Source of the DNA: a candidate division FCPU426 bacterium
GTDB lineage: Bacteria > Oederibacteriota > Muellerivitia > Muellerivitales > Muellerivitaceae
DNA: 64,000 bases
Direction: 5' to 3'
Assembly (NCBI GenBank): GCA_963847625.1
Contig: CAWKAR010000033.1
Span: 1-64,000, forward strand
The notes beneath the pieces were generated by a model that was not told where the DNA came from, ran no database searches, and worked only from the letters and a program-made list of their open reading frames with translations. How positions within the stretch are numbered: position 1 is the first letter of the stretch; each line of letters starts with the position of its first letter. Positions 1-64,000 of the stretch are shown here, piece by piece. Made by a program: the position numbers and the translations under genes.

Positions 1-2396
1 AGCGCCATGCTGAAAAGAATGGCTTCAATGTCGCGGTCTTTCAGCGTATGGTATATATCTACCGGACTATCAGCTTTAAGCTTCTTTACAATGTCCTGGG
101 CGGTATTCAGCGTTTTGAGGATATGCTCCCGTGGCTTCAGGGGAACAGCAAGCCTGCCAAGTGCCGATTCACGGTCCTCCTTATTCAGTTTGTAAAGCAG
201 TGCTGCCAGATAAAGCATCCCCTTCTCATAGCGCTCCTCCAGAAAAAGCAGGTCAAACCATGAAATGGAATCATGAACAGACTGGAGGAATTCTTCAAGC
301 CCGGAGGAAAAAACCAGACTATTATGAATTACCTTAAGGAGCCCGTAATCGCTCAGCCGCTTCAGCGCCTTTATGGGATAGGTCTCCATAAAGGTAAGCA
401 TAAGCTCATCATAAAGCCTAGACCCCGATAGTTTCTCGAAAATGTTCATCCTTAGGGCCAGCTTGATGAGATTCTCCGTATGCTTTGTCAGTTTAAAACC
501 GAAACGCTCTGAGAAACGTATCGCCCTGAAAGCCCTTGTGGGGTCTTCGACAAAACTGAGATTATGGAGCACCCTTATGACCTTTTCTTTCAAATCGCGC
601 TGCCCCCCGAAGAAATCCAGCAAGAGGCCGAAATTCTTTTTGTTCAGCTTTACTGCAAGGGTATTGATAGTAAAATCGCGACGGTACAGGTCTTTTTTTA
701 TCGACGAGGTCTCCACCTTCGGCAGCGCGGCGGGAGACTCGTAATATTCAGTCCGCGCCGTAGCCACATCGATCCTCAACGGCAACAGTATCACCTGTGC
801 AGTGCCGAACTTCTGGTGCACCTTGACCTTCGAACCCATCTTTTTTGCCAGGGTCCTGGCAAGGGCGATGCCGTCTCCCTCGATAACAATATCTATATCA
901 GGGGTTTCCCACACCCCTCAACAGGTCCCGTACACAACCGCCCACAAGATACACGCCAAAGCCGAGTTCGTCGCTGGCTTCTCCTGCCAGTACAAGGAAT
1001 TCATAAATACGCGCCGATAATTTTTCTTTGAGCAGCCTAGAGATGTTCCTGCCGAACCCCCTGTAAGCATCACTCGTTCCCGGCTCCCGTGCCGACACTT
1101 TGCTCTTCCTCAAAAAATCCTCATACAGCGACCTGAGTATGTCCGTCCTCGTCACCGCCCCTGCAACCTTATCTTCGGACAACACCGTGACAAACCGCTG
1201 ATTATGCTCGATCATGGCCTTTTCGACATCTGAAATGGGCGCATCAGGCCCCGTGGTCAAGGCATCGCTTGTTGCAAAGTCAGCGCACCTGTTCCTCCCA
1301 AGCCCGTGGAATATCCCCTTCTCGACCACTCCTCTAGTTATGACCCCACTGTAACTGGCCGTCTTTCACCACGGGGAGCGCATTCACCCCATAGCGCGTC
1401 ATCATGCGCTCGACCTCTGCTTATGCTGCTGTTCCATTGTACAACAATCACAGGCATGGTCATCACATCACGCACCAATTTCGCCGGGCGTACATGTTTG
1501 CGCAGCACTGTCGGAGAGCTTCTCTTCCACAATCTCAAAAGGCACATCTTTTATGGTTGCCGATCCAGCAGTCGCATGACCTCCGTCGCCAAACTCGGCC
1601 ATTATGCTGGCCGCGTCGAATTCCGGAGCCCTGCTCCGCGCCACCATCAAAATCTTATCAGCCATTCCGATCAGCAGTATGACCGCGTCAGCTTCTTCCA
1701 TATTCATTATCTGATGTGCCAGGTGCGCCACATCGCCAAACCCCTCCATTGTGCCTTTCCCGATCTTGATCCTCACCCCTTGAATAACGACCTCGTCAAG
1801 TGACTTTACAAGCTCATTCAAAAGCGAAACTCTTCCCTGCTTATCTCCTCTTTAAGAAAATCGGAAACAATATTGAGATTGGCGCCCTGCCTGATAAGAT
1901 ACGCCACTGCAATAAGATCGCGGGGAGTAGTCGAGGCAAACAGCAGCGAACCTGTTTCCTGGTATATTCCGAGGCACAGGATAGTAGCCTCAAGGGTACT
2001 CAAGGGGATCTTCCTGGCCTCGATTATTTCGGCAAAAACGGTTGAAACCGCAGCAGTGGTATCTATGACCTCCACCTTGCCTTTGATATCCTCTTTTGCA
2101 GGCGGATGGTGATCATAAACATGCACCTCGACGCCGGGCCGGGAAAGAAGTTCTTTAAAAGCGCCTATCCGGTCGGGATGCTTGGTATCAACAATAATCA
2201 ACCGCTTGACCTCATCCAGTGAAATATCCCTCAGCTTTTTTATCTCCACCGGCTGAAAGGCGTCCATGAAATCCCGCACTTTTTTCTCCATAGAGCCGGG
2301 GAAGACAATAACAGCATCGGGATAAAGCTTTTTGGCCGCTATCGCCGAGGCGAGCGAGTCGAAGTCCGTGTTGATATGTGAGGTAATTACATCCAT
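1..2396 (-). pseudogene. cca: DHH-DHHA1-CBS-CBS-tRNA nucleotidyltransferase (CCA/A-adding) split by several frameshifts; runs off the window start
   Basis: Consecutive fragments in different frames: DHH (HINTDFDS, YDHHP; 1818-2396), DHHA1 (GGHATAGSA; 1468-1821), CBS (VRDVMT; AVTRTDIL), NTase (LVGGCVRDLL, DVATARTEYY, DLYRRDFTIN, SFVEDPTR). The frameshifts may be sequencing errors. Confidence 0.85.
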
Positions 2397-2642
2397 AATG
2401 CATAGAATACCACAGTTTGCGTTAAGTGCAGAGGGGTGGATTCCCGATCAACATACATAGGGAGGTCACTGAAGGCGTGGTTTCCTGGTAACCACATAAA
2501 AGTCGGATAATCCAAAAATTCGGGGGAACTCCCGGAACTTCATCAAAATTGACATATCACCAGCCAAAATTTTAAAATGTGAGGACAGGCTTTAAATATC
2601 AAACATTTAAGGTACATTTAGAGATAAAGAGGTTTGAAAGAT

Positions 2643-3766
2643 ATGTGCAGACTGGCCGCTATTACATCAAATGAGTACATCTCGCCGATGGAGCCCATTC
2701 TCGCCCTCGAAACAATGAAAGAAGGACATGACGGCTCCGGCCTTGGCCTTACGCTCAAAGACCTCGGCGGGGCGTTCGAGAAGCTGAAGAAATTTCCGGT
2801 AATGTCAGGCATATGCTCCATGGCCGGCAAAAAGACTCTTGACGAGTTCATGAAAAAGAAGGGTTTTACCCTCAAGGATGAATGGAAACCGAAAATAACA
2901 CAGGTGAAAGGGATTATCCCCCGCGATTATTATTTTGCGCGTGCCTATGACTATCCTGCTGCCTTCAGAAACAAACCGGTTCAGGAAAAAGAAGACCTTC
3001 TCATGGACACGCGCCTGGCACTCCGGAAAATCGGCGAGCCCGATGAGTCGATATTCGTATTTTCGTTTTATCCGGATGTTCTTACATTAAAAGAGGTGGG
3101 TGACCCGCTCCAGGTAGCCGCCTTTTGGGGGCTTGACGATGACAGGCTTAAAGCCAAAATGATTCTTGCCCAGGGAAGACAGAACACCAACTACGCAATT
3201 TATCTTTATGCCTGCCATCCTTTTTTCATACAGGGTTTTTGTTCCATGACAAACGGCGAAAATACCGCTTTTGTCCCGATAAGGGAATTTCTTTCGAGCA
3301 GGGGCTTTCCCGGGTACATGGGATATAATAGCGACAGCGAGGTGTTTACCCATATACTGCATTATGCGGTAAGGCAGCTGCATCTGCCGATGCCTTATTA
3401 TAAAGATATTATAACCCCCCTCAAAGCCGCCGATATTGAGCAGCGGCCCGACAGGGATGCCCTGAGACTCATGAAGCAATCCATGCGCTCACTCTGCATA
3501 GACGGGCCGAACGTTATTATAGGCTTCACCCCCGACGGCGCCTGCTTCATGGTGCACGACTCAAAAAAGCTGAGACCCGGCGCAGTGGGCGGCGTAAAAG
3601 GAAGATATGCATTAATGTCCGAAGAATGCGGAGTTGACAGTGCGGTGCCCAAGCGGGACAGGAGCAAAGACATATTCCCGATGAAATACGATATGGTAAT
3701 CGTTTCACCGCAGGCAAAGGAGGTAAAGGTATGGAACCAGCTGCAGGGGCAATATTCAGACCATAA
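2643..3766 (+). CDS. Class II (Ntn) glutamine amidotransferase, glutamate synthase GlxB-like subunit; 3' end uncertain
   Basis: Met-Cys start (MCRLAAI) at 2643; GHDGSG, QGRQNTN, CHPF, NGE and SDSEV motifs. Confidence 0.8.
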
Positions 3767-4241
3767 CCATCAGCTCTCGCTGAGAGAGTTTCCTTATATA
3801 ATCCGGTGGCGGGATGACCGCTGCAAACGGTGCGGCAGTTGTACTGCTGTATGCCCGGTCAAGGCTATCGTACCCTCCGTTAAAGTTCAGAGAGTTGTCA
3901 GGTCAGAAGGACCCGTGCCGACTCCGACAACGGCAAGGATGACCACAAACGTAGTAGAACAGGTAACCGACATTGAGCGATACTGCACCGGCTGCGGGTC
4001 CTGCACGCTGGTTTGCCCCAATGAAGCTATAGAGCCGGAATTCAATTTTCAAAATAAATTCCTCCACTATAAGAATAAAGGCGGCGATGCCTATAAACGT
4101 GGCGGCAGGAGAAACGACCCTTCTGTGTCTACGCTCGACAGGCTGAAATTCACGAGGATTTCAATGCTTACCGACCCTGCTCTGGACGCCGGAAGGCACG
4201 AATTCCGCATAAGGTCGCTTTTAGGAAGAATACTGCCGCCG
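3731..4241 (+). CDS. N-terminal fragment of a ferredoxin-containing glutamate synthase FMN subunit, truncated
   Basis: Two CxxCxxCxxxCP motifs followed by RISMLTDPALDAGRHEF; strong SD AAGGAGGT before ATG 3731; no FMN domain follows after ~4241. Confidence 0.7.
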
Positions 4242-4414
4242 GTCCCACCTAACACATGCCGCCATATGGTTTTCACGGCCTAACAAAATAATCCAAGTAA
4301 ACCGGGTTTCCGGTTGAGTTTTCGACTCCGTTTTCCAGGGCCAACCACAAGGAGTTTGCCTTGTTCTGCCGCCGAGCCGTTCCGGCGAATTTTCTTTAAA
4401 AAAGGGGTTTAGGA

Positions 4415-5884
4415 ATGAGCGAACCAGTCATCATCCAAGGCGGTATGGGCGCGGGCGTTTCCAACTGGAAGCTGGCCCGGGCCGTGTCCCTGGAGGGGCA
4501 GTTGGGCGTCGTTTCAGGCACGGCCCTGGACACCATCGTGGCCCGCCGCCTTCAGTTGGGCGACCAGGACGGCGCCATGCGCCGCGCGCTGGCGCGTTTC
4601 CCGGACCAGGTTATTTCTCGAAAAATTATAGAACGTTATTACATACCCGGCGGAAAAGCGCCGAAGGCCCCCTACAAGAACATCCCTGTTTTCACCCTCA
4701 AACCCTCCCGGGAGGTCCTGGAACTGAATATCGCCGCGAATTTCGCCGAAGTTTACCTCGCCAAGGAAGGGCATGACGGCCTGGTGGGCATCAATTTCCT
4801 GGAGAAAATCCAGATCCCGACTTTGACCTGCCTTTACGGCGCCCTTTTAGCGGGCGTGGACTACATCCTCATGGGAGCCGGCATTCCCCGCGCCATTCCC
4901 GGAATCATCGACCAATTGGTCCTCCACGAGGAGGTGATCCATAAAATCAACGTCCATGGCGCCGAGGGCACCGACGAATTCCAGATGACCTTGAACCCGT
5001 CGGAAATATTGGGAGTCAAACTTCCTGCCCTGAAAAGGCCCAAATTCCTCGCCATTGTCGCTTCAGTGGTGTTGGCCCAAACACTGGCCAGGAAATCCAC
5101 CGGACACGTGGATGGTTTCATCGTCGAGGGGCCTACCGCCGGAGGCCACAACGCGCCTCCCCGGGGGCCGCTCCAACTCAACGAAAAGGGAGAACCCATA
5201 TACGGCACCAAGGACGTAGTCGATTCGGCCAAGATGAAGGAAATCGGCCTTCCCTTCTGGCTGGCCGGGTCTTACGCCGATCCCGACAAACTGACGGAAG
5301 CCCTCGCGCAGGGCGCGGCAGGCATCCAAGCCGGGACGGTTTTCGCCTACTGCGAGGAATCCGGCATGGCGGGCTGGATCAAGGAAAAGGTCATCCAAAA
5401 AACCCTGAAGGGCCTGGCGGGGGTCTTTACCGACCGTTTGGCCTCACCCACCGGCTTTCCCTTTAAAGTAGCCGAGTTGGAGGGAACCCTGTCCGAAAAA
5501 GAGGAATATAAAAACCGGCCGCGGATCTGCGACCTGGGTTACCTGCGGACGGCCTATAAACGCAAGGACGGCACCGTGGGTTACCGGTGCGCCAGCGAGC
5601 CACTTGAGCAATACCTGCAAAAGGAAGGGGTCCAGGAAGAAACGGTCGGCCGCAAATGCCTCTGCAACGGTCTGATGGCCAATATCGGGTTGGAGCAAAA
5701 CCAAAAAAGCGGTTACGAGGAAAAACCCCTGGTGACCTCGGGCGACGACCTTCCCCGCATTCTTTCCATTATTAAAAACGGGAAAACTTCCTATAGCGCC
5801 GCCAACGTCATCCAATTCCTGCTGGGAGTTCTCCGGGGGGATGACGCCCTTTCCCTCATGAACCACGCCATCTCCAAAATTTAA
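4415..5884 (+). CDS. Nitronate monooxygenase / FabK-like FMN oxidoreductase
   Basis: IIQGGMG, MGAGIP, VEGPTAGGH and GIQAGTVF motifs; Cys-rich C-terminus. Confidence 0.85.
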   Translation: MSEPVIIQGGMGAGVSNWKLARAVSLEGQLGVVSGTALDTIVARRLQLGDQDGAMRRALARFPDQVISRKIIERYYIPGGKAPKAPYKNIPVFTLKPSREVLELNIAANFAEVYLAKEGHDGLVGINFLEKIQIPTLTCLYGALLAGVDYILMGAGIPRAIPGIIDQLVLHEEVIHKINVHGAEGTDEFQMTLNPSEILGVKLPALKRPKFLAIVASVVLAQTLARKSTGHVDGFIVEGPTAGGHNAPPRGPLQLNEKGEPIYGTKDVVDSAKMKEIGLPFWLAGSYADPDKLTEALAQGAAGIQAGTVFAYCEESGMAGWIKEKVIQKTLKGLAGVFTDRLASPTGFPFKVAELEGTLSEKEEYKNRPRICDLGYLRTAYKRKDGTVGYRCASEPLEQYLQKEGVQEETVGRKCLCNGLMANIGLEQNQKSGYEEKPLVTSGDDLPRILSIIKNGKTSYSAANVIQFLLGVLRGDDALSLMNHAISKI

Positions 5885-6189
5885 CGATTTCTATTCCGCA
5901 CCAAGAAGCGGGTGAATCATTTTTATATACCCGCGAATTCATCTCCGCTGTCCGAACTAATCCACAATCAATCAAATGACAAAAGCATGGCGGGTTTAAT
6001 CCCCAAGCCCGCCCCTCATATTTCCGGCTCAATAAAGTGAAGAAATTCCACTGTTTTCTGTAAGGTAGGGAATAAAACCCATCCCAAAAGCACTATATAA
6101 CAGGAGATCGGCAATACCCGTTATGTGGTGGGTGAAATAAATCGATCGGGACTATACCGGCCTCCATACAAGCCTAATGGAGGATAAAG

Positions 6190-6477
6190 ATGAGCGCTTT
6201 TGAGGATTACTTACATATTTCTTCTTTTCTCAACAACTATCTTTGCAAGGAAATGCTCCTGGCCGTCCAGTATCCCGCGCATTCCCAAACCGAAATCGGC
6301 CCTCACGGTGAGGAAATTTCCAAATATTCTCTTATCAAGGATCTCCTCTATGAATGCAGTACAGGGGAGGCCACCGAGAAATTGAACCGTTCGTTGAATA
6401 CCAGGGAACTTGCTTTCGTTTCGGAAAGGATCGAGGGGTTTTTGATCGAAAATAGCGATGGAACCCTTGGCCGGTGA
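6190..6477 (+). CDS. Hypothetical protein
   Basis: 95-aa ORF with GGAGG RBS. Confidence 0.55.
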   Translation: MSAFEDYLHISSFLNNYLCKEMLLAVQYPAHSQTEIGPHGEEISKYSLIKDLLYECSTGEATEKLNRSLNTRELAFVSERIEGFLIENSDGTLGR

Positions 6478-6538
6478 TTTTCTTGTATTGCTTAGGCAAG
6501 GTTAAAGATGAAACCACCGTTAATTTTTTTACTTTAAT

Positions 6539-6668
6539 CAATCTGCTAAAAAAGTCCACACAACCGACTTTTTTAGCTGACGACATTTGCGGAAACCCCA
6601 CGATTCCTGCGGAATCTTTGGGGTCACAGGCTGCTTTGTGGGCCTGATTTTATTTTTTCAGAAGCCTG
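6539..6668. mobile_element. 130-bp MITE-like element, degenerate inverted copy of 52131-52260
   Basis: Shares both internal hairpins with 52131-52260; same length; imperfect terminal IRs; flanks TTAAT/TTAAA. Confidence 0.65.
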
Positions 6669-7229
6669 TTAAACGATCCCCAGGTTTTTAAGTTCCAACT
6701 CCAAGTTTGGCGTCAGAATCCCCCGCCCGAAAGTCTTCCGAAGTTCATCCATTGACCAAAACCTTCCATCTGAAACTTCAGCCGGGTTGAGGCGGAAGGG
6801 CCCCTCGTAGCGAAGGATAAAGGTGCGGGTATGCTCGGTTTCGAAGCCGCTTTCCCATATGAAATCGTGGTGGAACTCGAGGCGTGAGGCGTCCGGCAAG
6901 GTAACGCCGAGTTCCTCCTGAAGCTCCCTCAAGGCCCCTTGCTCGTAGGTTTCCCCGGCCGGGATATGGCCCCCCACCGAAGTGTCCCATTTGCCGGGCT
7001 GGACCTTTTTGTACCCCGAGCGCTTCTGCAGGAAATACTCCCCCGCCGCGTTTACCACGAAAACATGCACCGAGGGGTGGCGCAGGGCCGGGTTTCCATG
7101 CGCGTCGGAGCGCCGGACAGTCCCGATCACGCGGCCCTTTTCATCGAGCCGGTCGAGCATTTCCCCGCCGTTTTCAGCGAGCTTTCGGAGTTCTTCCTCG
7201 TCGGAAGGATGGGAGTGGTGATGGGTCAT
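6669..7229 (-). CDS. NUDIX hydrolase (IDI/YfcD-like)
   Basis: LQKRS..K..QPGKWDTSVGGH and Nudix box GETYEQGALRELQEELGV. Confidence 0.9.
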   Translation of the reverse strand: MTHHHSHPSDEEELRKLAENGGEMLDRLDEKGRVIGTVRRSDAHGNPALRHPSVHVFVVNAAGEYFLQKRSGYKKVQPGKWDTSVGGHIPAGETYEQGALRELQEELGVTLPDASRLEFHHDFIWESGFETEHTRTFILRYEGPFRLNPAEVSDGRFWSMDELRKTFGRGILTPNLELELKNLGIV

Positions 7230-7386
7230 GGACCCATATTAGCCAAAGCCATGATGGTCTCCAACTGATTCAGCGGGAAAGACCATTTCGTGGAAAACCA
7301 GGACTTCTTCCGGGAGGGACTTGGGCCTTCAGACGACGGCTTGGCCGGATGTTGTTATAAGCGCTTATAAAAAATGGGATTTGCGC

Positions 7387-8025
7387 CTAACGGCACTGGT
7401 AGAGAGCCTCCATACTCAAGTGATCGGAGGGATCGGTGAAAGCGGTAGCCCATGGGTTGGAGAAAAAGCCGCTACATCCCAGCATAGATCCGCTTGACTG
7501 ATTGGTATAGGCTTCTCCACCAGTGGGACTTGACGAGGGAAAACCGACCGCCAGCCAGTAATTCCCGGCCGACAGGTTGACGGGTCCAACGCCGACTGTG
7601 ACCCAGCCGTTCGCCGCCAGGGTGACGGGGTTCGAGACAACCACGAGGGTATTCGGCGCCGAGGAGGTGTCCGAATAGATGCCCACTTTCAAATACATGT
7701 TTGACATGCTGTACACGCTAATGGCGGTGACGGCGGCGTTTTCAGTGAGGACAAAAGAAGACGCAAAAGTGTAGACGGTGCCCAGATTGGTCAAAACGGT
7801 GGTGACCGCATCGCCGAAGACTCCGATGCAAGTGGGGGTAATGGTAGGCGTGGGCGTTGGACTACCCGGAGTGTGACTGGGTGTGAAAGTGGGGGACGAA
7901 GTCGGGGTGGAAGTAGGCTTGGAGTTTTTCGGGGAACCAGGACTGCTCGAGTTGCCGCAGGATCCTGTCCAACAGATGACGGCCACTAGAAGAAGGATTG
8001 GAACACAGATCCGGATGCCGCGCAT
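7387..8025 (-). CDS. Exported or lipoprotein with Thr/Pro linker and beta-sandwich domain
   Basis: Signal peptide with Cys, TPT repeats, beta-rich C-terminal domain (LSAGNYWLAV). Confidence 0.7.
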   Translation of the reverse strand: MRGIRICVPILLLVAVICWTGSCGNSSSPGSPKNSKPTSTPTSSPTFTPSHTPGSPTPTPTITPTCIGVFGDAVTTVLTNLGTVYTFASSFVLTENAAVTAISVYSMSNMYLKVGIYSDTSSAPNTLVVVSNPVTLAANGWVTVGVGPVNLSAGNYWLAVGFPSSSPTGGEAYTNQSSGSMLGCSGFFSNPWATAFTDPSDHLSMEALYQCR

Positions 8026-8214
8026 AGAACGCCCCCTGAAATAATAAGATTAGGATCAAATCCAAAGGCAAAAAGTTTTTTCTTTTTCCCGTCCACATCG
8101 TGAACAACTTGTAAGTTAACAGGTTTGTAGTTCTCCTATCAACTTCAAAGTAGATTGAAGGAAGGCAATCGATCTCAATGGCCCAATTCAACCATCCAAA
8201 GGTTCCTGTTGCGA

Positions 8215-10389
8215 TTATTTTCCTGGTGAAGTTGGGGGTCTACTGGTCTGGGCCGCCAGGGTATCCAGCATTTGCAGGACCTCCGGCGAGGGTTGGAAGT
8301 AGGAATCCCATTTCGCCGCCTGGAGGAAGGACTCTTTTGCTTCGGCGTATCGCTTGGTCTTTCCGTAAACGTGCGCCAGGTCGAAGTACAAAAAACCGTT
8401 GGCCCCGTTTTGAAAAGCCTTTTGAAACGCGGGCAGGGCCAGGTCGTATTGCTTGTTCATGTAATAAAGGTCGGCGAGTTTGCCCCAATAATAAAACCGC
8501 AGGAAGGGGTTGCCCTGGAAAAGGGATTCCCGGTCCCGGAGGAAGCGGATGATGCCGTCGTAGGGTTGGCTGTAGGGGTGGTTGAATTGAAGATAATCCG
8601 ACTCCCGCAGAGCGCGGTCCGCTTCCCGCCAGCCGTCCAGAATTATCCGGTTTTCGGACGTGAGGGGGATGACGGCCAGGAGGCTGTTGTCCGAGGGGGT
8701 GTGGTTTTCCTTCGAGTAAAAGTTGGCACCGGGAAACCATTGGGATAACAGGGGGTGGGCCCAGTCATCCGTCGTGAGGGCGGCCCAGGTGGCCTGGGAC
8801 GGCACCAGGTCCGGGTTCACCAGGGTGTTGAGGGAATAGGCACCCAGGGCTGTGTAGCAAGGAAACCAGTGGCTGGAAAAAAGTGAGGAGGTAAAACGGC
8901 CGGAGACGTCGGTCACGAAGGTGATTACCGGATTGTTAAGGTCCAGGCAAAAATCGGAGTAAACACAGCCGGGACCGTTGGTTTGACCGAGTTCCCGCAG
9001 GCTCTGGCAGACCGACACTGTGGGATTCGAGGCGGAATATTCCCTGTCGGCGACGCCCATGGTCTTTTCCAGGTTGGCCCAGTCCAGGAGGAAGGAAAGG
9101 AAGAACAGGCCCAGGGCGAGGGAGATCCGCGTGGACCCCCGGGGGAACCCGGCCCAGAGCACGCTGAATCCCCAGGCCGCGACGCCAATGAAGAGAGGAA
9201 TCAGGGCGGCCACGTGGTACCAGTTGGCGCTGTGCGTGAAGAGGCAGGGCACCAACAGGACGGCGAACCCGAAGGCCATCCATTTTACCAGGGGGAGATG
9301 GCGCAGGCGGAATCCCTCGGCCGCCCCCAGAAGAAATAGGCTCCCCAGGATCGGGTTCAAGAACCCGCCCCACTGGGGGTTATAAGCGAATTGGCCGTTG
9401 AAGCCCGTCCAAAGGAGACTGGTGAGGTAATAAAGGTTTTGCCGGAAATCCCACTGGAACATGTTGTCGGCCAAGCGGCCCGTGAGGACAAGGTCTTTGA
9501 GATAGGGACCGAAGCTTTCCCTCACGGCCGCGACGGCCAGGGGCAGGGCCGAAAGAATCGCGGCGGCCAGGCCAAGGACGAAAAGGTTTTTCCCTCTGGG
9601 CGAGTGAGCGCAGATTTTCCAAACCGCGGGAATGAGCCAAACAGCGACCAGGAGCCACCCGAAATAAGTGTAAAAACCCAGTCCCAGGCAGAGGCCCAAG
9701 ACGATCGCGACTCCGGCGCGGTTTCGTGTGGAGTCCGCTTTCGAGAATCTGGCTAAGAGCCATAAGGCCAAGGCTTCCCAAAAAACCATGAGAACCGCGT
9801 TGTGGGAAAAACGCCCCAGAAAAACAGGCCAAAATCCTATGCTCAACAGGATGAGGCAAATCAAGGAAAAAGACCGGGAGAATACCTCCCGGAAGGCCAG
9901 GTAATAGAAAATCACGCTCAGGAAGGACAGCAGGGCCGGCACCAGCCAGAGGCTTAGGTTGGAGACTCCCCCGATCTTGAATACCCAGGCCAACAACCAG
10001 ATATAAAAAGGAGGCATTTGGCTGGTGTAATAAAAGGCATCCCAATTTCCCTGGCTGTTCAAGTGGATGGCGTTGTAGGCGTTGATGACCTCGTCCGGGA
10101 TGGGAAAGGACAGGTAGGAAGATAATTTATAGAAGCGGACGGCCAGGGCCAGGAGCAGGGCCAGGGCCGCCAACCAGGGAACCGGGGTGAAAAGATCGCG
10201 GGTATAAAGGGGGTCTTCCCCATCGGGAGAAGGAGGCCGTTTAAACACGTAGAACCAACCCAGGGTCCCAAAACCCAGGATTCCGATGACAAGTTTGAGG
10301 GGCCAAGCCAGGGGGGTATAGGCCAGCAGGGAGTTAAGCCCCGCCAGGAGCAGGAAACAGTTCAAAGGCTTGACCAGGAAAGGAGTCAT
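8215..10389 (-). CDS. GT-C fold (ArnT/PMT_2-like) glycosyltransferase with C-terminal TPR
   Basis: Many TM helices, PDE motif after an early TM, PPFY, LGLGFYTY; C-terminal TPR-like helices. Confidence 0.8.
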   Translation of the reverse strand: MTPFLVKPLNCFLLLAGLNSLLAYTPLAWPLKLVIGILGFGTLGWFYVFKRPPSPDGEDPLYTRDLFTPVPWLAALALLLALAVRFYKLSSYLSFPIPDEVINAYNAIHLNSQGNWDAFYYTSQMPPFYIWLLAWVFKIGGVSNLSLWLVPALLSFLSVIFYYLAFREVFSRSFSLICLILLSIGFWPVFLGRFSHNAVLMVFWEALALWLLARFSKADSTRNRAGVAIVLGLCLGLGFYTYFGWLLVAVWLIPAVWKICAHSPRGKNLFVLGLAAAILSALPLAVAAVRESFGPYLKDLVLTGRLADNMFQWDFRQNLYYLTSLLWTGFNGQFAYNPQWGGFLNPILGSLFLLGAAEGFRLRHLPLVKWMAFGFAVLLVPCLFTHSANWYHVAALIPLFIGVAAWGFSVLWAGFPRGSTRISLALGLFFLSFLLDWANLEKTMGVADREYSASNPTVSVCQSLRELGQTNGPGCVYSDFCLDLNNPVITFVTDVSGRFTSSLFSSHWFPCYTALGAYSLNTLVNPDLVPSQATWAALTTDDWAHPLLSQWFPGANFYSKENHTPSDNSLLAVIPLTSENRIILDGWREADRALRESDYLQFNHPYSQPYDGIIRFLRDRESLFQGNPFLRFYYWGKLADLYYMNKQYDLALPAFQKAFQNGANGFLYFDLAHVYGKTKRYAEAKESFLQAAKWDSYFQPSPEVLQMLDTLAAQTSRPPTSPGK

Positions 10390-12569
10390 TTTAAACCGCC
10401 TATTCCCGGTGAGGTTGAGGCGTTAGCGGTCTTGGCGATCATGGCATCCAGGGCTTTCAAATCCTCGGGCGAAGGTTGGAATCGGGAATCCCATTTCGCC
10501 GCCTGCAGGTATGCCTGTTTCTCCTCTAAGTATCGTCCGGCCAACCCCAAAACATTCGCCAGGTTGTAGCACAAGAGGCCGGTAGCCCCGTCTTGAAGCG
10601 CCTTTTGAAACGCGGGAAGGGCCAGGTCGAATTGGTTGTTCACGCAATAAAGATTGGAAAGCTTGCCCCAATAGTAAAAGCGCAGGAAGGGGTTGTCCCG
10701 GAAAAGGAATTCCCGGTCCCGCAGGAGGCGGATGATGGCGTCGTAAGGCTGGCTGTAGGGATGGTTGAATTCGAGGAAATCCGACTCCCGCAAAATCCGG
10801 TCCGCTTCCCGCCAGCCGTCCAGGATTTTACGGTTTTGGGAAGTGAGGGGGATGACGGCCAGGAGGCTGTTGTCCGAGGGACTGTGGTTTTCTTTCGAGG
10901 AAAAGGTGGCGTCGGGAAACCATTGGGATAAAAGGGACTTTGCCCAGTCGTCCGTGGTTATGGCGGCCCAGGTGGTCTGTGTCGGCGCCAGGGCCGGGTT
11001 CACCAGGACGTTGAGGGAGTAGGCCCCCAGGGCCGTGTAGCAAGGCAGCCAATGGCTCGTGAAAAAGGTGGTCGTCTTACCGGAGGAGGCGTCGGTCACC
11101 TGGGTGAACAGGGGATTGGTGCGGTCCAGGCAAAAGTTGGAGAAAACCAAGCCGGGACCGCGGGTTTGGCCGAGTTCCCGCAGGCTCTGGCAGACCGACA
11201 CTGTGGGATTCGAGGCGGAATATTCCCTGTCGGCGACGCCCATGGTCTTTTCCAGGTTGGCCCAGTCCAGGAGGAAGGAAAGGAAGAACAGGCCCAGGGC
11301 GAGGGAGATCCGCGTGGACCCCCGGGGGAACCCGGCCCAGAGCACGCTGAATCCCCAGGCCGCGACGCCGATGAAGAGAGGCATCAGGGCGGCCACGTGG
11401 TACCAGTTGGCGCTGTGCGTGACGAGGCAGGGCACCAACAGGACGGCGAACCCGAAGGCCATCCATTTCACCAGGGGAAGATGGCGCAGGCGGAACCCCT
11501 CGGCCGCCCCCAGAAGAAATAGGCTCCCCAGGATCGGGTTCAAGAACCCGCCCCACTGGGGGTTATAGGCGAATTGGCCGTTGAAGCCCGTCCAAAGCAA
11601 ACTGGTGATGTAATAGAGGTTTTTCTGGAAATTCCACTGGAACATGTTGTCGGCCAAGCGGCCCGTGAGGACAAGGTCCTTGAGATAGGGGCCGAAGCTT
11701 TCCCTCAAAGCCGCGACGGCCAGGGGCAGGGCCGAGAGAATCGCGGCGGCCAGGCCAAGGACGAAAAGGTTTTTACCCTTGGGTCCGGAACGCGCGCAGA
11801 TTTTCCAAATCGCTGGGAGGAACCAAAGCGCGACCAGGAGCCACCCGAAATAAGTGTAAAAACCCAGCCCCAGGCAAAGGCCGAGTGCGATCGCGAGTCC
11901 GGCCCGGTTCCGGGCGGGGCCCGCCTTCGAGAACTTGGCCAAGATCCATAAGGCCAGGGCTTCCCAGAAGACCATGAGCACCGCGTTGTGCGAAAAACGC
12001 CCCAGCAAAACAGGCCAAAATCCAACTCCCAAGAGGAACAGGCAAACCAATGAAAGGGAGCGGGAGAACAATTCCCGGAAGGCCAGGTAATAGAAAATCA
12101 CGCTCAGGAAGGACAGCAGGGCCGGCACCAGCCAGAGGCTCAGGTTGGAGACTCCCCCGATCTTGAATACCCAGGCCAACAACCAGATGTAAAAAGGGGG
12201 CATTTGGCTGGTGTAATAAAAAGCGTTCGAGGACCAAGGATCGTTCGAGTGAATGGCGTTGTAGGCGTTGATGACCTCATCCGGGATGGGAAAGGACAGG
12301 TAGGAAGATAATTTATAGAAGCGGACGGCCAGGGCCAGGACCAGGCCTAAGGCCGCCAACCAGGGAACCGGGGTGAAAAGCTCGTTCGTGTAAAAGGGGA
12401 CTTCCCCATCGGGTGACGGAGGCCGTTTAAACACGTAGAACCAACCCAGGGTCCCAAAACCCAGGATTCCGATGACAAGTTTGAGGGGCCAAGCCAGGGG
12501 AGTATAGGCCAGCAGGGAATTGAGCCCCGCCAGGAGCAGGAAACAGTTGAAAGGATGGGTCAAGGTCAT
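10386..12569 (-). CDS. GT-C fold glycosyltransferase with TPR; tandem paralog of 8215-10389
   Basis: Near-identical to its neighbour over long stretches; 4-bp overlap with it. Confidence 0.8.
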   Translation of the reverse strand: MTLTHPFNCFLLLAGLNSLLAYTPLAWPLKLVIGILGFGTLGWFYVFKRPPSPDGEVPFYTNELFTPVPWLAALGLVLALAVRFYKLSSYLSFPIPDEVINAYNAIHSNDPWSSNAFYYTSQMPPFYIWLLAWVFKIGGVSNLSLWLVPALLSFLSVIFYYLAFRELFSRSLSLVCLFLLGVGFWPVLLGRFSHNAVLMVFWEALALWILAKFSKAGPARNRAGLAIALGLCLGLGFYTYFGWLLVALWFLPAIWKICARSGPKGKNLFVLGLAAAILSALPLAVAALRESFGPYLKDLVLTGRLADNMFQWNFQKNLYYITSLLWTGFNGQFAYNPQWGGFLNPILGSLFLLGAAEGFRLRHLPLVKWMAFGFAVLLVPCLVTHSANWYHVAALMPLFIGVAAWGFSVLWAGFPRGSTRISLALGLFFLSFLLDWANLEKTMGVADREYSASNPTVSVCQSLRELGQTRGPGLVFSNFCLDRTNPLFTQVTDASSGKTTTFFTSHWLPCYTALGAYSLNVLVNPALAPTQTTWAAITTDDWAKSLLSQWFPDATFSSKENHSPSDNSLLAVIPLTSQNRKILDGWREADRILRESDFLEFNHPYSQPYDAIIRLLRDREFLFRDNPFLRFYYWGKLSNLYCVNNQFDLALPAFQKALQDGATGLLCYNLANVLGLAGRYLEEKQAYLQAAKWDSRFQPSPEDLKALDAMIAKTANASTSPGIGGLK

Positions 12570-12845
12570 GAGCCGCGATCAGGAAGGCCGATTTTAAAGC
12601 TTTTGCCGAAATTCTCTTCCCATGGTATCCCCTGCTAAGAACAAGGTCAACGCGGCTTAAAAAGCCTGGAGTTTATCCCCCGGTCACGGCAAAAAACCAG
12701 CATGCCGAAAATAACGTCGTGGATAAAACTCGCGGAACCGAGGGGGAATGGCAAGACCTTATTCAATTCTTAAGCTTTTACAACGGAAGGATTCCGAAAA
12801 AAGGAATTCTTTAACAGCCCAGGCGCGTGGAGCGGAGGATGAGGC

Positions 12846-14366
12846 TCAAAGCTTTGTTTGATAACACAGGTAATGGTTGTAGCTTTGGGTCAAATCGTCC
12901 TTCGCGTAGGCGTAATCCAAGCCCAGGATGGGAATCCCCAAGCCGCCGCTCAGGTCGCTGTTGGAAACGCCGCCCCGCAATATAAAGACGCCCAAGAGGT
13001 TATAAGAAGCCCCAAGCTTCGCGTGGGAGGTGATATCCATGCCCTGGTAATAGGAAGTGCTGGAAAACAGGTCGTCCAAATCCGCGTTCAAGGTCAATTG
13101 GCGGCAGAGATGCCAAGAGGCCCCCAGCGCAATCACGGTGGGCGCCGGGTCGGTGACGATGCCGTAGAGAGGGTCCCCCGGCGAAGTATTGATGGTCGCG
13201 GAGGAGTGGAGCAGGTCGAGCGCCGAGGCGCCGATGGAGATCCCGGTTTCCTGGAAATCGTAAAGAAGCCCCAAGTCCAGCCCCCAACGGAAAGTGCTCT
13301 GGTTGATGTCGTTTTTCAACTGGTTGCTGACGTTGGAAAAATCGCTGAGGTCCAGCCCGCTCAACCAGGCGCTGTTGACATAGCCGATGCGGCGGTTGAC
13401 GACCTTGAAACTGGCGCCGACCGTCAAGGGCGTTTCCTCGGCCAGGGGGTTGAAGCTGTAGGTGACCATGGCCACCGTATCGGTATAGGCCAATCCCGTT
13501 ACCTCCAGCACGTCGTTCAAAATGGCTTTTTGGAATTCCGTCTGGTTTATACTCGACGTGATGGTGGAGAGGGTGTTTGTAAACTGGCTGACGCCCTGGG
13601 AAGTTAAATTGTTTCCCAGGTTCGTTACCGCGTTTCCCAGCGTGACGGCTTGGTTGGGAAAGGCGGTTTCCAGGACGGATTTAATATCCGCAAAATAAGC
13701 ATTGGCGGCATTGTAGATATTCTGTGGCGTTGACCCTTGCAACGTGGCGGGTAGTGCCGACATATTCTCAAGGTCTGTGACCACGCTTCCCCGGTTGATT
13801 TGAAAAACAGCATGGGTATTGTTGTAAGCCTGGAAACCCCAGTGGTCGTCGAATTTCAGGGCGATGTTAAAAGCGGCCCCCAACTGGATGGTTTTATCCG
13901 TGAGGGTGGCGGCCGCGGTTTGGAGGTTTGTAATACCATTCTGGATGGTGACAAGCCCCTGGTTGACCTCCGGTACGTTCAGCGTGGACTGGTTTTCCAG
14001 GTTCTGGACGATTTCTTGTATCGAGGGACCCAGGTTGGTTAAGGCTTTTTGAAGGTTGGTGATATTGTTGTTATTCGTCAAATAATTCGCGATGGTGATG
14101 ATGTCGTTGGAAGCGCTCAATCCCAGGGTGATTTCCCCGAAGTGGGGCGCGTTGGCCAGGACCGCCGGATTCAACACCGAGCCGTTGTAAAGGGTCCCGT
14201 CCGCCACCCCCGCGTTCCCCATTCCTTCCGCCGCAACGTTGAATTGGACCGGCGGCACGATGAATGCATTCGACGAGTCGTTCAAGCCAAGGGATCCGGA
14301 AAAAGCCCGTGCCGCAAGCAAAAAGGCCAGGCAACAGCCGAAAAATTTCATTTTAAATTCGCGCAT
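12846..14366 (-). CDS. Outer-membrane beta-barrel, TraF-like/PorV-FadL-like
   Basis: Signal peptide, AEGMGNAGVA..NPAVLA N-terminal motif, WGLDLGLLY, amphipathic C-terminal strands. Confidence 0.65.
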   Translation of the reverse strand: MREFKMKFFGCCLAFLLAARAFSGSLGLNDSSNAFIVPPVQFNVAAEGMGNAGVADGTLYNGSVLNPAVLANAPHFGEITLGLSASNDIITIANYLTNNNNITNLQKALTNLGPSIQEIVQNLENQSTLNVPEVNQGLVTIQNGITNLQTAAATLTDKTIQLGAAFNIALKFDDHWGFQAYNNTHAVFQINRGSVVTDLENMSALPATLQGSTPQNIYNAANAYFADIKSVLETAFPNQAVTLGNAVTNLGNNLTSQGVSQFTNTLSTITSSINQTEFQKAILNDVLEVTGLAYTDTVAMVTYSFNPLAEETPLTVGASFKVVNRRIGYVNSAWLSGLDLSDFSNVSNQLKNDINQSTFRWGLDLGLLYDFQETGISIGASALDLLHSSATINTSPGDPLYGIVTDPAPTVIALGASWHLCRQLTLNADLDDLFSSTSYYQGMDITSHAKLGASYNLLGVFILRGGVSNSDLSGGLGIPILGLDYAYAKDDLTQSYNHYLCYQTKL

Positions 14367-14390
14367 GAAAAGGTACCTCCAGGGAATGGG

Positions 14391-15182
14391 TTAACGGGAT
14401 GACTCACGGGAGGAACTCAGGAAATCCAGGATGGCGTATCCTTCCCTGGCCCTGGCGGTATAGGCCGGCGTGTCGTCCATGTATTTCCGGTCGTTGACCT
14501 GGTCCTTGGCCTCCAGGATCAACTGGTAGGAGGCATGGCTGTTGAGGATCTCGTAGACTTGGGCCGCGATATCGGTGCCTTTTTGGATCTCGCCCAGTTT
14601 GCTCCCGTCATAGTCGATCTTGATGTCCTTGAAATCGACCGCCAGCTCGATTTGGCTGTCCACCTTGCAATCGCCGCCTTTTTGCTCATAAACGGTGCCG
14701 ATCAGGAGGATCCAAGGGTTGCGGGGCCCTCCGAATTCCATCTCATTGATGTCGAAGCGCACGTAGGAGCTTCTGCGGTCCTGGTCATTGCGGTTCGAGG
14801 AGACCCTCTCCAGGCCCAGGAAAACCGTGCGGCCGTGCCTGCGGGAAGAGGGGTTCAAGGTCATGGCGGCGTAGGAAACGGTATCGCGAAAATCCCCGGG
14901 CATGTTGATGCGGTCGTAAATTTTTATGCTGTTAAGGGCGTCCGCGGGAGTGACCGCCTGGGGCTCAGATCGGGACTCGGCCTTGGCTTTGGCCTTGGGT
15001 GTGGACTTGGGAGTAGCTTTAAGCGTGGCTTGGACCGTTGCCGAAGCGGCAGGGGTCGCCTGGGAGGATGCTTTCTTCTTGTGATGTTTTCCCGCGGGAG
15101 TGGGGGAGGCATTTTGAGCCAGGCCGATGGAAACAACGGCCAAGAGGGATAAAACCAGGCAGCAGATGATCGTTCTTTTCAT
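14391..15182 (-). CDS. Secreted hypothetical protein
   Basis: Signal peptide, Ala/Lys/Pro-rich linker, AAGGAG RBS. Confidence 0.75.
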   Translation of the reverse strand: MKRTIICCLVLSLLAVVSIGLAQNASPTPAGKHHKKKASSQATPAASATVQATLKATPKSTPKAKAKAESRSEPQAVTPADALNSIKIYDRINMPGDFRDTVSYAAMTLNPSSRRHGRTVFLGLERVSSNRNDQDRRSSYVRFDINEMEFGGPRNPWILLIGTVYEQKGGDCKVDSQIELAVDFKDIKIDYDGSKLGEIQKGTDIAAQVYEILNSHASYQLILEAKDQVNDRKYMDDTPAYTARAREGYAILDFLSSSRESSR

Positions 15183-15383
15183 GGAAGTAAGCTCCTTAAT
15201 GGTTTTATAAGTTTCATAAAAGACGGAGAATTATAGTGTTAATTCCAAGCCAAAGTAAACCGGTTAACCTATATAAAAAACAGTAAAAAAGCATGTTTTT
15301 ACTGGAAATATTAAAGGCCGATTGAGGGATAACAAAGGGTTTTATATGAACCGTGGAAGAGACATACATACCCAATCAGCCCG

Positions 15384-15417
15384 AAAAAAAAGCCCGGACC
15401 CTTTGGTCAGGGCTTTT
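15384..15417. terminator. Intrinsic terminator
   Basis: A8-GCCCGGACC-ctt-TGGTCAGGGC-T4 just downstream of the 15427-17592 gene. Confidence 0.75.
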
Positions 15418-15426
15418 AAAGATAGC

Positions 15427-17592
15427 TTACCAGAGATGAGTGTCGTCAAAGGTGATATTGATCGAAGAGGGGTTTGTGCTCGTACTATAAGGGCCCACCA
15501 CGGTCCAGGGATCGCCAGCTACAGGGTTACAACAATTTGTCGCGTTCGCCCCCGTATAATCGAAATAAGCCCTCAGGTAATAGCTACCGCCTCCTGATCC
15601 GCACAAACCGCCAATCTGCATGGAATAGGTATCGCCGTTATTGCAGACATTATTGCCGGCGACGTTGAAATAGTCCTCGGCCGTTGTGGTGACTGCCTGG
15701 ACGTAAATCTCAGTCTGGGGACAATTGTTGGTGCAGGGACCGTTGAAGCAGGTTGGGGTACCCAGGGAACCGGTATAGGTCAAGGTGCCGATGTAACCCT
15801 GGATCTGACCGCAAGTATTGTCAAAACTCAGGTTCGAGATCGAGCTTCCACTGACGGCGATGGGGTTTTCATAGCCATTGATGGACCCGCAACAAGTACC
15901 ATCGGAATTCTGGACAAAACTGCCCATGGCGTAATTCCAATTGCTCCAGGAGGCTCCCGCGTTGGCCACGTATTCCTCAGTGACGTAATAGGAACCCGCG
16001 GGAAGACCCATAAAATAGTTTCCTCCGTTCTGGGTCACCGCGCAAGATGCGACAGGGCCGCAGTTGTTGCAATTGGTCCCGCAACTGGTGCAAGTGACGG
16101 CCCGAACGATGATGGGATCATTCGCGTCCACCACGGCACCAGGAACCGCGTATGTGACGGTCCCTGACAAGCTGTTCGAGCAGTTATACAGATGGGCGTC
16201 GGACAGGGTGATGGCGTGGTTGGTGACAACCGCGCTGCCCCCCGCCACTGGCCCCCAGTTCGTCACCGGATCGCAAGTCGATGGGCCATTACTGTTATTA
16301 TTATTTTGCTCGTTGTAATAGGCTTGGAGCCAAATCGAGGCGGCTCCGGACAGGTTGAGAACACTATAAGTGCCGCCATTGGCTGTAACCCCTTTATTCC
16401 CGCCGCCGCTGAGAGTGACGGAGTAGCCGCTATCGGAGTAACCCACGACATTCAGCGTATTATTGTTGTTAACTTCGCCTATGCCGGTATAGGTGATGGG
16501 GCCGGAGACACCGTAAAGTTCACAGCCGTTGCCGAAATAAATGTTGGCGGTATAAGTCAGAGGTCCGCTGAAGGCGAATGTCGTGGGGGAGTTTGAGCCT
16601 CCGAGGCAGGCGATCACCGGAGTCGGTGTGGATGTTCCAAAGTTAGGAGCTGAATAAACTATATAGGGATCGCCCACAGAAGGCCCGCCGCCGTTATCGC
16701 CACCGAAACCATTAACTCCTGTCCAGAAGGCTACAAGTTCGTAAGAACCTGTCGAGGGAAGGTTGATGGAATAGGGAACGAGACCCGTTGTCGCGGGAGC
16801 CGACCAAAAGACCCCATTGCCGCCGTTGAGGTTAGTGGTTGCGTAAATCAAGAGGTATTTCCCTGTGGGGCTGTTGCCTCCGTTGTATTGAATCGTTCCC
16901 TTGATAACGTAAATGCCGGCGGTTGGAGTGGAGGTAATGGTGGGCGTCGCAGTCTTAGTGGGAGTCCTGGTTATCGTGGGAGTCGTGGTTTTGGTGGGAG
17001 TATAAATCGTAGTATTGGTTCTGGTAATAGTGGGAGTCGGCGTCGAGGTCAGGACAGGGGTGGGTGTAATGGTTGGTGAGTTGGTGGCGGTCGGAGAGTT
17101 GGTAATAGTCGGCGTTTCAGTGATGGTTGGTGTGTCGGTGATGGTTGACGTTTCGGTGATGGTCGGTGTGTCAGTGGTTGTAGAGGTGTTTGTCGGGGTG
17201 TAGGTTTCCGTTGGGGTGTAGGTGATGGTCGGCGTGTCGGTTTGAGTCAGCGTGTCAGTGATGGTCGGTGTATCGGTAGTCGTCGGCGTGTTAGTCGAGG
17301 TCGACGTATTAGTCGGAGTGTTGGTTTGAGTCGGGGTGGAGGTGTCGGTTGGTGTATTGGTGGGCGTCGAGGTCGGGGTAGAGGTAGAAGTGTCGGTTGA
17401 AGTGAGCGTAAAGGTAAAGGTGCAAGTGTTGCCGCTGATTAAGTCGGTACAGACGGTATAGGTAGGTGTAGGGGTACTGGTGGGCACAGCATGGGTGGGG
17501 GAACTGGGATTGCTGCCGGAACTGCAAGCGCTGATCACCGCCGCCGTGATTCCTAAAAAAAGAATGTAAAACCAGAGATAGCTGTGCTTCAT
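15427..17592 (-). CDS. Lipoprotein with long Thr/Pro repeat stalk and repeated Cys-containing beta domains
   Basis: Lipobox ISA-C, ~190 aa of TPT repeats, four domains each starting with a G-T/P-I/V/L-x-Y motif. Confidence 0.8.
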   Translation of the reverse strand: MKHSYLWFYILFLGITAAVISACSSGSNPSSPTHAVPTSTPTPTYTVCTDLISGNTCTFTFTLTSTDTSTSTPTSTPTNTPTDTSTPTQTNTPTNTSTSTNTPTTTDTPTITDTLTQTDTPTITYTPTETYTPTNTSTTTDTPTITETSTITDTPTITETPTITNSPTATNSPTITPTPVLTSTPTPTITRTNTTIYTPTKTTTPTITRTPTKTATPTITSTPTAGIYVIKGTIQYNGGNSPTGKYLLIYATTNLNGGNGVFWSAPATTGLVPYSINLPSTGSYELVAFWTGVNGFGGDNGGGPSVGDPYIVYSAPNFGTSTPTPVIACLGGSNSPTTFAFSGPLTYTANIYFGNGCELYGVSGPITYTGIGEVNNNNTLNVVGYSDSGYSVTLSGGGNKGVTANGGTYSVLNLSGAASIWLQAYYNEQNNNNSNGPSTCDPVTNWGPVAGGSAVVTNHAITLSDAHLYNCSNSLSGTVTYAVPGAVVDANDPIIVRAVTCTSCGTNCNNCGPVASCAVTQNGGNYFMGLPAGSYYVTEEYVANAGASWSNWNYAMGSFVQNSDGTCCGSINGYENPIAVSGSSISNLSFDNTCGQIQGYIGTLTYTGSLGTPTCFNGPCTNNCPQTEIYVQAVTTTAEDYFNVAGNNVCNNGDTYSMQIGGLCGSGGGSYYLRAYFDYTGANATNCCNPVAGDPWTVVGPYSTSTNPSSINITFDDTHLW

Positions 17593-18004
17593 GGGAAACC
17601 TCCACCGATGGACTGATTTGGTATCCGGAAGGTATAAAACCGAACCGTGGAAAACTTTCCGAACAAATTAAAGGTCAACTTGAAAATAGTACCCCTGAAA
17701 TGAACAACAATCAACTTGGTTAAATGGAAAACTAAGGCCTTTTATTAGGGTTTTTAAAGATTTTACATGTTGTTAAATAACAATAATTCTGACCAATGAT
17801 GTTCACCGGGGCTTTGCTTTTCCTGAGCGGTGCTTAAGAGACTTTTATAAAACAGTCATGGATTATGGGAGTAATACAACTTCTTTAAAAGTTTTGTGGA
17901 GGATGCTTAAAACATCCAGAAAAACGATATGAATGATTGTCCTCTTTCCATATTGGTTCATCTCAGTACAAAATGAAGTATCTTTTCGCTTACAATAAAC
18001 AACC

Positions 18005-18664
18005 ATGAGCCCCAAACGATCCCCCCTTCAACTAGGACCGCCCCCTCCAAGATCCTTATTCATCCCGGGCAAGGAAACCATCCTGGAAGCTTGGAACATC
18101 CTTGTTTTTTCAACTGCTTTTGCCCTGCTCTTCAACGCCTTTTACACCGACGGCATCGAGCTCAAGTACAAACCAGAGAAAAAACCATCCCTGCAAAATA
18201 TTTTGAATTCCAATCCGGCCGGCAATCCGTCCACGGAAGCCCCGGCGGGCTGGAATATTTCCCCGGTTCCCAAGTCCAAAGCGGACGTTCACTCTCAAGC
18301 CCAAAATCCCCCGGCGGACAGCATCCCCCGCATCACCCTGATCGGGGCCAAGAAACGGTTCGACGGGAAGAAGGCGGTCTTCCTCGACGCGCGAAAGCCC
18401 GGGGAATACCAGGAAGGGCACATCCCCGGAGCGCTTAACTTCTTCGCTAACGAAATGGACAAATTCGCCCCTCTCGTGTTGCCCCAACTGCCGGACAAGA
18501 ACCAGGACCTGGTTTGCTATTGCAGCGGCGGGGACTGCGACCTGTCCCTCGAGGTGGCCCAAAGCCTCATGGCCCAGGGTTACCAACATGTGGAGGTCTA
18601 CCAGGGCGGGTGGCCCGATTGGAAAAAGGCGGGGTATCCTGCCCACAAGGGGGAACGCCCGTGA
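18005..18664 (+). CDS. Membrane-anchored rhodanese-domain protein
   Basis: FLDAR..EY..GHIPGA, YCSGGDC, YQGGWPDW. Confidence 0.9.
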   Translation: MSPKRSPLQLGPPPPRSLFIPGKETILEAWNILVFSTAFALLFNAFYTDGIELKYKPEKKPSLQNILNSNPAGNPSTEAPAGWNISPVPKSKADVHSQAQNPPADSIPRITLIGAKKRFDGKKAVFLDARKPGEYQEGHIPGALNFFANEMDKFAPLVLPQLPDKNQDLVCYCSGGDCDLSLEVAQSLMAQGYQHVEVYQGGWPDWKKAGYPAHKGERP

Positions 18665-19221
18665 TTTTCCGCCAAGTCATGAACGACCCGGGCCTGTGCG
18701 TGGTGAGCGCTTTGCTTCTGGCCTTGTGGGCCTGGGCGCGGTACGGCCCGTTCTCCCGTAAGCCCGGACCCACCAACGGGGAGACGGCGGCAGTGACCCT
18801 GTTGCGGGTGGTTTGCGGCCTCCTACTTTTTTACTCCACCCATGACAAGCTGGTGAATCCCTCTGCTTTCATCCAGGAAGTAGCCGCTTACCACACACTC
18901 ACTCCGCAGCTGGTTCCCCTGGCGGCTATCGTCATCCCTTGGCTGGAGTTCTTTTCCGGCGCCGCGCTGGTGTTGGGGATCGGGTGGCGAGGGGCGGCCG
19001 TGATTTTCTGCGGCCTGATGGCGGTCTATTCCATCTCTATTAGCTGGGTCTTTGCCCGGGGCCTGGAGATCGGCTGCGGTTGCGGCTTGGGCGATCCGAA
19101 CGAAAAGGCCACCTGGCTGACCGTGCTCCGGGACCTCCTGTTCCTGGGAATGGGCCTCGCGGTTCTTTTCGCCCGGAATACCTTTGTCCAGTTGGACAAG
19201 GTTTTCAAAAAACAAACCTGA
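18661..19221 (+). CDS. MauE/DoxX family membrane protein
   Basis: GTGA overlap with the rhodanese gene; IPWLE, GLEIGCGC, LRDL motifs. Confidence 0.85.
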   Translation: MIFRQVMNDPGLCVVSALLLALWAWARYGPFSRKPGPTNGETAAVTLLRVVCGLLLFYSTHDKLVNPSAFIQEVAAYHTLTPQLVPLAAIVIPWLEFFSGAALVLGIGWRGAAVIFCGLMAVYSISISWVFARGLEIGCGCGLGDPNEKATWLTVLRDLLFLGMGLAVLFARNTFVQLDKVFKKQT

Positions 19222-19487
19222 TAAGATTTTTAAAAGACTTCCTCCAGCGGATTTGCCCCTCGACTTTGAAACAACATTCCCCTTCGACCTGAACAATCAC
19301 TTCCATAATCTAATTGTCCCTATTGAGGTGCTGTTACTCGGTTTGGGTAAAAGTAATCAATCCGGATTTGTTTCCCACGGACGAATTGCTGCTTTTTCAA
19401 AGGTTTTTTCAGCCAAGGCTTTGGCATGCAGTTTGCTTTTTATCTTACTGTTACTAACCATCACTCAATGCCCATTTTTGCCTATCT

Positions 19488-20024
19488 TTGGAGGCCGTTT
19501 TGTATCCTTCCGGGAATCTTCTGGCTAAGCCGGCATCCGCTCGCGAGGGGTTCCTTTGGGCTGGCCATCTCTTGTTGGAAGCACTCGACGAGGCTCTCAA
19601 ATTCAGCCATCACCCGCCGGCTTGTTACCTTGGAACGCCGGAGGAACTGGCTGAGATGCCCCTGGAACGAAGCATCCACCTCAAAGGCCGGGCCAATGGC
19701 CTGGTAGTCCTTCGCGCCGGCTGGAGCCTAGGCTTGTCCCTGGCGCAGGCGGTTCCGGCCGAGTCCGGGAAAAACATCACGGTGGAGGAATCCTTTGACA
19801 GACTGGTCCGGCTTTTCTGCCTTCGCTTCATCGCCTCCCATTCCAAAAGCTCCGGGTTCAACTCCTTCCTGGTCTCAACCAGCGGGCCCTGGAGTTGGCC
19901 CAGCCAGACCCCGCTAGGCTCCTGCTCCCTCGCCGTGGATAACCATCCCGTGGAATTGCGCGTTTGGGCGCTCAACGCAGGCCGGTCCGGGAGGGTCGGG
20001 AACGTGAACGGAGTCATTCCATGA
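19488..20024 (+). CDS. Hypothetical protein, possibly divergent CheX-like; paralog of 29686-30222
   Basis: Shared motifs L.(E/D)(M/L)PLE.SI, GL.V.R, P..WP...P..C...V..HP.E.R.WA; start uncertain. Confidence 0.6.
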   Translation: MEAVLYPSGNLLAKPASAREGFLWAGHLLLEALDEALKFSHHPPACYLGTPEELAEMPLERSIHLKGRANGLVVLRAGWSLGLSLAQAVPAESGKNITVEESFDRLVRLFCLRFIASHSKSSGFNSFLVSTSGPWSWPSQTPLGSCSLAVDNHPVELRVWALNAGRSGRVGNVNGVIP

Positions 20025-20401
20025 GAGAACCCACAGCCGCCTTTTTCCGGGATTTGGAAAGGGAACTGGCACGTCTGGGTTCCAAGCTTTCGCAGACCTA
20101 CGGTTCGGCCCCGAACGTGATCCTGGATATCTGCGTGGAAATGGAAGTTTGGCTGAACCGGATCCAGGAACTCGACAGTTTTTGGCCCGCCCCGATCCGG
20201 GACCGGGTGAGGTTTCTCGGGGACCAGCTGTTGAAAGGAAATCCGCCCCCCGATATCTACAACCAGATGATCCGGCTGATGATCCAAGCTTCGGAGAAAC
20301 TCGAGGAATGCCGGACTAAGCGGTTGGCGGCGCAGTCTTTCCAGTCCCGGGGCGGTTTGGTGAAATCAGGAGAAGGGGAAACGGCCTGCGTAAGGACCTG
20401 A
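20021..20401 (+). CDS. Hypothetical helical protein
   Basis: ATGA overlap with the upstream ORF; GGAG RBS. Confidence 0.6.
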   Translation: MREPTAAFFRDLERELARLGSKLSQTYGSAPNVILDICVEMEVWLNRIQELDSFWPAPIRDRVRFLGDQLLKGNPPPDIYNQMIRLMIQASEKLEECRTKRLAAQSFQSRGGLVKSGEGETACVRT

Positions 20402-20601
20402 CGCGGATAATTCCAGACCCAATGGGTTTTTGAACCAAGTCAATCCAGTTTCCTCGTTCCAAGCCAGGGGTGAGGGGTCCGTTCCGGGCAGGGAACGAAC
20501 CCCGACCCCCTTGGTTCACTCCTCCCGAAGCCCTTCAAATCCCGCGGTTTAGAGGGTTTTAAACTGGCTGAACAGCCGACAATATTCTTTATAATGCCTT
20601 C

Positions 20602-22821
20602 ATGAACCGAAGATTATCACGACTGGCTTCCGCCCTTTCCCCTGGACCTCCGGGGCCTTTCCTATATTTCGGTCTACTGGCCATCCTGGCTTTTCTTCCC
20701 TGCATTTTGACAAACCAGTTTTATTACAGCGACGATATCACCACCTACTCCATTCTGCGGCAGTTCTTAAAAGAACACCTTCTCAAGGGTGAATTCCCCC
20801 TGTGGAACCCTTATTTACTGGGCGGGTCCCCTTTCCTGGCCTATCCCAACACCATGGCGGCTTACCCTCTTTTGTATCCCTTCCTGCTTTTTTCCATTCC
20901 CTGGGGGATGTCGCTCTTTAACCTGGTCCATTTTTTCATCGCGGGAATGGGGGCTTTCTTCTGGCTTCGAAAGTTGGGCCTGAAGGATGGCGCTTCCCGG
21001 GTTGGCGCCATGACCTACGCCTTGTCCGGCATTTTTTGGTGGGAAATTCTCCATCCGCCCTTGCTGGCGGCTTTAGCCTGGTTCCCCTGGTTTCTCGCCG
21101 GCCTGGAGGGGCTCTGCCAGGAATGGATTCCCGGCCGGGCTTTTAAAGCCGGTCTTTCCTTCGCCATCCTTTTTTTATGTGGAAGTTACCAAATCACGCT
21201 GGGGGCGCTCCTGGCCGGCGGTCTATATGTCCTGGCTCGCCTGGGGAACCGGAACGACCTTCAAAACGCCTGGAAAAACCGGAACCCGGGGAAATGGACA
21301 AGGGTGTTCGGGGCCCTGGTTTGGGGAGGCCTGCCTCTTTTAATCCTGTTCATCCCCTCCTATGAGTACATTCGATTGAGCGACCGTTACCAAGGCGCCT
21401 TGAACTTTTCAACTTTCAACGCCAGTCATTCCCTCGACCCGGGAACCCTTTACCAAGTCCTCTACCCGGTCCATCCCTTCGGCCCCCCCCCGCGGGCTGA
21501 GGAAACCTTTGACGCGAACGCCGGTTTCGCGGGTCTCTGGACCCCCCTGCTTGTTTTCTGGGCCCTCCGACGGAAGAAACACCCCTTGAAGTGGCCCCTG
21601 GTTCTTATCGGCTCATTTTTTTTCCTGGTCAGTCTCGGGAAGTACTTCCCGCTTTTCCATTGGTTGTGCCTGGGATTTCCCGGCTTTCACTCGGTTCGCG
21701 CCAGTTTCCGGTTCATCTTCGTGGCTGTTGCCTGCTTTTCGGTGTTGGCCGCTTGGGGATATGAGCAACTTGAGAATTTCGGTGCTTCCCCCCTGGCGGC
21801 CCGAAATGCCCTTTTGATCTACGGCACCATCCTGTTGATTTTAACCCTCCTCTGGCCCCAACCGACCTGGGCCGAATGGATTCCCCTCCTCCTGGGTTTA
21901 TCGGGGGTGGTCCTCTGGCGGCTGAAGCTTCTTCCCCATCCATGGGGACTTCGGTGGTTTTTTGTTTCCATCCTGTTCTCCATGCTCCTGCCGGGCTGGT
22001 ACGCCTGTCCTTCCCGGATGGGCGCCGCGTCCAACTTCGACTTCACAGGCAAAATGCCTTTATTCAACCGCATAAAAGCCGAAGCGGGGGATTCCCGGAT
22101 TCTCCTGGAGGATGGATGCCTCCAATATCCGACCCTCTCCCTGGGACGAATCACTCTCAGCCCTTACCCGGTTGACGCCACATGCTTATTCGGCATTCGA
22201 AACGTCCTGGGATACAGCGCGATGGCCTATGGAAAAACAAACCTCCTGATGGCAAAAACGCCCGTAGAGACCTGGACGAGTTTATTTGCGGTGAAGGGCT
22301 ACCTGGTCAAGGACAAGGGAAATCCCGGATCTCTTTATCCTCTTATGGGATTCCTTCGGGGGACCTGCCCCATGGTTTACGCGCCAGCCAAGCTGCGAAT
22401 CGTGGAGGATGACTCCCAGGCCCTATCGGGAATGGCGTCGAAGGATTTCAATCCCATGTCGGAGGCTTTCCTGGCCGGACCCCTATCCGCTGGAAATTCC
22501 CTTCTCAAGCAGAAACCCGTCAGCCTGCGGTACAAATGTTTAGCGGAATGGCCCAACGGCGAGACCTACGACATCCAAATGTCCGGGGACCATTTAACGG
22601 TGTTTTCCCAGGTGAACTATCCTGGATGGAAAGCCTGGCTGGACGGAAAACCCGCGCCCAACCTGGAGGCGGACACCTTGTTCCGTGCCCTGGTGATTCC
22701 CGCTGGCCGGCACCGGGTGGAATTCCTTTACCGGCCCTGGTGGTATTACCCGCTTCCGGTGGGCCTGGCGGTCTGGCTTTTGGGGACTGGAGTTTTCCGG
22801 AAGAGGCTGTGGAAAAGCTGA
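20602..22821 (+). CDS. YfhO-family membrane protein (GT-C-like)
   Basis: GEFPLWNPY..GG.P, NYPGWKAWLDG and PAGRHRVEF.YRP motifs. Confidence 0.85.
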   Translation: MNRRLSRLASALSPGPPGPFLYFGLLAILAFLPCILTNQFYYSDDITTYSILRQFLKEHLLKGEFPLWNPYLLGGSPFLAYPNTMAAYPLLYPFLLFSIPWGMSLFNLVHFFIAGMGAFFWLRKLGLKDGASRVGAMTYALSGIFWWEILHPPLLAALAWFPWFLAGLEGLCQEWIPGRAFKAGLSFAILFLCGSYQITLGALLAGGLYVLARLGNRNDLQNAWKNRNPGKWTRVFGALVWGGLPLLILFIPSYEYIRLSDRYQGALNFSTFNASHSLDPGTLYQVLYPVHPFGPPPRAEETFDANAGFAGLWTPLLVFWALRRKKHPLKWPLVLIGSFFFLVSLGKYFPLFHWLCLGFPGFHSVRASFRFIFVAVACFSVLAAWGYEQLENFGASPLAARNALLIYGTILLILTLLWPQPTWAEWIPLLLGLSGVVLWRLKLLPHPWGLRWFFVSILFSMLLPGWYACPSRMGAASNFDFTGKMPLFNRIKAEAGDSRILLEDGCLQYPTLSLGRITLSPYPVDATCLFGIRNVLGYSAMAYGKTNLLMAKTPVETWTSLFAVKGYLVKDKGNPGSLYPLMGFLRGTCPMVYAPAKLRIVEDDSQALSGMASKDFNPMSEAFLAGPLSAGNSLLKQKPVSLRYKCLAEWPNGETYDIQMSGDHLTVFSQVNYPGWKAWLDGKPAPNLEADTLFRALVIPAGRHRVEFLYRPWWYYPLPVGLAVWLLGTGVFRKRLWKS

Positions 22822-22837
22822 AGGAAAAAGGAAGGTT

Positions 22838-23332
22838 ATGATTAGGCCCTGTAGGCCCGATGAATTTGAATCCTGCCTTGCAATCATCAATGACGGCGCC
22901 CAGGCCTACCGGGGCGTGATTCCGGGGGACTGTTGGCACGAGCCCTACATGTCACGGGATTATTTCCAAAACGAGATCGATAAAAAGGTCGTTTTTTGGG
23001 GTTATGAGGAAAAAGGCATTCTTTGCGGGGTCATGGGCATCCAGGATGTGCAGGATGTGACTTTAATTCGGCACGCCTATGTGAGGACGGCCCTTCGCAA
23101 CCAAGGCATCGGCGGGAAACTCTTAACCTTTCTTCTCCAGAAAGCCCAAAGGCCAACCTGGGTGGGGACCTGGGCCTCGGCCGTGTGGGCGGTCAGGTTC
23201 TATGAAAAGTACGGTTTTAAACTGGTCTCCACCGAGGAAAAAAACCGTTTGCTGAAGAAGTACTGGACCATCTCGGAGAGGCAGATCGAAACATCCGTGG
23301 TTTTGGCCGGTTCCAAAAAAGGGTTTATTTAG
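22838..23332 (+). CDS. GNAT acetyltransferase
   Basis: AYV...RNQGIGGKLL and AVRFYEKYGF. Confidence 0.9.
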   Translation: MIRPCRPDEFESCLAIINDGAQAYRGVIPGDCWHEPYMSRDYFQNEIDKKVVFWGYEEKGILCGVMGIQDVQDVTLIRHAYVRTALRNQGIGGKLLTFLLQKAQRPTWVGTWASAVWAVRFYEKYGFKLVSTEEKNRLLKKYWTISERQIETSVVLAGSKKGFI

Positions 23333-23386
23333 CAGATGGCTGGGTGCGGGGCCTATTCAAGCGGGCCATGACCTGTTTTTTGGTAT

Positions 23387-24859
23387 TTAAGGGTTCTTTT
23401 TTTTCTTTTTCCCGCCCCTGGCGAACTCCTTCAGGATCTCCTCGGCTCCTATACGCTCCCGCGGGGAAAGGTCCGGTTGTTTCAGGAATTCCTCCATGGC
23501 TTTCTTACCCTCGGTGATCCGCCCGTTCTGAGCCAAGGCCAAGGCCAGGTTGATGGTCAGGGCCAAAGAATAGGGTTTGGGCTCCCCCTGGATCAGGTGG
23601 ATCATGTCCTCCTGCCTTCCCTTTTTCCCCAGCTCGGAAGTGTAAAAAAGAAGGATTTCCTCGTTATGGGGGGACCGGATCATGGCCTCCTTCAAGGCCT
23701 CCTCGGCCCCGGCCCAATCCCCCATCTCGGCGAGGGCTTGGGCCCTCACCAGCGAGGGGCCGAAACTTGCGGATTTTTCCCGCGCGAGGGTTTTCAGGCA
23801 TTCCAACCCTTCCTCCACCCGGCCAGCCTTCATATAAAGGAAGTAAAGCTGCCGTATGACCTCCAGCCGGTCCGGGTCCAGCTTGGCCGCGGATTGTATC
23901 TCGTCCCAAGCCAAGTCGGTCTCCTCCAGGGCCAAATAGGCCTTGAAGAGGTTCAGGTGGGCGGTGGCCGACTCCGGTTCAATATCCAAGTATTCCAGCA
24001 GGCATTTCTCAGATTCCCTGTAACGGCCTTCCTCCAGCCGGGCGATGCCCAGGCCCAGGAGGGCCTCCGGCGGACCGGACTTTGCCTGGAGGGCCTTCTC
24101 GAAACTTTGCCCCGCCAGTTCGGGAAGCAGGTCCCTCAGCAGGTTCCACCCCAATTTCACCAGGGCACCCGGTTTCTTCTCATCCTCCAGGGCTTTCCGC
24201 TTCTCTTTCTCATATTCGCTTTTGCGCACGAAACGGGCATCCGGCCCTCCCGGGGTGAGCCCCGGCGGAAGGGGGTAGAGTTCCCCCAGGGATACGAGCT
24301 GCTCCAGGACAAACTGATCCCCGGGCAGGAGTTCCAGGGCCTTCCAGTAGGCTTCCACGGCCTTTTCCTTGGCGGCCATGGCCTGGTAGGTCCGGCCCAA
24401 GTTGCTGTAGATCCAGCCGGCGTCGGGGGCCATGCGAAGGGCCTGCTTGTAGAAGGACTCGGATTTTTCCAGCTCTCCCGTCGCGCGGAAGCAGTAACCC
24501 AGTTGGAAGCAGGTGATGGGGCACTCCGGATCGATATCCAGCGCCTCCACCAGGCCCGGGATGGCCTCCGCGATGCGGCCCGCCTCCAGCAGCGGATTGA
24601 CCGCCCGGAGCTTGGGCCAGCGCTTCACGAATAGACGGAAGAGAAAAGCCCCCGGCACGGTCGGCGCCGCTTTCAAGAGGGCATCCATCGCGCCCGCGCC
24701 GGAATCGAAATCGTAGCCTTGCTTCTTCGTTTCCTTCAACTTTTGGAGCCACACAGGCACGTGCTCCGGCAGGTGGTGGAATTGGGCCAGGGCCATGGGC
24801 AGGGAAACGAAGGTAATCTCCGGCGGCACGTCACCGGGTTGAAAGGAAGATGAATTCAA
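23387..24859 (-). CDS. TPR repeat protein
   Basis: Multiple TPR consensus repeats. Confidence 0.85.
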   Translation of the reverse strand: MNSSSFQPGDVPPEITFVSLPMALAQFHHLPEHVPVWLQKLKETKKQGYDFDSGAGAMDALLKAAPTVPGAFLFRLFVKRWPKLRAVNPLLEAGRIAEAIPGLVEALDIDPECPITCFQLGYCFRATGELEKSESFYKQALRMAPDAGWIYSNLGRTYQAMAAKEKAVEAYWKALELLPGDQFVLEQLVSLGELYPLPPGLTPGGPDARFVRKSEYEKEKRKALEDEKKPGALVKLGWNLLRDLLPELAGQSFEKALQAKSGPPEALLGLGIARLEEGRYRESEKCLLEYLDIEPESATAHLNLFKAYLALEETDLAWDEIQSAAKLDPDRLEVIRQLYFLYMKAGRVEEGLECLKTLAREKSASFGPSLVRAQALAEMGDWAGAEEALKEAMIRSPHNEEILLFYTSELGKKGRQEDMIHLIQGEPKPYSLALTINLALALAQNGRITEGKKAMEEFLKQPDLSPRERIGAEEILKEFARGGKKKKKNP

Positions 24860-25107
24860 GGGAGATCCTCTGGCTTATCAAGTTTTCGACCATCATTCCC
24901 GCCCCTTGGAAGGCAAAGGCGAATGAATGATAATAAATCTTCACTGAAATTTCAGGATTTTCTCAGGCATTCTAACATGGTTTTCAAAGATTTTTTTGAC
25001 CCAAGGAGGGTGACGTGGCGCCTTTATCAACAAAAATATTGCGCGGGTTTTTTATTTCGCAAACAATTAAATTTATTTTCATACCCCGAAACGGAAGTTC
25101 CGGGAAC

Positions 25108-27231
25108 CTATAAAACACCCGCCGGCGGTTTTCCCGTCTTCTCCATCTGCTCCAACACCTTGAGGCCTTGGGCGGCGGAGGTGTGGTTGGGTTGGCATCG
25201 AAGGGCCTTCTCTAAGAAATCCCGCGCTTCCTTCAGGTTTCCCCGCCTCATATAAAGGGACCCCAGGCTGTTGTAGAGGTGGGCCGCGGGTATGCCCCGT
25301 TCCAACGCCTGCCGGAGGGACTCCAGCTGGGGCCCATAGAGGCGGTCCTTATAGTCGTTCTCCGCGATTTTCTCGAAAAAGCAGGATTCCAGGAAGGGGT
25401 CCCCCTTGAAATATCCGAACCTTTGAAACAGGGCCTCAATGACCGGACCGCGGGGCTTCCAATCGTGGTTGTCGTAGACCGCGCCGGCCAAGTCATGGAC
25501 TTGCCGGTCCGCCGCGATCCAACGGTTCAGGATATCGGGACGGGAGGAAGGCAAGGGAATCAAGCCCAGCATGAATCCACCGTCGGGCCGTCCCACGTCC
25601 GGGGCCAGCCAGATCCATTTCGCTTCCGGGAATTCCCGCTGAAGGTAAGGTTGGTAGTGGATGTTGGCCAGCAGGGCGGCCCAACGGCAGGAGCCCGGCG
25701 GGATCTTGTCACTCTCGCAGGCATTGAAGGGATAGTCGATGACGGAAAGGGTCTGGTCGAAGGTATCCGGCACCAACTCGGACAGGACGAAACCGGGTCC
25801 CTGCTTTTCACTCAAATCCCGCAGGATCTCATAGGCGCGCCAACGTTCCACGGATTTGGAAGCGAACCATAAATCCCGGGGCTGGCTCCAATAATCCCGG
25901 ATCACGCCGAAAAGGTGGTGATAGTCCAGGCTGGCGGAGACCAAAAGCACGCCCGCGGCAACCCAAGCCCTGGAGGGGATGGGGAAGGCCCTCAATAGAG
26001 CGCAAAGCCCGTAGGCCGATGCCGCCAACAAGAAAGGAAGCACCTGGATGACCCGGTGTGAGTCCAGGCCGCCGGTGAGAAAGCCCGGCATCATCAACAC
26101 GAAGAAAACGGCTATCCACTTCAGCCGGTCCGGAGTTCCACGGGGTCTCAGGTAGGCCACGACCCCCCAGAAACAAAGCGCCCCCAAAACCGGGTTCAGG
26201 AATCCGCCCCAGAAGGGACGGTAGGCGAGGATATCCCAGGGCAGGGGACTCCCCCAAAAAAGGCTGAAAAAGTCGTTCAATCCCGGCAGACCAGGGCCCC
26301 AGGGATTTTGCAGGACATTTACGTAGTGCCCGCTTTTCTGGGGCCAGGTGACCAGGGTTAGGATAAGGAAGAGGACGGTTTGGGGGATGAAAAAATAAAA
26401 GAAGGATTTCCATTCCTTTCTGGGTGGGAAGGCCGTTCCCTTGAAAACCGCCAGGGTGAGCAGAAATGCCACGACTCCCCAGGAAGGGAAGGTGTAAAAA
26501 CCAAGCCCCGAACCGACGCCTAAAACGAAAGCCGCACGGACCCGGTTTTGAGCCGGGGCCTTCTCGAAAATCCCCCAAAGATAAAAGACCAGGCATTCCC
26601 AATCGAGAATCATTCCCCCCTCCAGGGAAAGCCTTCCGGCGTAAAGGGGCCAAAAGCTGAAGGCCATCAAGCAGGCGAAAAGAAGGGAGAAGGACCTGGA
26701 GAAAAACCGGCGGGCGCCGAGCCAGGCAAAAAGCACTCCTAGGCAGGACAACAGGGAAGGGAAAAACCAGAGGGCCGCCAGGGAGATCCCGAAGGTTCTG
26801 AAGAACAAGCCGAGGCCCCAAACGTAAAAGGGGGGCATGCCGGAAAAATCGTAGGTCATTTTCCAAACCCCGTGCTCGGCGAGTTCCAACGCGTAATGGC
26901 CGTTCAGGGCCTCGTCCTCCAGGGGCCAATAAGTCAGCGTCGTCAAATGGAGAAAGCGGGCCGTGACCGCGGCCAGGGCCAGCAGGGCCATAAGCCAGGC
27001 GGAAGGGGGAGAAAACCATTCCTCGCGGGAAAGGGGTGGACCGTTAGCGGCACTTATCGGGACTCGGAAGGCGATCAGCAGGGGAACGACGAGGCCCAAA
27101 AGGATCAGGAATCCCTTACCCCCGGCGCCCATCGGCGAAAAGGCCAAAAAGGAATTCACCAAAACCAGCCAGGCCGGAAGAAGAATCAGGGCGGGCCGGA
27201 AGGAAGATGGAGTTTTGGAAGAGGAAAACAA
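25108..27231 (-). CDS. GT-C fold glycosyltransferase with C-terminal TPR
   Basis: EDE motif, MPPFY, GLGFYTF, WGGFLNP shared with the 8215 and 10386 proteins; TPR tail. Confidence 0.8.
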   Translation of the reverse strand: MFSSSKTPSSFRPALILLPAWLVLVNSFLAFSPMGAGGKGFLILLGLVVPLLIAFRVPISAANGPPLSREEWFSPPSAWLMALLALAAVTARFLHLTTLTYWPLEDEALNGHYALELAEHGVWKMTYDFSGMPPFYVWGLGLFFRTFGISLAALWFFPSLLSCLGVLFAWLGARRFFSRSFSLLFACLMAFSFWPLYAGRLSLEGGMILDWECLVFYLWGIFEKAPAQNRVRAAFVLGVGSGLGFYTFPSWGVVAFLLTLAVFKGTAFPPRKEWKSFFYFFIPQTVLFLILTLVTWPQKSGHYVNVLQNPWGPGLPGLNDFFSLFWGSPLPWDILAYRPFWGGFLNPVLGALCFWGVVAYLRPRGTPDRLKWIAVFFVLMMPGFLTGGLDSHRVIQVLPFLLAASAYGLCALLRAFPIPSRAWVAAGVLLVSASLDYHHLFGVIRDYWSQPRDLWFASKSVERWRAYEILRDLSEKQGPGFVLSELVPDTFDQTLSVIDYPFNACESDKIPPGSCRWAALLANIHYQPYLQREFPEAKWIWLAPDVGRPDGGFMLGLIPLPSSRPDILNRWIAADRQVHDLAGAVYDNHDWKPRGPVIEALFQRFGYFKGDPFLESCFFEKIAENDYKDRLYGPQLESLRQALERGIPAAHLYNSLGSLYMRRGNLKEARDFLEKALRCQPNHTSAAQGLKVLEQMEKTGKPPAGVL

Positions 27232-27355
27232 GAAATTCGCCTTTGGGAAGTGACGTAATGATCAAAACTATTATATATAGCTTGTAAAAAAAGTCCCAAA
27301 AACAGATTTTTTTCCAACCATTCCGGCGGCTTAAACTCCAGGCCCCCGGCTAGGA

Positions 27356-29581
27356 TCAGCTTTTTTGGAGGGGGAGTTGGAGGATGCAGCGGGTGCCGCG
27401 GGGGGTTGCGCGCTGGAGCGCGATCAAACCGCCGTGGGCTTCCATGATTTTCTGGCTGATGGCCAGGCCCAAACCGGTTCCCTGCTTTTTAGTGGAGAAA
27501 AAAGGCTCGAACAGGTGGGGCAGGAGTGACTCATTGATCCCGGGCCCGGTGTCCCGCACCTCGAGGAACAGATAGTCGTTCTGGGAATAGGCGGAAAGAG
27601 TCAAGGTGCCTTCCTTCTCCATGGCCTGGAAGGCGTTCCAGAGGACGTTCACCAAAACCTGCTCAAGGCGCTCCCCGTCCGCCTGGAAGTTAGGAAGGCC
27701 TTTTTCGATTTCCCAGACGATCTTGATTCCCTCCGGGATTCCTCCCGGTTGGGCCTGGACCAGTTTCAGGGATTTTTCCAGGAGGCTCTTCGGATTCACC
27801 GTTCCCTTTTTAACCGACATTTCCCTGGAATAATCCAGGATGTCATCCATGAAGTTCTTCAACCGCGCGGTTTGTTCCAGGAGGGTGGCGACGTCCCGGG
27901 CCAGGTCGGGCTGGGCCTTCACCTTATCCCGCAAGATTTCACTGGTGCCGGCCACAGCCATCAGGGGGTTTCGGACTTCGTGGGCGATGGCGGCGATCGC
28001 CTTGCCCACCGCGGCCAAGCGTTCGTACCTTAAAAGCATGTTCTGGTTTTTCTTGCGCTCGGTGATATCCCGGATGATGGTCAGGACACTGGGACGCCCC
28101 TGGTAGGTAAAGGAGACGCCCTTGGTTTCCAAGTCCAGGATTTGGCCGTCCCGGCGGACCATTTTAAGCTCGACGAAATCCCGGGTGCTGCCCTTTTCCT
28201 GGATTTCCCGTATCCGGGCCAGGGCGGTTTCCCTGGAGTCGGGGTGAATGATCTCCAGGATCGATTTTCCTACTACTTCCTGGGGATGAACGGCTCCCAG
28301 GGCTTTGAGACCCGAGGAATTGACAAAGAGGACCTTGCCGTCGGAATGCACCACGACGGCCTCAGGCAGGACTTCCACGAGGAGGCGGTAGCGTTCCTCG
28401 CTTTCCCGAAGGGCCTGTTGAGCCCTTCGCCGATCATCAATCATTACAGCCGATAGGCAGATTCCCGTAATTTCCCCCGGCGCGCCTTGAATGGGTTGAA
28501 AGGTGAATTCAAACCATCTGAGGTTTCCTTCCCGGTCGGGAAGGCATCTTTCCACCGTGATGGATTCCCCACCCAGGACTTTATTAAAGTTCTCCTGGCA
28601 AGCGCCCCGAATGTCCGCTGGGACAAAATCAAGAAAAGGACGGTTTTTTTCGTATCCTTGGCCAGTCATGTAACGCATCGTTTCATCGGCGTTGCGGTTG
28701 AATTCGCGCAAAAATCCGTCCTTATCGATCAAGGCGATCATTTGGGACCCGCTGTTGAAGACCGCCCTCAGGTTGGATTCGGAGTTTTGGAGGGACTCCT
28801 GGAACTTTTTGCGCTCGGTGACATCCTCGATCATGGCCACAGCGAGTCCTCCGCCGTCTTGGGCATCGGGAAGGGAGGTGGCGGTGGCGTTTCCCCAAAT
28901 CACGTGCCCGTCCTTGTGAAGGTACCTCTTGAGCATCTGGAACCGGGAGATTTTCCTCTCCGCGAGCTGCTGGCCCATGTCGTCGCTTTGGGAATGGTCG
29001 TCCGGGTGGAGGAAGTCATGAAGCATTTTTCCCAGCATCTCCCCGGGTGAGTACCCCAGCAATTCGCACAGGGCCCGGTTGACCTCCACCAGCCTGCGGC
29101 GGTGCGTCAAGAGCATGGGGATGGGGGCTTCCTCGAAGACCTTCCTGAATTTATCCTCGCTTTGCCTCAGGGCCTCCTCGATTTTTTTACGCGCGGTGAC
29201 ATTGTGGATGATGGCAAACCCTCCAACCACTTCTCCGTCCTCGCTTCGGATGGGGAAATTCCTGGACTCGAGAAACACTTCCCTGCCCCGCTCGTTCTTG
29301 AAGTGGGTTTCCTTGAAGTCGACGGTTTTTCCCTTCAAGGTCTCATAAAAGGGATTATCCAGGCCCATGGTCTTCAGGTAGGGAAAGATTTCGAATGCGT
29401 TTTTTCCCAGGACCTCCTCGCGGGAATAGCCTGTGAAAGTTTCCATGACGGGATTCCAAAGGGTGTAGCGGCACTCGGTGTCATAGGCGATGACGCCGTC
29501 CTCGGAGTTATCAATCAATTCCTGGAATCGAAACATTAGGGAATTCGGGAATTCCTGTGTTTTGGGGGATGGGTTCGTCAT
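27356..29581 (-). CDS. Soluble four-PAS sensor histidine kinase
   Basis: Four PAS/PAC repeats; AHEVRNPL H-box; N, G1, F and G2 boxes. Confidence 0.95.
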   Translation of the reverse strand: MTNPSPKTQEFPNSLMFRFQELIDNSEDGVIAYDTECRYTLWNPVMETFTGYSREEVLGKNAFEIFPYLKTMGLDNPFYETLKGKTVDFKETHFKNERGREVFLESRNFPIRSEDGEVVGGFAIIHNVTARKKIEEALRQSEDKFRKVFEEAPIPMLLTHRRRLVEVNRALCELLGYSPGEMLGKMLHDFLHPDDHSQSDDMGQQLAERKISRFQMLKRYLHKDGHVIWGNATATSLPDAQDGGGLAVAMIEDVTERKKFQESLQNSESNLRAVFNSGSQMIALIDKDGFLREFNRNADETMRYMTGQGYEKNRPFLDFVPADIRGACQENFNKVLGGESITVERCLPDREGNLRWFEFTFQPIQGAPGEITGICLSAVMIDDRRRAQQALRESEERYRLLVEVLPEAVVVHSDGKVLFVNSSGLKALGAVHPQEVVGKSILEIIHPDSRETALARIREIQEKGSTRDFVELKMVRRDGQILDLETKGVSFTYQGRPSVLTIIRDITERKKNQNMLLRYERLAAVGKAIAAIAHEVRNPLMAVAGTSEILRDKVKAQPDLARDVATLLEQTARLKNFMDDILDYSREMSVKKGTVNPKSLLEKSLKLVQAQPGGIPEGIKIVWEIEKGLPNFQADGERLEQVLVNVLWNAFQAMEKEGTLTLSAYSQNDYLFLEVRDTGPGINESLLPHLFEPFFSTKKQGTGLGLAISQKIMEAHGGLIALQRATPRGTRCILQLPLQKS

Positions 29582-29685
29582 GGATTTATTCCTGTTTTGA
29601 AATGCAAGAGAAATATTTTATCAGAAGAAAGGGAAGGAACGTCAGGCTTGATGTCTTTACTTAAATAACGCTGAAAAATAGGGAT

Positions 29686-30222
29686 TTAAGGCTTCTTTTT
29701 CCAGCGGCGGATCTCCTCTTCGGTTAGATTTGCCCATAATCGCATCTCAAAGGGATGTCCTTTGACGAAGGCCATACAGGCCGATTGGGGTGGACGGTCC
29801 GGCCACTGGATGGGCAGGCTGGATTGGATGCTGCCGGGGGTGATTCTACGGCTGTCCAGCTTCCAGAACTTCTGGATGAAAAAATGCCAAATCAGGACCG
29901 TCATTTCCAGGAAGACGTCCCTCCGGACGGGGGGGATTTTGCCGGAATGGGCGCTTTCCTCCAGGAAGTTGTCGAATCTCCGGTCGGACCGGATCACGAG
30001 AAGCCCCTGGAACGGCTCGGAAAAAGAGATGCTCTTTTCCAGGGGAAGGTCGGCGAGCCCCTCCGGCTCCCAGTTCACCGGTTCCGCTGGGAGGTTACAG
30101 CGGCGGGTCAGGAAATCCTGGAGGAAATTGAAAAGTTCCTTCGAGGAGGGGATCTGCTGTTCCATATACGGGTTGTAAAGATTCTCGGCGGAAGGAGGGG
30201 ATGAAGGGGGTGTATCGCTCAT
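29686..30222 (-). CDS. Hypothetical protein, possibly divergent CheX-like
   Basis: Paralog of 19488-20024; directly upstream of the PAS kinase. Confidence 0.65.
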   Translation of the reverse strand: MSDTPPSSPPSAENLYNPYMEQQIPSSKELFNFLQDFLTRRCNLPAEPVNWEPEGLADLPLEKSISFSEPFQGLLVIRSDRRFDNFLEESAHSGKIPPVRRDVFLEMTVLIWHFFIQKFWKLDSRRITPGSIQSSLPIQWPDRPPQSACMAFVKGHPFEMRLWANLTEEEIRRWKKKP

Positions 30223-30404
30223 GGGAGCTTTTCGCTTCTGGAATAGTCATGGGTAAAGGTTTTCATATAACTAATTTATCCCGACTCCCCTGAAAAATCC
30301 AGAGGTCCCCTTCTTTGCCGGGAATAAAAAGCCAATTGCCAAAAAGGACGTAAACAAATAGAAACGAGACTCATACCAGACAAAATTTGCACAAAAAGTT
30401 ACCG

Positions 30405-31229
30405 TTAATTTGTCACGCGGCGGATTTGTCCGGATTTAACCAGGGGCCAACCCCAGTAGGTTTCCCCGATGATAGTTTGGATGATTTTCACGCCCTCGAT
30501 GAGACGGGGGCCTGGTTGGTTGAGGAGGGAGGAATCCACGCTGAAAACACAGCGTTTTTTGACAGCGGTGAGCCTTTCCCAGCCGATGCGCTTCAAGGCC
30601 TCCTCGGGGTCGAAATCCAATCCGGCCCCGTAGATGGTGAAGACGATGATCTCCGGGTCGAAATGCACCAGTTCCTCGATCTTGACCGGCCGGCTGATTT
30701 CGCGGGGCAGGATGGGAAAATAATGGGCCCCGGCCTCGGCCATGAGTTCGGGCCAATAGCCGCCGGCCACGGTGGGGGGCTTGTTCCATTCCTCGCAGTA
30801 GAGCTTGGGCCGGTAGCCGCCGTTTGGGACTTTTTCACGAAGGGCCGCCAGGCCGCCCGCGAAATCGCCCGCCAATTGCCGGGCCCGGTCCTGGGTTCCG
30901 GTGACCTTGCCGATCAGGAGGAAGGCTTCCTCGGCGTCCCGCAGGCATCGGATATCCAAGTGGTAGGCGTTCAAGCCGTTTTCCTTCAGGCGGTTGTGGA
31001 GGTCCTGCTGGGCGACGGAAAAGGTCAAGACCAGGTCGGCCCACAGGCTCTTGGCCCTCTTGACCCCCGTGGAAAACCAGTACTCGGGTTTTTGACGGTC
31101 GGTTACGGGCGGGAGGTTCTCAAAGAATTCCGGGACCGTGGTGACCTGGTCGCCCAGGCCCAAGAAAGAAAGGATCTCGGTCACGGGCGGGGCGAAGGAA
31201 ACGATGCGTTTGGGGGCGTTCGAACTCAT
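30405..31229 (-). CDS. BtuF/cobalamin-binding-like helical-backbone protein without a signal peptide
   Basis: PKRIVSFAP..TEIL..LGLG and QPGPRL. Confidence 0.85.
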   Translation of the reverse strand: MSSNAPKRIVSFAPPVTEILSFLGLGDQVTTVPEFFENLPPVTDRQKPEYWFSTGVKRAKSLWADLVLTFSVAQQDLHNRLKENGLNAYHLDIRCLRDAEEAFLLIGKVTGTQDRARQLAGDFAGGLAALREKVPNGGYRPKLYCEEWNKPPTVAGGYWPELMAEAGAHYFPILPREISRPVKIEELVHFDPEIIVFTIYGAGLDFDPEEALKRIGWERLTAVKKRCVFSVDSSLLNQPGPRLIEGVKIIQTIIGETYWGWPLVKSGQIRRVTN

Positions 31230-31278
31230 GTGCCGAGTGTAGAAAACCCCTTCGTTAAATTCCAGTTATTTCTTACGG

Positions 31279-31977
31279 CTATTTGTAGAGGAAAAGGGTC
31301 AGGTCCAGGGGATGGTAGTGGTCCAGGAGATGGACCCGCGAGACGCCCAGCTTCCGGCCGAAGGCAACCAGGTCCCGCCCCCGCACCATGAAGCGGTCCG
31401 GCTCGCGCAAACCCGCCTCGGCGTTCAAAATGTTGAAGGCCACAGCTTTTTTCGTCTGCCTCAGGACGGAGGCCAGAAGTTCCCGCATGTATTTCCAATT
31501 GTCCCGCACTCGCACGTTGAACACCCCGGACAGGAAGGAATAGTCGAAGGTCCTCACTGGAAAAGGGTGCGCCAGGATCACGCGGGCCTCGAAGTGGGCC
31601 TCGGGATAAAGCTGACGGGCTTCGCGGATCACATTGGGAAAGAGATCGACGCCTGTGTAATCAAGGGACAAGCCTTTTTTCTGGAGGTAACCCCAGAAGG
31701 CCCCCAAGCCGCAGCCCAGGTCCAGGACTTTACAGCCTTCCAAAGGGCCGATGGAGGAAAGCGCGTCGAAACGGACCTGCTGGCTTTCCGGTGTTTGCCA
31801 GCCCACCCTCTGTTCGGGCGATTGGTACCGGGAAAGCTGGGAAGAGTAAAAGCGCTCCAGAGACTTCAGATCCTCCGCGGAAAAACCTGGGAAATCCGCC
31901 AATTGAAAGGGACCGACCTGGGTGGCGCCGGGGCCATGAGGAAGGCGTTTCAAGGGTTTGAAAGCCGGTGGTTTCAT
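31279..31977 (-). CDS. Class I SAM-dependent methyltransferase
   Basis: VLDLGCGLG, YTGVD, SGVFN. Confidence 0.9.
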   Translation of the reverse strand: MKPPAFKPLKRLPHGPGATQVGPFQLADFPGFSAEDLKSLERFYSSQLSRYQSPEQRVGWQTPESQQVRFDALSSIGPLEGCKVLDLGCGLGAFWGYLQKKGLSLDYTGVDLFPNVIREARQLYPEAHFEARVILAHPFPVRTFDYSFLSGVFNVRVRDNWKYMRELLASVLRQTKKAVAFNILNAEAGLREPDRFMVRGRDLVAFGRKLGVSRVHLLDHYHPLDLTLFLYK

Positions 31978-32025
31978 GGCCTTTATTGTATCCGCTCAGG
32001 CCAAGCTAAAGCAAAGCCCGAAAAC

Positions 32026-32859
32026 CTAGCTGGAAAAGTCCGTGAAAAACCGGACGGTGGTTTGGGCGGCCTCCACCAGAACCGGGGGAGGTTGGGTAAA
32101 GGGATGGGACGCCTTGAACTTGTGGTCGGCCCCGGCCAGGATGGCCAGGTGGGAATGGGGGTGGATAGCCGCCAGGCTCTCGGACTCATCGGGGGATACG
32201 CTCGCGTCCTCCGAACCGTGGACGAATAGCACCGGAATCTCCAGGCGGTTCAGGTACGCCGGAATGTCCCCTTCCTTCCCCCAATTCTCCGCGTCTTCCA
32301 GGAAATCCAGGGAGTACCTCAGGGCTTGCCCGGTCCGGGAACTCTCGGTGGACGTGAACCCCTCCTTCCGCCAGGCTTGCCTGGCCTCGTAGAAATATCG
32401 GTTCACGCGGGAAATGGTGGCCCAGGTCGCCACACCCTTTACCGCGGGGCATTGCCCCGCGGCCAGGAGGCAGACCCCGCCGCCCCTGGAATGGCCCCAG
32501 ATGAACAAATCCTTTTGCGGGGGAAGACGGGAATCCAATCCTCCCTGTTCCAGGCGTGACACCACCGCGTGGAGGTCCTCCACTTGCCGGGTGATGGTGT
32601 CCTTCTCGAAATTTTCCATTTCCTGGAAGGGCCCGTCCTTGGCGCTTCCCATGCCGGAGCCTGAGAAGTTGAACCGCAACACGGGAAACCCCGCCTGGGC
32701 GAAAAAGGCCGAAAGCCATGGGAAAAAGGCCCAATCCTTGAAGCCGAGGAAGCCGTGCGCCATCACGATAGCGGGGCCCGATATTTTTCCCGGCAGTTCC
32801 AGGGTGGCCCAGAGCTTGCGCTTTTGGGGGCCCTCCAGGGGGAAATCGGAAACGCTCAT
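32026..32859 (-). CDS. Alpha/beta hydrolase
   Basis: HGF.GFKDW, GHSRGG nucleophile elbow, HGSED, GADH. Confidence 0.9.
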   Translation of the reverse strand: MSVSDFPLEGPQKRKLWATLELPGKISGPAIVMAHGFLGFKDWAFFPWLSAFFAQAGFPVLRFNFSGSGMGSAKDGPFQEMENFEKDTITRQVEDLHAVVSRLEQGGLDSRLPPQKDLFIWGHSRGGGVCLLAAGQCPAVKGVATWATISRVNRYFYEARQAWRKEGFTSTESSRTGQALRYSLDFLEDAENWGKEGDIPAYLNRLEIPVLFVHGSEDASVSPDESESLAAIHPHSHLAILAGADHKFKASHPFTQPPPVLVEAAQTTVRFFTDFSS

Positions 32860-32899
32860 GACCTTCCTTTGAAGGTTCGGGCGTCGGAGTTGTAGCCGT

Positions 32900-33316
32900 T
32901 CATTTTTTCAGCAGGTCCCGGATTTCCTCCAGCAGCACTTCCTGCTTGGGAGGGGCTGGGGCCGCCGCCGGAGCGTCGTCCGCCTTGCGGTGCAGGGAGT
33001 TGATGCCCTTGATCATCAAGAAGACCGCGAAGGCGATAATGGTGAAATCCACCAGGGACTGCAGGAAGTTACCGAGATTGATGGTCACCGCCGCGTGGGT
33101 AAGGTTTCCGGCGGCGTCCAGCAACGGCGCGCTGAGGTGGATCTTGATGTCGGTGAAATTGATGCCGCCGATCAGGTATCCCAGGGGAGGCATGAGCAGG
33201 TCCGATACCAGCGAGGAAACCACCTTCCCGAAAGCCCCTCCGATGATGATCCCGACCGCCAGGTCGAGCATGTTGCCCTTCAACGCAAATTCCTTGAACT
33301 CCTTCATTAAGCCCAT
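32900..33316 (-). CDS. mscL: Large-conductance mechanosensitive channel
   Basis: [37 protein letters not shown]. Confidence 0.97.
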
Positions 33317-33380
33317 AACAACCTCCTTATTATTTAAGGTAAATATCCCTTTACAACAAGTAAAAGCAAAAAGACATGGA

Positions 33381-33552
33381 ACCGCCGATCAAATCCGATG
33401 TCCCGCATCTCAATAAAGGAGTTAATGGATTGCGGGACAATACCACTTTCATTTGAAATCCTTTCAATAGTGAAGTGGCATGGACGCCGATAAGTTTGAG
33501 AAAGCTTTAAAGTATAAGCCATTATCGGCGTTAATCGGTCGTTATCTGCGGT
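33381..33552. repeat. Nested inverted-repeat element
   Basis: ACCGCCGAT/ATCTGCGGT outer arms; perfect inner ACGCCGATAA (33484)/TTATCGGCGT (33522). Confidence 0.55.
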
Positions 33553-33603
33553 AAATAAATTTCTTTACGTGTCGTGAAGGTATAGTCACCTTATTTTAAT
33601 CAT

Positions 33604-33996
33604 TCATTCCAAACCCCTGGCCTCCAATTCGTCCTCGGAGAACCCGAAATAATGGCCCAATTCGTGCAGGAGGGTTTTGCGGATCTCCCGCTTGAGTTCC
33701 CTTTCACCGTTGCAACTATCCCTCAGGCATTCCTCGAAGAGGATGATCCGGTCGGGGAATTCCCGGTCCTGCCCCAGGGGCCTTTCCTTCAGGCTGAAGC
33801 CCTCGAACAGACCCAGCAGGTCCTCGTCCTGCTCCATTTCAGAGTCTGACAACTGCCGGGGGCTGGGCCGGGGCTGGACCACGATTTGCACCGTGCCGAG
33901 CGCGGCCTTCAGGTCGGGAGGAAGGCCTTCCAGGGTTTCCGCGATTACCCCGTCAAAGAGTTCCTGGTCCCGCTTGTTTTTTTCCTGTTTTGCCAA
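33604..33996 (-). CDS. Zincin-like minimal metallopeptidase (DUF1025-like)
   Basis: LLGLFEG, PDRIILF, TLLHELGHYFG (HExxH). Confidence 0.9.
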   Translation of the reverse strand: MAKQEKNKRDQELFDGVIAETLEGLPPDLKAALGTVQIVVQPRPSPRQLSDSEMEQDEDLLGLFEGFSLKERPLGQDREFPDRIILFEECLRDSCNGERELKREIRKTLLHELGHYFGFSEDELEARGLE

Positions 33997-34080
33997 TGCT
34001 GTTGGGCTCCGTCCCCAGGCGCTCAGAGAAGGTTATAGATGAGTAAAGAATAGAATGTTGAGAGCGGGCCAAGAAAAATT

Positions 34081-34344
34081 TTATTCATAATGAGTCCACA
34101 TTCGCTCGACAAAGACCCTGTGATTTTTCTTATCGACTTGGTAAACCAAACGGTGTTGGAAATTGATGCGCCTTGAATAAAACCCTTCGAGTTCACCGAC
34201 CAGCTTTTCGTAGGGGGGATAGGGTGCAAAGGGATCTTTTTCCAGGATATCCAACAAATCATCAGCTTTTTTTTGAAGCCCCGAACGTTTCAATTTAACG
34301 GCGTCTTTCCGGGCGGCTTTGTTGAAAAAAAGCTGCCAAGTCAC
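34081..34344 (-). CDS. yoeB: Txe/YoeB family toxin
   Basis: EKLVGELEGFYSRRINFQHRLVY..WTHYE. Confidence 0.92.
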   Translation of the reverse strand: MTWQLFFNKAARKDAVKLKRSGLQKKADDLLDILEKDPFAPYPPYEKLVGELEGFYSRRINFQHRLVYQVDKKNHRVFVERMWTHYE

Positions 34345-34583
34345 CAGGGGCGCTTTTTGGAATAGGATTTAAGGGGGGATTTTTTGGCCTTGAGCAGTGA
34401 TTCCTTCATTCCCGGGACGCTCAAGAGATGGAGGGTTTCCTGCATGGCGCGAAAATCATCCTCCGAGATCAATACGCCGTTTTGACGGCGGCCGGTGATC
34501 TGGATGGGTTCATGGGATTGGGCGGCCTGGTCCAGGAGCTTGAATAGGTTGGCCCTTGCTTGGGTTGCGGTTAATGTGGTCAT
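34341..34583 (-). CDS. yefM: Phd/YefM antitoxin
   Basis: TATQARANLFKLLD..I.IT..VLISE..QETLHLL. Confidence 0.92.
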   Translation of the reverse strand: MTTLTATQARANLFKLLDQAAQSHEPIQITGRRQNGVLISEDDFRAMQETLHLLSVPGMKESLLKAKKSPLKSYSKKRPW

Positions 34584-34602
34584 GTCGACCTCCGTTCATA
34601 AG

Positions 34603-34620
34603 TGTACGTGATAACGTACA
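34603..34620. promoter_or_regulatory. Probable YefM-YoeB autoregulatory operator
   Basis: Perfect IR TGTACGT-gata-ACGTACA upstream of the antitoxin gene. Confidence 0.7.
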
Positions 34621-34680
34621 TGTAGTCAAGTTCCATTGAAAAGCAACTTGTAATGGGATGAACCGGCGTGGGTCGGTTAT

Positions 34681-34785
34681 AGGATCGAGGGCGGCCTTCA
34701 AGTCGGGAGGCAATTCTTCGAGGACTTCCGAGATAACCCGGTCTAAAAGACCTTTGCCCCTTTGTTTCTTTTCACGCTCGGACAT
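34681..34785 (-). pseudogene. Truncated second 5' end of the metallopeptidase gene
   Basis: MSEREKK..VISEVLEELPPDLKAAL versus MAKQEKN..VIAETLEGLPPDLKAAL. Confidence 0.75.
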
Positions 34786-34821
34786 GATACCCCCGCGGGA
34801 GCAAAGTGAACCGGGTTTTTG

Positions 34822-35706
34822 TCAGAGCAGGGAATAAGCGAAGCCGATCCCCAGGGTTTCCTTGATCTGCAATCCGCAATAAAACACCGGATCGTAACGG
34901 TAGTCGTTCTCGATGTTCAGGCTGATGATTTTGCTCAGGCTCACCGCCAGCAGGTTGTCCCATTCCGCCACGGTCTTGTCCAGGCCCCTGCCGTTCCAGA
35001 ACATGTCCAGCTTGGAGGTGAAATTGGAAATGGAGGACAATTTCCAATTCAACTCGGAAACCCAGCTCAAGCCCGTCTCGGTCAATTCATTCTGGACGGC
35101 CCCCGTGTCGGGGTTGACCGTGTAGATGTAATCGAACTTGTTGGCCACCGTCTCCTTGAAGGCGAAGCCCAGCCGGGTGTTGAAGGCGGGCCCGGGAATG
35201 TATTTCAAGCCGGCGCTTTCGGTGAAGTATCCCGGGTCCAGGAAACCCGAGGTCGACGGGGCGGGGGTCTTGGAATAGTCGTAGCCCGTGTCGAATTGGG
35301 ACTTGGCGGAAAGGGCCGCGAAGGGGTTCACCTGGGCCCAGGTCTTCCAGGAGTAAACGCTCTCCAGGTCGATGTTGTCCTCCGACTTGCGGGTGCCCAG
35401 GGTCTGCATGTAGGTCAACCCGTACTCCAGTTTCAGGGTGTTGAGCCAGTTGACGGAGGCGTTGTCGTGTTCCAGCTTGCAGTTCAAGTCGCCCTGCCAG
35501 GAAAAGAAGTTGTTCCCGCCCTGCCCCCAGTTGCTGAAGGACCCCTGGTTCAGGTTCAGGCTGGAAACCACCTGCTTCTTCCAGGCGTCCTGCTGGGAGA
35601 CCGGGGCGGTCGCCGCCGGGGTGGCCTCGGTCTTGGCATCGTCCGCCCAAAGGCGCAGGGGGATTGCCAGGCCTATTGCGATTAACACGAACATAAAGCG
35701 TTTCAT
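34822..35706 (-). CDS. DUF3078-like outer-membrane beta-barrel
   Basis: Signal peptide, NQGSFSNW.QGG, RKSED.IDL, terminal GIGFAYSLL; AGGAG RBS before ATG 35706. Confidence 0.85.
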   Translation of the reverse strand: MKRFMFVLIAIGLAIPLRLWADDAKTEATPAATAPVSQQDAWKKQVVSSLNLNQGSFSNWGQGGNNFFSWQGDLNCKLEHDNASVNWLNTLKLEYGLTYMQTLGTRKSEDNIDLESVYSWKTWAQVNPFAALSAKSQFDTGYDYSKTPAPSTSGFLDPGYFTESAGLKYIPGPAFNTRLGFAFKETVANKFDYIYTVNPDTGAVQNELTETGLSWVSELNWKLSSISNFTSKLDMFWNGRGLDKTVAEWDNLLAVSLSKIISLNIENDYRYDPVFYCGLQIKETLGIGFAYSLL

Positions 35707-35844
35707 AAGGGCTCCTTGGTTTGGGAATGGCCTCTGGTAAAAGCGGTATGATTCTAACATTAAGCAAGTTCTTTGGGCTATTAGCCGATTCTGGGTCCCA
35801 CAGTTTTACCCGTGGATATCTATAAAATTGATGGATAGTTATCC

Positions 35845-36159
35845 GCGACAGAGGGCCCCTTTGGATAAGGTGCTTAGAAATCTCGAAATTAGTTTGAATT
35901 TGGATCGATCAACGGGATAAGGTTGGTTTTTGGTTTGAGGTGTTTGGGCGGGCTTAAAGTGATGAATGTTGGCCAGGCACCTTTGTTTGCGACAGAGGGC
36001 CCCTTTGGATAAGGTGCTAAGAAATCTCGAAATTAGTTTGAGTTTGAATCGAACATCGGGGGAAGGTAGGTTTTTTGGCTTGAAGTTGTTGGGGCGGGCT
36101 TAAAGTGATGAATGTTCACTGCCACCCGCTGCGGTGCGGGGGGCCAGGCACCTTTGTTT
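35845..36159 (+). repeat. Diverged tandem duplication, period 144 bp; the second copy has 25 extra bp of hairpin
   Basis: GCGACAGAGGGCCCCTTTGGATAAGGTGCT at 35845 and 35989; both copies end GGCCAGGCACCTTTGTTTG. Confidence 0.9.
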
Positions 36160-36657
36160 GTTAGATTTTTAGGGTATTTTTTTCAAATATTTAACTACAT
36201 TATCCAACAGGTCCATCATTGTTGAACCAAAAAAATCCTCAGCAATAACTGGCAATTGCGTGAGCATAACACCCGGATCAGAGTTTAAAATCATATTAGG
36301 AATTGTTGCGTTTCTCCCTTGATACAGCGCACCCGCTAAATAGCTGATACTATCGCGAAAACTTTCTGGATAAGAATCCGTCCGCCCAATCAATAGTTGT
36401 GAAGAATTTTTCATTTTTCCAACCTTTTCAAACTCTTCTGCCAAATATTTTCTGGCTAAATCGAATCTATTAATAAAAATATTTCTTTGCACATCGGGGA
36501 TTAAAGGAGATTTGAACACCATTGTTTTAATTAGCGACAAAAAACAAGCTGTGGTTTCAAAAAGAAGAATATCATTCGAGATTTCTCCAAGGCATGTTTC
36601 GAATTTCTTCGCTGAGCTTATATAAATTAAAAATTCAAAAGCTGATTTCTGAGAGTG

Positions 36658-37710
36658 CCGAATTCACGGAGTAAGTGCAACACTTCGCCGGAAGACTTCC
36701 GCCGGAGTTTTAAAGCCCAAACATTTCCTGGGCCTGTTATTGAGCCATCTTTCTATGGTCCTGAATTCTTTGAAGGACACTTTAGCAAGATCAGTCTTTT
36801 TAGGCAAATGGCGGCGGACAAGACCGATAGTATTTTCCACCGTACCTTTTTCCCAACTGTGGAAAGGGGCGCAGAAAAAGGATTTTGTACCAAGCACGTG
36901 GTTGGTTTCCAAGTGGTTGGTGTTTTCGGTTCCGTTGTCATAGGTCAGACTCAGGCGGGCGTCTTGAGGGAAGCGGCATAAAGCGCGGTTGAGGCTATGA
37001 CTCATTTGGCGAGCGGTCTTTCGTTTGAGCTTTCCCAACTTGGAAAAACGGCTTTGACGCTCGACGAGAGCCCGCATAGCCACTTTACTCTGACGAGAGA
37101 CCATGGTGTCGGTTTCCCAATGGCCGAATTGCTTGCGTTGATTGGCGATCTCGGAGCGCTTATCGATGGAAACACGGCCTGGGATATGGTTTTTGGCGTG
37201 CTTACGGCTATGGCCAAATGAGAATCGTCGCCGGTGGTGTCGAACTAGGCAAGGAATCAGCTCAGTGGCTTCAGCATAAACCCACTGATAGATAGCTTCA
37301 GGACCAATGGTTTGCTTAGGCCGTAGGTGACCTAATCGACCTGAAATGAGTTCTGGAGACCAGCCTCGTTTCAATTGACGACGGACGTAGGCACGAATTC
37401 GTTTTGTTTTCAGGCGTAAACGGCGTGCTCGTTGTTGGTTGCGGTCAACATACCGTTGATGGGCTCGATGAGAAAGATAATAACCAGAACGGATAGGGGG
37501 AGCATTGCGCTTGAGTTCCCTGGAGAGGGTGGAAGGAGACCTCTTCAAGGCGCGTGAAATTGCTCGAAGGCTAAGACCCTTTCCTTTCAAGACGGATAAA
37601 TGATCTCTTTCTTCAACGCTTAAATGCTTGTATTTCTTTTTCATAGCCGCATATCCTATTCATGCGGCCTTCTTCAGACACTAAGTGTTGCACTTACTTA
37701 TGGAACTCGG
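36658..37710 (-). mobile_element. IS30-family element
   Basis: 28-bp imperfect IRs CCGARTTC-N4-AGTAAGTGCAACACTT around a transposase. Confidence 0.93.
36664..37644 (-). CDS. IS30 transposase
   Basis: N-terminal HTH, GHWETDT, TYDNGTE, WEKGTVEN, LNNRPRKCL. Confidence 0.95.
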   Translation of the reverse strand: MKKKYKHLSVEERDHLSVLKGKGLSLRAISRALKRSPSTLSRELKRNAPPIRSGYYLSHRAHQRYVDRNQQRARRLRLKTKRIRAYVRRQLKRGWSPELISGRLGHLRPKQTIGPEAIYQWVYAEATELIPCLVRHHRRRFSFGHSRKHAKNHIPGRVSIDKRSEIANQRKQFGHWETDTMVSRQSKVAMRALVERQSRFSKLGKLKRKTARQMSHSLNRALCRFPQDARLSLTYDNGTENTNHLETNHVLGTKSFFCAPFHSWEKGTVENTIGLVRRHLPKKTDLAKVSFKEFRTIERWLNNRPRKCLGFKTPAEVFRRSVALTP

Positions 37711-37819
37711 GTTCACTATAACACCCCCAAACAATAGTTCTATAAAGAGCTAAGCAATGGAAAAACGTACTCCTTGTTCTCAATCAGGTGAATATTATCC
37801 GATCGGACCTAAATAAATT

Positions 37820-38392
37820 TTATAAAATTATCCCACCTCTTTCCTCGACCTTAAAACGTTTCAAAGCCTCTCGCGCTGTATTCTTTGAGTTATATATCTC
37901 ATTTCCAAGTCCTAAAAATATTTTCTTATATCCTTCATCCTTAAGAAATTCCGGGTGTTCTATAAACAACCAAACATTAAATATTTTTAATTGATGCGAT
38001 AATTTTCCTCCTAACATCAAAAACATTTGAATGGCATCAAATAGATAAATCTCAGTAATATTTAATGGAAATTCTAATTTTTTATCCCCATCTTTATTTG
38101 CGTGTTTGAAAAAATTTTGATGGGCATTGATAGCATCTAGCAATACCTTGCGGTATTCAGGACGGATTCTATCAGAATCTTTTATTAGGCTATGAATACC
38201 TTTCTTTTTACCAAGATCATGAAGTATTCCGTGCGCCGCTCCAACAAGTGTGTGGATTGATACTTCATTACCATCATTGAAAAATAATTCGATGGCTGTT
38301 TCTAATTGTTGATACGCCGCATCCATTTTGCTAATAATTGATTTCGGATGTCTTACATCTTTAATATCCTTATTTTCATCAGGGATATTCAA
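37820..38392 (-). CDS. AT-rich hypothetical protein
   Basis: GGAGG RBS before TTG 38392; SK.DAA..QL.TAI.LFF and NFFKHA motifs. Confidence 0.75.
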   Translation of the reverse strand: MNIPDENKDIKDVRHPKSIISKMDAAYQQLETAIELFFNDGNEVSIHTLVGAAHGILHDLGKKKGIHSLIKDSDRIRPEYRKVLLDAINAHQNFFKHANKDGDKKLEFPLNITEIYLFDAIQMFLMLGGKLSHQLKIFNVWLFIEHPEFLKDEGYKKIFLGLGNEIYNSKNTAREALKRFKVEERGGIIL

Positions 38393-38416
38393 AACATCCT
38401 CCGCTTTAATAAAAGT

Positions 38417-38471
38417 AAGGGTCAGGCCACCCGCGCTGCAGCGGGTGGCAGGGAACATTCATTGCTTTAAG
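38417..38471. repeat. REP-like hairpin repeat; other copies at 36099-36154 (inverted) and 40530-40585
   Basis: GGGTCAGGCCACCCGC-gctgca-GCGGGTGGCAG-(G/TT)GAAYATTCA conserved among copies. Confidence 0.8.
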
Positions 38472-38614
38472 TCTTTAAGTCATTCGGGGTCTTGCAACAA
38501 ACCTGGGGCCTTGATAGCCGTTTAATCGAGCCTATCTTCTTTCAGGATGTTGAGAAGGTAAACCGCGCCGGCAACATTTTCAAAAATAATATATTTTTCC
38601 TTTAGCAAATTTCT

Positions 38615-38995
38615 TCAGTTTACCCAACTTCCCGGATATAGAAACCTATTTAAAACTCCATTAAAAATATATAAAATTATCCAAACAATCCCCACTAACA
38701 ACCAAAGCAATAATTTTGGCCGATTTCTTTCCCACGCAATTAAAAACAACCAGACCAAATTAACAAAAAACATCGGTATAAGTATTAGAAGTGTCAAAGC
38801 TCCTCCCATAAAATTTTCACCAGTCGTCATCATCCACGCCTGGCCACCACCAAATACTTCAACTTTCATGGGATGAATATTTCGGAAAACAATGAAAACA
38901 CCTATTAACCCAATAAAATTAACAATAAGCCATGACAAGGATTTCTTTGCTTCGGCGACCAACTCGCTTGAATCACATTTCAATGGTAATTTCAT
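38615..38995 (-). CDS. AT-rich small membrane protein (about 3 TM)
   Basis: Hydrophobic segments; AAGGA RBS. Confidence 0.65.
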   Translation of the reverse strand: MKLPLKCDSSELVAEAKKSLSWLIVNFIGLIGVFIVFRNIHPMKVEVFGGGQAWMMTTGENFMGGALTLLILIPMFFVNLVWLFLIAWERNRPKLLLWLLVGIVWIILYIFNGVLNRFLYPGSWVN

Positions 38996-39127
38996 TTTTC
39001 ATTCCTTGGAAAAAAGATAGCATGTATGGGCCAGCAACCTACGTAGTAGCTTTGATCAATAGTAGCTGATCAAAATAACGCGGGTTGCTCCTGGTAAGGA
39101 GCCTATCCGCATACGGAGGGCTGACCC

Positions 39128-40234
39128 ATGGGAAATAATAGCACGGTGGTAGGGCTGGATGTTCATAAGGAAACGATCACGATTGCAGTTTTAAGGCCCG
39201 ACAAGGATCGTCCTGATCCCTCGGTTACGGTTGAAAATCAGCCATCAATCATTGAAAAGAAAGTACGGGAACTTAATCGCCGCCATGCCCCACTGGAATT
39301 CGTTTATGAGGCTGGGCCTGGGGGATTTGCTTTGTATAGGCAGATTACCCAATTGGGACACCCTTGTGCGGTGATTGCGCCCGCATGGATGCCGATGAAA
39401 CCTGGGGACCGAGTCAAGACGGACCGAAAGGACGCAGAAAAGCTGTCTTGGTATTGGCGCATGAGGGATTTGAAAGAAGTCCGGGTACCCACGCCCGAAG
39501 AAGAATCCGTGAGGGATTTGCTGCGTGTCCGGGAAGATGTTCTCGCAAACCAGTTGAGAGCCCGTCATCGGTTATTGAAATTCCTGCTTAGGCAAGGCCG
39601 GATTTATCGGGGTGGCAAACACTGGACCCAAGCCCATAGGGAATGGTTGAGACACCAGAAGTTTGAGCTGCCAAATCTCGTAAAGACCTATGAAGCGAAT
39701 TACCGAATTTTGGCTGAGATTGACGTGCACTTGGCTGATTTGAATTGTGAAGTTGAATTGCTGGCACAAGACGAGAAATATCGAATTGCTGTCAGCTATT
39801 TGAAATGCCTGAAAGGCGTTAACACACTCACGGCCATGACTTTATTAGCAGAAAGCGGAGATTTCAGGCGGTTTAAAAACGCCCGCAGTTATATGCGATA
39901 TACGGGAATGGTCAGTTGGGAAGACAGCACCGGAAGCCATGTTTACCGGGGCGGGATTGTCAAATCCGGAAATGCCCATTTGAGGCGAGTGCTAGTCCAA
40001 GGGGCATGGACCTATCAGCTACGAAGCCTTGGGAGTCCAACACTCGCTAAACGGAGAAAAGGTTGTCCCCCGGAAGTTATACATTTAGCACGAAAAGCTG
40101 ATGAACGTTTGCATTTGAAGTTTCGGCGGATGGTAAGCCGAAACAAACGGTCTCAGGTGGCGGTAGTGGCCATCGCACGGGAATTGGCTGGCTTTATCTG
40201 GGCGATTGGACAGATGATCCCATCCGATCAGTAA
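39128..40234 (+). CDS. IS110 DEDD recombinase
   Basis: GLDVHK, YEAG, KTDRKDA; Tnp20 region with EDSTG and K.GN.HLR. Confidence 0.95.
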   Translation: MGNNSTVVGLDVHKETITIAVLRPDKDRPDPSVTVENQPSIIEKKVRELNRRHAPLEFVYEAGPGGFALYRQITQLGHPCAVIAPAWMPMKPGDRVKTDRKDAEKLSWYWRMRDLKEVRVPTPEEESVRDLLRVREDVLANQLRARHRLLKFLLRQGRIYRGGKHWTQAHREWLRHQKFELPNLVKTYEANYRILAEIDVHLADLNCEVELLAQDEKYRIAVSYLKCLKGVNTLTAMTLLAESGDFRRFKNARSYMRYTGMVSWEDSTGSHVYRGGIVKSGNAHLRRVLVQGAWTYQLRSLGSPTLAKRRKGCPPEVIHLARKADERLHLKFRRMVSRNKRSQVAVVAIARELAGFIWAIGQMIPSDQ

Positions 40235-40262
40235 TAGATCCGATGAGAAGAAAAAGAAGGAC

Positions 40263-40464
40263 GAGCTCTGATTTCAGGAGCGTGGCGCGGCACGGAGAAC
40301 CCTCGACGACCCCTTGTGCAATGAAGTCTTATTTCATGACGCACGGACAAAGATCGAGGCAGCTCCCGACGACAGGTCATCATGCGTCCCTGCCCTTTGG
40401 GGTAATACGCGAATATCAGTTTGATCAACCGTCGGAAATGGCTACGCTCTTGGAATCAGGGCTC
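40263..40464 (+). ncRNA. Predicted bridge/seekRNA of the IS110 element
   Basis: 21-bp closing stem (40263-83/40444-64) around two internal-loop hairpins whose loop strands match the target and donor junctions. Confidence 0.8.
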
Positions 40465-40737
40465 TGTCGTGCTGGTCCGTGAAAAGACCAACACCCTAGA
40501 ATCTGAAGGTTGACTGGCCCATACATATCAGGGGTCAGGCCATCCGCTCCGCAGCGTGTGGCAGTTGAATATTCAACATTTTATTAATTGAACCTAACTT
40601 CTTACAGTTTATTGTTGAGCCTTTAAACCGCACCAACCCCGTAAGCGTCAACGCGGGGCCGTAGGCGCTGGCGTGGCTGGGACATTCTGGGCGGCTTGTT
40701 CCTGGGGGGTGGCCTCCATCCCGGCCGGCTCGCCCCC

Positions 40738-41424
40738 TCACATGTGGTGGACTACCACGCAGGCCACCTTGCCGATAAGCCAAAAGAAAGCCACAACGAC
40801 GAAAAGTTGAAACAAGAACGTAAATCCTGCGATCAGCGCTTTCCTGGTCTTCAGACCCAATTCAGCGGCATGACTTAAACTGCGCTGTTCCGGTGTTAAG
40901 CCTCCCTCATTTTTACCTGGAGCCCCTGATTCACCACTCCCCACCTGTCCCGGGCTTTGTCGAGGAGCCTGCCCCGAGCTTAGTCGAGGGGTTATTTTTT
41001 TGTCCGACCGCGTCTTTCTTTTGATCCGGGAGGGATCAAAATCCTTGGCCGGTTTTCCGCTTAAAATATGGTCCACGAGACCCATGATTTTCCTGGTTTT
41101 TAAACGGTGGGCGAGAACCATATCCAAAGCCTCATGGAATACCCTGCGAAAGTCATCCACCCGGCCTATCAATCCCGCCAGGGCAAGGGCGCATCTGGAG
41201 GAGAGTTTATAGCTGGGCGTGCCCTTGGCCGCCCTGCGGACTTTATCGATTGCCGGTGGGTCGAAACAGTTTTTAAGGTTTAGAAGGTCCGTGATTTGGC
41301 TGTCACTTAGTTTCAAGGCTTGTTTCAGTTCAGGCCTTGGAGCGGAGTAGCGTCCTTTAAGTTGGGCATTCAAGTCCGCAACCTGTTTGAGCCATTTCAT
41401 GGGGTCTTTTTTAGATTCAGGCAT
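40738..41424 (-). CDS. ParB-like HTH DNA-binding-domain protein with C-terminal transmembrane helix
   Basis: AAAGGAG RBS; ELKQALKLSDSQITDLLNL, LSSRCALALAGL and MVLAHRLKTRKIMGLV follow the ParB DBD helix pattern; hydrophobic C-terminus. Confidence 0.65.
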   Translation of the reverse strand: MPESKKDPMKWLKQVADLNAQLKGRYSAPRPELKQALKLSDSQITDLLNLKNCFDPPAIDKVRRAAKGTPSYKLSSRCALALAGLIGRVDDFRRVFHEALDMVLAHRLKTRKIMGLVDHILSGKPAKDFDPSRIKRKTRSDKKITPRLSSGQAPRQSPGQVGSGESGAPGKNEGGLTPEQRSLSHAAELGLKTRKALIAGFTFLFQLFVVVAFFWLIGKVACVVVHHM

Positions 41425-41564
41425 ATATGACTCCTTTGAAATATATTTAACCGCCTATGCCGCTGTGGCAAGGTCACAAACCGGGTCACATAAATCGATG
41501 TTTTTTATCGCCCTTGGGCCGAAGGCCCAACGGGTGTGTGTGTTGATACACATAAAGGCACCAA

Positions 41565-42126
41565 TGCCGACGGGTGTCACCGGAAATGTGGGCAGTTTAT
41601 CTCCCCCTGCCGGTAGATGACACCGGGTATGAGGGCAGTTTATCCTCCCTTTCCGACGGGTGCCGACGGAAATGTGGGCAGTTTATCTCCCATACCGGCA
41701 GATGTTACTGGGAATATGGGCAGTTTATCTCCCCCTGCCGGTAAATGACACCGGGAATGTGGGCAGTTTATCCTCCCTACCGGCAGATGTTACCGGGTTT
41801 GTGGGCAGTTTATCTCCCCTGCCGGGAGATGTTACCGGGTTTGTGGGCAGTTTATCTCTCCCTGCCGGCAGATGTTACCGGGAATGTGGGCAGTTTATCC
41901 TCCCTTGCCGGCAGATGTTTACCGGGAATGTGGGCACTTTATCTCCCTTTGCCGGTAAATGACACTAGGAATGTGGGCAGTTTATCCCCCTTACCGGCAG
42001 ATGTTTACCGGGAATGTGGGCACTTTATCTCCCTTTGCCGGTAAATGACACTAGGTATGTGGGCAGTTTATCCCCCTGCCGGCAGATGTTTACCGGGAAT
42101 GTGGGCAGTTTATCTCCCCTGCCGGC
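41565..42126. repeat. Non-coding tandem array of 13 x 42-44 bp
   Basis: Core GGGCA(G/C)TTTATC at 41590, 41633, 41676, 41718, 41761, 41803, 41845, 41888, 41932, 41975, 42018, 42061, 42103. Confidence 0.95.
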
Positions 42127-42139
42127 ATGGTCCATAAGC

Positions 42140-44248
42140 TTACTTCTGGCCTAAAAGCTCCAGCATTTTATGGGGGTCAGAGGTGGGCAATTGGCATTGG
42201 TAATTCCGGCAGACATAGGCGGTGGCTTTCCCGCCCTGGGAAGGGCGGTTTTCCACCCAAGGGACCAGGGGAGCCAGTTCCCGGGCCTGGTTTTCCCCGC
42301 AGGAAACCAGCACCTTGTGGGGAAGGAAGGCTTTCCAAACGGCTTGGAGGAGGTCCTGGGCCCGGTCCCCCGCCACAAGAATCTCGGCCGGGGAGCTTGC
42401 GGCAAACTGGAGGGCCTGGAGCATCTGGGGGTAGATATGGGAGGACTTGGCCAAGTGGCCTGAGAAGCACTTGATCACCGCGTCCGCGTCGTCCCGGATG
42501 TCCTTGCGGCTGGTGAATTCCGCCAAACGGTAAAAAGTAAGGGCGGCCAGGGAATTGCCCGAGGGGATGGCCCCGTCATGGGCCTCCTTGAGCCGGGTCA
42601 AGAGCCGGTGGGCGTCCTTCTGGTCCGAGCCCGTGAAAAAGAAGCCGCCTTCCTTTTCATCCCAAAAGAGCCTCTTCATCTCGTTGCGGAGCCTGAGGGC
42701 TTCCTCCAGGTATGGCTTCTTGAAGGTGCTCTCGAAGAGGTCCAATTGGGCGGCCTGGAAAAAGGCGTAATCGTCAAGGAATCCTTCTACTGCCGCCGGG
42801 CCTCCCCGGTAGGAAACCAACAAACGCCCGTTTCGAACCAGGTTCTTGGCCAGGAAACCGCACGCTTTCTCAGCCGCTTCCAGGTAGGCCTTGTCCCCAA
42901 GCACCTGGTAGGCGTATGCCAGGGAGGAAATCAAAAGGCTGTTCCAGGAAAGAAGGATCTTGTCGTCCCGGTGGGGCCGGATGCGTTTGGACCGGGCCTG
43001 GAGGACCTTTTCCCTCGCGCCCCGCCACCAGGCTTCGTCCTTGCCCAGGTTTTTCAAGGCCGAGGGCAGGTCCGCGTTTAAATGAAGGATGTTATGTCCC
43101 TCGAAGTTCCCCGCCGCGGTCACCCCGTACAAAGAACAAAAGGCCTCGCCGTCTTTTTCCCCGAGGATCTTCCTCAACTCGGCCGGTTTCCAAATATAGA
43201 ACTTTCCTTCCACGCCCTCGCTGTCCGCGTCCTCGGCGCTGTAAAAACCGCCCGAGGGGTCGGCCATGTCCCGGAAGAGATAATCGAAAATATCGCGGGC
43301 AATCCTGGCGTATTCCCCCTTGCCGGTCGCCTGGAAACCCTCCAGGTAGGCGCGGGCGAGCAAGGCGTTGTCGTAAAGCATCTTCTCGAAATGGGGCACC
43401 AGCCATTGCTCGTCAGTGGAGTAGCGGGCAAATCCCCCGCCGACCTGGTCGTAGATGCCGCCCTGGGACATCTTGTCCAGGGTCAGTTCCACCGTGGAAA
43501 GAAGGGAGGGGTCTTTCCCGCCAAGCCACGCCCGTTGGAGCAGGCCCAGGATCATGGATTGGGGGAACTTGGGCGCGCTTCCGAAGCCGCCTTCCTTGGG
43601 GTCGAAGATGCGGGTGAAGGCTTGGATGGCGTCGTTGATAGCTTTTTCCCCTAAGGGCTGGTCTGGGGCCTTTAACACAGTGGGCGAAATCATTCCAGCC
43701 AATTGCCTGCCGGCTTTTTCCGCTTCCTCGGGTTTTTCCCTCCAAACGCGGGCCACGTCATTCAGGACGGCGGGGAATCCCGGCCGTCCGTAGCGCTCGT
43801 CGGGGGGGAAATAGGTCCCCCCGTAGAAGGGCCGCAGGTCGGGGGTCAGGAACACGTTGAGAGGCCAGCCCCCCTGGCCGGTCATAACGATGACCGCGTC
43901 CATGTATATCTTGTCCACGTCGGGCCGCTCTTCCCGGTCCACCTTGACGCACACGAAAAGCTCGTTCAAAAGCCGGGCGATATCCGCGTTCTCGAAGCAT
44001 TCCCTTTCCATGACGTGGCACCAGTGGCAGGTGGAATAGCCGATGGAAAGGAACAGAGGCTTGTTTTCCCGCTTGGCCTTCCCGAAAGCCTCCTCGCCCC
44101 AGGGAAACCAATCCACGGGATTGTGGGCGTGCTGGAGAAGGTAGGGGCTTTTCTCTTGGATGAGCCGGTTGGAGGGCCCGGGTGGCGTAGGTTTGTGCAA
44201 ATACATGGCCATGGTTTCCATCTTGCCGAAAAGGGGATGGGGAATCAA
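42140..44248 (-). CDS. Thioredoxin-domain YyaL/SPATA20 (DUF255) protein
   Basis: [38 protein letters not shown]; true start may be slightly downstream. Confidence 0.93.
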
Positions 44249-44324
44249 CGTTTTCTATTAACTAGCGCCCATTTATCCACGGGGGCGGTGAACTTTCAAC
44301 CCCAAAAAGGGGTTATTAGCCGGG

Positions 44325-44735
44325 TTAATGAACTCCGCGCAATACTTCCAGGAAATCAGCCGGTGACAAAACCCGCACCTTGCCAGCAGCGTTTTGGGGA
44401 AAATCCTTCTTGTTGCCGGTCACTAGATAGTCGGCTTCCGCACCCAAGGCGACTTCCAGGAAGGCTTCGTCGGTTTTATCCGGCAGGCGCTTACTCAAGG
44501 GAAGGGCCGGGGTAATAAGACCCCTGGCTTCGATGATGGAGAGAAGGTGGCTTGTTTCGGACGGATTAAAGCCGAATTTCGGCCGGGCCAACACCTCCTG
44601 GTATTCCAGGAGGATCCTGGCGTCGAAGCAAACCCGGAAATGTTTGGCCACCGCCATTTGGAGAATGGTTCCGGAAGGGCCCTCCGGCTTCAGCAACCCG
44701 GATACCAGGATGTTGGTGTCGAGGACGACCTTCAT
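44325..44735 (-). CDS. PIN-domain toxin
   Basis: VVLDTNILVS, D..FL..A...ADYLVTGN.KDF. Confidence 0.9.
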   Translation of the reverse strand: MKVVLDTNILVSGLLKPEGPSGTILQMAVAKHFRVCFDARILLEYQEVLARPKFGFNPSETSHLLSIIEARGLITPALPLSKRLPDKTDEAFLEVALGAEADYLVTGNKKDFPQNAAGKVRVLSPADFLEVLRGVH

Positions 44736-45019
44736 CCGCGGAGATTCCGCCGGACCTTGCGGATTTCGTGCTGGATTTCAAGGTCCGTCATCTTCGACCT
44801 TCCGGATTCCACCGAGGCTTTCTGGATTTTTACCACGGCGCGCAAGGCCCGCAATTCCCGGGCCTGGTCCAGGCGCTCCTCAAGGCTCTGCTCGTCGGCG
44901 GAGGTCAGGATGGCAACGGGTTTCCCGTTGTTGGTGACGACCAGATCGGTTTCCTTTTTCAGGTCTTTCCAGACCTTGGAAGGGCGCGTTCTTAATTCGC
45001 GGATGGTGATCATTTTCAT
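44732..45019 (-). CDS. Phd-like antitoxin
   Basis: ITIRELR..VVTNNGKPVAIL; overlaps the toxin start. Confidence 0.88.
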   Translation of the reverse strand: MKMITIRELRTRPSKVWKDLKKETDLVVTNNGKPVAILTSADEQSLEERLDQARELRALRAVVKIQKASVESGRSKMTDLEIQHEIRKVRRNLRG

Positions 45020-45373
45020 GGCTGTCTCCTGTTACCCAAATGGTACACGATTGGTCACCATAATTCAATCCGAGGCTGACTTGAGGACCAATATCCCGGA
45101 TGGCCCGAAAAGATGGGGGGATTCAATGGCTAATTCCGTTAAATCTAATGGGATTTCGTGAAGGTTTTATAATTCGGAGGATTTAAATAATGGAGATAAA
45201 ATCGTAGTGACCGTGAGGGTGAGCTTGTCCTGAGTGAAACGAAGGGAGTCCAGCCCGGGGACCCTTCGGGGACAAGAAAAAAACCATTTAGTTATAAAAT
45301 ATGAGGCGACGAAGAAAATCCCTTTTTAAGATAAGCGGTGTTTTAAAATGCCAATAGAGGAAACTTCTGAAAA

Positions 45374-46969
45374 ATGAAGCCCGAACATACCTGTGTTAAC
45401 CATCCGGGAGCGGAAATTGTCAGTTTCTGTCACCATTGCTACGACCGGCTCTGCAAAGATTGTGTTACAGAAGGTCCCGAACATTATTACTGCCGTAAAC
45501 CGGAATGCCTTAAAGCACTTGAAAGTGAAAAAATTTTTGCAACCCAAGAAAAATCCGAAAAACTAAATACCATCACCAGAAAAACCAAACCCAAAATCCG
45601 AACCTATGGGTATTCTTTTATTTGGACGGTTATCCTGTTGGCGATATATTTGGGTCTCTATTATATCCCGCTCCCAACTATTGGTTTTGCGAACCAATTG
45701 CCCCAATCAAAAGGCACAAATTTATCCGAATTTAATATTTTATCAATGGGTTGGATGCCAGTAGTTTCCGGTTTTATTTGGGTGGAGATTATTTCCCTTT
45801 TTTTAAAACCATTTCGCGGCTGGCGACTGGCGGGGATAACTGGAAGGGAAAAGCTCAATCAATGTGCCTGGGGTTTGTCATTTTTATTCGCTTTATTTCA
45901 GTCATTTGGAACCAATCACCTTGTTTTAGAAATTATGCATGAAAATATACCGTCTTTTTCTCCCCCAAATCCCTTACTCTTTCAAGTCCTTAATATTGTT
46001 TCATTAATGGGTGGGACATTTCTATGCGTGTGGATCGCCAGACTTATTACCCAAATTGGCGTGGGGAACGGATTCCTAATTATTTTTCTTTACGGCTGGA
46101 TCAAAAGTGTTCTCAATAATATTTTGCTTTCTTTTAATGATTTCCGAAAATTAAACCCAACAAGCAATGAGTTGTTTAGATTCTTTATGTTGATCATATT
46201 GATGTTAATTGCCCTTGTTTTTCTTTGGAAATTTATCCAAAAAGGGCCAAGGATTCCGGTAAAAATGGCTAATGGCAAAAGACTATGGTTTGAAATTTCC
46301 CCTTTGCCTATGAGTGTGGGTGTTTACATTTGGTCCCTTTCGATTATTTCAATTTGCACAATATTTCTTATCTATTTTAGGGCATATGGTGATGAACGAC
46401 TTTCGAATCTAATTTCAATGATGAAAGATGGTTGGTTACACATCGTCCTACTATGCATTTTATTGGCACTTTTTAGCTGGGTGTTTTACAACCTGTTTTA
46501 CAGCGAGATTGATGTTTTTGGAATTGGTATAGAAAACCTTCCGGGGCGCCTTCGAAAAAGGGAGATGATCTTAGATCACCAATTTTGGAAGGCTTTGGCT
46601 GTTCTTTTGGCCGGCACTATTCTTTTCAAGCTTCCGATTTGTTTTAATACGGGCTCTGATATGCGTATGGGAGATTTGATATTTTTCGTTCAAGCGTTCG
46701 TCGTGATTCAGGATATTTTGGCACAAATGAAATTTTGTAGGATTCATGGTCAAGGTGTGGAATTGTTGGAATTGGACAATGTACATTTAGCTAGTTACTT
46801 AAAGGGGCTTTTCCAAGTGGAAAAAATCCCCTGTCACATACAAGCCTATGGTTATCGTCGTCTCATGTTTATGTTTTCGCCTTTGTACAAGATGCGGCTG
46901 CTTGTTCCAGAGGAAGAAATCGATAGATCCAAAGTTCTTCTCTCGACAATCGATTTTAAGGTGGTTTGA
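45374..46969 (+). CDS. B-box zinc finger + SecY-like membrane domain + DUF2007-like C-terminal domain
   Basis: CVNHP..CHHC...LCKDC; YIPLP, ILSMGWMP, GGTFLCVWIA..IT..GVGNG; C-terminal LASYLKG.F..EKIPC..MRLLVPEE. Confidence 0.7.
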   Translation: MKPEHTCVNHPGAEIVSFCHHCYDRLCKDCVTEGPEHYYCRKPECLKALESEKIFATQEKSEKLNTITRKTKPKIRTYGYSFIWTVILLAIYLGLYYIPLPTIGFANQLPQSKGTNLSEFNILSMGWMPVVSGFIWVEIISLFLKPFRGWRLAGITGREKLNQCAWGLSFLFALFQSFGTNHLVLEIMHENIPSFSPPNPLLFQVLNIVSLMGGTFLCVWIARLITQIGVGNGFLIIFLYGWIKSVLNNILLSFNDFRKLNPTSNELFRFFMLIILMLIALVFLWKFIQKGPRIPVKMANGKRLWFEISPLPMSVGVYIWSLSIISICTIFLIYFRAYGDERLSNLISMMKDGWLHIVLLCILLALFSWVFYNLFYSEIDVFGIGIENLPGRLRKREMILDHQFWKALAVLLAGTILFKLPICFNTGSDMRMGDLIFFVQAFVVIQDILAQMKFCRIHGQGVELLELDNVHLASYLKGLFQVEKIPCHIQAYGYRRLMFMFSPLYKMRLLVPEEEIDRSKVLLSTIDFKVV

Positions 46970-47044
46970 TTGTCCACCACGGGGAAACCATCGCACCGCA
47001 GCGATGGTTCGTTGCCGCCCCCGGCTTGGTTCAGGGGGATGAAA

Positions 47045-47791
47045 ATGAGCAAGGCCGAATGGCACGACAAATTTTTTTCAGGCATCTACACGAAGATGCT
47101 GGCTGGGCAGTACGACGAAGCCACCAACGTCCGGCAGGCCAAGGGTATCAAGCGCCTCTTGGGGTTGCGCAGGGGCCAGTCTGTCCTGGATATACCCTGC
47201 GGCCAGGGCCGCCTGACCATCCCCATGGCGCGCTTGGGCCTGGAGGCTTCGGGCCTCGACCGGCAGGCCTCCTATATCCGCATGGCGAAATCGGCTGAGA
47301 AGCGCAAAAAAGCCAAGGTGAATTTCATTGCCGGGGATATGCGGAATAACCCATTCACGGAAAGCTTCGATGGCCTATTTAATTGGTTCGGGAGTTTCGG
47401 CTATTTTTCCGACCGTGAGAACCAAAAAGTCATGGAGGGTTTTTACCGGGCCCTCAAGCCGGGCGGACGGCTTTTATTGGAGGGTATCAATAAGGATTTT
47501 ATCCTGAAAAACTTCAAACCGAGGATGGAGGTCAACGCGGGGGGCGTGCGGACACTCCATGAAAACCGTTGGTCCCCGCGCGACCAGCGCATTTATTCCC
47601 GCTGGAACTTCATCCTGGGCCGGAAAAAGGAAGTTCACGACATCCGTTTGCGTCTTTTCAATGCCCGCGACTTGAAACCAATGCTTCAACGCGCCGGCTT
47701 CGTGCAAGTCGGGTTTTTCGGGGACTTGAAGGGAAACCGGCTGGAAGCCTCCTCTCCCCGAATGATCGCGGTGGCCAGGAAAGGGTTGTAA
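47045..47791 (+). CDS. Class I SAM-dependent methyltransferase
   Basis: VLDIPCGQGR, GDMR, SFGYF, LKPGGRLL; start uncertain. Confidence 0.9.
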   Translation: MSKAEWHDKFFSGIYTKMLAGQYDEATNVRQAKGIKRLLGLRRGQSVLDIPCGQGRLTIPMARLGLEASGLDRQASYIRMAKSAEKRKKAKVNFIAGDMRNNPFTESFDGLFNWFGSFGYFSDRENQKVMEGFYRALKPGGRLLLEGINKDFILKNFKPRMEVNAGGVRTLHENRWSPRDQRIYSRWNFILGRKKEVHDIRLRLFNARDLKPMLQRAGFVQVGFFGDLKGNRLEASSPRMIAVARKGL

Positions 47792-47810
47792 ATCCCGCAT
47801 CCCTCCCGCC

Positions 47811-49394
47811 TTAATGGATGACCAAAACCTTCAGTTTCTCCCGGCTGAAATTCCCATTGGACTGCGTCTCATCCACCACAGCCAGGTAAAGCCCGCTGGC
47901 AATCCCTTTCGCGCACCAAACGCATTGGCTGGTACCCGGCGTCCCATTGATAGTTGCGACCAATTCGCCTGCCAGGGTATAAATCCTGGTTCGCAAGGTG
48001 GCGTTGATCTCCGGCACCTTGAAGGTGCAACAGCTTTGAGAAGCCTTGAGAATATTGGGAAGGGCTTTTACGGGTCCGACTCCGGGCAAGGGAGTGGAAG
48101 TCGGAGAGGGAGTGGAAGTCGGGGTCGGGGTGATTGTGAGGGTACAAGTGGGGCCGGGATATCCGCAGGGCGTGGGGGTCCAGGTGGGACAAGTGCCGGT
48201 ATTGCTGATGCTTGAGAGCCAGGTCGAAACCGGGGCCCCGTGGTAGGAAGTTTCTGGATATCCGCTGAAACTGGCGAGCAAGGACGGGCTGACATCGGGG
48301 CTGAAAGCCCAGGCCATGGCGGAATAAACGTAACTATTGGCATTAGTTCCGTTGAACCAATTCACCGCGTTATTGTCCCAAACGGCCCCGTCCGAGGAGG
48401 AAGCGCCGAATTCCTCGATGATGACCGCGTTGGTGGAAGTGGCGGCCGTGACGTTGGTATCCCAATTGCTGGAAGGGCCTTTGCTGGAATAGATATGGGA
48501 AGAATATAGAACGCCGTTTCCGCCCGGGGTGTCAGTCAGGGCGCAATTGTTGCCGCCGCAACTGGTACTGCCGCTGGCCACTCCCCGGAGGTCATAGGCC
48601 CAGTTGAGGCCGCCGGCCACCACGATGTTGTTGGCTCCCTCAGCCCGGATAGCCGTCAAGAGGGTTTGGAATCCCGGAGTATAGGAAGTCCCCGTGTAAG
48701 TGACGCCCCCGCTGACATAGGTCAAGGGGATGGAACCGCCGTTTCGCCATGCGTCCCAAGTGACGTTGTGGGGTTCGTTATAGAGGTCGAAAAGAACCGC
48801 CGGGTTGTTGGCGTAAAGGGAAGCCACCGAAGACCAAAAGGTGACGGAGTTCCAATCCGGCATCATTTGTTGGACCGTGGCCGAGCCCCATCCACTCCCG
48901 GAGCAGGGGGAAGTGGGTGAAGCAATGTTAGGAATGCCGGACCAGTGCAAATCCAGGTCCACGTAAGCGTTGTTTTGGGAGCAGTAATTAATGACCGCTT
49001 GCACCATGGACCGGTAGGCGGTGGGATCGGGCGTGCCTTTGGAATTGGAGCAACCGAACCAGAAATCCTGGTTGAGGGGAAACCGGATGATGTTGCAGTG
49101 CCAGGCCGTGACGGCCTCGGCCGCGATGGAGACATAATCGGTCATGGTCGTGCCGTTGATATTGGTCATAGGCGCTCCCGCTCCATTGTCCCCGGAAGGG
49201 CTGTATTCCAAGCCGGAAACATTCACTCCCCTTAAGCGCAGGGTGCAGCCTTCGCTCGTGACGATTTGGTTTACAGTTACCGAAAGGGAGAGGGAGTCCC
49301 CCAGCAATCTTTGTGGAATGAGGAAAGAGAGGGAAAGGAAAACACTATAAAAAAGAAGAGTTATTTTTGGGAAACACTCGAATGTTTTGATCAA
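47811..49394 (-). CDS. Secreted GH5 glycoside hydrolase with Thr/Pro linker and FlgD/T9SS-like CTD
   Basis: LRGVN.SGLE, DLYNEP (acid/base), SHIY, IEEFG (nucleophile); IYTLAGELV..ASGLY tail. Confidence 0.88.
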   Translation of the reverse strand: MIKTFECFPKITLLFYSVFLSLSFLIPQRLLGDSLSLSVTVNQIVTSEGCTLRLRGVNVSGLEYSPSGDNGAGAPMTNINGTTMTDYVSIAAEAVTAWHCNIIRFPLNQDFWFGCSNSKGTPDPTAYRSMVQAVINYCSQNNAYVDLDLHWSGIPNIASPTSPCSGSGWGSATVQQMMPDWNSVTFWSSVASLYANNPAVLFDLYNEPHNVTWDAWRNGGSIPLTYVSGGVTYTGTSYTPGFQTLLTAIRAEGANNIVVAGGLNWAYDLRGVASGSTSCGGNNCALTDTPGGNGVLYSSHIYSSKGPSSNWDTNVTAATSTNAVIIEEFGASSSDGAVWDNNAVNWFNGTNANSYVYSAMAWAFSPDVSPSLLASFSGYPETSYHGAPVSTWLSSISNTGTCPTWTPTPCGYPGPTCTLTITPTPTSTPSPTSTPLPGVGPVKALPNILKASQSCCTFKVPEINATLRTRIYTLAGELVATINGTPGTSQCVWCAKGIASGLYLAVVDETQSNGNFSREKLKVLVIH

Positions 49395-49563
49395 TTCAGC
49401 CTCTGGGGATGTTGTTCCTTATGAGAAAGGCGAGGAGGAATTATACGCTTCGCCAGGAAAACAAACCAATTAAGACCTTTATTTTCGGTCTTTTGTCAGT
49501 TTGGGCCGACGGTTGATTGCGAAAGGTTCTACGGACAAACTCGTTTTTGCCGTTAGGTTTAGT

Positions 49564-51990
49564 ATGCCGAAGACCTCCACCACCTTCCTTATATTACGCT
49601 TGTTCGTCCTTTTGGTTTGGACCTGCTTGATAGGAACCGGTTCCGCGCGGGCAGGCATTACCAGCAAAGGCACCGAGTTTTGGATGACCTTCCCCCAGGG
49701 CATTTCCGCCAACGCTCTGCAGATCTTTATCACCAGCGAAACCGGAACCAACGGCCAGGTGCAGATTCCGGGTTTGGGTTTCAGCGCCTCCTTCACATTG
49801 GCGTCCTACGGCGCCACCCAGATCGCCCTGCCTGCCGGGGCCCAGGCTGTCTCCATGGACGGCATCCAGGACATCGGCATCCATGTCACGGCGGCGGACC
49901 AGGTGTCGGTGTACGGCTACAACTACACGCCGCAGGCTTCCGACGGGTACCTGGCCCTCCCGGTGGAGGCCCTGGGCGTGAGCTACATGGCCTATTCCTA
50001 CTACAACCAGACCTACAATGGGAACACCATGCTGGGAAGCGAATTCGCGGTCGTGGCCACCCAGGACTGCACCCGCGTGACCGTCACGCCCCAAATCTTC
50101 ATGACCGGGCACGCCGCCAACGTGCCCTTCACCCTGACGCTCAACCAGGGGGAGGTTTACCAGCTCCAGGACGATGACGACAACGCAGACCTGACCGGAA
50201 CCTTGATCACTTCCGACAAACCCGTGGCGGTCATCGGGGGGCACCTTTGCGATTACGTTCCCCGCTATATCCAGTCCTGCAACTACCTGGTGGAACAGTT
50301 CTGGCCTCTTCAATGGTGGGGAACAAGGTTCGCCACCATGCCCTTTGCCACGAGAACCGGCGGGGACACCCTGCGGTTCCTGGCTTGGGATGATTCCACG
50401 ACCGTCCTGGTGAACGGTTCCCTCGCGGCCTCCCTGAGCCACGGCCAGTTTTACGAGAACACCTATGCCACGCCCCTCTACATCACCTCCAACAACCCTA
50501 TCTACGTCATGCAGTACGCCAACGGACAGCTTTACGACAACAACTCCAACTCGGACCCGACCATGATATCCATCCCGCCCCTGAATGAATTAGCCTCCGA
50601 TTACCTTTTGGAGACCCCCTCCTCGGGCTTCACGGGAAATTACGAAAACATCGTGGCGCCGACCTCGTCCACGGGGTCCGTTTCCCTGGACGGCGCGCCT
50701 TTCGCCGCCTCCGGCTGGACGGCCATCCCCGGGAGCGGTTATTCCGGCTTCCAAGTCGGGACGGGAACGGGCCCGCATTATTTGACCGGCTCTGCGCCTT
50801 TCGGGGTCGTGGCTTACGGCTTCGGCCAGGCGGACGCCTACGGTTATCCGGCGGGTGTTTCCTTCAGCGCCAATACGCCGGTTCCCACCGAAACTCCCGG
50901 CGGGGCCTGTCCCACCCTGACTCCCACTCCGACCCCAACCCCCACCTCCACCCGCACCCCGAGCCCCACCCCGACCATTACTTCAACGCCTACCCTTACC
51001 AATACCCGGACTCCCACCAAGACCCCCACGGCCACTTCTACCCCTACCCTCACAAAAACCCCAACGTCCACGAACACGCCTACTCCAACACCTACCTCCT
51101 CACTCTTAACTCCTTCTTTCACTTTTACGCCCACCCCTACGAATTCGCCCACGTTGATTTTATCGGAAACGCTCACACCGACCCCGGCTTCCACCAATAC
51201 CCCCACCGATACCCCTACCGGAACACCCACGCCCACAGAAACTCCCATGAATACGGTGACACCTAGTCCGACTTCAACACCCCCCTCCACGGACACCCCA
51301 AGTCCCACGTCCACTCCTACTGGCACCCCGACTCCAACGGATTCGATGACGCCTACGGCGTCCCTCACCGCTATGCCTTCGGCTTCGCCAACTTTTTCCT
51401 ACACCTTTACCCCTACTTATTCACCGACTGATAGCCCCACCGCCTCGCCTTCGGCCTCACCAACTCCAACCTTTACTTTTACTCCTACCCCCACTAATAC
51501 CCCGACTTCTATTGTTTCACCTACACCAACTCCTTCTATTACTTTTACCTTAACCCCGATCAATTCACCGACGGATAGCCCTACTGCTTCACCTTCGCCT
51601 TCTCCAACGCCAACTTCCACCTTGACCTCAACGCCCACCAATTCGCCTACACTCACTCCCACCTCCTCACTTCTTACTCCTACCTACACTTATGCACAAA
51701 CACCACCCTCCAGCCCCTGCGAAATCCATGTTTGGCCTGTGCCGTTCAACCCGGACACGGCGGTCGGGGGGGTCTTGAAGGTTTCCTGCCTACCCCCGGG
51801 CGCGACCGTGGTTTTTTACACGGTATCGGGCGAGGAAGTGAACCGGGTGGAGGAAAAAGGGGGCATGGCGACCTGGGACGGGCTGGACCGATACGGCGCA
51901 CCCACGGCATCGGGGCTTTATTTTTACGTGATCCAGTCGGGAGGGAATGTCCTGCGGCAAGGGAAAATCATCCTGTTGAACGGACGTTGA
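49564..51990 (+). CDS. IgGFc-binding-like domain protein with long Thr/Pro/Ser stalk and CTD
   Basis: GTEFW..F, SDGYLALP..LG..Y, LTGT.ITSDKPVAV.GG, DP.M..IPP. Confidence 0.85.
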   Translation: MPKTSTTFLILRLFVLLVWTCLIGTGSARAGITSKGTEFWMTFPQGISANALQIFITSETGTNGQVQIPGLGFSASFTLASYGATQIALPAGAQAVSMDGIQDIGIHVTAADQVSVYGYNYTPQASDGYLALPVEALGVSYMAYSYYNQTYNGNTMLGSEFAVVATQDCTRVTVTPQIFMTGHAANVPFTLTLNQGEVYQLQDDDDNADLTGTLITSDKPVAVIGGHLCDYVPRYIQSCNYLVEQFWPLQWWGTRFATMPFATRTGGDTLRFLAWDDSTTVLVNGSLAASLSHGQFYENTYATPLYITSNNPIYVMQYANGQLYDNNSNSDPTMISIPPLNELASDYLLETPSSGFTGNYENIVAPTSSTGSVSLDGAPFAASGWTAIPGSGYSGFQVGTGTGPHYLTGSAPFGVVAYGFGQADAYGYPAGVSFSANTPVPTETPGGACPTLTPTPTPTPTSTRTPSPTPTITSTPTLTNTRTPTKTPTATSTPTLTKTPTSTNTPTPTPTSSLLTPSFTFTPTPTNSPTLILSETLTPTPASTNTPTDTPTGTPTPTETPMNTVTPSPTSTPPSTDTPSPTSTPTGTPTPTDSMTPTASLTAMPSASPTFSYTFTPTYSPTDSPTASPSASPTPTFTFTPTPTNTPTSIVSPTPTPSITFTLTPINSPTDSPTASPSPSPTPTSTLTSTPTNSPTLTPTSSLLTPTYTYAQTPPSSPCEIHVWPVPFNPDTAVGGVLKVSCLPPGATVVFYTVSGEEVNRVEEKGGMATWDGLDRYGAPTASGLYFYVIQSGGNVLRQGKIILLNGR

Positions 51991-52130
51991 GCCAAAAGGA
52001 AACTAAGGGGCCAAGCTGAGTTACCCCGATTTATCGGCACCTTCATTTAGGGTGGTTCAGCCTACAAAACCCCACCCGTAAAATCATTGTCCATGACAGG
52101 TCTTGGAAGCCCTTGTGGTAAAATCAACTT

Positions 52131-52260
52131 GAAACCTCTGAAAAACTAAAAAAAGCGACCAACAGAGGTTTCGACCCCAAAGATTTCCGCAGGAAATCGT
52201 GGGGTTACCTTTAATAATTGCTGAAAAAGTTGGCGATAAGCCGACTTTTTCAGAGGTTAC
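52131..52260. mobile_element. 130-bp MITE with 15-bp TIRs and 5-bp TSD
   Basis: GAAACCTCTGAAAAA/TTTTTCAGAGGTTAC; AACTT at 52126-30 and 52261-65. Confidence 0.8.
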
Positions 52261-52322
52261 AACTTAATTCGCGAGGCGGGCGAACTATATTTCCCGGAAT
52301 GTTTTTTTAAAAGCGTGAAAAA

Positions 52323-55301
52323 TTGAATATCAAATCCCATATTAAAAAAGCCGAAATCGTTCTTACCGCTTTAGCTTTTTGGGGTATCGCCAATGGTTCC
52401 CCTTTCCGGCCTCAAGGCGGATTTTCCCAACCCCAACCCAGGCTGAATCCCGCGTTAAAAGCCCGTGCTCTGCAAGCCTACGGTGAACTCCCCTTGGCTT
52501 TTGAGATCAACCAAGGCCAGACTGACCCCGATATCAAATATCTCTGCCGGGGCCGGGGATGCGGGTTGTATATGGGGTCCTCGCAAATAGTCCTAGTTTT
52601 CAAGCATGCTGATTCACCCAGCCCTTCCCGAATTTTGGACCCAAAGAAGTTTTTTTCCAATACCCGGCGCGAAAGGCCCCGTTATTCAACGGACTTCCTA
52701 CGGATGGATCTTTTAAATGCCGATCCTCATGCCATGGCACAAGGTGAAGATCCTCTTCCTGGAGTCAGCAATTATTTTATTGGGAAGGACCCGTCCAAGT
52801 GGAGGACTGGAATTCCCCATTACGCCCGGGTCCGGATCGGCGGAGTCTATCCGGGGATTGATCTGGAATATTACGGCAACCAGGGCCGTTTGGAGCACGA
52901 TTTCGCCGTTTCTCCCGGGGCGGACCCTCGCGCCATCCAGTGGCACATTTCAGGTGCGAAGAAGTTAGAGATTGATTCCAAAGGTGCTTTGGTCTTTTCC
53001 ATTTCGGGCGGGTCCGTGGTTTTCGATCCTCCGGTTTGTTACCAGGACCTGGGGGGTCAAAAAACAGAGATCCACGGTCGTTACAAGGTTTTGGGGCCAA
53101 ACTTGGTCGGCTTTGAGATAGGGGATTACCGCAAGGACAAGGTTCTGGTCATTGACCCGGTCCTGATTTACTCGACCTTCCTGGGGGGCTCGCAGGGGGA
53201 TTCGGCGGCCGGCGTCGCCGCGGACCAGGCCGGAAATGCCTATGTCACCGGAAGCGCCTCCCAGGATTTTCCCACGACGCCAGGCGCTTTCCTCACATCC
53301 CCACCCAATCCCACTTTAATCATATTCATATCCAAGCTCGATCCGACAGGATCCACCTTAATTTATTCGACTTTCCTGGGGGGAAGCGACACTGGAAGCA
53401 ACGAGGATACTGCCCATGCAATCGCAGTGGATTCAGGTGGAAACGCCTATGTTACCGGTACAACCGATTCAACCGATTTTCCAATCACGCCTGGGGCCTA
53501 TAATACGGTGAATCCCGGTGGTTATGTCGGTTTCGTTACCAAGTTGAACGCCGCGGGGAATGGATTGGCCTATTCTACCTACCTGGGATCCGGCAGTGGA
53601 GCCGCCATTGCGCTGGATATCCCAGGCAACGCTTATGTTGCTGGAAACGCTGGCGCTAATTTTCCCACCACGGCAGGGGTTTTTCAAACCACTGGAGGTT
53701 TTCTTTTCGCCCTCAAGCTGAACACGATGGGAACAGGCCTGGTTTATTCCACCCGTTTGGGGGGTGACGGCAACATCCGCCACAGCATAGGCGGGGAAAC
53801 GGCCCAAGGAATCGAGGTCGATTCCTCGGGCGACGCTTATTTGACCGGAGGAACCTATTCCTCCAATTTCCCGACCACGCCGGGGTGCTACATGCCCAAC
53901 GATCCCGCTATCCTGGACGGGGCTGGGTATTATTCACTGGAACATGTCTTTGTGGCCAAGTTGAATTCTTCCGCAACCGCCCTGGTCTATTCGACCTACC
54001 TGGGCGGGAACTCGAACGACACGGGCTTCGGGATTGCTTTGGATTCCGCCGGAAACGCTTATGTCACGGGAAGGACTTATTCTTCCACTTTTCCCACGAC
54101 TTCCGGAGCCTTTCAAACCGCCCTTTCCACCGGGGGCCTCGATGTTTTCATCACCCAGTTGAACAGCGCGGGATCCGCGTTGGTTTACTCGACTTATTTG
54201 GGCGGCAATGGAGGGGGTACGGGAGGCGAGGAGGGTACTGGAATTGCGGTGGATGGCTGGGGAAACGCTTATGTCGTAGGCGATACTTTTTCCAGCAATT
54301 TTCCAACGACGTCGGATGCCCTCATCCCCGTATATCCCAATTCGTGGCCGGCAGCTTTCTTAACGGTATTTAACACCACGGGGGCGGGATTGCTTTATTC
54401 CACCTACCTGGGGGGGAATCTTTATGATGGGGCCTCAGCCATCGCCCTGGACCCATCGGGGGACATTTATGTCGCGGGCCATGCGCAATCCCCCAATTTC
54501 CCAACGACTTCGGGAGCTTATCAAACCACCCTCCAAGGATACTTGGACGCCTTTGTCACAAAATTCGCCTTTGTGATCGTCCAACCCACGCCAACTTTCA
54601 CTTTTACCCCGACTAACACACCCACGGTGACTAACACCCCCACGCCGACGAATACGCCCACACCGACCAATACCCCTACTAATACACCTACCCCCACCCC
54701 GACACCCACGCCTTCCTCCACGCCCACACCGACCAATACATCCACGGTGACCGACACGCCCACGCCGACGAATACGGCCACGCCAACCAACACGCTTACG
54801 GATACGCCTACCGCCACCCCGACACAAACTCCCTCTCCCACTCCTACGCCGACCGACACTCCCACCCTTACCCCGACCTCCACGCCCACTCCTACCCCTA
54901 CCCCCACTTTCACATTCACCCCAACCAACACATCAACAAACACTCCCACGCCGACATCAACGGCCACCTGGACGCCCACCTCGACGCCGACGTTCACTTG
55001 CACGCCTACCGCGACATACACTCCCCCTTGTGAAACCCATGTTTGGCCGGTGCCGTTTGACCCGGACACGGCGGTCGGGGGGGTTTTGAAGGTTTCCTGC
55101 CTGCCCCCGGGCGCGACCGTGGATTTTTACTCGGTATCGGGCGAGGAAATAAAGCGGGTGGAGGAAAAAGGGGGAATGGCGGCATGGAACGGGCGGAACC
55201 AATCCGGTGCGCCATCGTCATCCGGGATTTATTTCTACGTGATCCAGTCGGGGGGGAGCGTCCTGCGGGAAGGAAAGATCATCCTTTTGAACGGACGTTG
55301 A
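52323..55301 (+). CDS. SBBP beta-propeller repeat surface protein with Thr/Pro stalk and CTD
   Basis: FE.NQGQ, repeated YSTYLGG..D....[16 protein letters not shown]. Confidence 0.9.
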
Positions 55302-55313
55302 ATAAATACAATG

Positions 55314-56363
55314 CTGAATTCAACCAGTAAGTGCAACACCTTGACTAAAGACCTGCTCCGGCGTTTTGAAACGAAGGCACTTGCGAGGACGATGGTTTAG
55401 GATCCGTTCCACGCGTCGTACATTCGCTGGGGTTATAGTAGCAAAATCCGTTTTCTTGGGATAGAAGCGACGAACAAGACCTGCAGTATTTTCAACACAA
55501 CCTTTCTCCCAACTGTGGAAGGGCAAACAAAAGAATGAACGAGTGCCTGAAACACGATTCACCTGGAGATGTTCGACGTTTTCGGAGCCATTGTCGTATG
55601 TGATGGTACGGCGGAGGCCTTTTGAAATCCGAACCAACCGACGGTTGATTGCGGCTCTAGTGTGGAAAGCTGATTTTTGAGGTAGCCAAGCCAGTTTCAC
55701 CAGACGACTTTTGCGCTCGACCATAACCAGAAGTGAGGGTTTGCTTTTCCGGGAGATGATGGTGTCGGCCTCCCAGTGCCCGAATTGCTGTCTTGTTTCA
55801 ACGATAGCTGGTCGTTGGGTAATGGGAGTACGTTGAGGAATATGGCTTTTGCGATGTTTTTGAGTGTGCCAACGTCGCAAACGTTTTCGATGGGCCCGGG
55901 CTAGATGAGGAATGAGGTTTCGAGCTTCGCAGTAGATGAATTGATAGATGGCTTCATGGGAAACGGAAAGTTTTGGTTTCTCCCGGCGAAGAAAACCGGC
56001 AATTTGCTCGGGCGAGAGTCCACGAGGTATTTCTCGCAGTACTAAACGGCGAATCTCAGGATTTTTAAGCCTTAAATGAGTACGTGAAAGACGGTTTCGG
56101 TGTTCTGCACGCATGTGAGCTCTGGCGGGCAGGTAGCGGCAAGATCGTATAGGAGGGGCGTTGCGCTTCAGTTCTCGGGAAATGCTGGATACATCACGGC
56201 CCAGACGGCGTGCGATTTCCCGAAGGGAGAGGCCTTCAGCATTCCAAACTGAAATTTCTTCACGTTCGGCTAACGACAGATGCTTGTAGGATGATTTCAT
56301 AGCACTTAGGATAACCCCCGGGTTCTGCCGGGTCTAAGTGTTGCACTTCGTTATTGAACTGGG
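55314..56363 (-). mobile_element. IS30-family element, distinct from the one at 36658
   Basis: IRs sharing TTCAA-N6-AAGTGCAACAC; ends approximate. Confidence 0.9.
55320..56300 (-). CDS. IS30 transposase
   Basis: GHWEADT, TYDNGSE, WEKGCVEN, LNHRPRKCL. Confidence 0.95.
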   Translation of the reverse strand: MKSSYKHLSLAEREEISVWNAEGLSLREIARRLGRDVSSISRELKRNAPPIRSCRYLPARAHMRAEHRNRLSRTHLRLKNPEIRRLVLREIPRGLSPEQIAGFLRREKPKLSVSHEAIYQFIYCEARNLIPHLARAHRKRLRRWHTQKHRKSHIPQRTPITQRPAIVETRQQFGHWEADTIISRKSKPSLLVMVERKSRLVKLAWLPQKSAFHTRAAINRRLVRISKGLRRTITYDNGSENVEHLQVNRVSGTRSFFCLPFHSWEKGCVENTAGLVRRFYPKKTDFATITPANVRRVERILNHRPRKCLRFKTPEQVFSQGVALTG

Positions 56364-56796
56364 GAATTTTGAATTATGAATTTTGAATGAATAATTGTGG
56401 TGTGATTTTCAATATTGAAAATCCTCATTAATTCTTCATTAATAATCATTGCCGTCCAAACTAAACAAAATCCAGGTAACAAAGATAAATAAAATCAGGA
56501 ATCCTTTTATCTGTTAGGCGTTAAGCAAAACCAAGTCCTTTGCCACGGATTCAGGGGATGTGCCGATTCACCCCTAAAGCAGTTAAGGAAATCGGTACTA
56601 TACCGAACTTTCATTAAAAGCTTTAATGAGGTTCGGCATGCACTCGGATAGACCACAAAAAAAAGGCTTTAAATATTTATGTTTATAAATCCCATGAATC
56701 CCATGCATCCGTGGCTAGGTTTATTTTGGACAGGTGTGATTAATAATTATGAATTCTTAATTGATCTAAATAGGGGCTTTCGTTAATCCTTGTTCT

Positions 56797-57819
56797 TTAA
56801 CGGTTTTTCAATTGCTCAAGCCACAATTCCAAAGTCCTCATGTTTCCCAGGGAATCGGCCCAGGGCATGGGCGCGGCTTCCTTTTTTCCCTTTAGGATCG
56901 CCTCTCCCACCACGTCCGCCTCGATAGTGAAGGCCATTCTTTTTTCCACGAGTTTCAACCGCCGGGATTTAGCTTGCCCGCCGGGATATATCAAAATCTC
57001 CGAGACGCCGTTGGACCAGCGGCCCGGGTGCCAGGGGGACGGCGTGTGGATGCGGCCCTTTGATCCCCAAACCGTCACACCCACTCCCCGGTCCAGGCGG
57101 ATCCCGCATCCCACCTCGGCCAGGACGCCATTGGGGAATTGAAGGGAAGCCAGGGCCATCTCATCCACCCGGCTTTTTTTCCCGATGACGCCGGTGCCGG
57201 CCACCTTTACCGGGTCGAGGAACGGCTTGCCCAAGGCGGCGCCCGCAAGGCGGCGCGCCATGGAAACGGGATAACAGCCGATGTCCAGGATTCCCCCGCC
57301 GCCCAGCTTCTTGTTGAATAGGCGGTGCATTAAATCCACGGGCCTCTCGAAGCAAAAATAGGTTTGGATCAACCTCACTTCGCCGACGGTTTTTTTCTCC
57401 ACCAACTCCACCAACCGGGCGGTTTGGGGATGGCATCGGTACATGAAGGCCTCCATGAGAAACACCCGGTTGGCCTTTGCGGCCATTACGACCTCCCGCG
57501 CTTCCCGGAAGTTCATGGTCAAGGGCTTTTCACAAAGCACGTGCTTGCCCGCACGCGCGGCCCGGATGGACCATTCGGCGTGGTAAGGGTGGGGCGTAGC
57601 GATATAGACGGCCTCCACCTCGGGATCGTCCAGCAACGCCTGATAGGAGCCGTAAGCAAGGGGGATTTTGAATTCCTCCGCGAAATTCGAGGCTGAAGCG
57701 CGCGCGCGGCTGGCCACGGCCAGTAATTTTCCGGTTTTGGTATATTTCAACGCCTCCGCGAATTCCCTGGCGATGACCCCCGTGGAAAGGATGCCCCAAT
57801 TCACCTTTTTAGGACCCAT
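56797..57819 (-). CDS. Gfo/Idh/MocA oxidoreductase
   Basis: WGILSTG.IA, GKHVLCEKP, GGG.LDIGCY. Confidence 0.93.
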   Translation of the reverse strand: MGPKKVNWGILSTGVIAREFAEALKYTKTGKLLAVASRARASASNFAEEFKIPLAYGSYQALLDDPEVEAVYIATPHPYHAEWSIRAARAGKHVLCEKPLTMNFREAREVVMAAKANRVFLMEAFMYRCHPQTARLVELVEKKTVGEVRLIQTYFCFERPVDLMHRLFNKKLGGGGILDIGCYPVSMARRLAGAALGKPFLDPVKVAGTGVIGKKSRVDEMALASLQFPNGVLAEVGCGIRLDRGVGVTVWGSKGRIHTPSPWHPGRWSNGVSEILIYPGGQAKSRRLKLVEKRMAFTIEADVVGEAILKGKKEAAPMPWADSLGNMRTLELWLEQLKNR

Positions 57820-58050
57820 GGATTAACCTCTTTTTGAATTTGGCTTAATAATACCTACCCTTATGCCGGTTTCATTCTACCAGCCGTTACGGGACTGGGC
57901 TATGGAGGTTAAAAGGTGGGAAAATCCAAAAAGAAAATATTTCAACAGCTAGATTTTCTTCGCACTATTGTTCCTTGATTGATGAAATGTTCGGCATAAA
58001 CGCCCCAAAAGGGATTATCCTTACTCCAATGGAAACAATCTACAGCGGGT

Positions 58051-58383
58051 TTGAAAATGCCGGAGATTGAAATGGACCTGGACCGGAAGATCCTGGCACT
58101 CTTAAGGGAACGAGGCTCGGAATTGAGCCGCCCCCACGAGGTCGAGTTTTATATTTATTTCCGGACGGAAAAAGACGCCCTGGAGGCGTCCCCCGGGATC
58201 GCCGGGGCGGGATATCACGTCCAGGTTCTCCAGGATTCCTCGGGGGACCGTTGGTTGTGCCTGGCCCGGAGGGCCATGGTGCCCACCCTTGGGGCGATCG
58301 GGAAGGCCCATGAGGAGCTTCAAAAAGCGTCCCGGCCTTTCAACGGCTTCTGCGGGGGATGGGCGACCCAGGTTGAACATTAA
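58051..58383 (+). CDS. RraB-like small protein
   Basis: L...GS.LS.PH.VEFY.YF and C-terminal G...GW; start uncertain. Confidence 0.7.
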   Translation: MKMPEIEMDLDRKILALLRERGSELSRPHEVEFYIYFRTEKDALEASPGIAGAGYHVQVLQDSSGDRWLCLARRAMVPTLGAIGKAHEELQKASRPFNGFCGGWATQVEH

Positions 58384-58545
58384 GGAAACGAGGAATCCAT
58401 TTCTTTAATCCGATTTTCCGGGTCTTATAGGAGCTTTTGGTCAAAAAACTAGAAAAAGCGCCTTTTCTCCGATATCTTGGTTTCGGTCGGTGAGGCTTCT
58501 TGAAGAGCCGTAGGACGTGGAAAGAGTGATAAAAGGAAAGGTCCC

Positions 58546-58998
58546 TTGATCAACAAGATCGCCCAGGAACTCAAGCTCACGGTGGTCAACGCCAAGCCCA
58601 GCCACCTGCCTTTTTTGGGGGAAATCCAACATGCCACCACGCCGCGGTGGTACAGGAAACCCTACCTGAGGGAAGCCATCCGGAAAAAACGGGCTTTCGT
58701 GGCCATGCAGGGCCGCATCCCCTGCGGGGTCCTGGTCTGGACCAACGACTTTTACGGCCATTACTTCATCGACCTGGTCGCGGTGCACCCGGAGTTCCGG
58801 GGAAAAGGCGCGGCCATGGCCCTGATCCGGCGCATGGAAACCCTTTGCCGGGGAAAAAAACTGTTCACCTCCACCAACCGCTCCAACAAACACATGCAGC
58901 ACGTTTTAAGGAAAGCCGGCTACGTGAAGGCCGGTTTCATCACCCACCTGGAGCGGAGCGATCCGGAATGGGTTTATTACAAGAAAATCCCCGAATAA
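58546..58998 (+). CDS. GNAT acetyltransferase
   Basis: VHPEFRGKGAA, FTSTN.SN..M. Confidence 0.85.
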   Translation: MINKIAQELKLTVVNAKPSHLPFLGEIQHATTPRWYRKPYLREAIRKKRAFVAMQGRIPCGVLVWTNDFYGHYFIDLVAVHPEFRGKGAAMALIRRMETLCRGKKLFTSTNRSNKHMQHVLRKAGYVKAGFITHLERSDPEWVYYKKIPE

Positions 58999-59070
58999 AC
59001 CGGCCTGGCGGAATAATTTCCTTCCTGAATAGCTTTTCCTGGGTCGGCGTTCCGGCTTTTGGAAAATTCC

Positions 59071-59307
59071 TTATGTTTTCAGGGTTTCTTCCAGCATTTT
59101 CGCCAGGACTTGGCAGCAACAATCAAAGGCCATTTTCTGTTGGCCGGGGCCCGAATCCTCCGAGAACTTCAATCGGGGGCTTTGGTGGTGTTCAGGACAG
59201 TCCAGGTGAGAAACCTTTTCCTGCATGGACTTGAGGACGGCCTCCAAGGCGTCTTTCTGCAACTTTTTTTGGAAACTATCGCTTTCCTGGGAAATAAAGG
59301 AATCCAT
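59071..59307 (-). CDS. Small putative metal-binding protein
   Basis: GGAGG RBS; CPEH and CCC motifs. Confidence 0.65.
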   Translation of the reverse strand: MDSFISQESDSFQKKLQKDALEAVLKSMQEKVSHLDCPEHHQSPRLKFSEDSGPGQQKMAFDCCCQVLAKMLEETLKT

Positions 59308-59322
59308 CCGGCGCCTCCATTC

Positions 59323-59355
59323 AAAAAAAAAGCCCGTCCTTTTGGGACGGGCTTT
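59323..59355. terminator. Intrinsic terminator
   Basis: A9-GCCCGTCC-ttttg-GGACGGGC-TTT downstream of the LysM gene. Confidence 0.85.
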
Positions 59356-59369
59356 AGGTCATCCGACGG

Positions 59370-59795
59370 TTAAAAATAATCCAAAGGCAAGGTTTGGCGG
59401 GGCTTGGAATGGGGCACATACTTCGGTGTTTTCAAGGCTAAATCCCTGGCATGCGAAACTTCAGCCTTGCTCACTCCCTTCAGGATTTTGAAATCCTGCT
59501 TGGGATAGATCAAATCTGGGTCCTTGATGGTGTCGCGGTTGGCCTTGAAAATCAAAGGCCACTGGAAATTATCGCTATAAACATCCGTTTTTCCGGCGAT
59601 GCCCCAAAGGGTATCGTGCGCTACCACCAAATACTTGCCGGAGGCAACTTTCGAAGCCTTGACCGACACCTCTTCGTTGGAGGCTTTTTTCTTCGGGACT
59701 TCCGTGCTTTCAATGCGCTTGTTTGTACCGCAGCCATAGGTCAGTGTGAAGGCGGCCGCTAAAGACATAGCCAAAACAATTTTTGATCCCTTCAT
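59370..59795 (-). CDS. LysM-domain lipoprotein
   Basis: Lipobox YGC; Y.V..HDTLWGIA..WP.IF.AN..I.DPDLIYP. Confidence 0.88.
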   Translation of the reverse strand: MKGSKIVLAMSLAAAFTLTYGCGTNKRIESTEVPKKKASNEEVSVKASKVASGKYLVVAHDTLWGIAGKTDVYSDNFQWPLIFKANRDTIKDPDLIYPKQDFKILKGVSKAEVSHARDLALKTPKYVPHSKPRQTLPLDYF

Positions 59796-60018
59796 ATTTC
59801 AACTCCTTGATGTAGTGCCAACTTGTGTAACGGTTATTTTGCCCTTAAAAGCCCGACGAATCAAGGGATTTAAAGTCTCTTTGGGGAAAGAATACGGCCA
59901 TTCAAGGCAATAAAAACCGTGAAAAGGGCCGGGTTTAAAAAGAAATAAAGTAAAATTTTCACTCATATCCGAGGATAACCGCTTTGAGATTGCGCAGTCA
60001 CTTTTAAAACCGGTTGTT

Positions 60019-61071
60019 TCAACAAATCCTGGGCAACTGCTCCCCGCTGAGAAGATCCATCATGCGAACGGCCCCGGTGCGGCTTTTCAACCGGACCGAC
60101 TTCCCAGGTTCGGGAAGGACCCGGCCGATCAACCGGGTTTCGCGGCTGACCGGGTGTTTTTGGAGGATGCCCAGGGCTTTCGCGGCCTCCGCCTCGGGAA
60201 GGATCGCCACGAAACGTCCCTCGTTGGCCACGTAAAGGGCATCCAGTCCCAGGATCTCGCAGGCGGCCTCCACTTCCTCGATCACGGGGATTTCCCCTTC
60301 CGTGACCAGCATGAGATGACCTGCCCCCTGGGCTATCTCGTTCAAGGCCGAGGCCAAGCCCCCCCGGGTGAGGTCTCTCAGGCAGTGGACGTTCACCCCC
60401 GCCTCGAGCAGGGAAAGAACCGGCCCGTGCAGGAAGGCGCAATCGCTCTCCAGTTTCGTCTCGAAGTCCAGTCCCTCCCGCGCGGCCATGATGGCGATGC
60501 CGTGCCGCCCCACGTCCCCGCTTAAAAGAACCACGTCGCCGGGTTTGACGGCGGAGGGGGAAATATCCAGGCCCGGCTTCGTCACTCCCACCCCGGAAGT
60601 GTTGATGAAAACGCCGTCGCCCTTGCCCTTGTCCACCACCTTCGTGTCGCCGGTGACGATGGAAACGCCAGCCTCCTCCGCGGCTTTTTTCATGGAAAGC
60701 ACGATCCTCCAAAGGGTTTCCAGGGGCAGGCCCTCCTCCAGGATGAAACCCGCGCTCAGGTAAAGGGGTTTAGCGCCGGCCATGGCCAGGTCGTTGACGG
60801 TTCCGGTGACGGCCAGCTTGCCGATGTCGCCGCCGGGGAAAAAGAGGGGTTTCACCACGTAGGAGTCGGTGGTCATGGCGACCGAGCCCGGCGGAAGGGC
60901 CATGACCGAGGCGTCGTGGCGTTTGTTGAGGGGGCCGTTGCCGAAGGCCGGCAGGAAAAACTTCTCGATCAGGTCCTGGGTCAGGCGGCCCCCGCCGCCG
61001 TGCGCCAGCAAGACGCGGTCATAGCCGTTGAAAGGCAGGGGACAATTAAGTTGGAATTCGTTTGAGGCCAT
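60019..61071 (-). CDS. hypE: Hydrogenase maturation protein HypE
   Basis: [29 protein letters not shown]-terminal PRIC. Confidence 0.96.
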
Positions 61072-61134
61072 TAATTTCTCCAGGCCATCATCAAAATTTT
61101 TCAACAATTCTGAATATAACCGAACGAATGAAAA

Positions 61135-62250
61135 CTAGGAAATATTATCCGAGGGAAGGACCGGTTCGGTTCGGCGGTAGCGGTAATAAGCCGAGCAAGC
61201 GCCTTCGGAGGAAACCATGGGCGCGCCCAAGGGCCGCTCCGGCGTGCAGCGCACCGCGAAGGCAGGGCATTGGGGCGGCTTCTTCAGGCCCTGCAGGATC
61301 AGGCCGGCGATGCATTCCTTGGATTCGTGGGATTCCCCCACTCTCACGTTGAAACGGCGAAGAGCGTCGAAGGAAGAGAAGGTTTTGTTCAAGGCCAGGC
61401 CGCTTTCCGGGATCCAGCCGATGCCCCGCCAGTTTTTCGGGCCGACCTCGAAAACTTCCTCTATCATTTTGCGCGCCTGGGGATTGCCCTCGGGCTTCAC
61501 CGAGCGGCTATATTGGTTTTCCACCTCGAAGCGGCCTTCTTCCAACTGCTTGAGGCACATGTAGACGCCCTGGAGGATATCCACCGGCTCGAATCCGGTT
61601 ACGACGATGGGGACATGGTATTTCTTACATATAGGAGGGTATTCGCCTGTTCCCATCACGGTGCAGACGTGGCCTGCGGCCAGGAACCCCTGGATGCGGT
61701 TCTCCGGCGAGGAAAGGATGGCTTCCAGGGCGGGAGGAACCCGGACCTGGGAGGTTAGGAGCGAAAAGTTTTTCAGGCCCCTGGCCTTGGCCTGGAGCAC
61801 CGAAAGCGCGTTGGCCGGGGCGGTGGTCTCGAAACCTACGGCGAAAAAAACCACCTGGCGGTCCGGGTTTTTCACGGCCAGATTCACCGCGTCCAGGGGG
61901 GAATAAACGATGCGCACGTCGCCCCCCTCGGCCTTGACGGACAAGAGGTCCTTGGAAGTGCCCGGCACCCGCAGCATGTCGCCGAAAGAGCAGAACAGGA
62001 CCTCCGGAAGGGAGGCGATGGAAACCGCCGTGTCCAGCACGTCCATGGGCGTGACGCAGACGGGGCACCCGGGGCCGTGAACCAACTCAACACCCTTGGG
62101 GAGAAGGTCCTCCAGGCCGTATTTGACGATGGAGTGGGTTTGTCCCCCGCACACTTCCATCAGGGTCCAGGGACGCTTGACGGTTTGGGCGATGGCTTCC
62201 TGCCATTTTTTTGCCTGAGCCCCGTCACGGTATTCATCGATGTATTTCAT
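61135..62250 (-). CDS. hypD: Hydrogenase maturation protein HypD
   Basis: [30 protein letters not shown]. Confidence 0.97.
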
Positions 62251-62362
62251 GAGTCACCTAACTGGAACGTCATTTGACAGGTTCCTTTGTATCGGCATTA
62301 TTCCACACCGGAAGCTTGAATTTCCACATCTCCCATGGGTTCGGAAGGCTTCCAATGAAGAT

Positions 62363-64000
62363 TTACTGGCCCGGCCCCATTTGCCACTGTCTTGGGTTTG
62401 CCCCCGCGATGCGTTTCATGCAAAGAGTCGCCTCGTTGAACCGATTGGAGGAATAAAAGATGCCTGCGAGGTAATAATAAAACTCGGGATACTTTCCGGA
62501 GGTGCGCCGGATGGCTTCCAGGAAAAGCGGTTCAGCCGTCTCTGGATGGCCGGTGTAGGCGGTAAAAAAGAAACCCATATTGTAAAGGCCGAAAGGATAG
62601 GGCACGGGCCTCGCGAAATCCTCCCAGAAACTTTTCCAGGCCGAAAGGGGGGGCGATTGGATCAGGGCGGATGCCCCCGAAACCAGGTCCTGAGCGATCC
62701 CGTTTTCGGCCATCAACCGGTTGTAATCCAGGGTCGGGACACCGTCCCCGCAACCTTTCCTCAAGAAGACCGCGGCCACCCCGTCCAAATAAACCGGGCG
62801 CCAGTCCGCCATTTGCCGAAGCTCCAAGATCCACTGGAAGGGAGATTGGGGTTTCATGAGGAGGATTTGCGCCTGGTATTTCTCCAGGAGCGGCCTGAGC
62901 TTGCCCGGGCCCCAGGACGCCACATATTCCGAGAACACATCACTGCCCATCGTTTCCAGGCGGCCGTCGATAAAGGTCTTTCCCGACAGCCCCTGCCAAT
63001 CCAGCCACCCCCCCAAACTCAAGGAGTTCAGGACTCTTCCCTCCAATTTGTTTTGGACCAGGAAACGGCAGGCCTGCACGGGCTGGGCTTCCTCGTCCAA
63101 CCCCAGGCCGAAATGTTCCGGCCGGCGGTTCTGGATATAGTAGGCCCCGGTCGCGACCCTTAAACCAAGGCCCAAAAGAACCAAAGTGAAACCCCAGGCG
63201 AAAAGGGGTTTGGTTAAAAAGGCCCGCTGGAAACATGACAACCAATTCCAACTCAAATCCTTCCAGCAGGAAGCGACCAGGGGAACGCAGGCGATCATGA
63301 AAAGACCAATGTTCCGGAAGGCGGCCAGGGAAATGGCGAGAAATATGGCGGTGAGGAGATACTCGTGGATTTTTCTCCGCTTGAACGTCGCCAGGATCAG
63401 GATCAGCAGAAGGATAAAGAAAAGTTCATAGAAGAAGGTAATCATCATGTGGGTCGGGTTGGAAAGGTAGGCCCAGGTCGGCTGGAACTCGTCGATGTTC
63501 TGTTTAAAAACATTGGAAGTGCCCACCGTTTTCCAGAGGGTGAAGGGAAAACACCAACCGCGGAAGAAATAGGGATTCAGCAGGCAAACCGCCACCGAAA
63601 GCAGGGAATAACCCAGGAGTATTTTGTCGGATTTGCGGTCATGGACAAAACCCGAGAACCAATAAAGGCCCATCAAGAGCCAGCCAAGGGGAAAGAGGCC
63701 CTCCATGTTGGCCCAAAAAAGGTGGAGGAGGGGAAGCAGAAAAAGAAGGTCCCGCTTGCGAAGGGCCCTTAATTCCAGGACCCACAGGGTCAGGCTCAAC
63801 AAGACCCAACTCAGGGTCTCGGGCCTGGCCCGGAAGCGGTTTTCGGTCGTGAAGAGGACCGCCGATAACAATAACACGGACAACCAGGCCGGGGCCTGGG
63901 CTAGCTGTAGGCGCCGGTAAGTCAGGAAAAACAGGATACCGACCAAACCGACGTTCAGAAGGGAAATAAGGATGTAACCACCGAGCCGGTAAAAGGAGAA
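62363..64000 (-). CDS. Polytopic GT-C-like membrane protein with TPR-like tail; 5' end outside the window
   Basis: RPE, WANMEG, LNPY, I.EFQP, GGWL.W and FIDGR motifs; frame open to 64000. Confidence 0.75.
   Translation of the reverse strand, partial: FSFYRLGGYILISLLNVGLVGILFFLTYRRLQLAQAPAWLSVLLLSAVLFTTENRFRARPETLSWVLLSLTLWVLELRALRKRDLLFLLPLLHLFWANMEGLFPLGWLLMGLYWFSGFVHDRKSDKILLGYSLLSVAVCLLNPYFFRGWCFPFTLWKTVGTSNVFKQNIDEFQPTWAYLSNPTHMMITFFYELFFILLLILILATFKRRKIHEYLLTAIFLAISLAAFRNIGLFMIACVPLVASCWKDLSWNWLSCFQRAFLTKPLFAWGFTLVLLGLGLRVATGAYYIQNRRPEHFGLGLDEEAQPVQACRFLVQNKLEGRVLNSLSLGGWLDWQGLSGKTFIDGRLETMGSDVFSEYVASWGPGKLRPLLEKYQAQILLMKPQSPFQWILELRQMADWRPVYLDGVAAVFLRKGCGDGVPTLDYNRLMAENGIAQDLVSGASALIQSPPLSAWKSFWEDFARPVPYPFGLYNMGFFFTAYTGHPETAEPLFLEAIRRTSGKYPEFYYYLAGIFYSSNRFNEATLCMKRIAGANPRQWQMGPGQ

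Follow-up and report, generated by a model that had tools for sequence, protein, structure and literature searches.

The element at positions 39015 to 40531 of the window (the whole analyzed stretch of 64,000 nucleotides) is very probably an intact IS1111-type insertion sequence that spread recently to nine sites, an autonomous bridge-recombinase of the ISCARN28/ISSso6/ISEc45 subclade acting by the mechanism proposed here. It lies on the forward strand, as do all features given below unless stated otherwise, and comprises 1517 bp including both AG cores. Nine full-length copies of its gene, at 99.7 to 100% identity, were found in the genome. Seven copies lie completely within a contig, and all seven are 1517 bp long, differ at zero to two positions and start and stop with the same AG. 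Since these copies share length and ends, the borders of the element could be set independently of an earlier annotation made from the letters of the window (the sequence-only reading), which had placed the right end at 40538. The true end is 40531, while positions 40532 to 40538 are seven nucleotides of the target. The agreement of ends at other insertions, to which that annotation had tied its interpretation, was complete among the seven. Two further copies are truncated by contig ends, and two left-end stubs supply extra flanks. A left-end stub of 127 nt (G000:C24:98551-98677) possesses its own perfect left flank and is located 6 nt before a full copy; it may have arisen by deletion or be an artefact of the assembly. 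A diverged left-end remnant of 78 nt with 94% identity (G000:C39:50393) has a different left flank.

The termini show the architecture of IS1111. The left AG core copy (39015..39016; CT on the other strand) is followed by the left terminal extension (39017..39021; 7 bp with the core), which would become the right donor in the circle, and by a subterminal inverted repeat of 13 bp (39022..39034). Its counterpart at the right end (40514..40526) matches at 13 of 13 positions and is followed by a 3-bp extension and the right AG core copy (40527..40531). Insets of 7 bp on the left and 3 bp on the right agree with the rule described for IS1111, i.e. subterminal repeats of 11 to 13 bp with extensions of 7 and 3 bp (PMC11187229). 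AG is present at both ends of the seven complete copies and empty paralogous repeats contain a single AG at the same place, which is the IS110 pattern of a short core at both ends without true target duplication. As in other IS1111 elements, the longer non-coding region lies 3' of the gene (297 nt past the stop codon versus 113 nt ahead of the start codon). Circularisation at the AG core would bring a -35 box (40510..40515; 5/6) and a -10 box (39018-39023; 4/6) together, with a 17-nt spacer that is formed only across the circle junction. With 9/12 consensus positions in total, this pair probably represents a sigma-70 promoter built by circularisation, and by analogy to other IS1111 elements its transcript would bear the recombinase gene and the 3' RNA. 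On the linear form, a consensus promoter was not found between 38900 and 40700. Neither a circle junction nor an empty-allele joint was detected in four DNA contig sets aligned to the stretch, a kind of data in which rare forms are dropped.

The 3' region (40235-40531) is predicted to form a stable fold (z -3.83; none of 200 shuffled sequences was equally stable), in which an outer stem encloses two hairpins. Rfam gave no match up to E 1 within 38900-40700. The predicted bridge RNA or long seekRNA extends from about 40259 to 40468, with the outer stem formed by 40263-86 and 40441-64. The first, target-binding hairpin (40301..40359) is closed by CCTCGA (40301-06) and TCGAGG (40354-59), the second, donor-binding hairpin (40366..40435) by CCGACG (40366-71) and CGTCGG (40430-35). 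Both pairs of stems had already been recognized in the sequence-only reading, as had the motifs GACCCCTT at 40308-15, GGACAAAG at 40345-52 and ATATCAG at 40413-19, which is identical to 40525-31; all of them were found at these positions. We propose that target choice is made by the first hairpin, which would pair with both DNA strands in the region of the core, a step supported by covariation (see below). Its right guide (40308..40314; 7 nt) is the complement of the core and of the first 5 nt of the right target and corresponds to the LTG of IS621 in a mirrored frame, its left guide (40345..40352) has the identity of 6 nt of the left target plus the core and is equivalent to the RTG in this frame. 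The top-strand match thus precedes the bottom-strand match, which is the guide order of IS1111. The eighth nucleotide that had been counted as part of the right guide, T40315, is probably scaffold. In seven guide sets with a T between core and inner stem, this T complements the target in only two, namely in the set of the window element and in that of its 89% relative; a role as guide base was therefore judged unlikely. Positions 40306-07 mismatch at every occupied site.

The guides deduced from the window fit the other insertions as well. Seven of the nine right flanks match the guide at 5/5 and two at 4/5 positions, compared to a background of 0.15% and 1.8%, respectively. On the left side, four or more positions of the 6-nt guide are matched by seven of nine flanks, as against 5.8% of the AG sites in the background; two of the flanks match at 6/6, while the C39 site matches at just 1/6. 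In the window copy itself, the left target flank (39008..39014) is matched at four of its last six nucleotides, in accordance with the 6/8 match including the core that had been reported earlier. The guide C mismatched there is matched in seven of the eight other left flanks. Among homologues, the core-pairing CT in the 5' strand of the target hairpin occupies column 8, 9 or 10 after the closing stem, and it is shifted by one between the window element and its 92% relative. Its varying position indicates that the register of the guide is flexible.

The sequence-only reading had suggested a search for covariation between loops and flanks. Loci were gathered from genomes and metagenomes (26 and 80), related genomes (30), plasmids (10) and genome slices (5). 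Their ends were determined by an inverted-repeat search anchored on ATG/CAT, as an unanchored search gave many false ends. The covariation sample consisted of 45 loci in which both ends and an RNA anchor were recognized and AG was present on either side, representing 27 distinct guide sets; loci lacking an end or the anchor, those with non-AG cores and L053 (a false repeat) were left out, and the anchor of L069 was shifted by 2 nt by hand. The target guides clearly track their flanks. For the right flank, 109 nucleotides matched versus 16.9+/-6.3 after shuffling, for the left flank 78 versus 19.8, and in neither case did any of 20,000 shuffles reach the observed value. With one member for each of 13 clusters (60% identity), the result for both guides was 0/10,000 in three of three draws. 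The right guide scored zero in four of the 27 sets, partly due to misplacement of the anchor. The same genome harbors a second element of this subclade with 50% amino acid identity, two copies (G000:C3:32913-33992 and C13:3913-4992) and its own guides and targets, as well as a third, more distant IS110 family (29%) with three copies (C14, C21, C30).

The right flanks belong to a family of host repeats that start with GGGGTCAG, and the insertions are located at the outer edge of these repeats. The guide would direct copies to this edge, including that of TIRYT terminal repeats, where insertions are intergenic and presumably tolerated. In the window, the targeted repeat lies outside the element at 40531..40576, begins with the TIRYT-type motif GGGGWSAS and contains a short hairpin at about 40538-63; it is a related repeat without an adjoining Y1 gene. 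A sister repeat at 38418..38461 is unoccupied; it has one G fewer and therefore mismatches the right guide. An ORF of 126 aa starting 20 nt away from the insertion is situated between these sister repeats. Together with an ORF of 212 aa it makes up the AT-rich minus strand region 37820-38995, and a 228-aa ORF follows on the other side (40738-41424, minus strand). No Pfam or NCBIfam match was obtained for these three ORFs. An IS30-family transposase gene (36664-37644, minus strand; NF033563, 236.7 bits) is located 1.4 kb upstream of the element. In three of the nine cases, the right flank is the terminal inverted repeat of a Y1 HUH gene; two of these flanks are the ends of C24:100257-101201 and the third is the upstream end of a gene on C39. 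The C24 protein gave hits to PF01797 and NF047646 above and to PF08299 below the cut-off, and GGGGWSAS is present at both ends of its gene. This fits the description of TIRYT, or TnpA-Y1 subclass 2.1, as a Y1 HUH gene with a C-terminal DnaA-like HTH and inverted repeats starting with GGGGWSAS (PMC3733652, PMC6006769). Two 89% relatives from metagenomes are inserted directly upstream of TIRYT-like Y1 genes. Insertions of IS1111 elements into TIRYT repeats were not found in our literature searches and are not mentioned in the available text of PMC3733652 and PMC6006769. At G000:C24:98684-102730 (L147), the two terminal repeats of a single TIRYT-like gene each contain a copy of the element; the two copies are inverted relative to each other and make a composite unit with the left ends outward. 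The right junction of L031, upstream of a TIRYT-like gene, is spanned by a 13-bp tandem duplication.

It is conceivable that the preference for these repeats exceeds what the guide prescribes and that the recombinase, or the structure or state of the DNA in TIRYT-type repeats, adds specificity at +6/+7. These two positions, which are not encoded by the guide, are AG in nine of nine occupied right flanks but only in 9 of 28 empty sites matching the guide (9 of 20 outside long ORFs), and the AG is kept even where pairing of the guide fails (C55, C19, L028). Moreover, a stem-loop determinant in the target has been reported for ISPpu10, and a hairpin is found on the equivalent side at the window site. 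On the other hand, no target hairpin is common to the seven rebuilt sites, and the occupied sites are not independent, since one gene contributes two of them through its two ends. The same pattern could arise if insertions into genes, tRNAs and promoters were removed by selection. The +6/+7 bias may thus reflect either help beyond pairing or selection against other insertions, and an additional determinant appears to us a real possibility, if somewhat below an even chance. Among the best unoccupied matches to the full guide are those in two tRNA-Pro genes (G000:C60:10714 and G000:C45:38863), at 12 and 11 of 13 non-core bases, which are better than those of the repeats actually occupied, yet neither is occupied. 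Their vacancy may be due to selection, an extra determinant or chance.

The core and the donor side were compared to IS621, which has dA6, dT7, a CT core and the handshake bases A81/U82 (PMC11208158). The AG core, noted for the element in the sequence-only reading, is the norm in the subclade, ISSso6 included, and equals the CT core of IS621 on the opposite strand. It was therefore rejected as a new feature. If the frame is mirrored, the order of the guides becomes that of IS621, A, T, C and T are found at donor positions 6 to 9, and the 3' target guide is followed directly by A and U. These putative handshake bases (40353..40354) equal the first two bases of the left end of the element. In homologues, the first of them follows the left end of the respective element in 26 of 27 sets (20.8 expected) and the second in 19 of 27 (10.4 expected), and for the second base the covariation persisted after collapsing relatives (40 to 183 of 10,000 shuffles). 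In the donor loop, the core C is the last guide base and the next base is A, like C130/A131 of IS621; this A occurs in 18 of 25 sets, under an anchor that allowed A, C or T. For the handshake bases of the donor loop, UU (40420-21), there is no match to the target in the window element. This column covaries weakly (11/27 versus 5.9 expected; 204/20,000 shuffles), and for the second base no covariation was detected (0/12). Some homologues deviate in the core. L105 has TG at both ends with matching guide bases, L093 has GG ends and a donor guide reading TG, and L008, L009, L054 and L058 show AG on the left and AA on the right. The first core base hence varies in L093 and L105, whereas the equivalent base of IS621 is nearly invariant. 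For ISEc45 and IS4321, a clean shared core was not found by the end search; the mirrored frame was read within the AG-core subclade. Most likely, the element uses the chemistry of IS621 but reads the DNA on the other strand, so that in gene orientation the 'bottom' strand would be the first to be cleaved and exchanged. The reversed guide order has been taken as a possible difference in mechanism (PMC11187229). A statement on a strand flip was not found in the literature passages on bridge and seekRNA elements that were covered, though the figures of PMC11208160 may show it.

We further propose that the second hairpin base-pairs with the junction of the circle; this pairing would be firm at the right end and weak at the left end, and the 13-bp subterminal repeats probably give the remaining donor specificity. 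The firm part is the guide at 40413..40419, whose sequence is that of the core and the 5 nt preceding it at the right end. A clean guide for the right donor had been missed in the sequence-only reading, because only AUC (40379-81) pairs cleanly. By its position such a guide exists at about 40376..40382, where A40382 faces the core A unpaired; it covaries in homologues but is weak in the window element. One may argue instead that the target hairpin alone acts as guide, that the protein recognizes the donor via the subterminal repeats and that the match in the second hairpin is vestigial or regulatory. Movement of ISEc11 was indeed achieved with an 82-nt RNA containing only the target part (PMC11187229). 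Furthermore, the left-end donor guide of the window element comprises only three contiguous pairs, and donor ends are highly conserved, so that matches partly concern constant sequence. However, position 2 of the left-end-side donor guide follows the donor in 23 of 25 sets (12.2 expected) and, after collapsing relatives, in 10 to 11 of 12 to 13 (79 to 99 of 10,000 shuffles). In L069, L071, L081 and L100, matches of 5 to 6 nt track the own ends. The right-end guide is matched at 132 of 135 positions versus 119.7 expected, with an anchor chosen after the data had been seen. Altogether, the donor guides covary with the circle junction at about p 0.01 once relatives are collapsed, which is weaker than on the target side; position 1 is fixed by the anchor, and positions 3 to 6 taken singly gave weak or null covariation. 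Guidance by the target hairpin alone is thus rather unlikely, and pairing of the second hairpin with the donor is preferred. A wider combination of these ideas can be put forward only tentatively and is probably not correct in all its parts. It states that IS1111 runs the IS621 reaction on the opposite strand, with the handshake and both donor guides kept, so that the reversed order of guides in seekRNAs would reflect a flipped frame and not another mechanism, that this lineage has specialized on TIRYT terminal repeats through a +6/+7 determinant outside the guide and bypasses the two better-matching tRNA-Pro sites, and that its nucleophile is a threonine.

The recombinase gene (39128..40234) encodes a DEDD protein of the IS110 family with 368 aa and the residues D11, E61, D99 and D102. 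Profile searches revealed PF01548 (DEDD RuvC) and PF02371 (Tnp), and NF033542 scored 204.6 bits compared to a cut-off of 140. The protein is 24 to 26% identical to IS4321/IS5075 and 36 to 37% to ISSso6/ISEc45, which suggests a divergent branch in relation to the tight IS1111 clade, whose 330 to 350 aa are a descriptive range and not a hard limit. Thr268 is aligned to the catalytic Ser241 of IS621. Among the 22 homologues that could be scored in this column (5/27 were unscored), SG occurred in 20, SA in one and TG in one, the latter being the 92% relative L108. The replacement of a serine conserved in 20 of 22 scored homologues, together with the presence of the 50% identical paralogue in two copies, raises the question whether the copies are real but the enzyme is inactive, the sibling enzyme having mobilized them in trans. 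Yet all nine copies, located at different sites, encode the same or a 99.7% identical protein, TG is shared by the 92% relative, and Ser267 adjoins Thr268. SG and TG are both described as motif variants in IS1111 (PMC11187229), and the catalytic-serine motif of IS110 is accordingly present as the TG variant. An inactive enzyme mobilized in trans is therefore very unlikely; the nine near-identical copies argue for an active recombinase.

L108 is also informative with regard to the RNA. Compared to the window element, its guide-strand positions differ at 7 of 20 whereas only 17 of 135 positions differ elsewhere, and it resides in another target. Its right guide fits its own flank with 4 nt plus the core, its left guide with 2 nt in register. 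As judged from the sequence, this relative is a visible case of natural reprogramming, in which guides and target have both changed. That the loop matches are chance or reader-selected coincidences, short motifs picked post hoc from about 300 nt, can practically be dismissed in view of the out-of-sample fit at eight other sites, the 0/20,000 shuffles in homologues and the coordinated change in L108. The initial idea, that the element is an intact one of the IS1111 type whose loops match target and donor, has thus been strengthened by the copies, the covariation and the reprogrammed relative, with the caveat of Thr268 in the column of the catalytic serine.

The element is useful in three respects. 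It was recently active, and nine natural targets along with a reprogrammed 92% relative make the guide rules readable. Through the mirrored frame and the handshake at 40353-54, it also offers a concrete way, open to testing, of reconciling the bridge description of IS1111 with the seekRNA description. Finally, TIRYT terminal repeats now join the repeats that are known to serve IS110-family elements as landing sites.

Among the matches listed, ISSso6 and ISEc45 are the nearest named elements, and no named element exceeds 37% identity. ISSso6 has the AG core, the 7/3 extension and the same donor-loop motif as the window element. The ISCARN28 recombinase shares the N- and C-terminal motifs of the subclade by eye (PMC11208160, Supplementary Table 1), and its RNA is one of six elements drawn in that paper (Fig. 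6d). What separates the window element from ISCARN28, ISSso6 and ISEc45 are its guides and targets and the threonine in the catalytic column. With ISEc11, ISPa11 and ISKpn4 (PMC11187229) it has in common the repeats of 11 to 13 bp at 7/3 bp, the 3' non-coding region, the putative junction promoter, a top-strand match 5' of the bottom-strand match and the targeting of repeats (REP in the case of ISPa11). By contrast, its protein comprises 368 aa instead of the 330 to 350 given for IS1111, and the target is a TIRYT-type repeat. From IS4321 and IS5075 it differs by a distant protein and by its target, which consists of TIRYT/RAYT-like Y1 terminal repeats and related dispersed repeats. The DEDD and Tnp domains align with those of IS621 and ISCro4 (PDB 8wt6, 9t56), even though the similarity of the proteins is weak (E 1e-10 and 6e-7). 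Agreement in the mirrored frame extends to the CT core, A6/T7 of the donor, the A/U handshake and the donor-loop guide, which ends with the core C. Unlike in IS621 and ISCro4, the RNA is encoded 3' of the gene, the subterminal repeats are long and, with respect to the gene, it is the other DNA strand that would be read. At the DNA level, the element has the features by which IS1111 is recognized. It is a well-supported new ortholog of a known system, from a subclade of which an RNA, that of ISCARN28, is already in print.

Follow-up and report, generated by a model that had tools for sequence, protein, structure and literature searches.

The locus described here resembles SopB and sopC of plasmid F in joining a ParB-family DNA-binding domain to 43-bp tandem repeats adjacent to the gene; sopC is a ParB-family centromere of 12 repeats of 43 bp, a length equal to four helical turns (PMC3177203). 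SopB specificity involves a helix-turn-helix (HTH) and a second, non-HTH determinant (PMC3597684), and our protein may have a similar pair of elements. SopB, however, is a soluble CTPase clamp that acts with SopA on a perfect 16-bp palindrome, whereas the family reported here lacks the CTPase domain and ParA and has a transmembrane (TM) helix. Also unlike sopC, its arrays present imperfect-palindrome cores of ~10-13 bp about every 21.5 bp, with many specificities on one chromosome.

Other parallels concern the membrane. Noc contacts the membrane through an N-terminal amphipathic helix. It is derived from ParB, binds dispersed 16-bp chromosomal sites (NBS) and links DNA to the membrane through CTP-gated membrane binding (PMC8429893), whereas the present family has a C-terminal TM anchor, no CTP switch and phased arrays. 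RicO, which is paired with ricS in S. aureus (10.64898/2026.03.06.710092), and RocS (10.1101/359943) each join an N-terminal DNA-binding domain to a C-terminal anchor; both bridge DNA and membrane, and RicO is sequence-specific. RicO, compared by description, differs in its amphipathic anchor and origin-proximal sites, and the accessible part of its account describes neither tandem arrays nor a paralogue code.

Repeats upstream of the gene of their own reader are found with KfrA, an HTH protein that autoregulates through five direct repeats and has roles in plasmid stability (PMC7783346). KfrA and KorB are soluble, plasmid-borne and work with IncC/KorB, whereas the present family gave no plasmid or viral match. 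REP/BIME and REPIN-RAYT elements also form dispersed intergenic mosaics and are insertion-sequence targets (PMC3116915, PMC1525189). Our arrays, in contrast, are direct, co-oriented and helically phased, and their partner is a DNA-binding membrane protein and not a transposase. The units of REP and REPIN-RAYT elements are inverted palindromes with an associated Y1 transposase. CRISPR arrays have identical repeats and unique spacers, unlike the degenerate units found here, which lack unique spacers and gave no Rfam CRISPR match. The array spacing resembles that of 17-22-bp phased iterons beside a Rep initiator; no Rep structure is among the top fold matches listed, and there was no plasmid match, neither of which argues decisively against an iteron replicon. 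Regulators of the ToxR/CadC type comprise a cytoplasmic DNA-binding domain, a TM helix and an optional periplasmic domain. Their OmpR-type winged HTH differs from the ParB-type, all-helical model obtained here, which has no beta wing and is accompanied by long cognate arrays.

By analogy, the system would act like Noc or RicO at the membrane and like sopC on DNA, with features outside any described family that we located. The main text of a survey of ParB-CTPase fusions (10.1101/2025.10.10.680097) contains neither "transmembrane" nor "PDZ" in its accessible part, and its supplements could list such fusions. We found no published description of a family of membrane ParB proteins with phased arrays in a search that covered mainly literature outside subscription journals. 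The reading that we favor, with a probability of roughly 55%, is that the proteins act as clamp-less, sequence-specific tethers between DNA and membrane, with the array doubling as an operator and the whole travelling with accessory DNA.

The window, meaning the whole 64,000-nucleotide stretch of DNA that was analyzed, lies on contig C33 of the source genome (G000), and includes the following features.

34750..42135, no strand assigned: variable island capped by the array and gene (synteny is lost from the DUF255 stop codon, 42135, and regained at 34749)
40738..41424, minus strand: gene for a CTPase-less protein with a ParB-type DNA-binding domain and a TM helix, short form (open reading frame, translation, homologues, dN/dS)
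40750..40839, minus strand: predicted TM helix region, residues 196-225, N-in (hydropathy 2.67, moment 0.12; modelled helix 193-227)
40849..41034, minus strand: basic, low-complexity linker, residues 131-192 (pLDDT 47-62 over residues ~141-200)
41035..41403, minus strand: predicted ParB/KorB/Noc-type DNA-binding domain, residues 8-130 (AlphaFold2, Foldseek, VIA, sequence bridge)
41077..41112, minus strand: second co-varying helix, residues 105-116 (partial Mantel 0.168)
41275..41310, minus strand: predicted HTH recognition helix, residues 39-50 (LSDSQITDLLNL), which differs between paralogues in step with the array core
41425..41565, minus strand: leader with ribosome-binding site (41431-41437), which co-travels with array and gene
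41565..42127, minus strand: phased array of 13 x 43 bp, putative binding sites and operator (TRF, profile, core positions)

The gene product, P0001, has 228 amino acids. Its DNA-binding domain begins at about residue 8, with the ribosome-binding site (AAAGGAG) just upstream, and there is no CTPase domain; the ParB_N family PF02195, like any other Pfam family, is unmatched in P0001. AlphaFold2 (62-row alignment) models residues ~10-130 as an all-helical domain (block pLDDT 87-98), ~140-192 as a disordered linker and 193-227 as a helix. This last helix is hydrophobic all round (best 19-amino-acid window 2.67, mean 2.31, moment 0.12) and is preceded by three K/R residues and followed by none. Since it is hydrophobic on every face, it is a TM helix, oriented N-in, rather than an amphipathic one. 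About three residues follow it, leaving no extracytoplasmic domain. The architecture described in the earlier note, namely a helical N-terminal domain, a basic linker and a hydrophobic C-terminal helix that anchors a clamp-less protein in the membrane, thus agrees with the model and with the hydropathy profile.

A ParB/KorB/Noc-type fold, as the earlier note had suspected, is supported by two structural comparisons and by relatives of the protein. The top ten Foldseek matches of the model are all ParB, Noc or Spo0J proteins (probability 0.98-1.00, E 0.06-0.15), none of them at E<=0.001, and the SopB structures 3mkz and 3mkw are among the fold matches. VIA, which is independent of Foldseek, placed the ParB DNA-binding domain of 6s6h (Z 7.6, rmsd 4.7, 107 aligned residues), KorB (Z 7.2) and Spo0J (Z 7.2) at the top of its ranking, with scores under 8 and below the tool's secure level that make the fold match a moderate one. 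The ParB-type assignment rests more strongly on a sequence bridge to relatives that retain ParB_N (below). Pfam searches of 60 homologues gave nothing beyond PDZ and HTH traces below the cut-off, and a PDB sequence search with the family alignment gave noise only. An atlas comparison (best 0.80) had an HTH_ParB cluster among its matches, which serves as a lead only.

Homologues of P0001 number 77 at E<=0.001, P0001 included. Against its closest relative, codons 1-143 of the gene have a dN/dS of 0.25, indicating purifying selection, and the recognition helix is identical. The possibility that P0001 is a pseudogene cut by IS110 was rejected, as the insertion sequence lies ~200 bp beyond the stop codon, short forms recur and dN/dS is 0.25. 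No sigma-70 promoter match was found on the gene's strand.

The array consists of degenerate, direct units that are head-to-tail and co-oriented. Each carries two alternating cores of ~10 bp, ACTGCCCACA and TCTGCCGGCA, about 20 and 23 bp apart. TRF places it at 41575-42127 (period 43, 13.0 copies, score 617), and the 13 cores recur at 42-44 bp. One edge lies 141-151 bp before the ATG (41424), in keeping with the 13 copies ~140 bp upstream reported in the earlier note, and the other lies 13 bp past the stop codon of the upstream DUF255/thioredoxin gene. In Rfam, nothing relevant matched the array; one lncRNA hit (E 0.64) falls outside it.

A profile of the array unit finds 127 units at 26 sites in G000 and none in the reversed genome, and the unit is thus far beyond chance. 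The earlier note took recurrence beside unrelated genes as a sign against the pairing; the same type does recur at these 26 sites beside unrelated genes, and the array is not private to this locus. This refutes the single-locus model, but not binding. We read the other copies as extra target sites or relics of cassette movement, because the copy linked to a gene invariably sits right upstream of it and accompanies the DNA-binding domain in swaps (below). Beyond what that note described, G000 has six further full paralogues and many more array copies. A gene-less 120-bp copy of the leader lies within a mosaic array on contig C38 of G000.

Proteins like P0001, which we call the CTPase-less class, were found at 41 loci in nine genomes of one uncultured bacterial family, that is, in 9 of the family's 31 genomes and in none of 68 other genomes of the phylum. 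Seven of them, P0001 and its six full paralogues, are in G000, which also encodes a separate canonical ParB. A partial eighth paralogue (C3:22629-24035), 2 kb from an intact one, keeps PH-like and PDZ domains and only the tail of the DNA-binding domain.

The pairing of gene and array suggested by the earlier note holds at all 41 CTPase-less loci, and at 4 of 4 new metagenome loci of two independent kinds. TRF detects upstream arrays at 22 of the first 25 loci, and the three without are the weakest matches. Helical-lag periodicity in the upstream 700 bp scores 0.54-1.0 at 39 of the 41; of the remaining two, one array is behind an inserted IS110 and the other is at a contig start. Values of at least 0.60 are reached by 34 of the 39 scorable loci versus 42 of 587 background upstream regions, and none of 30 downstream flanks exceeds 0.49. 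Upstream regions of CTPase-type relatives score at most 0.50 in 33 of 34 cases (the exception reaches 0.65, at lag 33), and all of 22 additional weak loci stay at or below 0.52.

Array periods in the clade are 21-22 or 42-43 bp, and each paralogue has its own core of ~10 bp. Core spacings correspond to two to six helical turns in 381 of 411 cases. In all 36 arrays compared, conservation is higher in cores than in spacers (0.92 versus 0.64), a contrast that is partly built in because cores were picked by their recurrence.

Co-occurrence might arise if arrays were simply inherited with the genes and not recognized by the proteins, and shared ancestry does give some similarity between protein and array (scaffold rho 0.128). 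However, the signal is concentrated in the recognition helix. Among 36 protein-array pairs (five fragmentary or duplicate rows dropped), identity over residues 39-50 correlates with core similarity (rho 0.254; partial Mantel 0.238, a test that leaves some kinship in), residues 105-116 follow at 0.168, and helix 2 is not correlated (0.027). The signal also survives the exclusion of close kin: without pairs over 55% identical and pairs from one genome, choosing the nearest neighbor by helix gives a better prediction of the core than choosing it by scaffold in 24 cases and a worse one in 11 (p=0.009). With close kin and same-genome pairs left out, the helix rho of 0.219 exceeds all 2000 random scaffold sets. 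The sisters L016 and L021 differ in both helix and core, and each matches non-sisters in both. We therefore regard inheritance without recognition as very improbable.

The core thus co-varies with the recognition helix rather than with the scaffold, also among distant relatives, as the earlier note had anticipated for a protein that binds its array. By eye and across genera, helices with xS[QH]IT accompany cores ending in GGCA, KSQV[SY] accompanies CGGAA and K[SAG]M[LV]S accompanies TAAAC; the four new metagenome loci fall outside these three classes. By analogy with SopB, the helix at residues 105-116 may be the counterpart of ParB's secondary, non-HTH binding motif, to judge from its position.

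A search with the family profile also finds a weaker class, in which ParB_N was detected in 23 of 30 scanned members (19 above the cut-off) and HTH_ParB in 2 of 30. The ParB_N domain sits directly before the matching DNA-binding domain, and similarity between the two classes extends through their membrane and C-terminal regions (BLAST to 1e-94). Prediction gives a TM helix to 35 of the 41 strong members and to 27 of 35 weak ones; several of the six CTPase-less proteins without one are fragments. In a 72-row tree, from which fragments and three frameshifted or broken rows were left out, the CTPase-less class forms one side of a branch at 99/95, with a bootstrap that is not fully settled and a separation that is partly built in since the classes were set by profile score. 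On this tree, CTPase loss with array gain appears to be a single evolutionary event and not a replicated correlation.

Members of the sister class (L062-L122 and L162-L188, for example L107, L111 and L116) combine ParB_N, the DNA-binding domain, a TM helix and the same extracytoplasmic domains. They occur several per genome, without arrays and without a ParA-binding motif, and are apparently integral-membrane ParB CTPases. The motif LG[RK]GL was found in none of 32 CTPase-type relatives, and P0001 has no N-terminal segment; no consistent upstream palindromes were found for the CTPase-type class. One protein, L255:2953-3702 (G001 C4:1322953), is an exception to the pattern of arrays without CTPase: it has 250 amino acids, ParB_N, a degenerate DNA-binding domain and, by eye, no obvious TM helix, and its gene begins 180 bp after a mosaic array.

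A long paralogue is modelled with a PH-like fold (Z 9.9) beyond the TM helix, followed by an HtrA/DegS-like PDZ domain (E 7.5e-5), and no protease domain was found in it. P0004 (residues 285-431) and P0008 have a different extracytoplasmic domain that is TraE/VirB8/DotI-like (atlas 0.85, lead only). Several short forms, P0001 included, persist without any such domain, and this suggests that the minimal function involves DNA and membrane.

The absence of an adjacent ParA gene, stated in the earlier note, extends to the family: no neighboring gene, parA included, is conserved across 47 loci, where neighbors most often encode transposases or secreted repeat proteins. Genes for ParA, an integrase or secretion were not found near these loci, and so no motor or mobilizing enzyme was identified. 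Scans of plasmid, viral and genome-contig collections, which may omit near genomes, gave no family match.

Arrays are not confined to the genes. Thirteen hand-defined site types form 48 clusters in G000 versus none in the control. Thirty-nine clusters have at least four sites; mosaics make up 21 of these 39, and 32 contain at least one type that has its gene in the genome. For 6 of the 13 types, no cognate gene was found in this 94%-complete assembly, in which four arrays run up to contig edges. Blocks within a mosaic share polarity, and phasing within blocks is 10.6-10.7 bp (R 0.77, n=493). Junctions between blocks keep the phase as well (R 0.44, n=141; with gaps of at least 25 bp, n=44 and p=3e-4), for which in-register recombination could be an alternative source. 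Strong genome-wide dispersal is seen only in this genus, and matches outside it are mostly gene-linked. Gene-less arrays outside the genus occur in G023, G011 and G019, with G011 having arrays and a gene fragment only; other genomes without genes have at most one pattern match. A KOPS-like polarity was rejected, as array strands are mixed along 1.6 Mb of genome G001.

Several smaller elements accompany the mosaics. A non-repeat module of ~75 bp with two hairpins lies within mosaics at G000 C28:121.3k, C50:80.7k and C60:57.8k and at G001 L094, and a module of ~110 bp ends two mosaic arrays; both are candidate recombination or end signals. Repeats with an 8-9-bp period (GGAACYTT-like) are often found beside phased arrays (G001 C4:263717, 428296, 598.5k and 1413.9k). 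The gene for a large serine recombinase ends directly at an array in G000 as well as in G001 (L152:4248-5366, G001 C4:258995-260815), the sole case among annotated loci.

It is possible, though we consider it doubtful, that the proteins are membrane-bound one-component regulators, with the array as an operator for gene and cargo, the extracytoplasmic PH-like/PDZ or VirB8-like module sensing a signal from the envelope, and tethering incidental. Arrays are always directly upstream of and co-oriented with their gene, and at 24 of 35 loci the gene that follows an array on its 3' side shares its strand. KfrA is autoregulated by way of five direct repeats (PMC7783346), and the HtrA/DegS-like PDZ of the long forms comes with no protease domain. 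However, the genes flanking arrays are unrelated (tgt, recQ, xseA, kdpC, gcvP, tatD, cstA, GH43/44, hsdR and Fic, from 69 of 143 candidate ORFs scanned). Gaps that contain arrays comprise 16 tandem, 12 divergent and 7 convergent cases versus 656, 261 and 147, a distribution without evident promoter bias. A sensor domain is missing from the short forms, and arrays of 200-1100 bp, in our judgement, far exceed a usual operator.

In 1.6 Mb of G001, we found 29 periodic loci, of which seven represent other repeat kinds and were set aside. Of the 22 arrays left, 17 are at synteny breaks with G000, versus 68 of 197 other gaps (p=1.4e-4), where fragmentation of G000 inflates breaks in both groups. Among the other five, three are collinear with an array in both genomes and two are in islands absent from G000; 12 of the 22 share an array-bearing flank with G000. 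Islands, as labelled by eye, carry restriction-modification, Fic, toxin-antitoxin, IS and lipoprotein genes and no consistent integrase.

Such enrichment could also reflect selfish gene-repeat pairs, whose recombinogenic, REP-like arrays would be propagated by ectopic recombination or by a transposase supplied in trans and whose protein would bind them to no gain for host or island. IS256, IS3 and IS110 lie inside or adjoin arrays, the family is patchy (9 of 31 genomes), orphan blocks and several broken copies exist, and the array as single-stranded DNA folds slightly better than shuffled sequences (z -2.3). Yet the protein has no catalytic domain, no Y1_Tnp/RAYT transposase was found in G019 despite its four genes with arrays, and no target-site duplication was seen by eye at two empty sites. 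The phase kept over block junctions also speaks against this account, and the conserved TM helix and extracytoplasmic domains would be left unexplained; we consider it unlikely. A RAYT link had separately been rejected: two of three Y1 genes in G000 are within 7 kb of an array, and none has repeats within 1.5 kb.

Comparison of paralogues indicates how the pairs diversify. In G001, the site after the DUF255 gene has a different paralogue, a different 43-bp array and different cargo, and the closest relative of P0001 is found at another site, where its array type and leader match those of P0001 within a single 74%-identical block. Same-genome pairs with C-terminal parts 65-82% identical and DNA-binding domains only 32-50% identical differ in their arrays, whereas P0001 and P0002 (83% versus 25%) have one array type in common. 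Ranking 325 pairs by C-terminal similarity relative to that of the DNA-binding domain puts ten same-genome pairs at the top, and the arrays differ in every one of them. These computational comparisons show a pattern best described as the array and DNA-binding domain being swapped among paralogues as one cassette.

The variable island in the window also contains an IS110-family transposase gene (39128-40234, plus strand), a second transposase gene (36664-37644, minus strand) that we take to be IS30-like, and a two-copy 144-bp direct repeat (35845-36131) that is also matched in G001 beside the locus of the closest relative. Apparent toxin-antitoxin pairs flank the island on both sides, one of the Phd/YefM-PIN kind (44325-45019) and one presumably Phd/YoeB-like (34081-34583). 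Farther out, in a low-GC stretch, 45374-46969 (plus strand) encodes an unusual SecY paralogue of 531 amino acids, whose membrane region is SecY-like (E 5.7e-20) and whose N- and C-terminal parts resemble a B-box zinc finger and DUF2007, respectively.

In the proposed tether, the C-terminal helix would hold the protein in the inner membrane while the flexible linker presents the ParB-type domain, which would read a core of ~10-13 bp. Because cores recur every two helical turns, many membrane-bound copies could engage the DNA from one side and retain the locus by avidity, which would replace the CTP sliding clamp still present in the sister proteins. Given its position immediately ahead of the gene, the array is probably an operator for autorepression too, by analogy with the KfrA repeats. 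Recombination of the cassette among paralogues would yield non-interfering specificities, and blocks left or copied at variable sites would build in-phase mosaics that provide extra anchoring points in this genus. The tether's purpose is the weakest step, as no motor or transfer machinery is linked to it; we infer a benefit to DNA inheritance or transfer.

A more elaborate version, which we put forward tentatively, is a combinatorial code for anchoring the chromosome to the membrane, in which membrane-bound ParB derivatives with programmable specificities act on in-phase mosaics at about 40 sites per genome. Mixed lattices would fix accessory regions at the envelope, and PH-PDZ or VirB8-like outer modules would couple them to envelope structures, possibly sites of DNA transfer, which would explain why arrays mark hot spots of rearrangement and cargo. 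The CTPase-bearing sisters would then be integral-membrane ParB clamps, a kind of protein for which we came across no description, and in the CTPase-less clade the clamp would be replaced by phased avidity.

The idea that chromosomes attach directly to the membrane is an old one, for which there are few molecular examples; those that we found with sequence specificity, Noc and RicO, use amphipathic helices. Our analysis suggests that membrane-embedded ParB relatives with matched arrays are an undescribed way of tying DNA sites to the membrane. The two natural states of an integral-membrane ParB, a clamp without an array and an array without a clamp, make the replacement of CTP-dependent sliding by phased multivalency testable. 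The mosaics are apparently bacterial interspersed repeats of an undescribed class, linked to genome plasticity. The roughly 40 helix-core pairs found in nature provide a map of how ParB-type specificity changes, and might be a source of orthogonal parts for labelling or tethering DNA.
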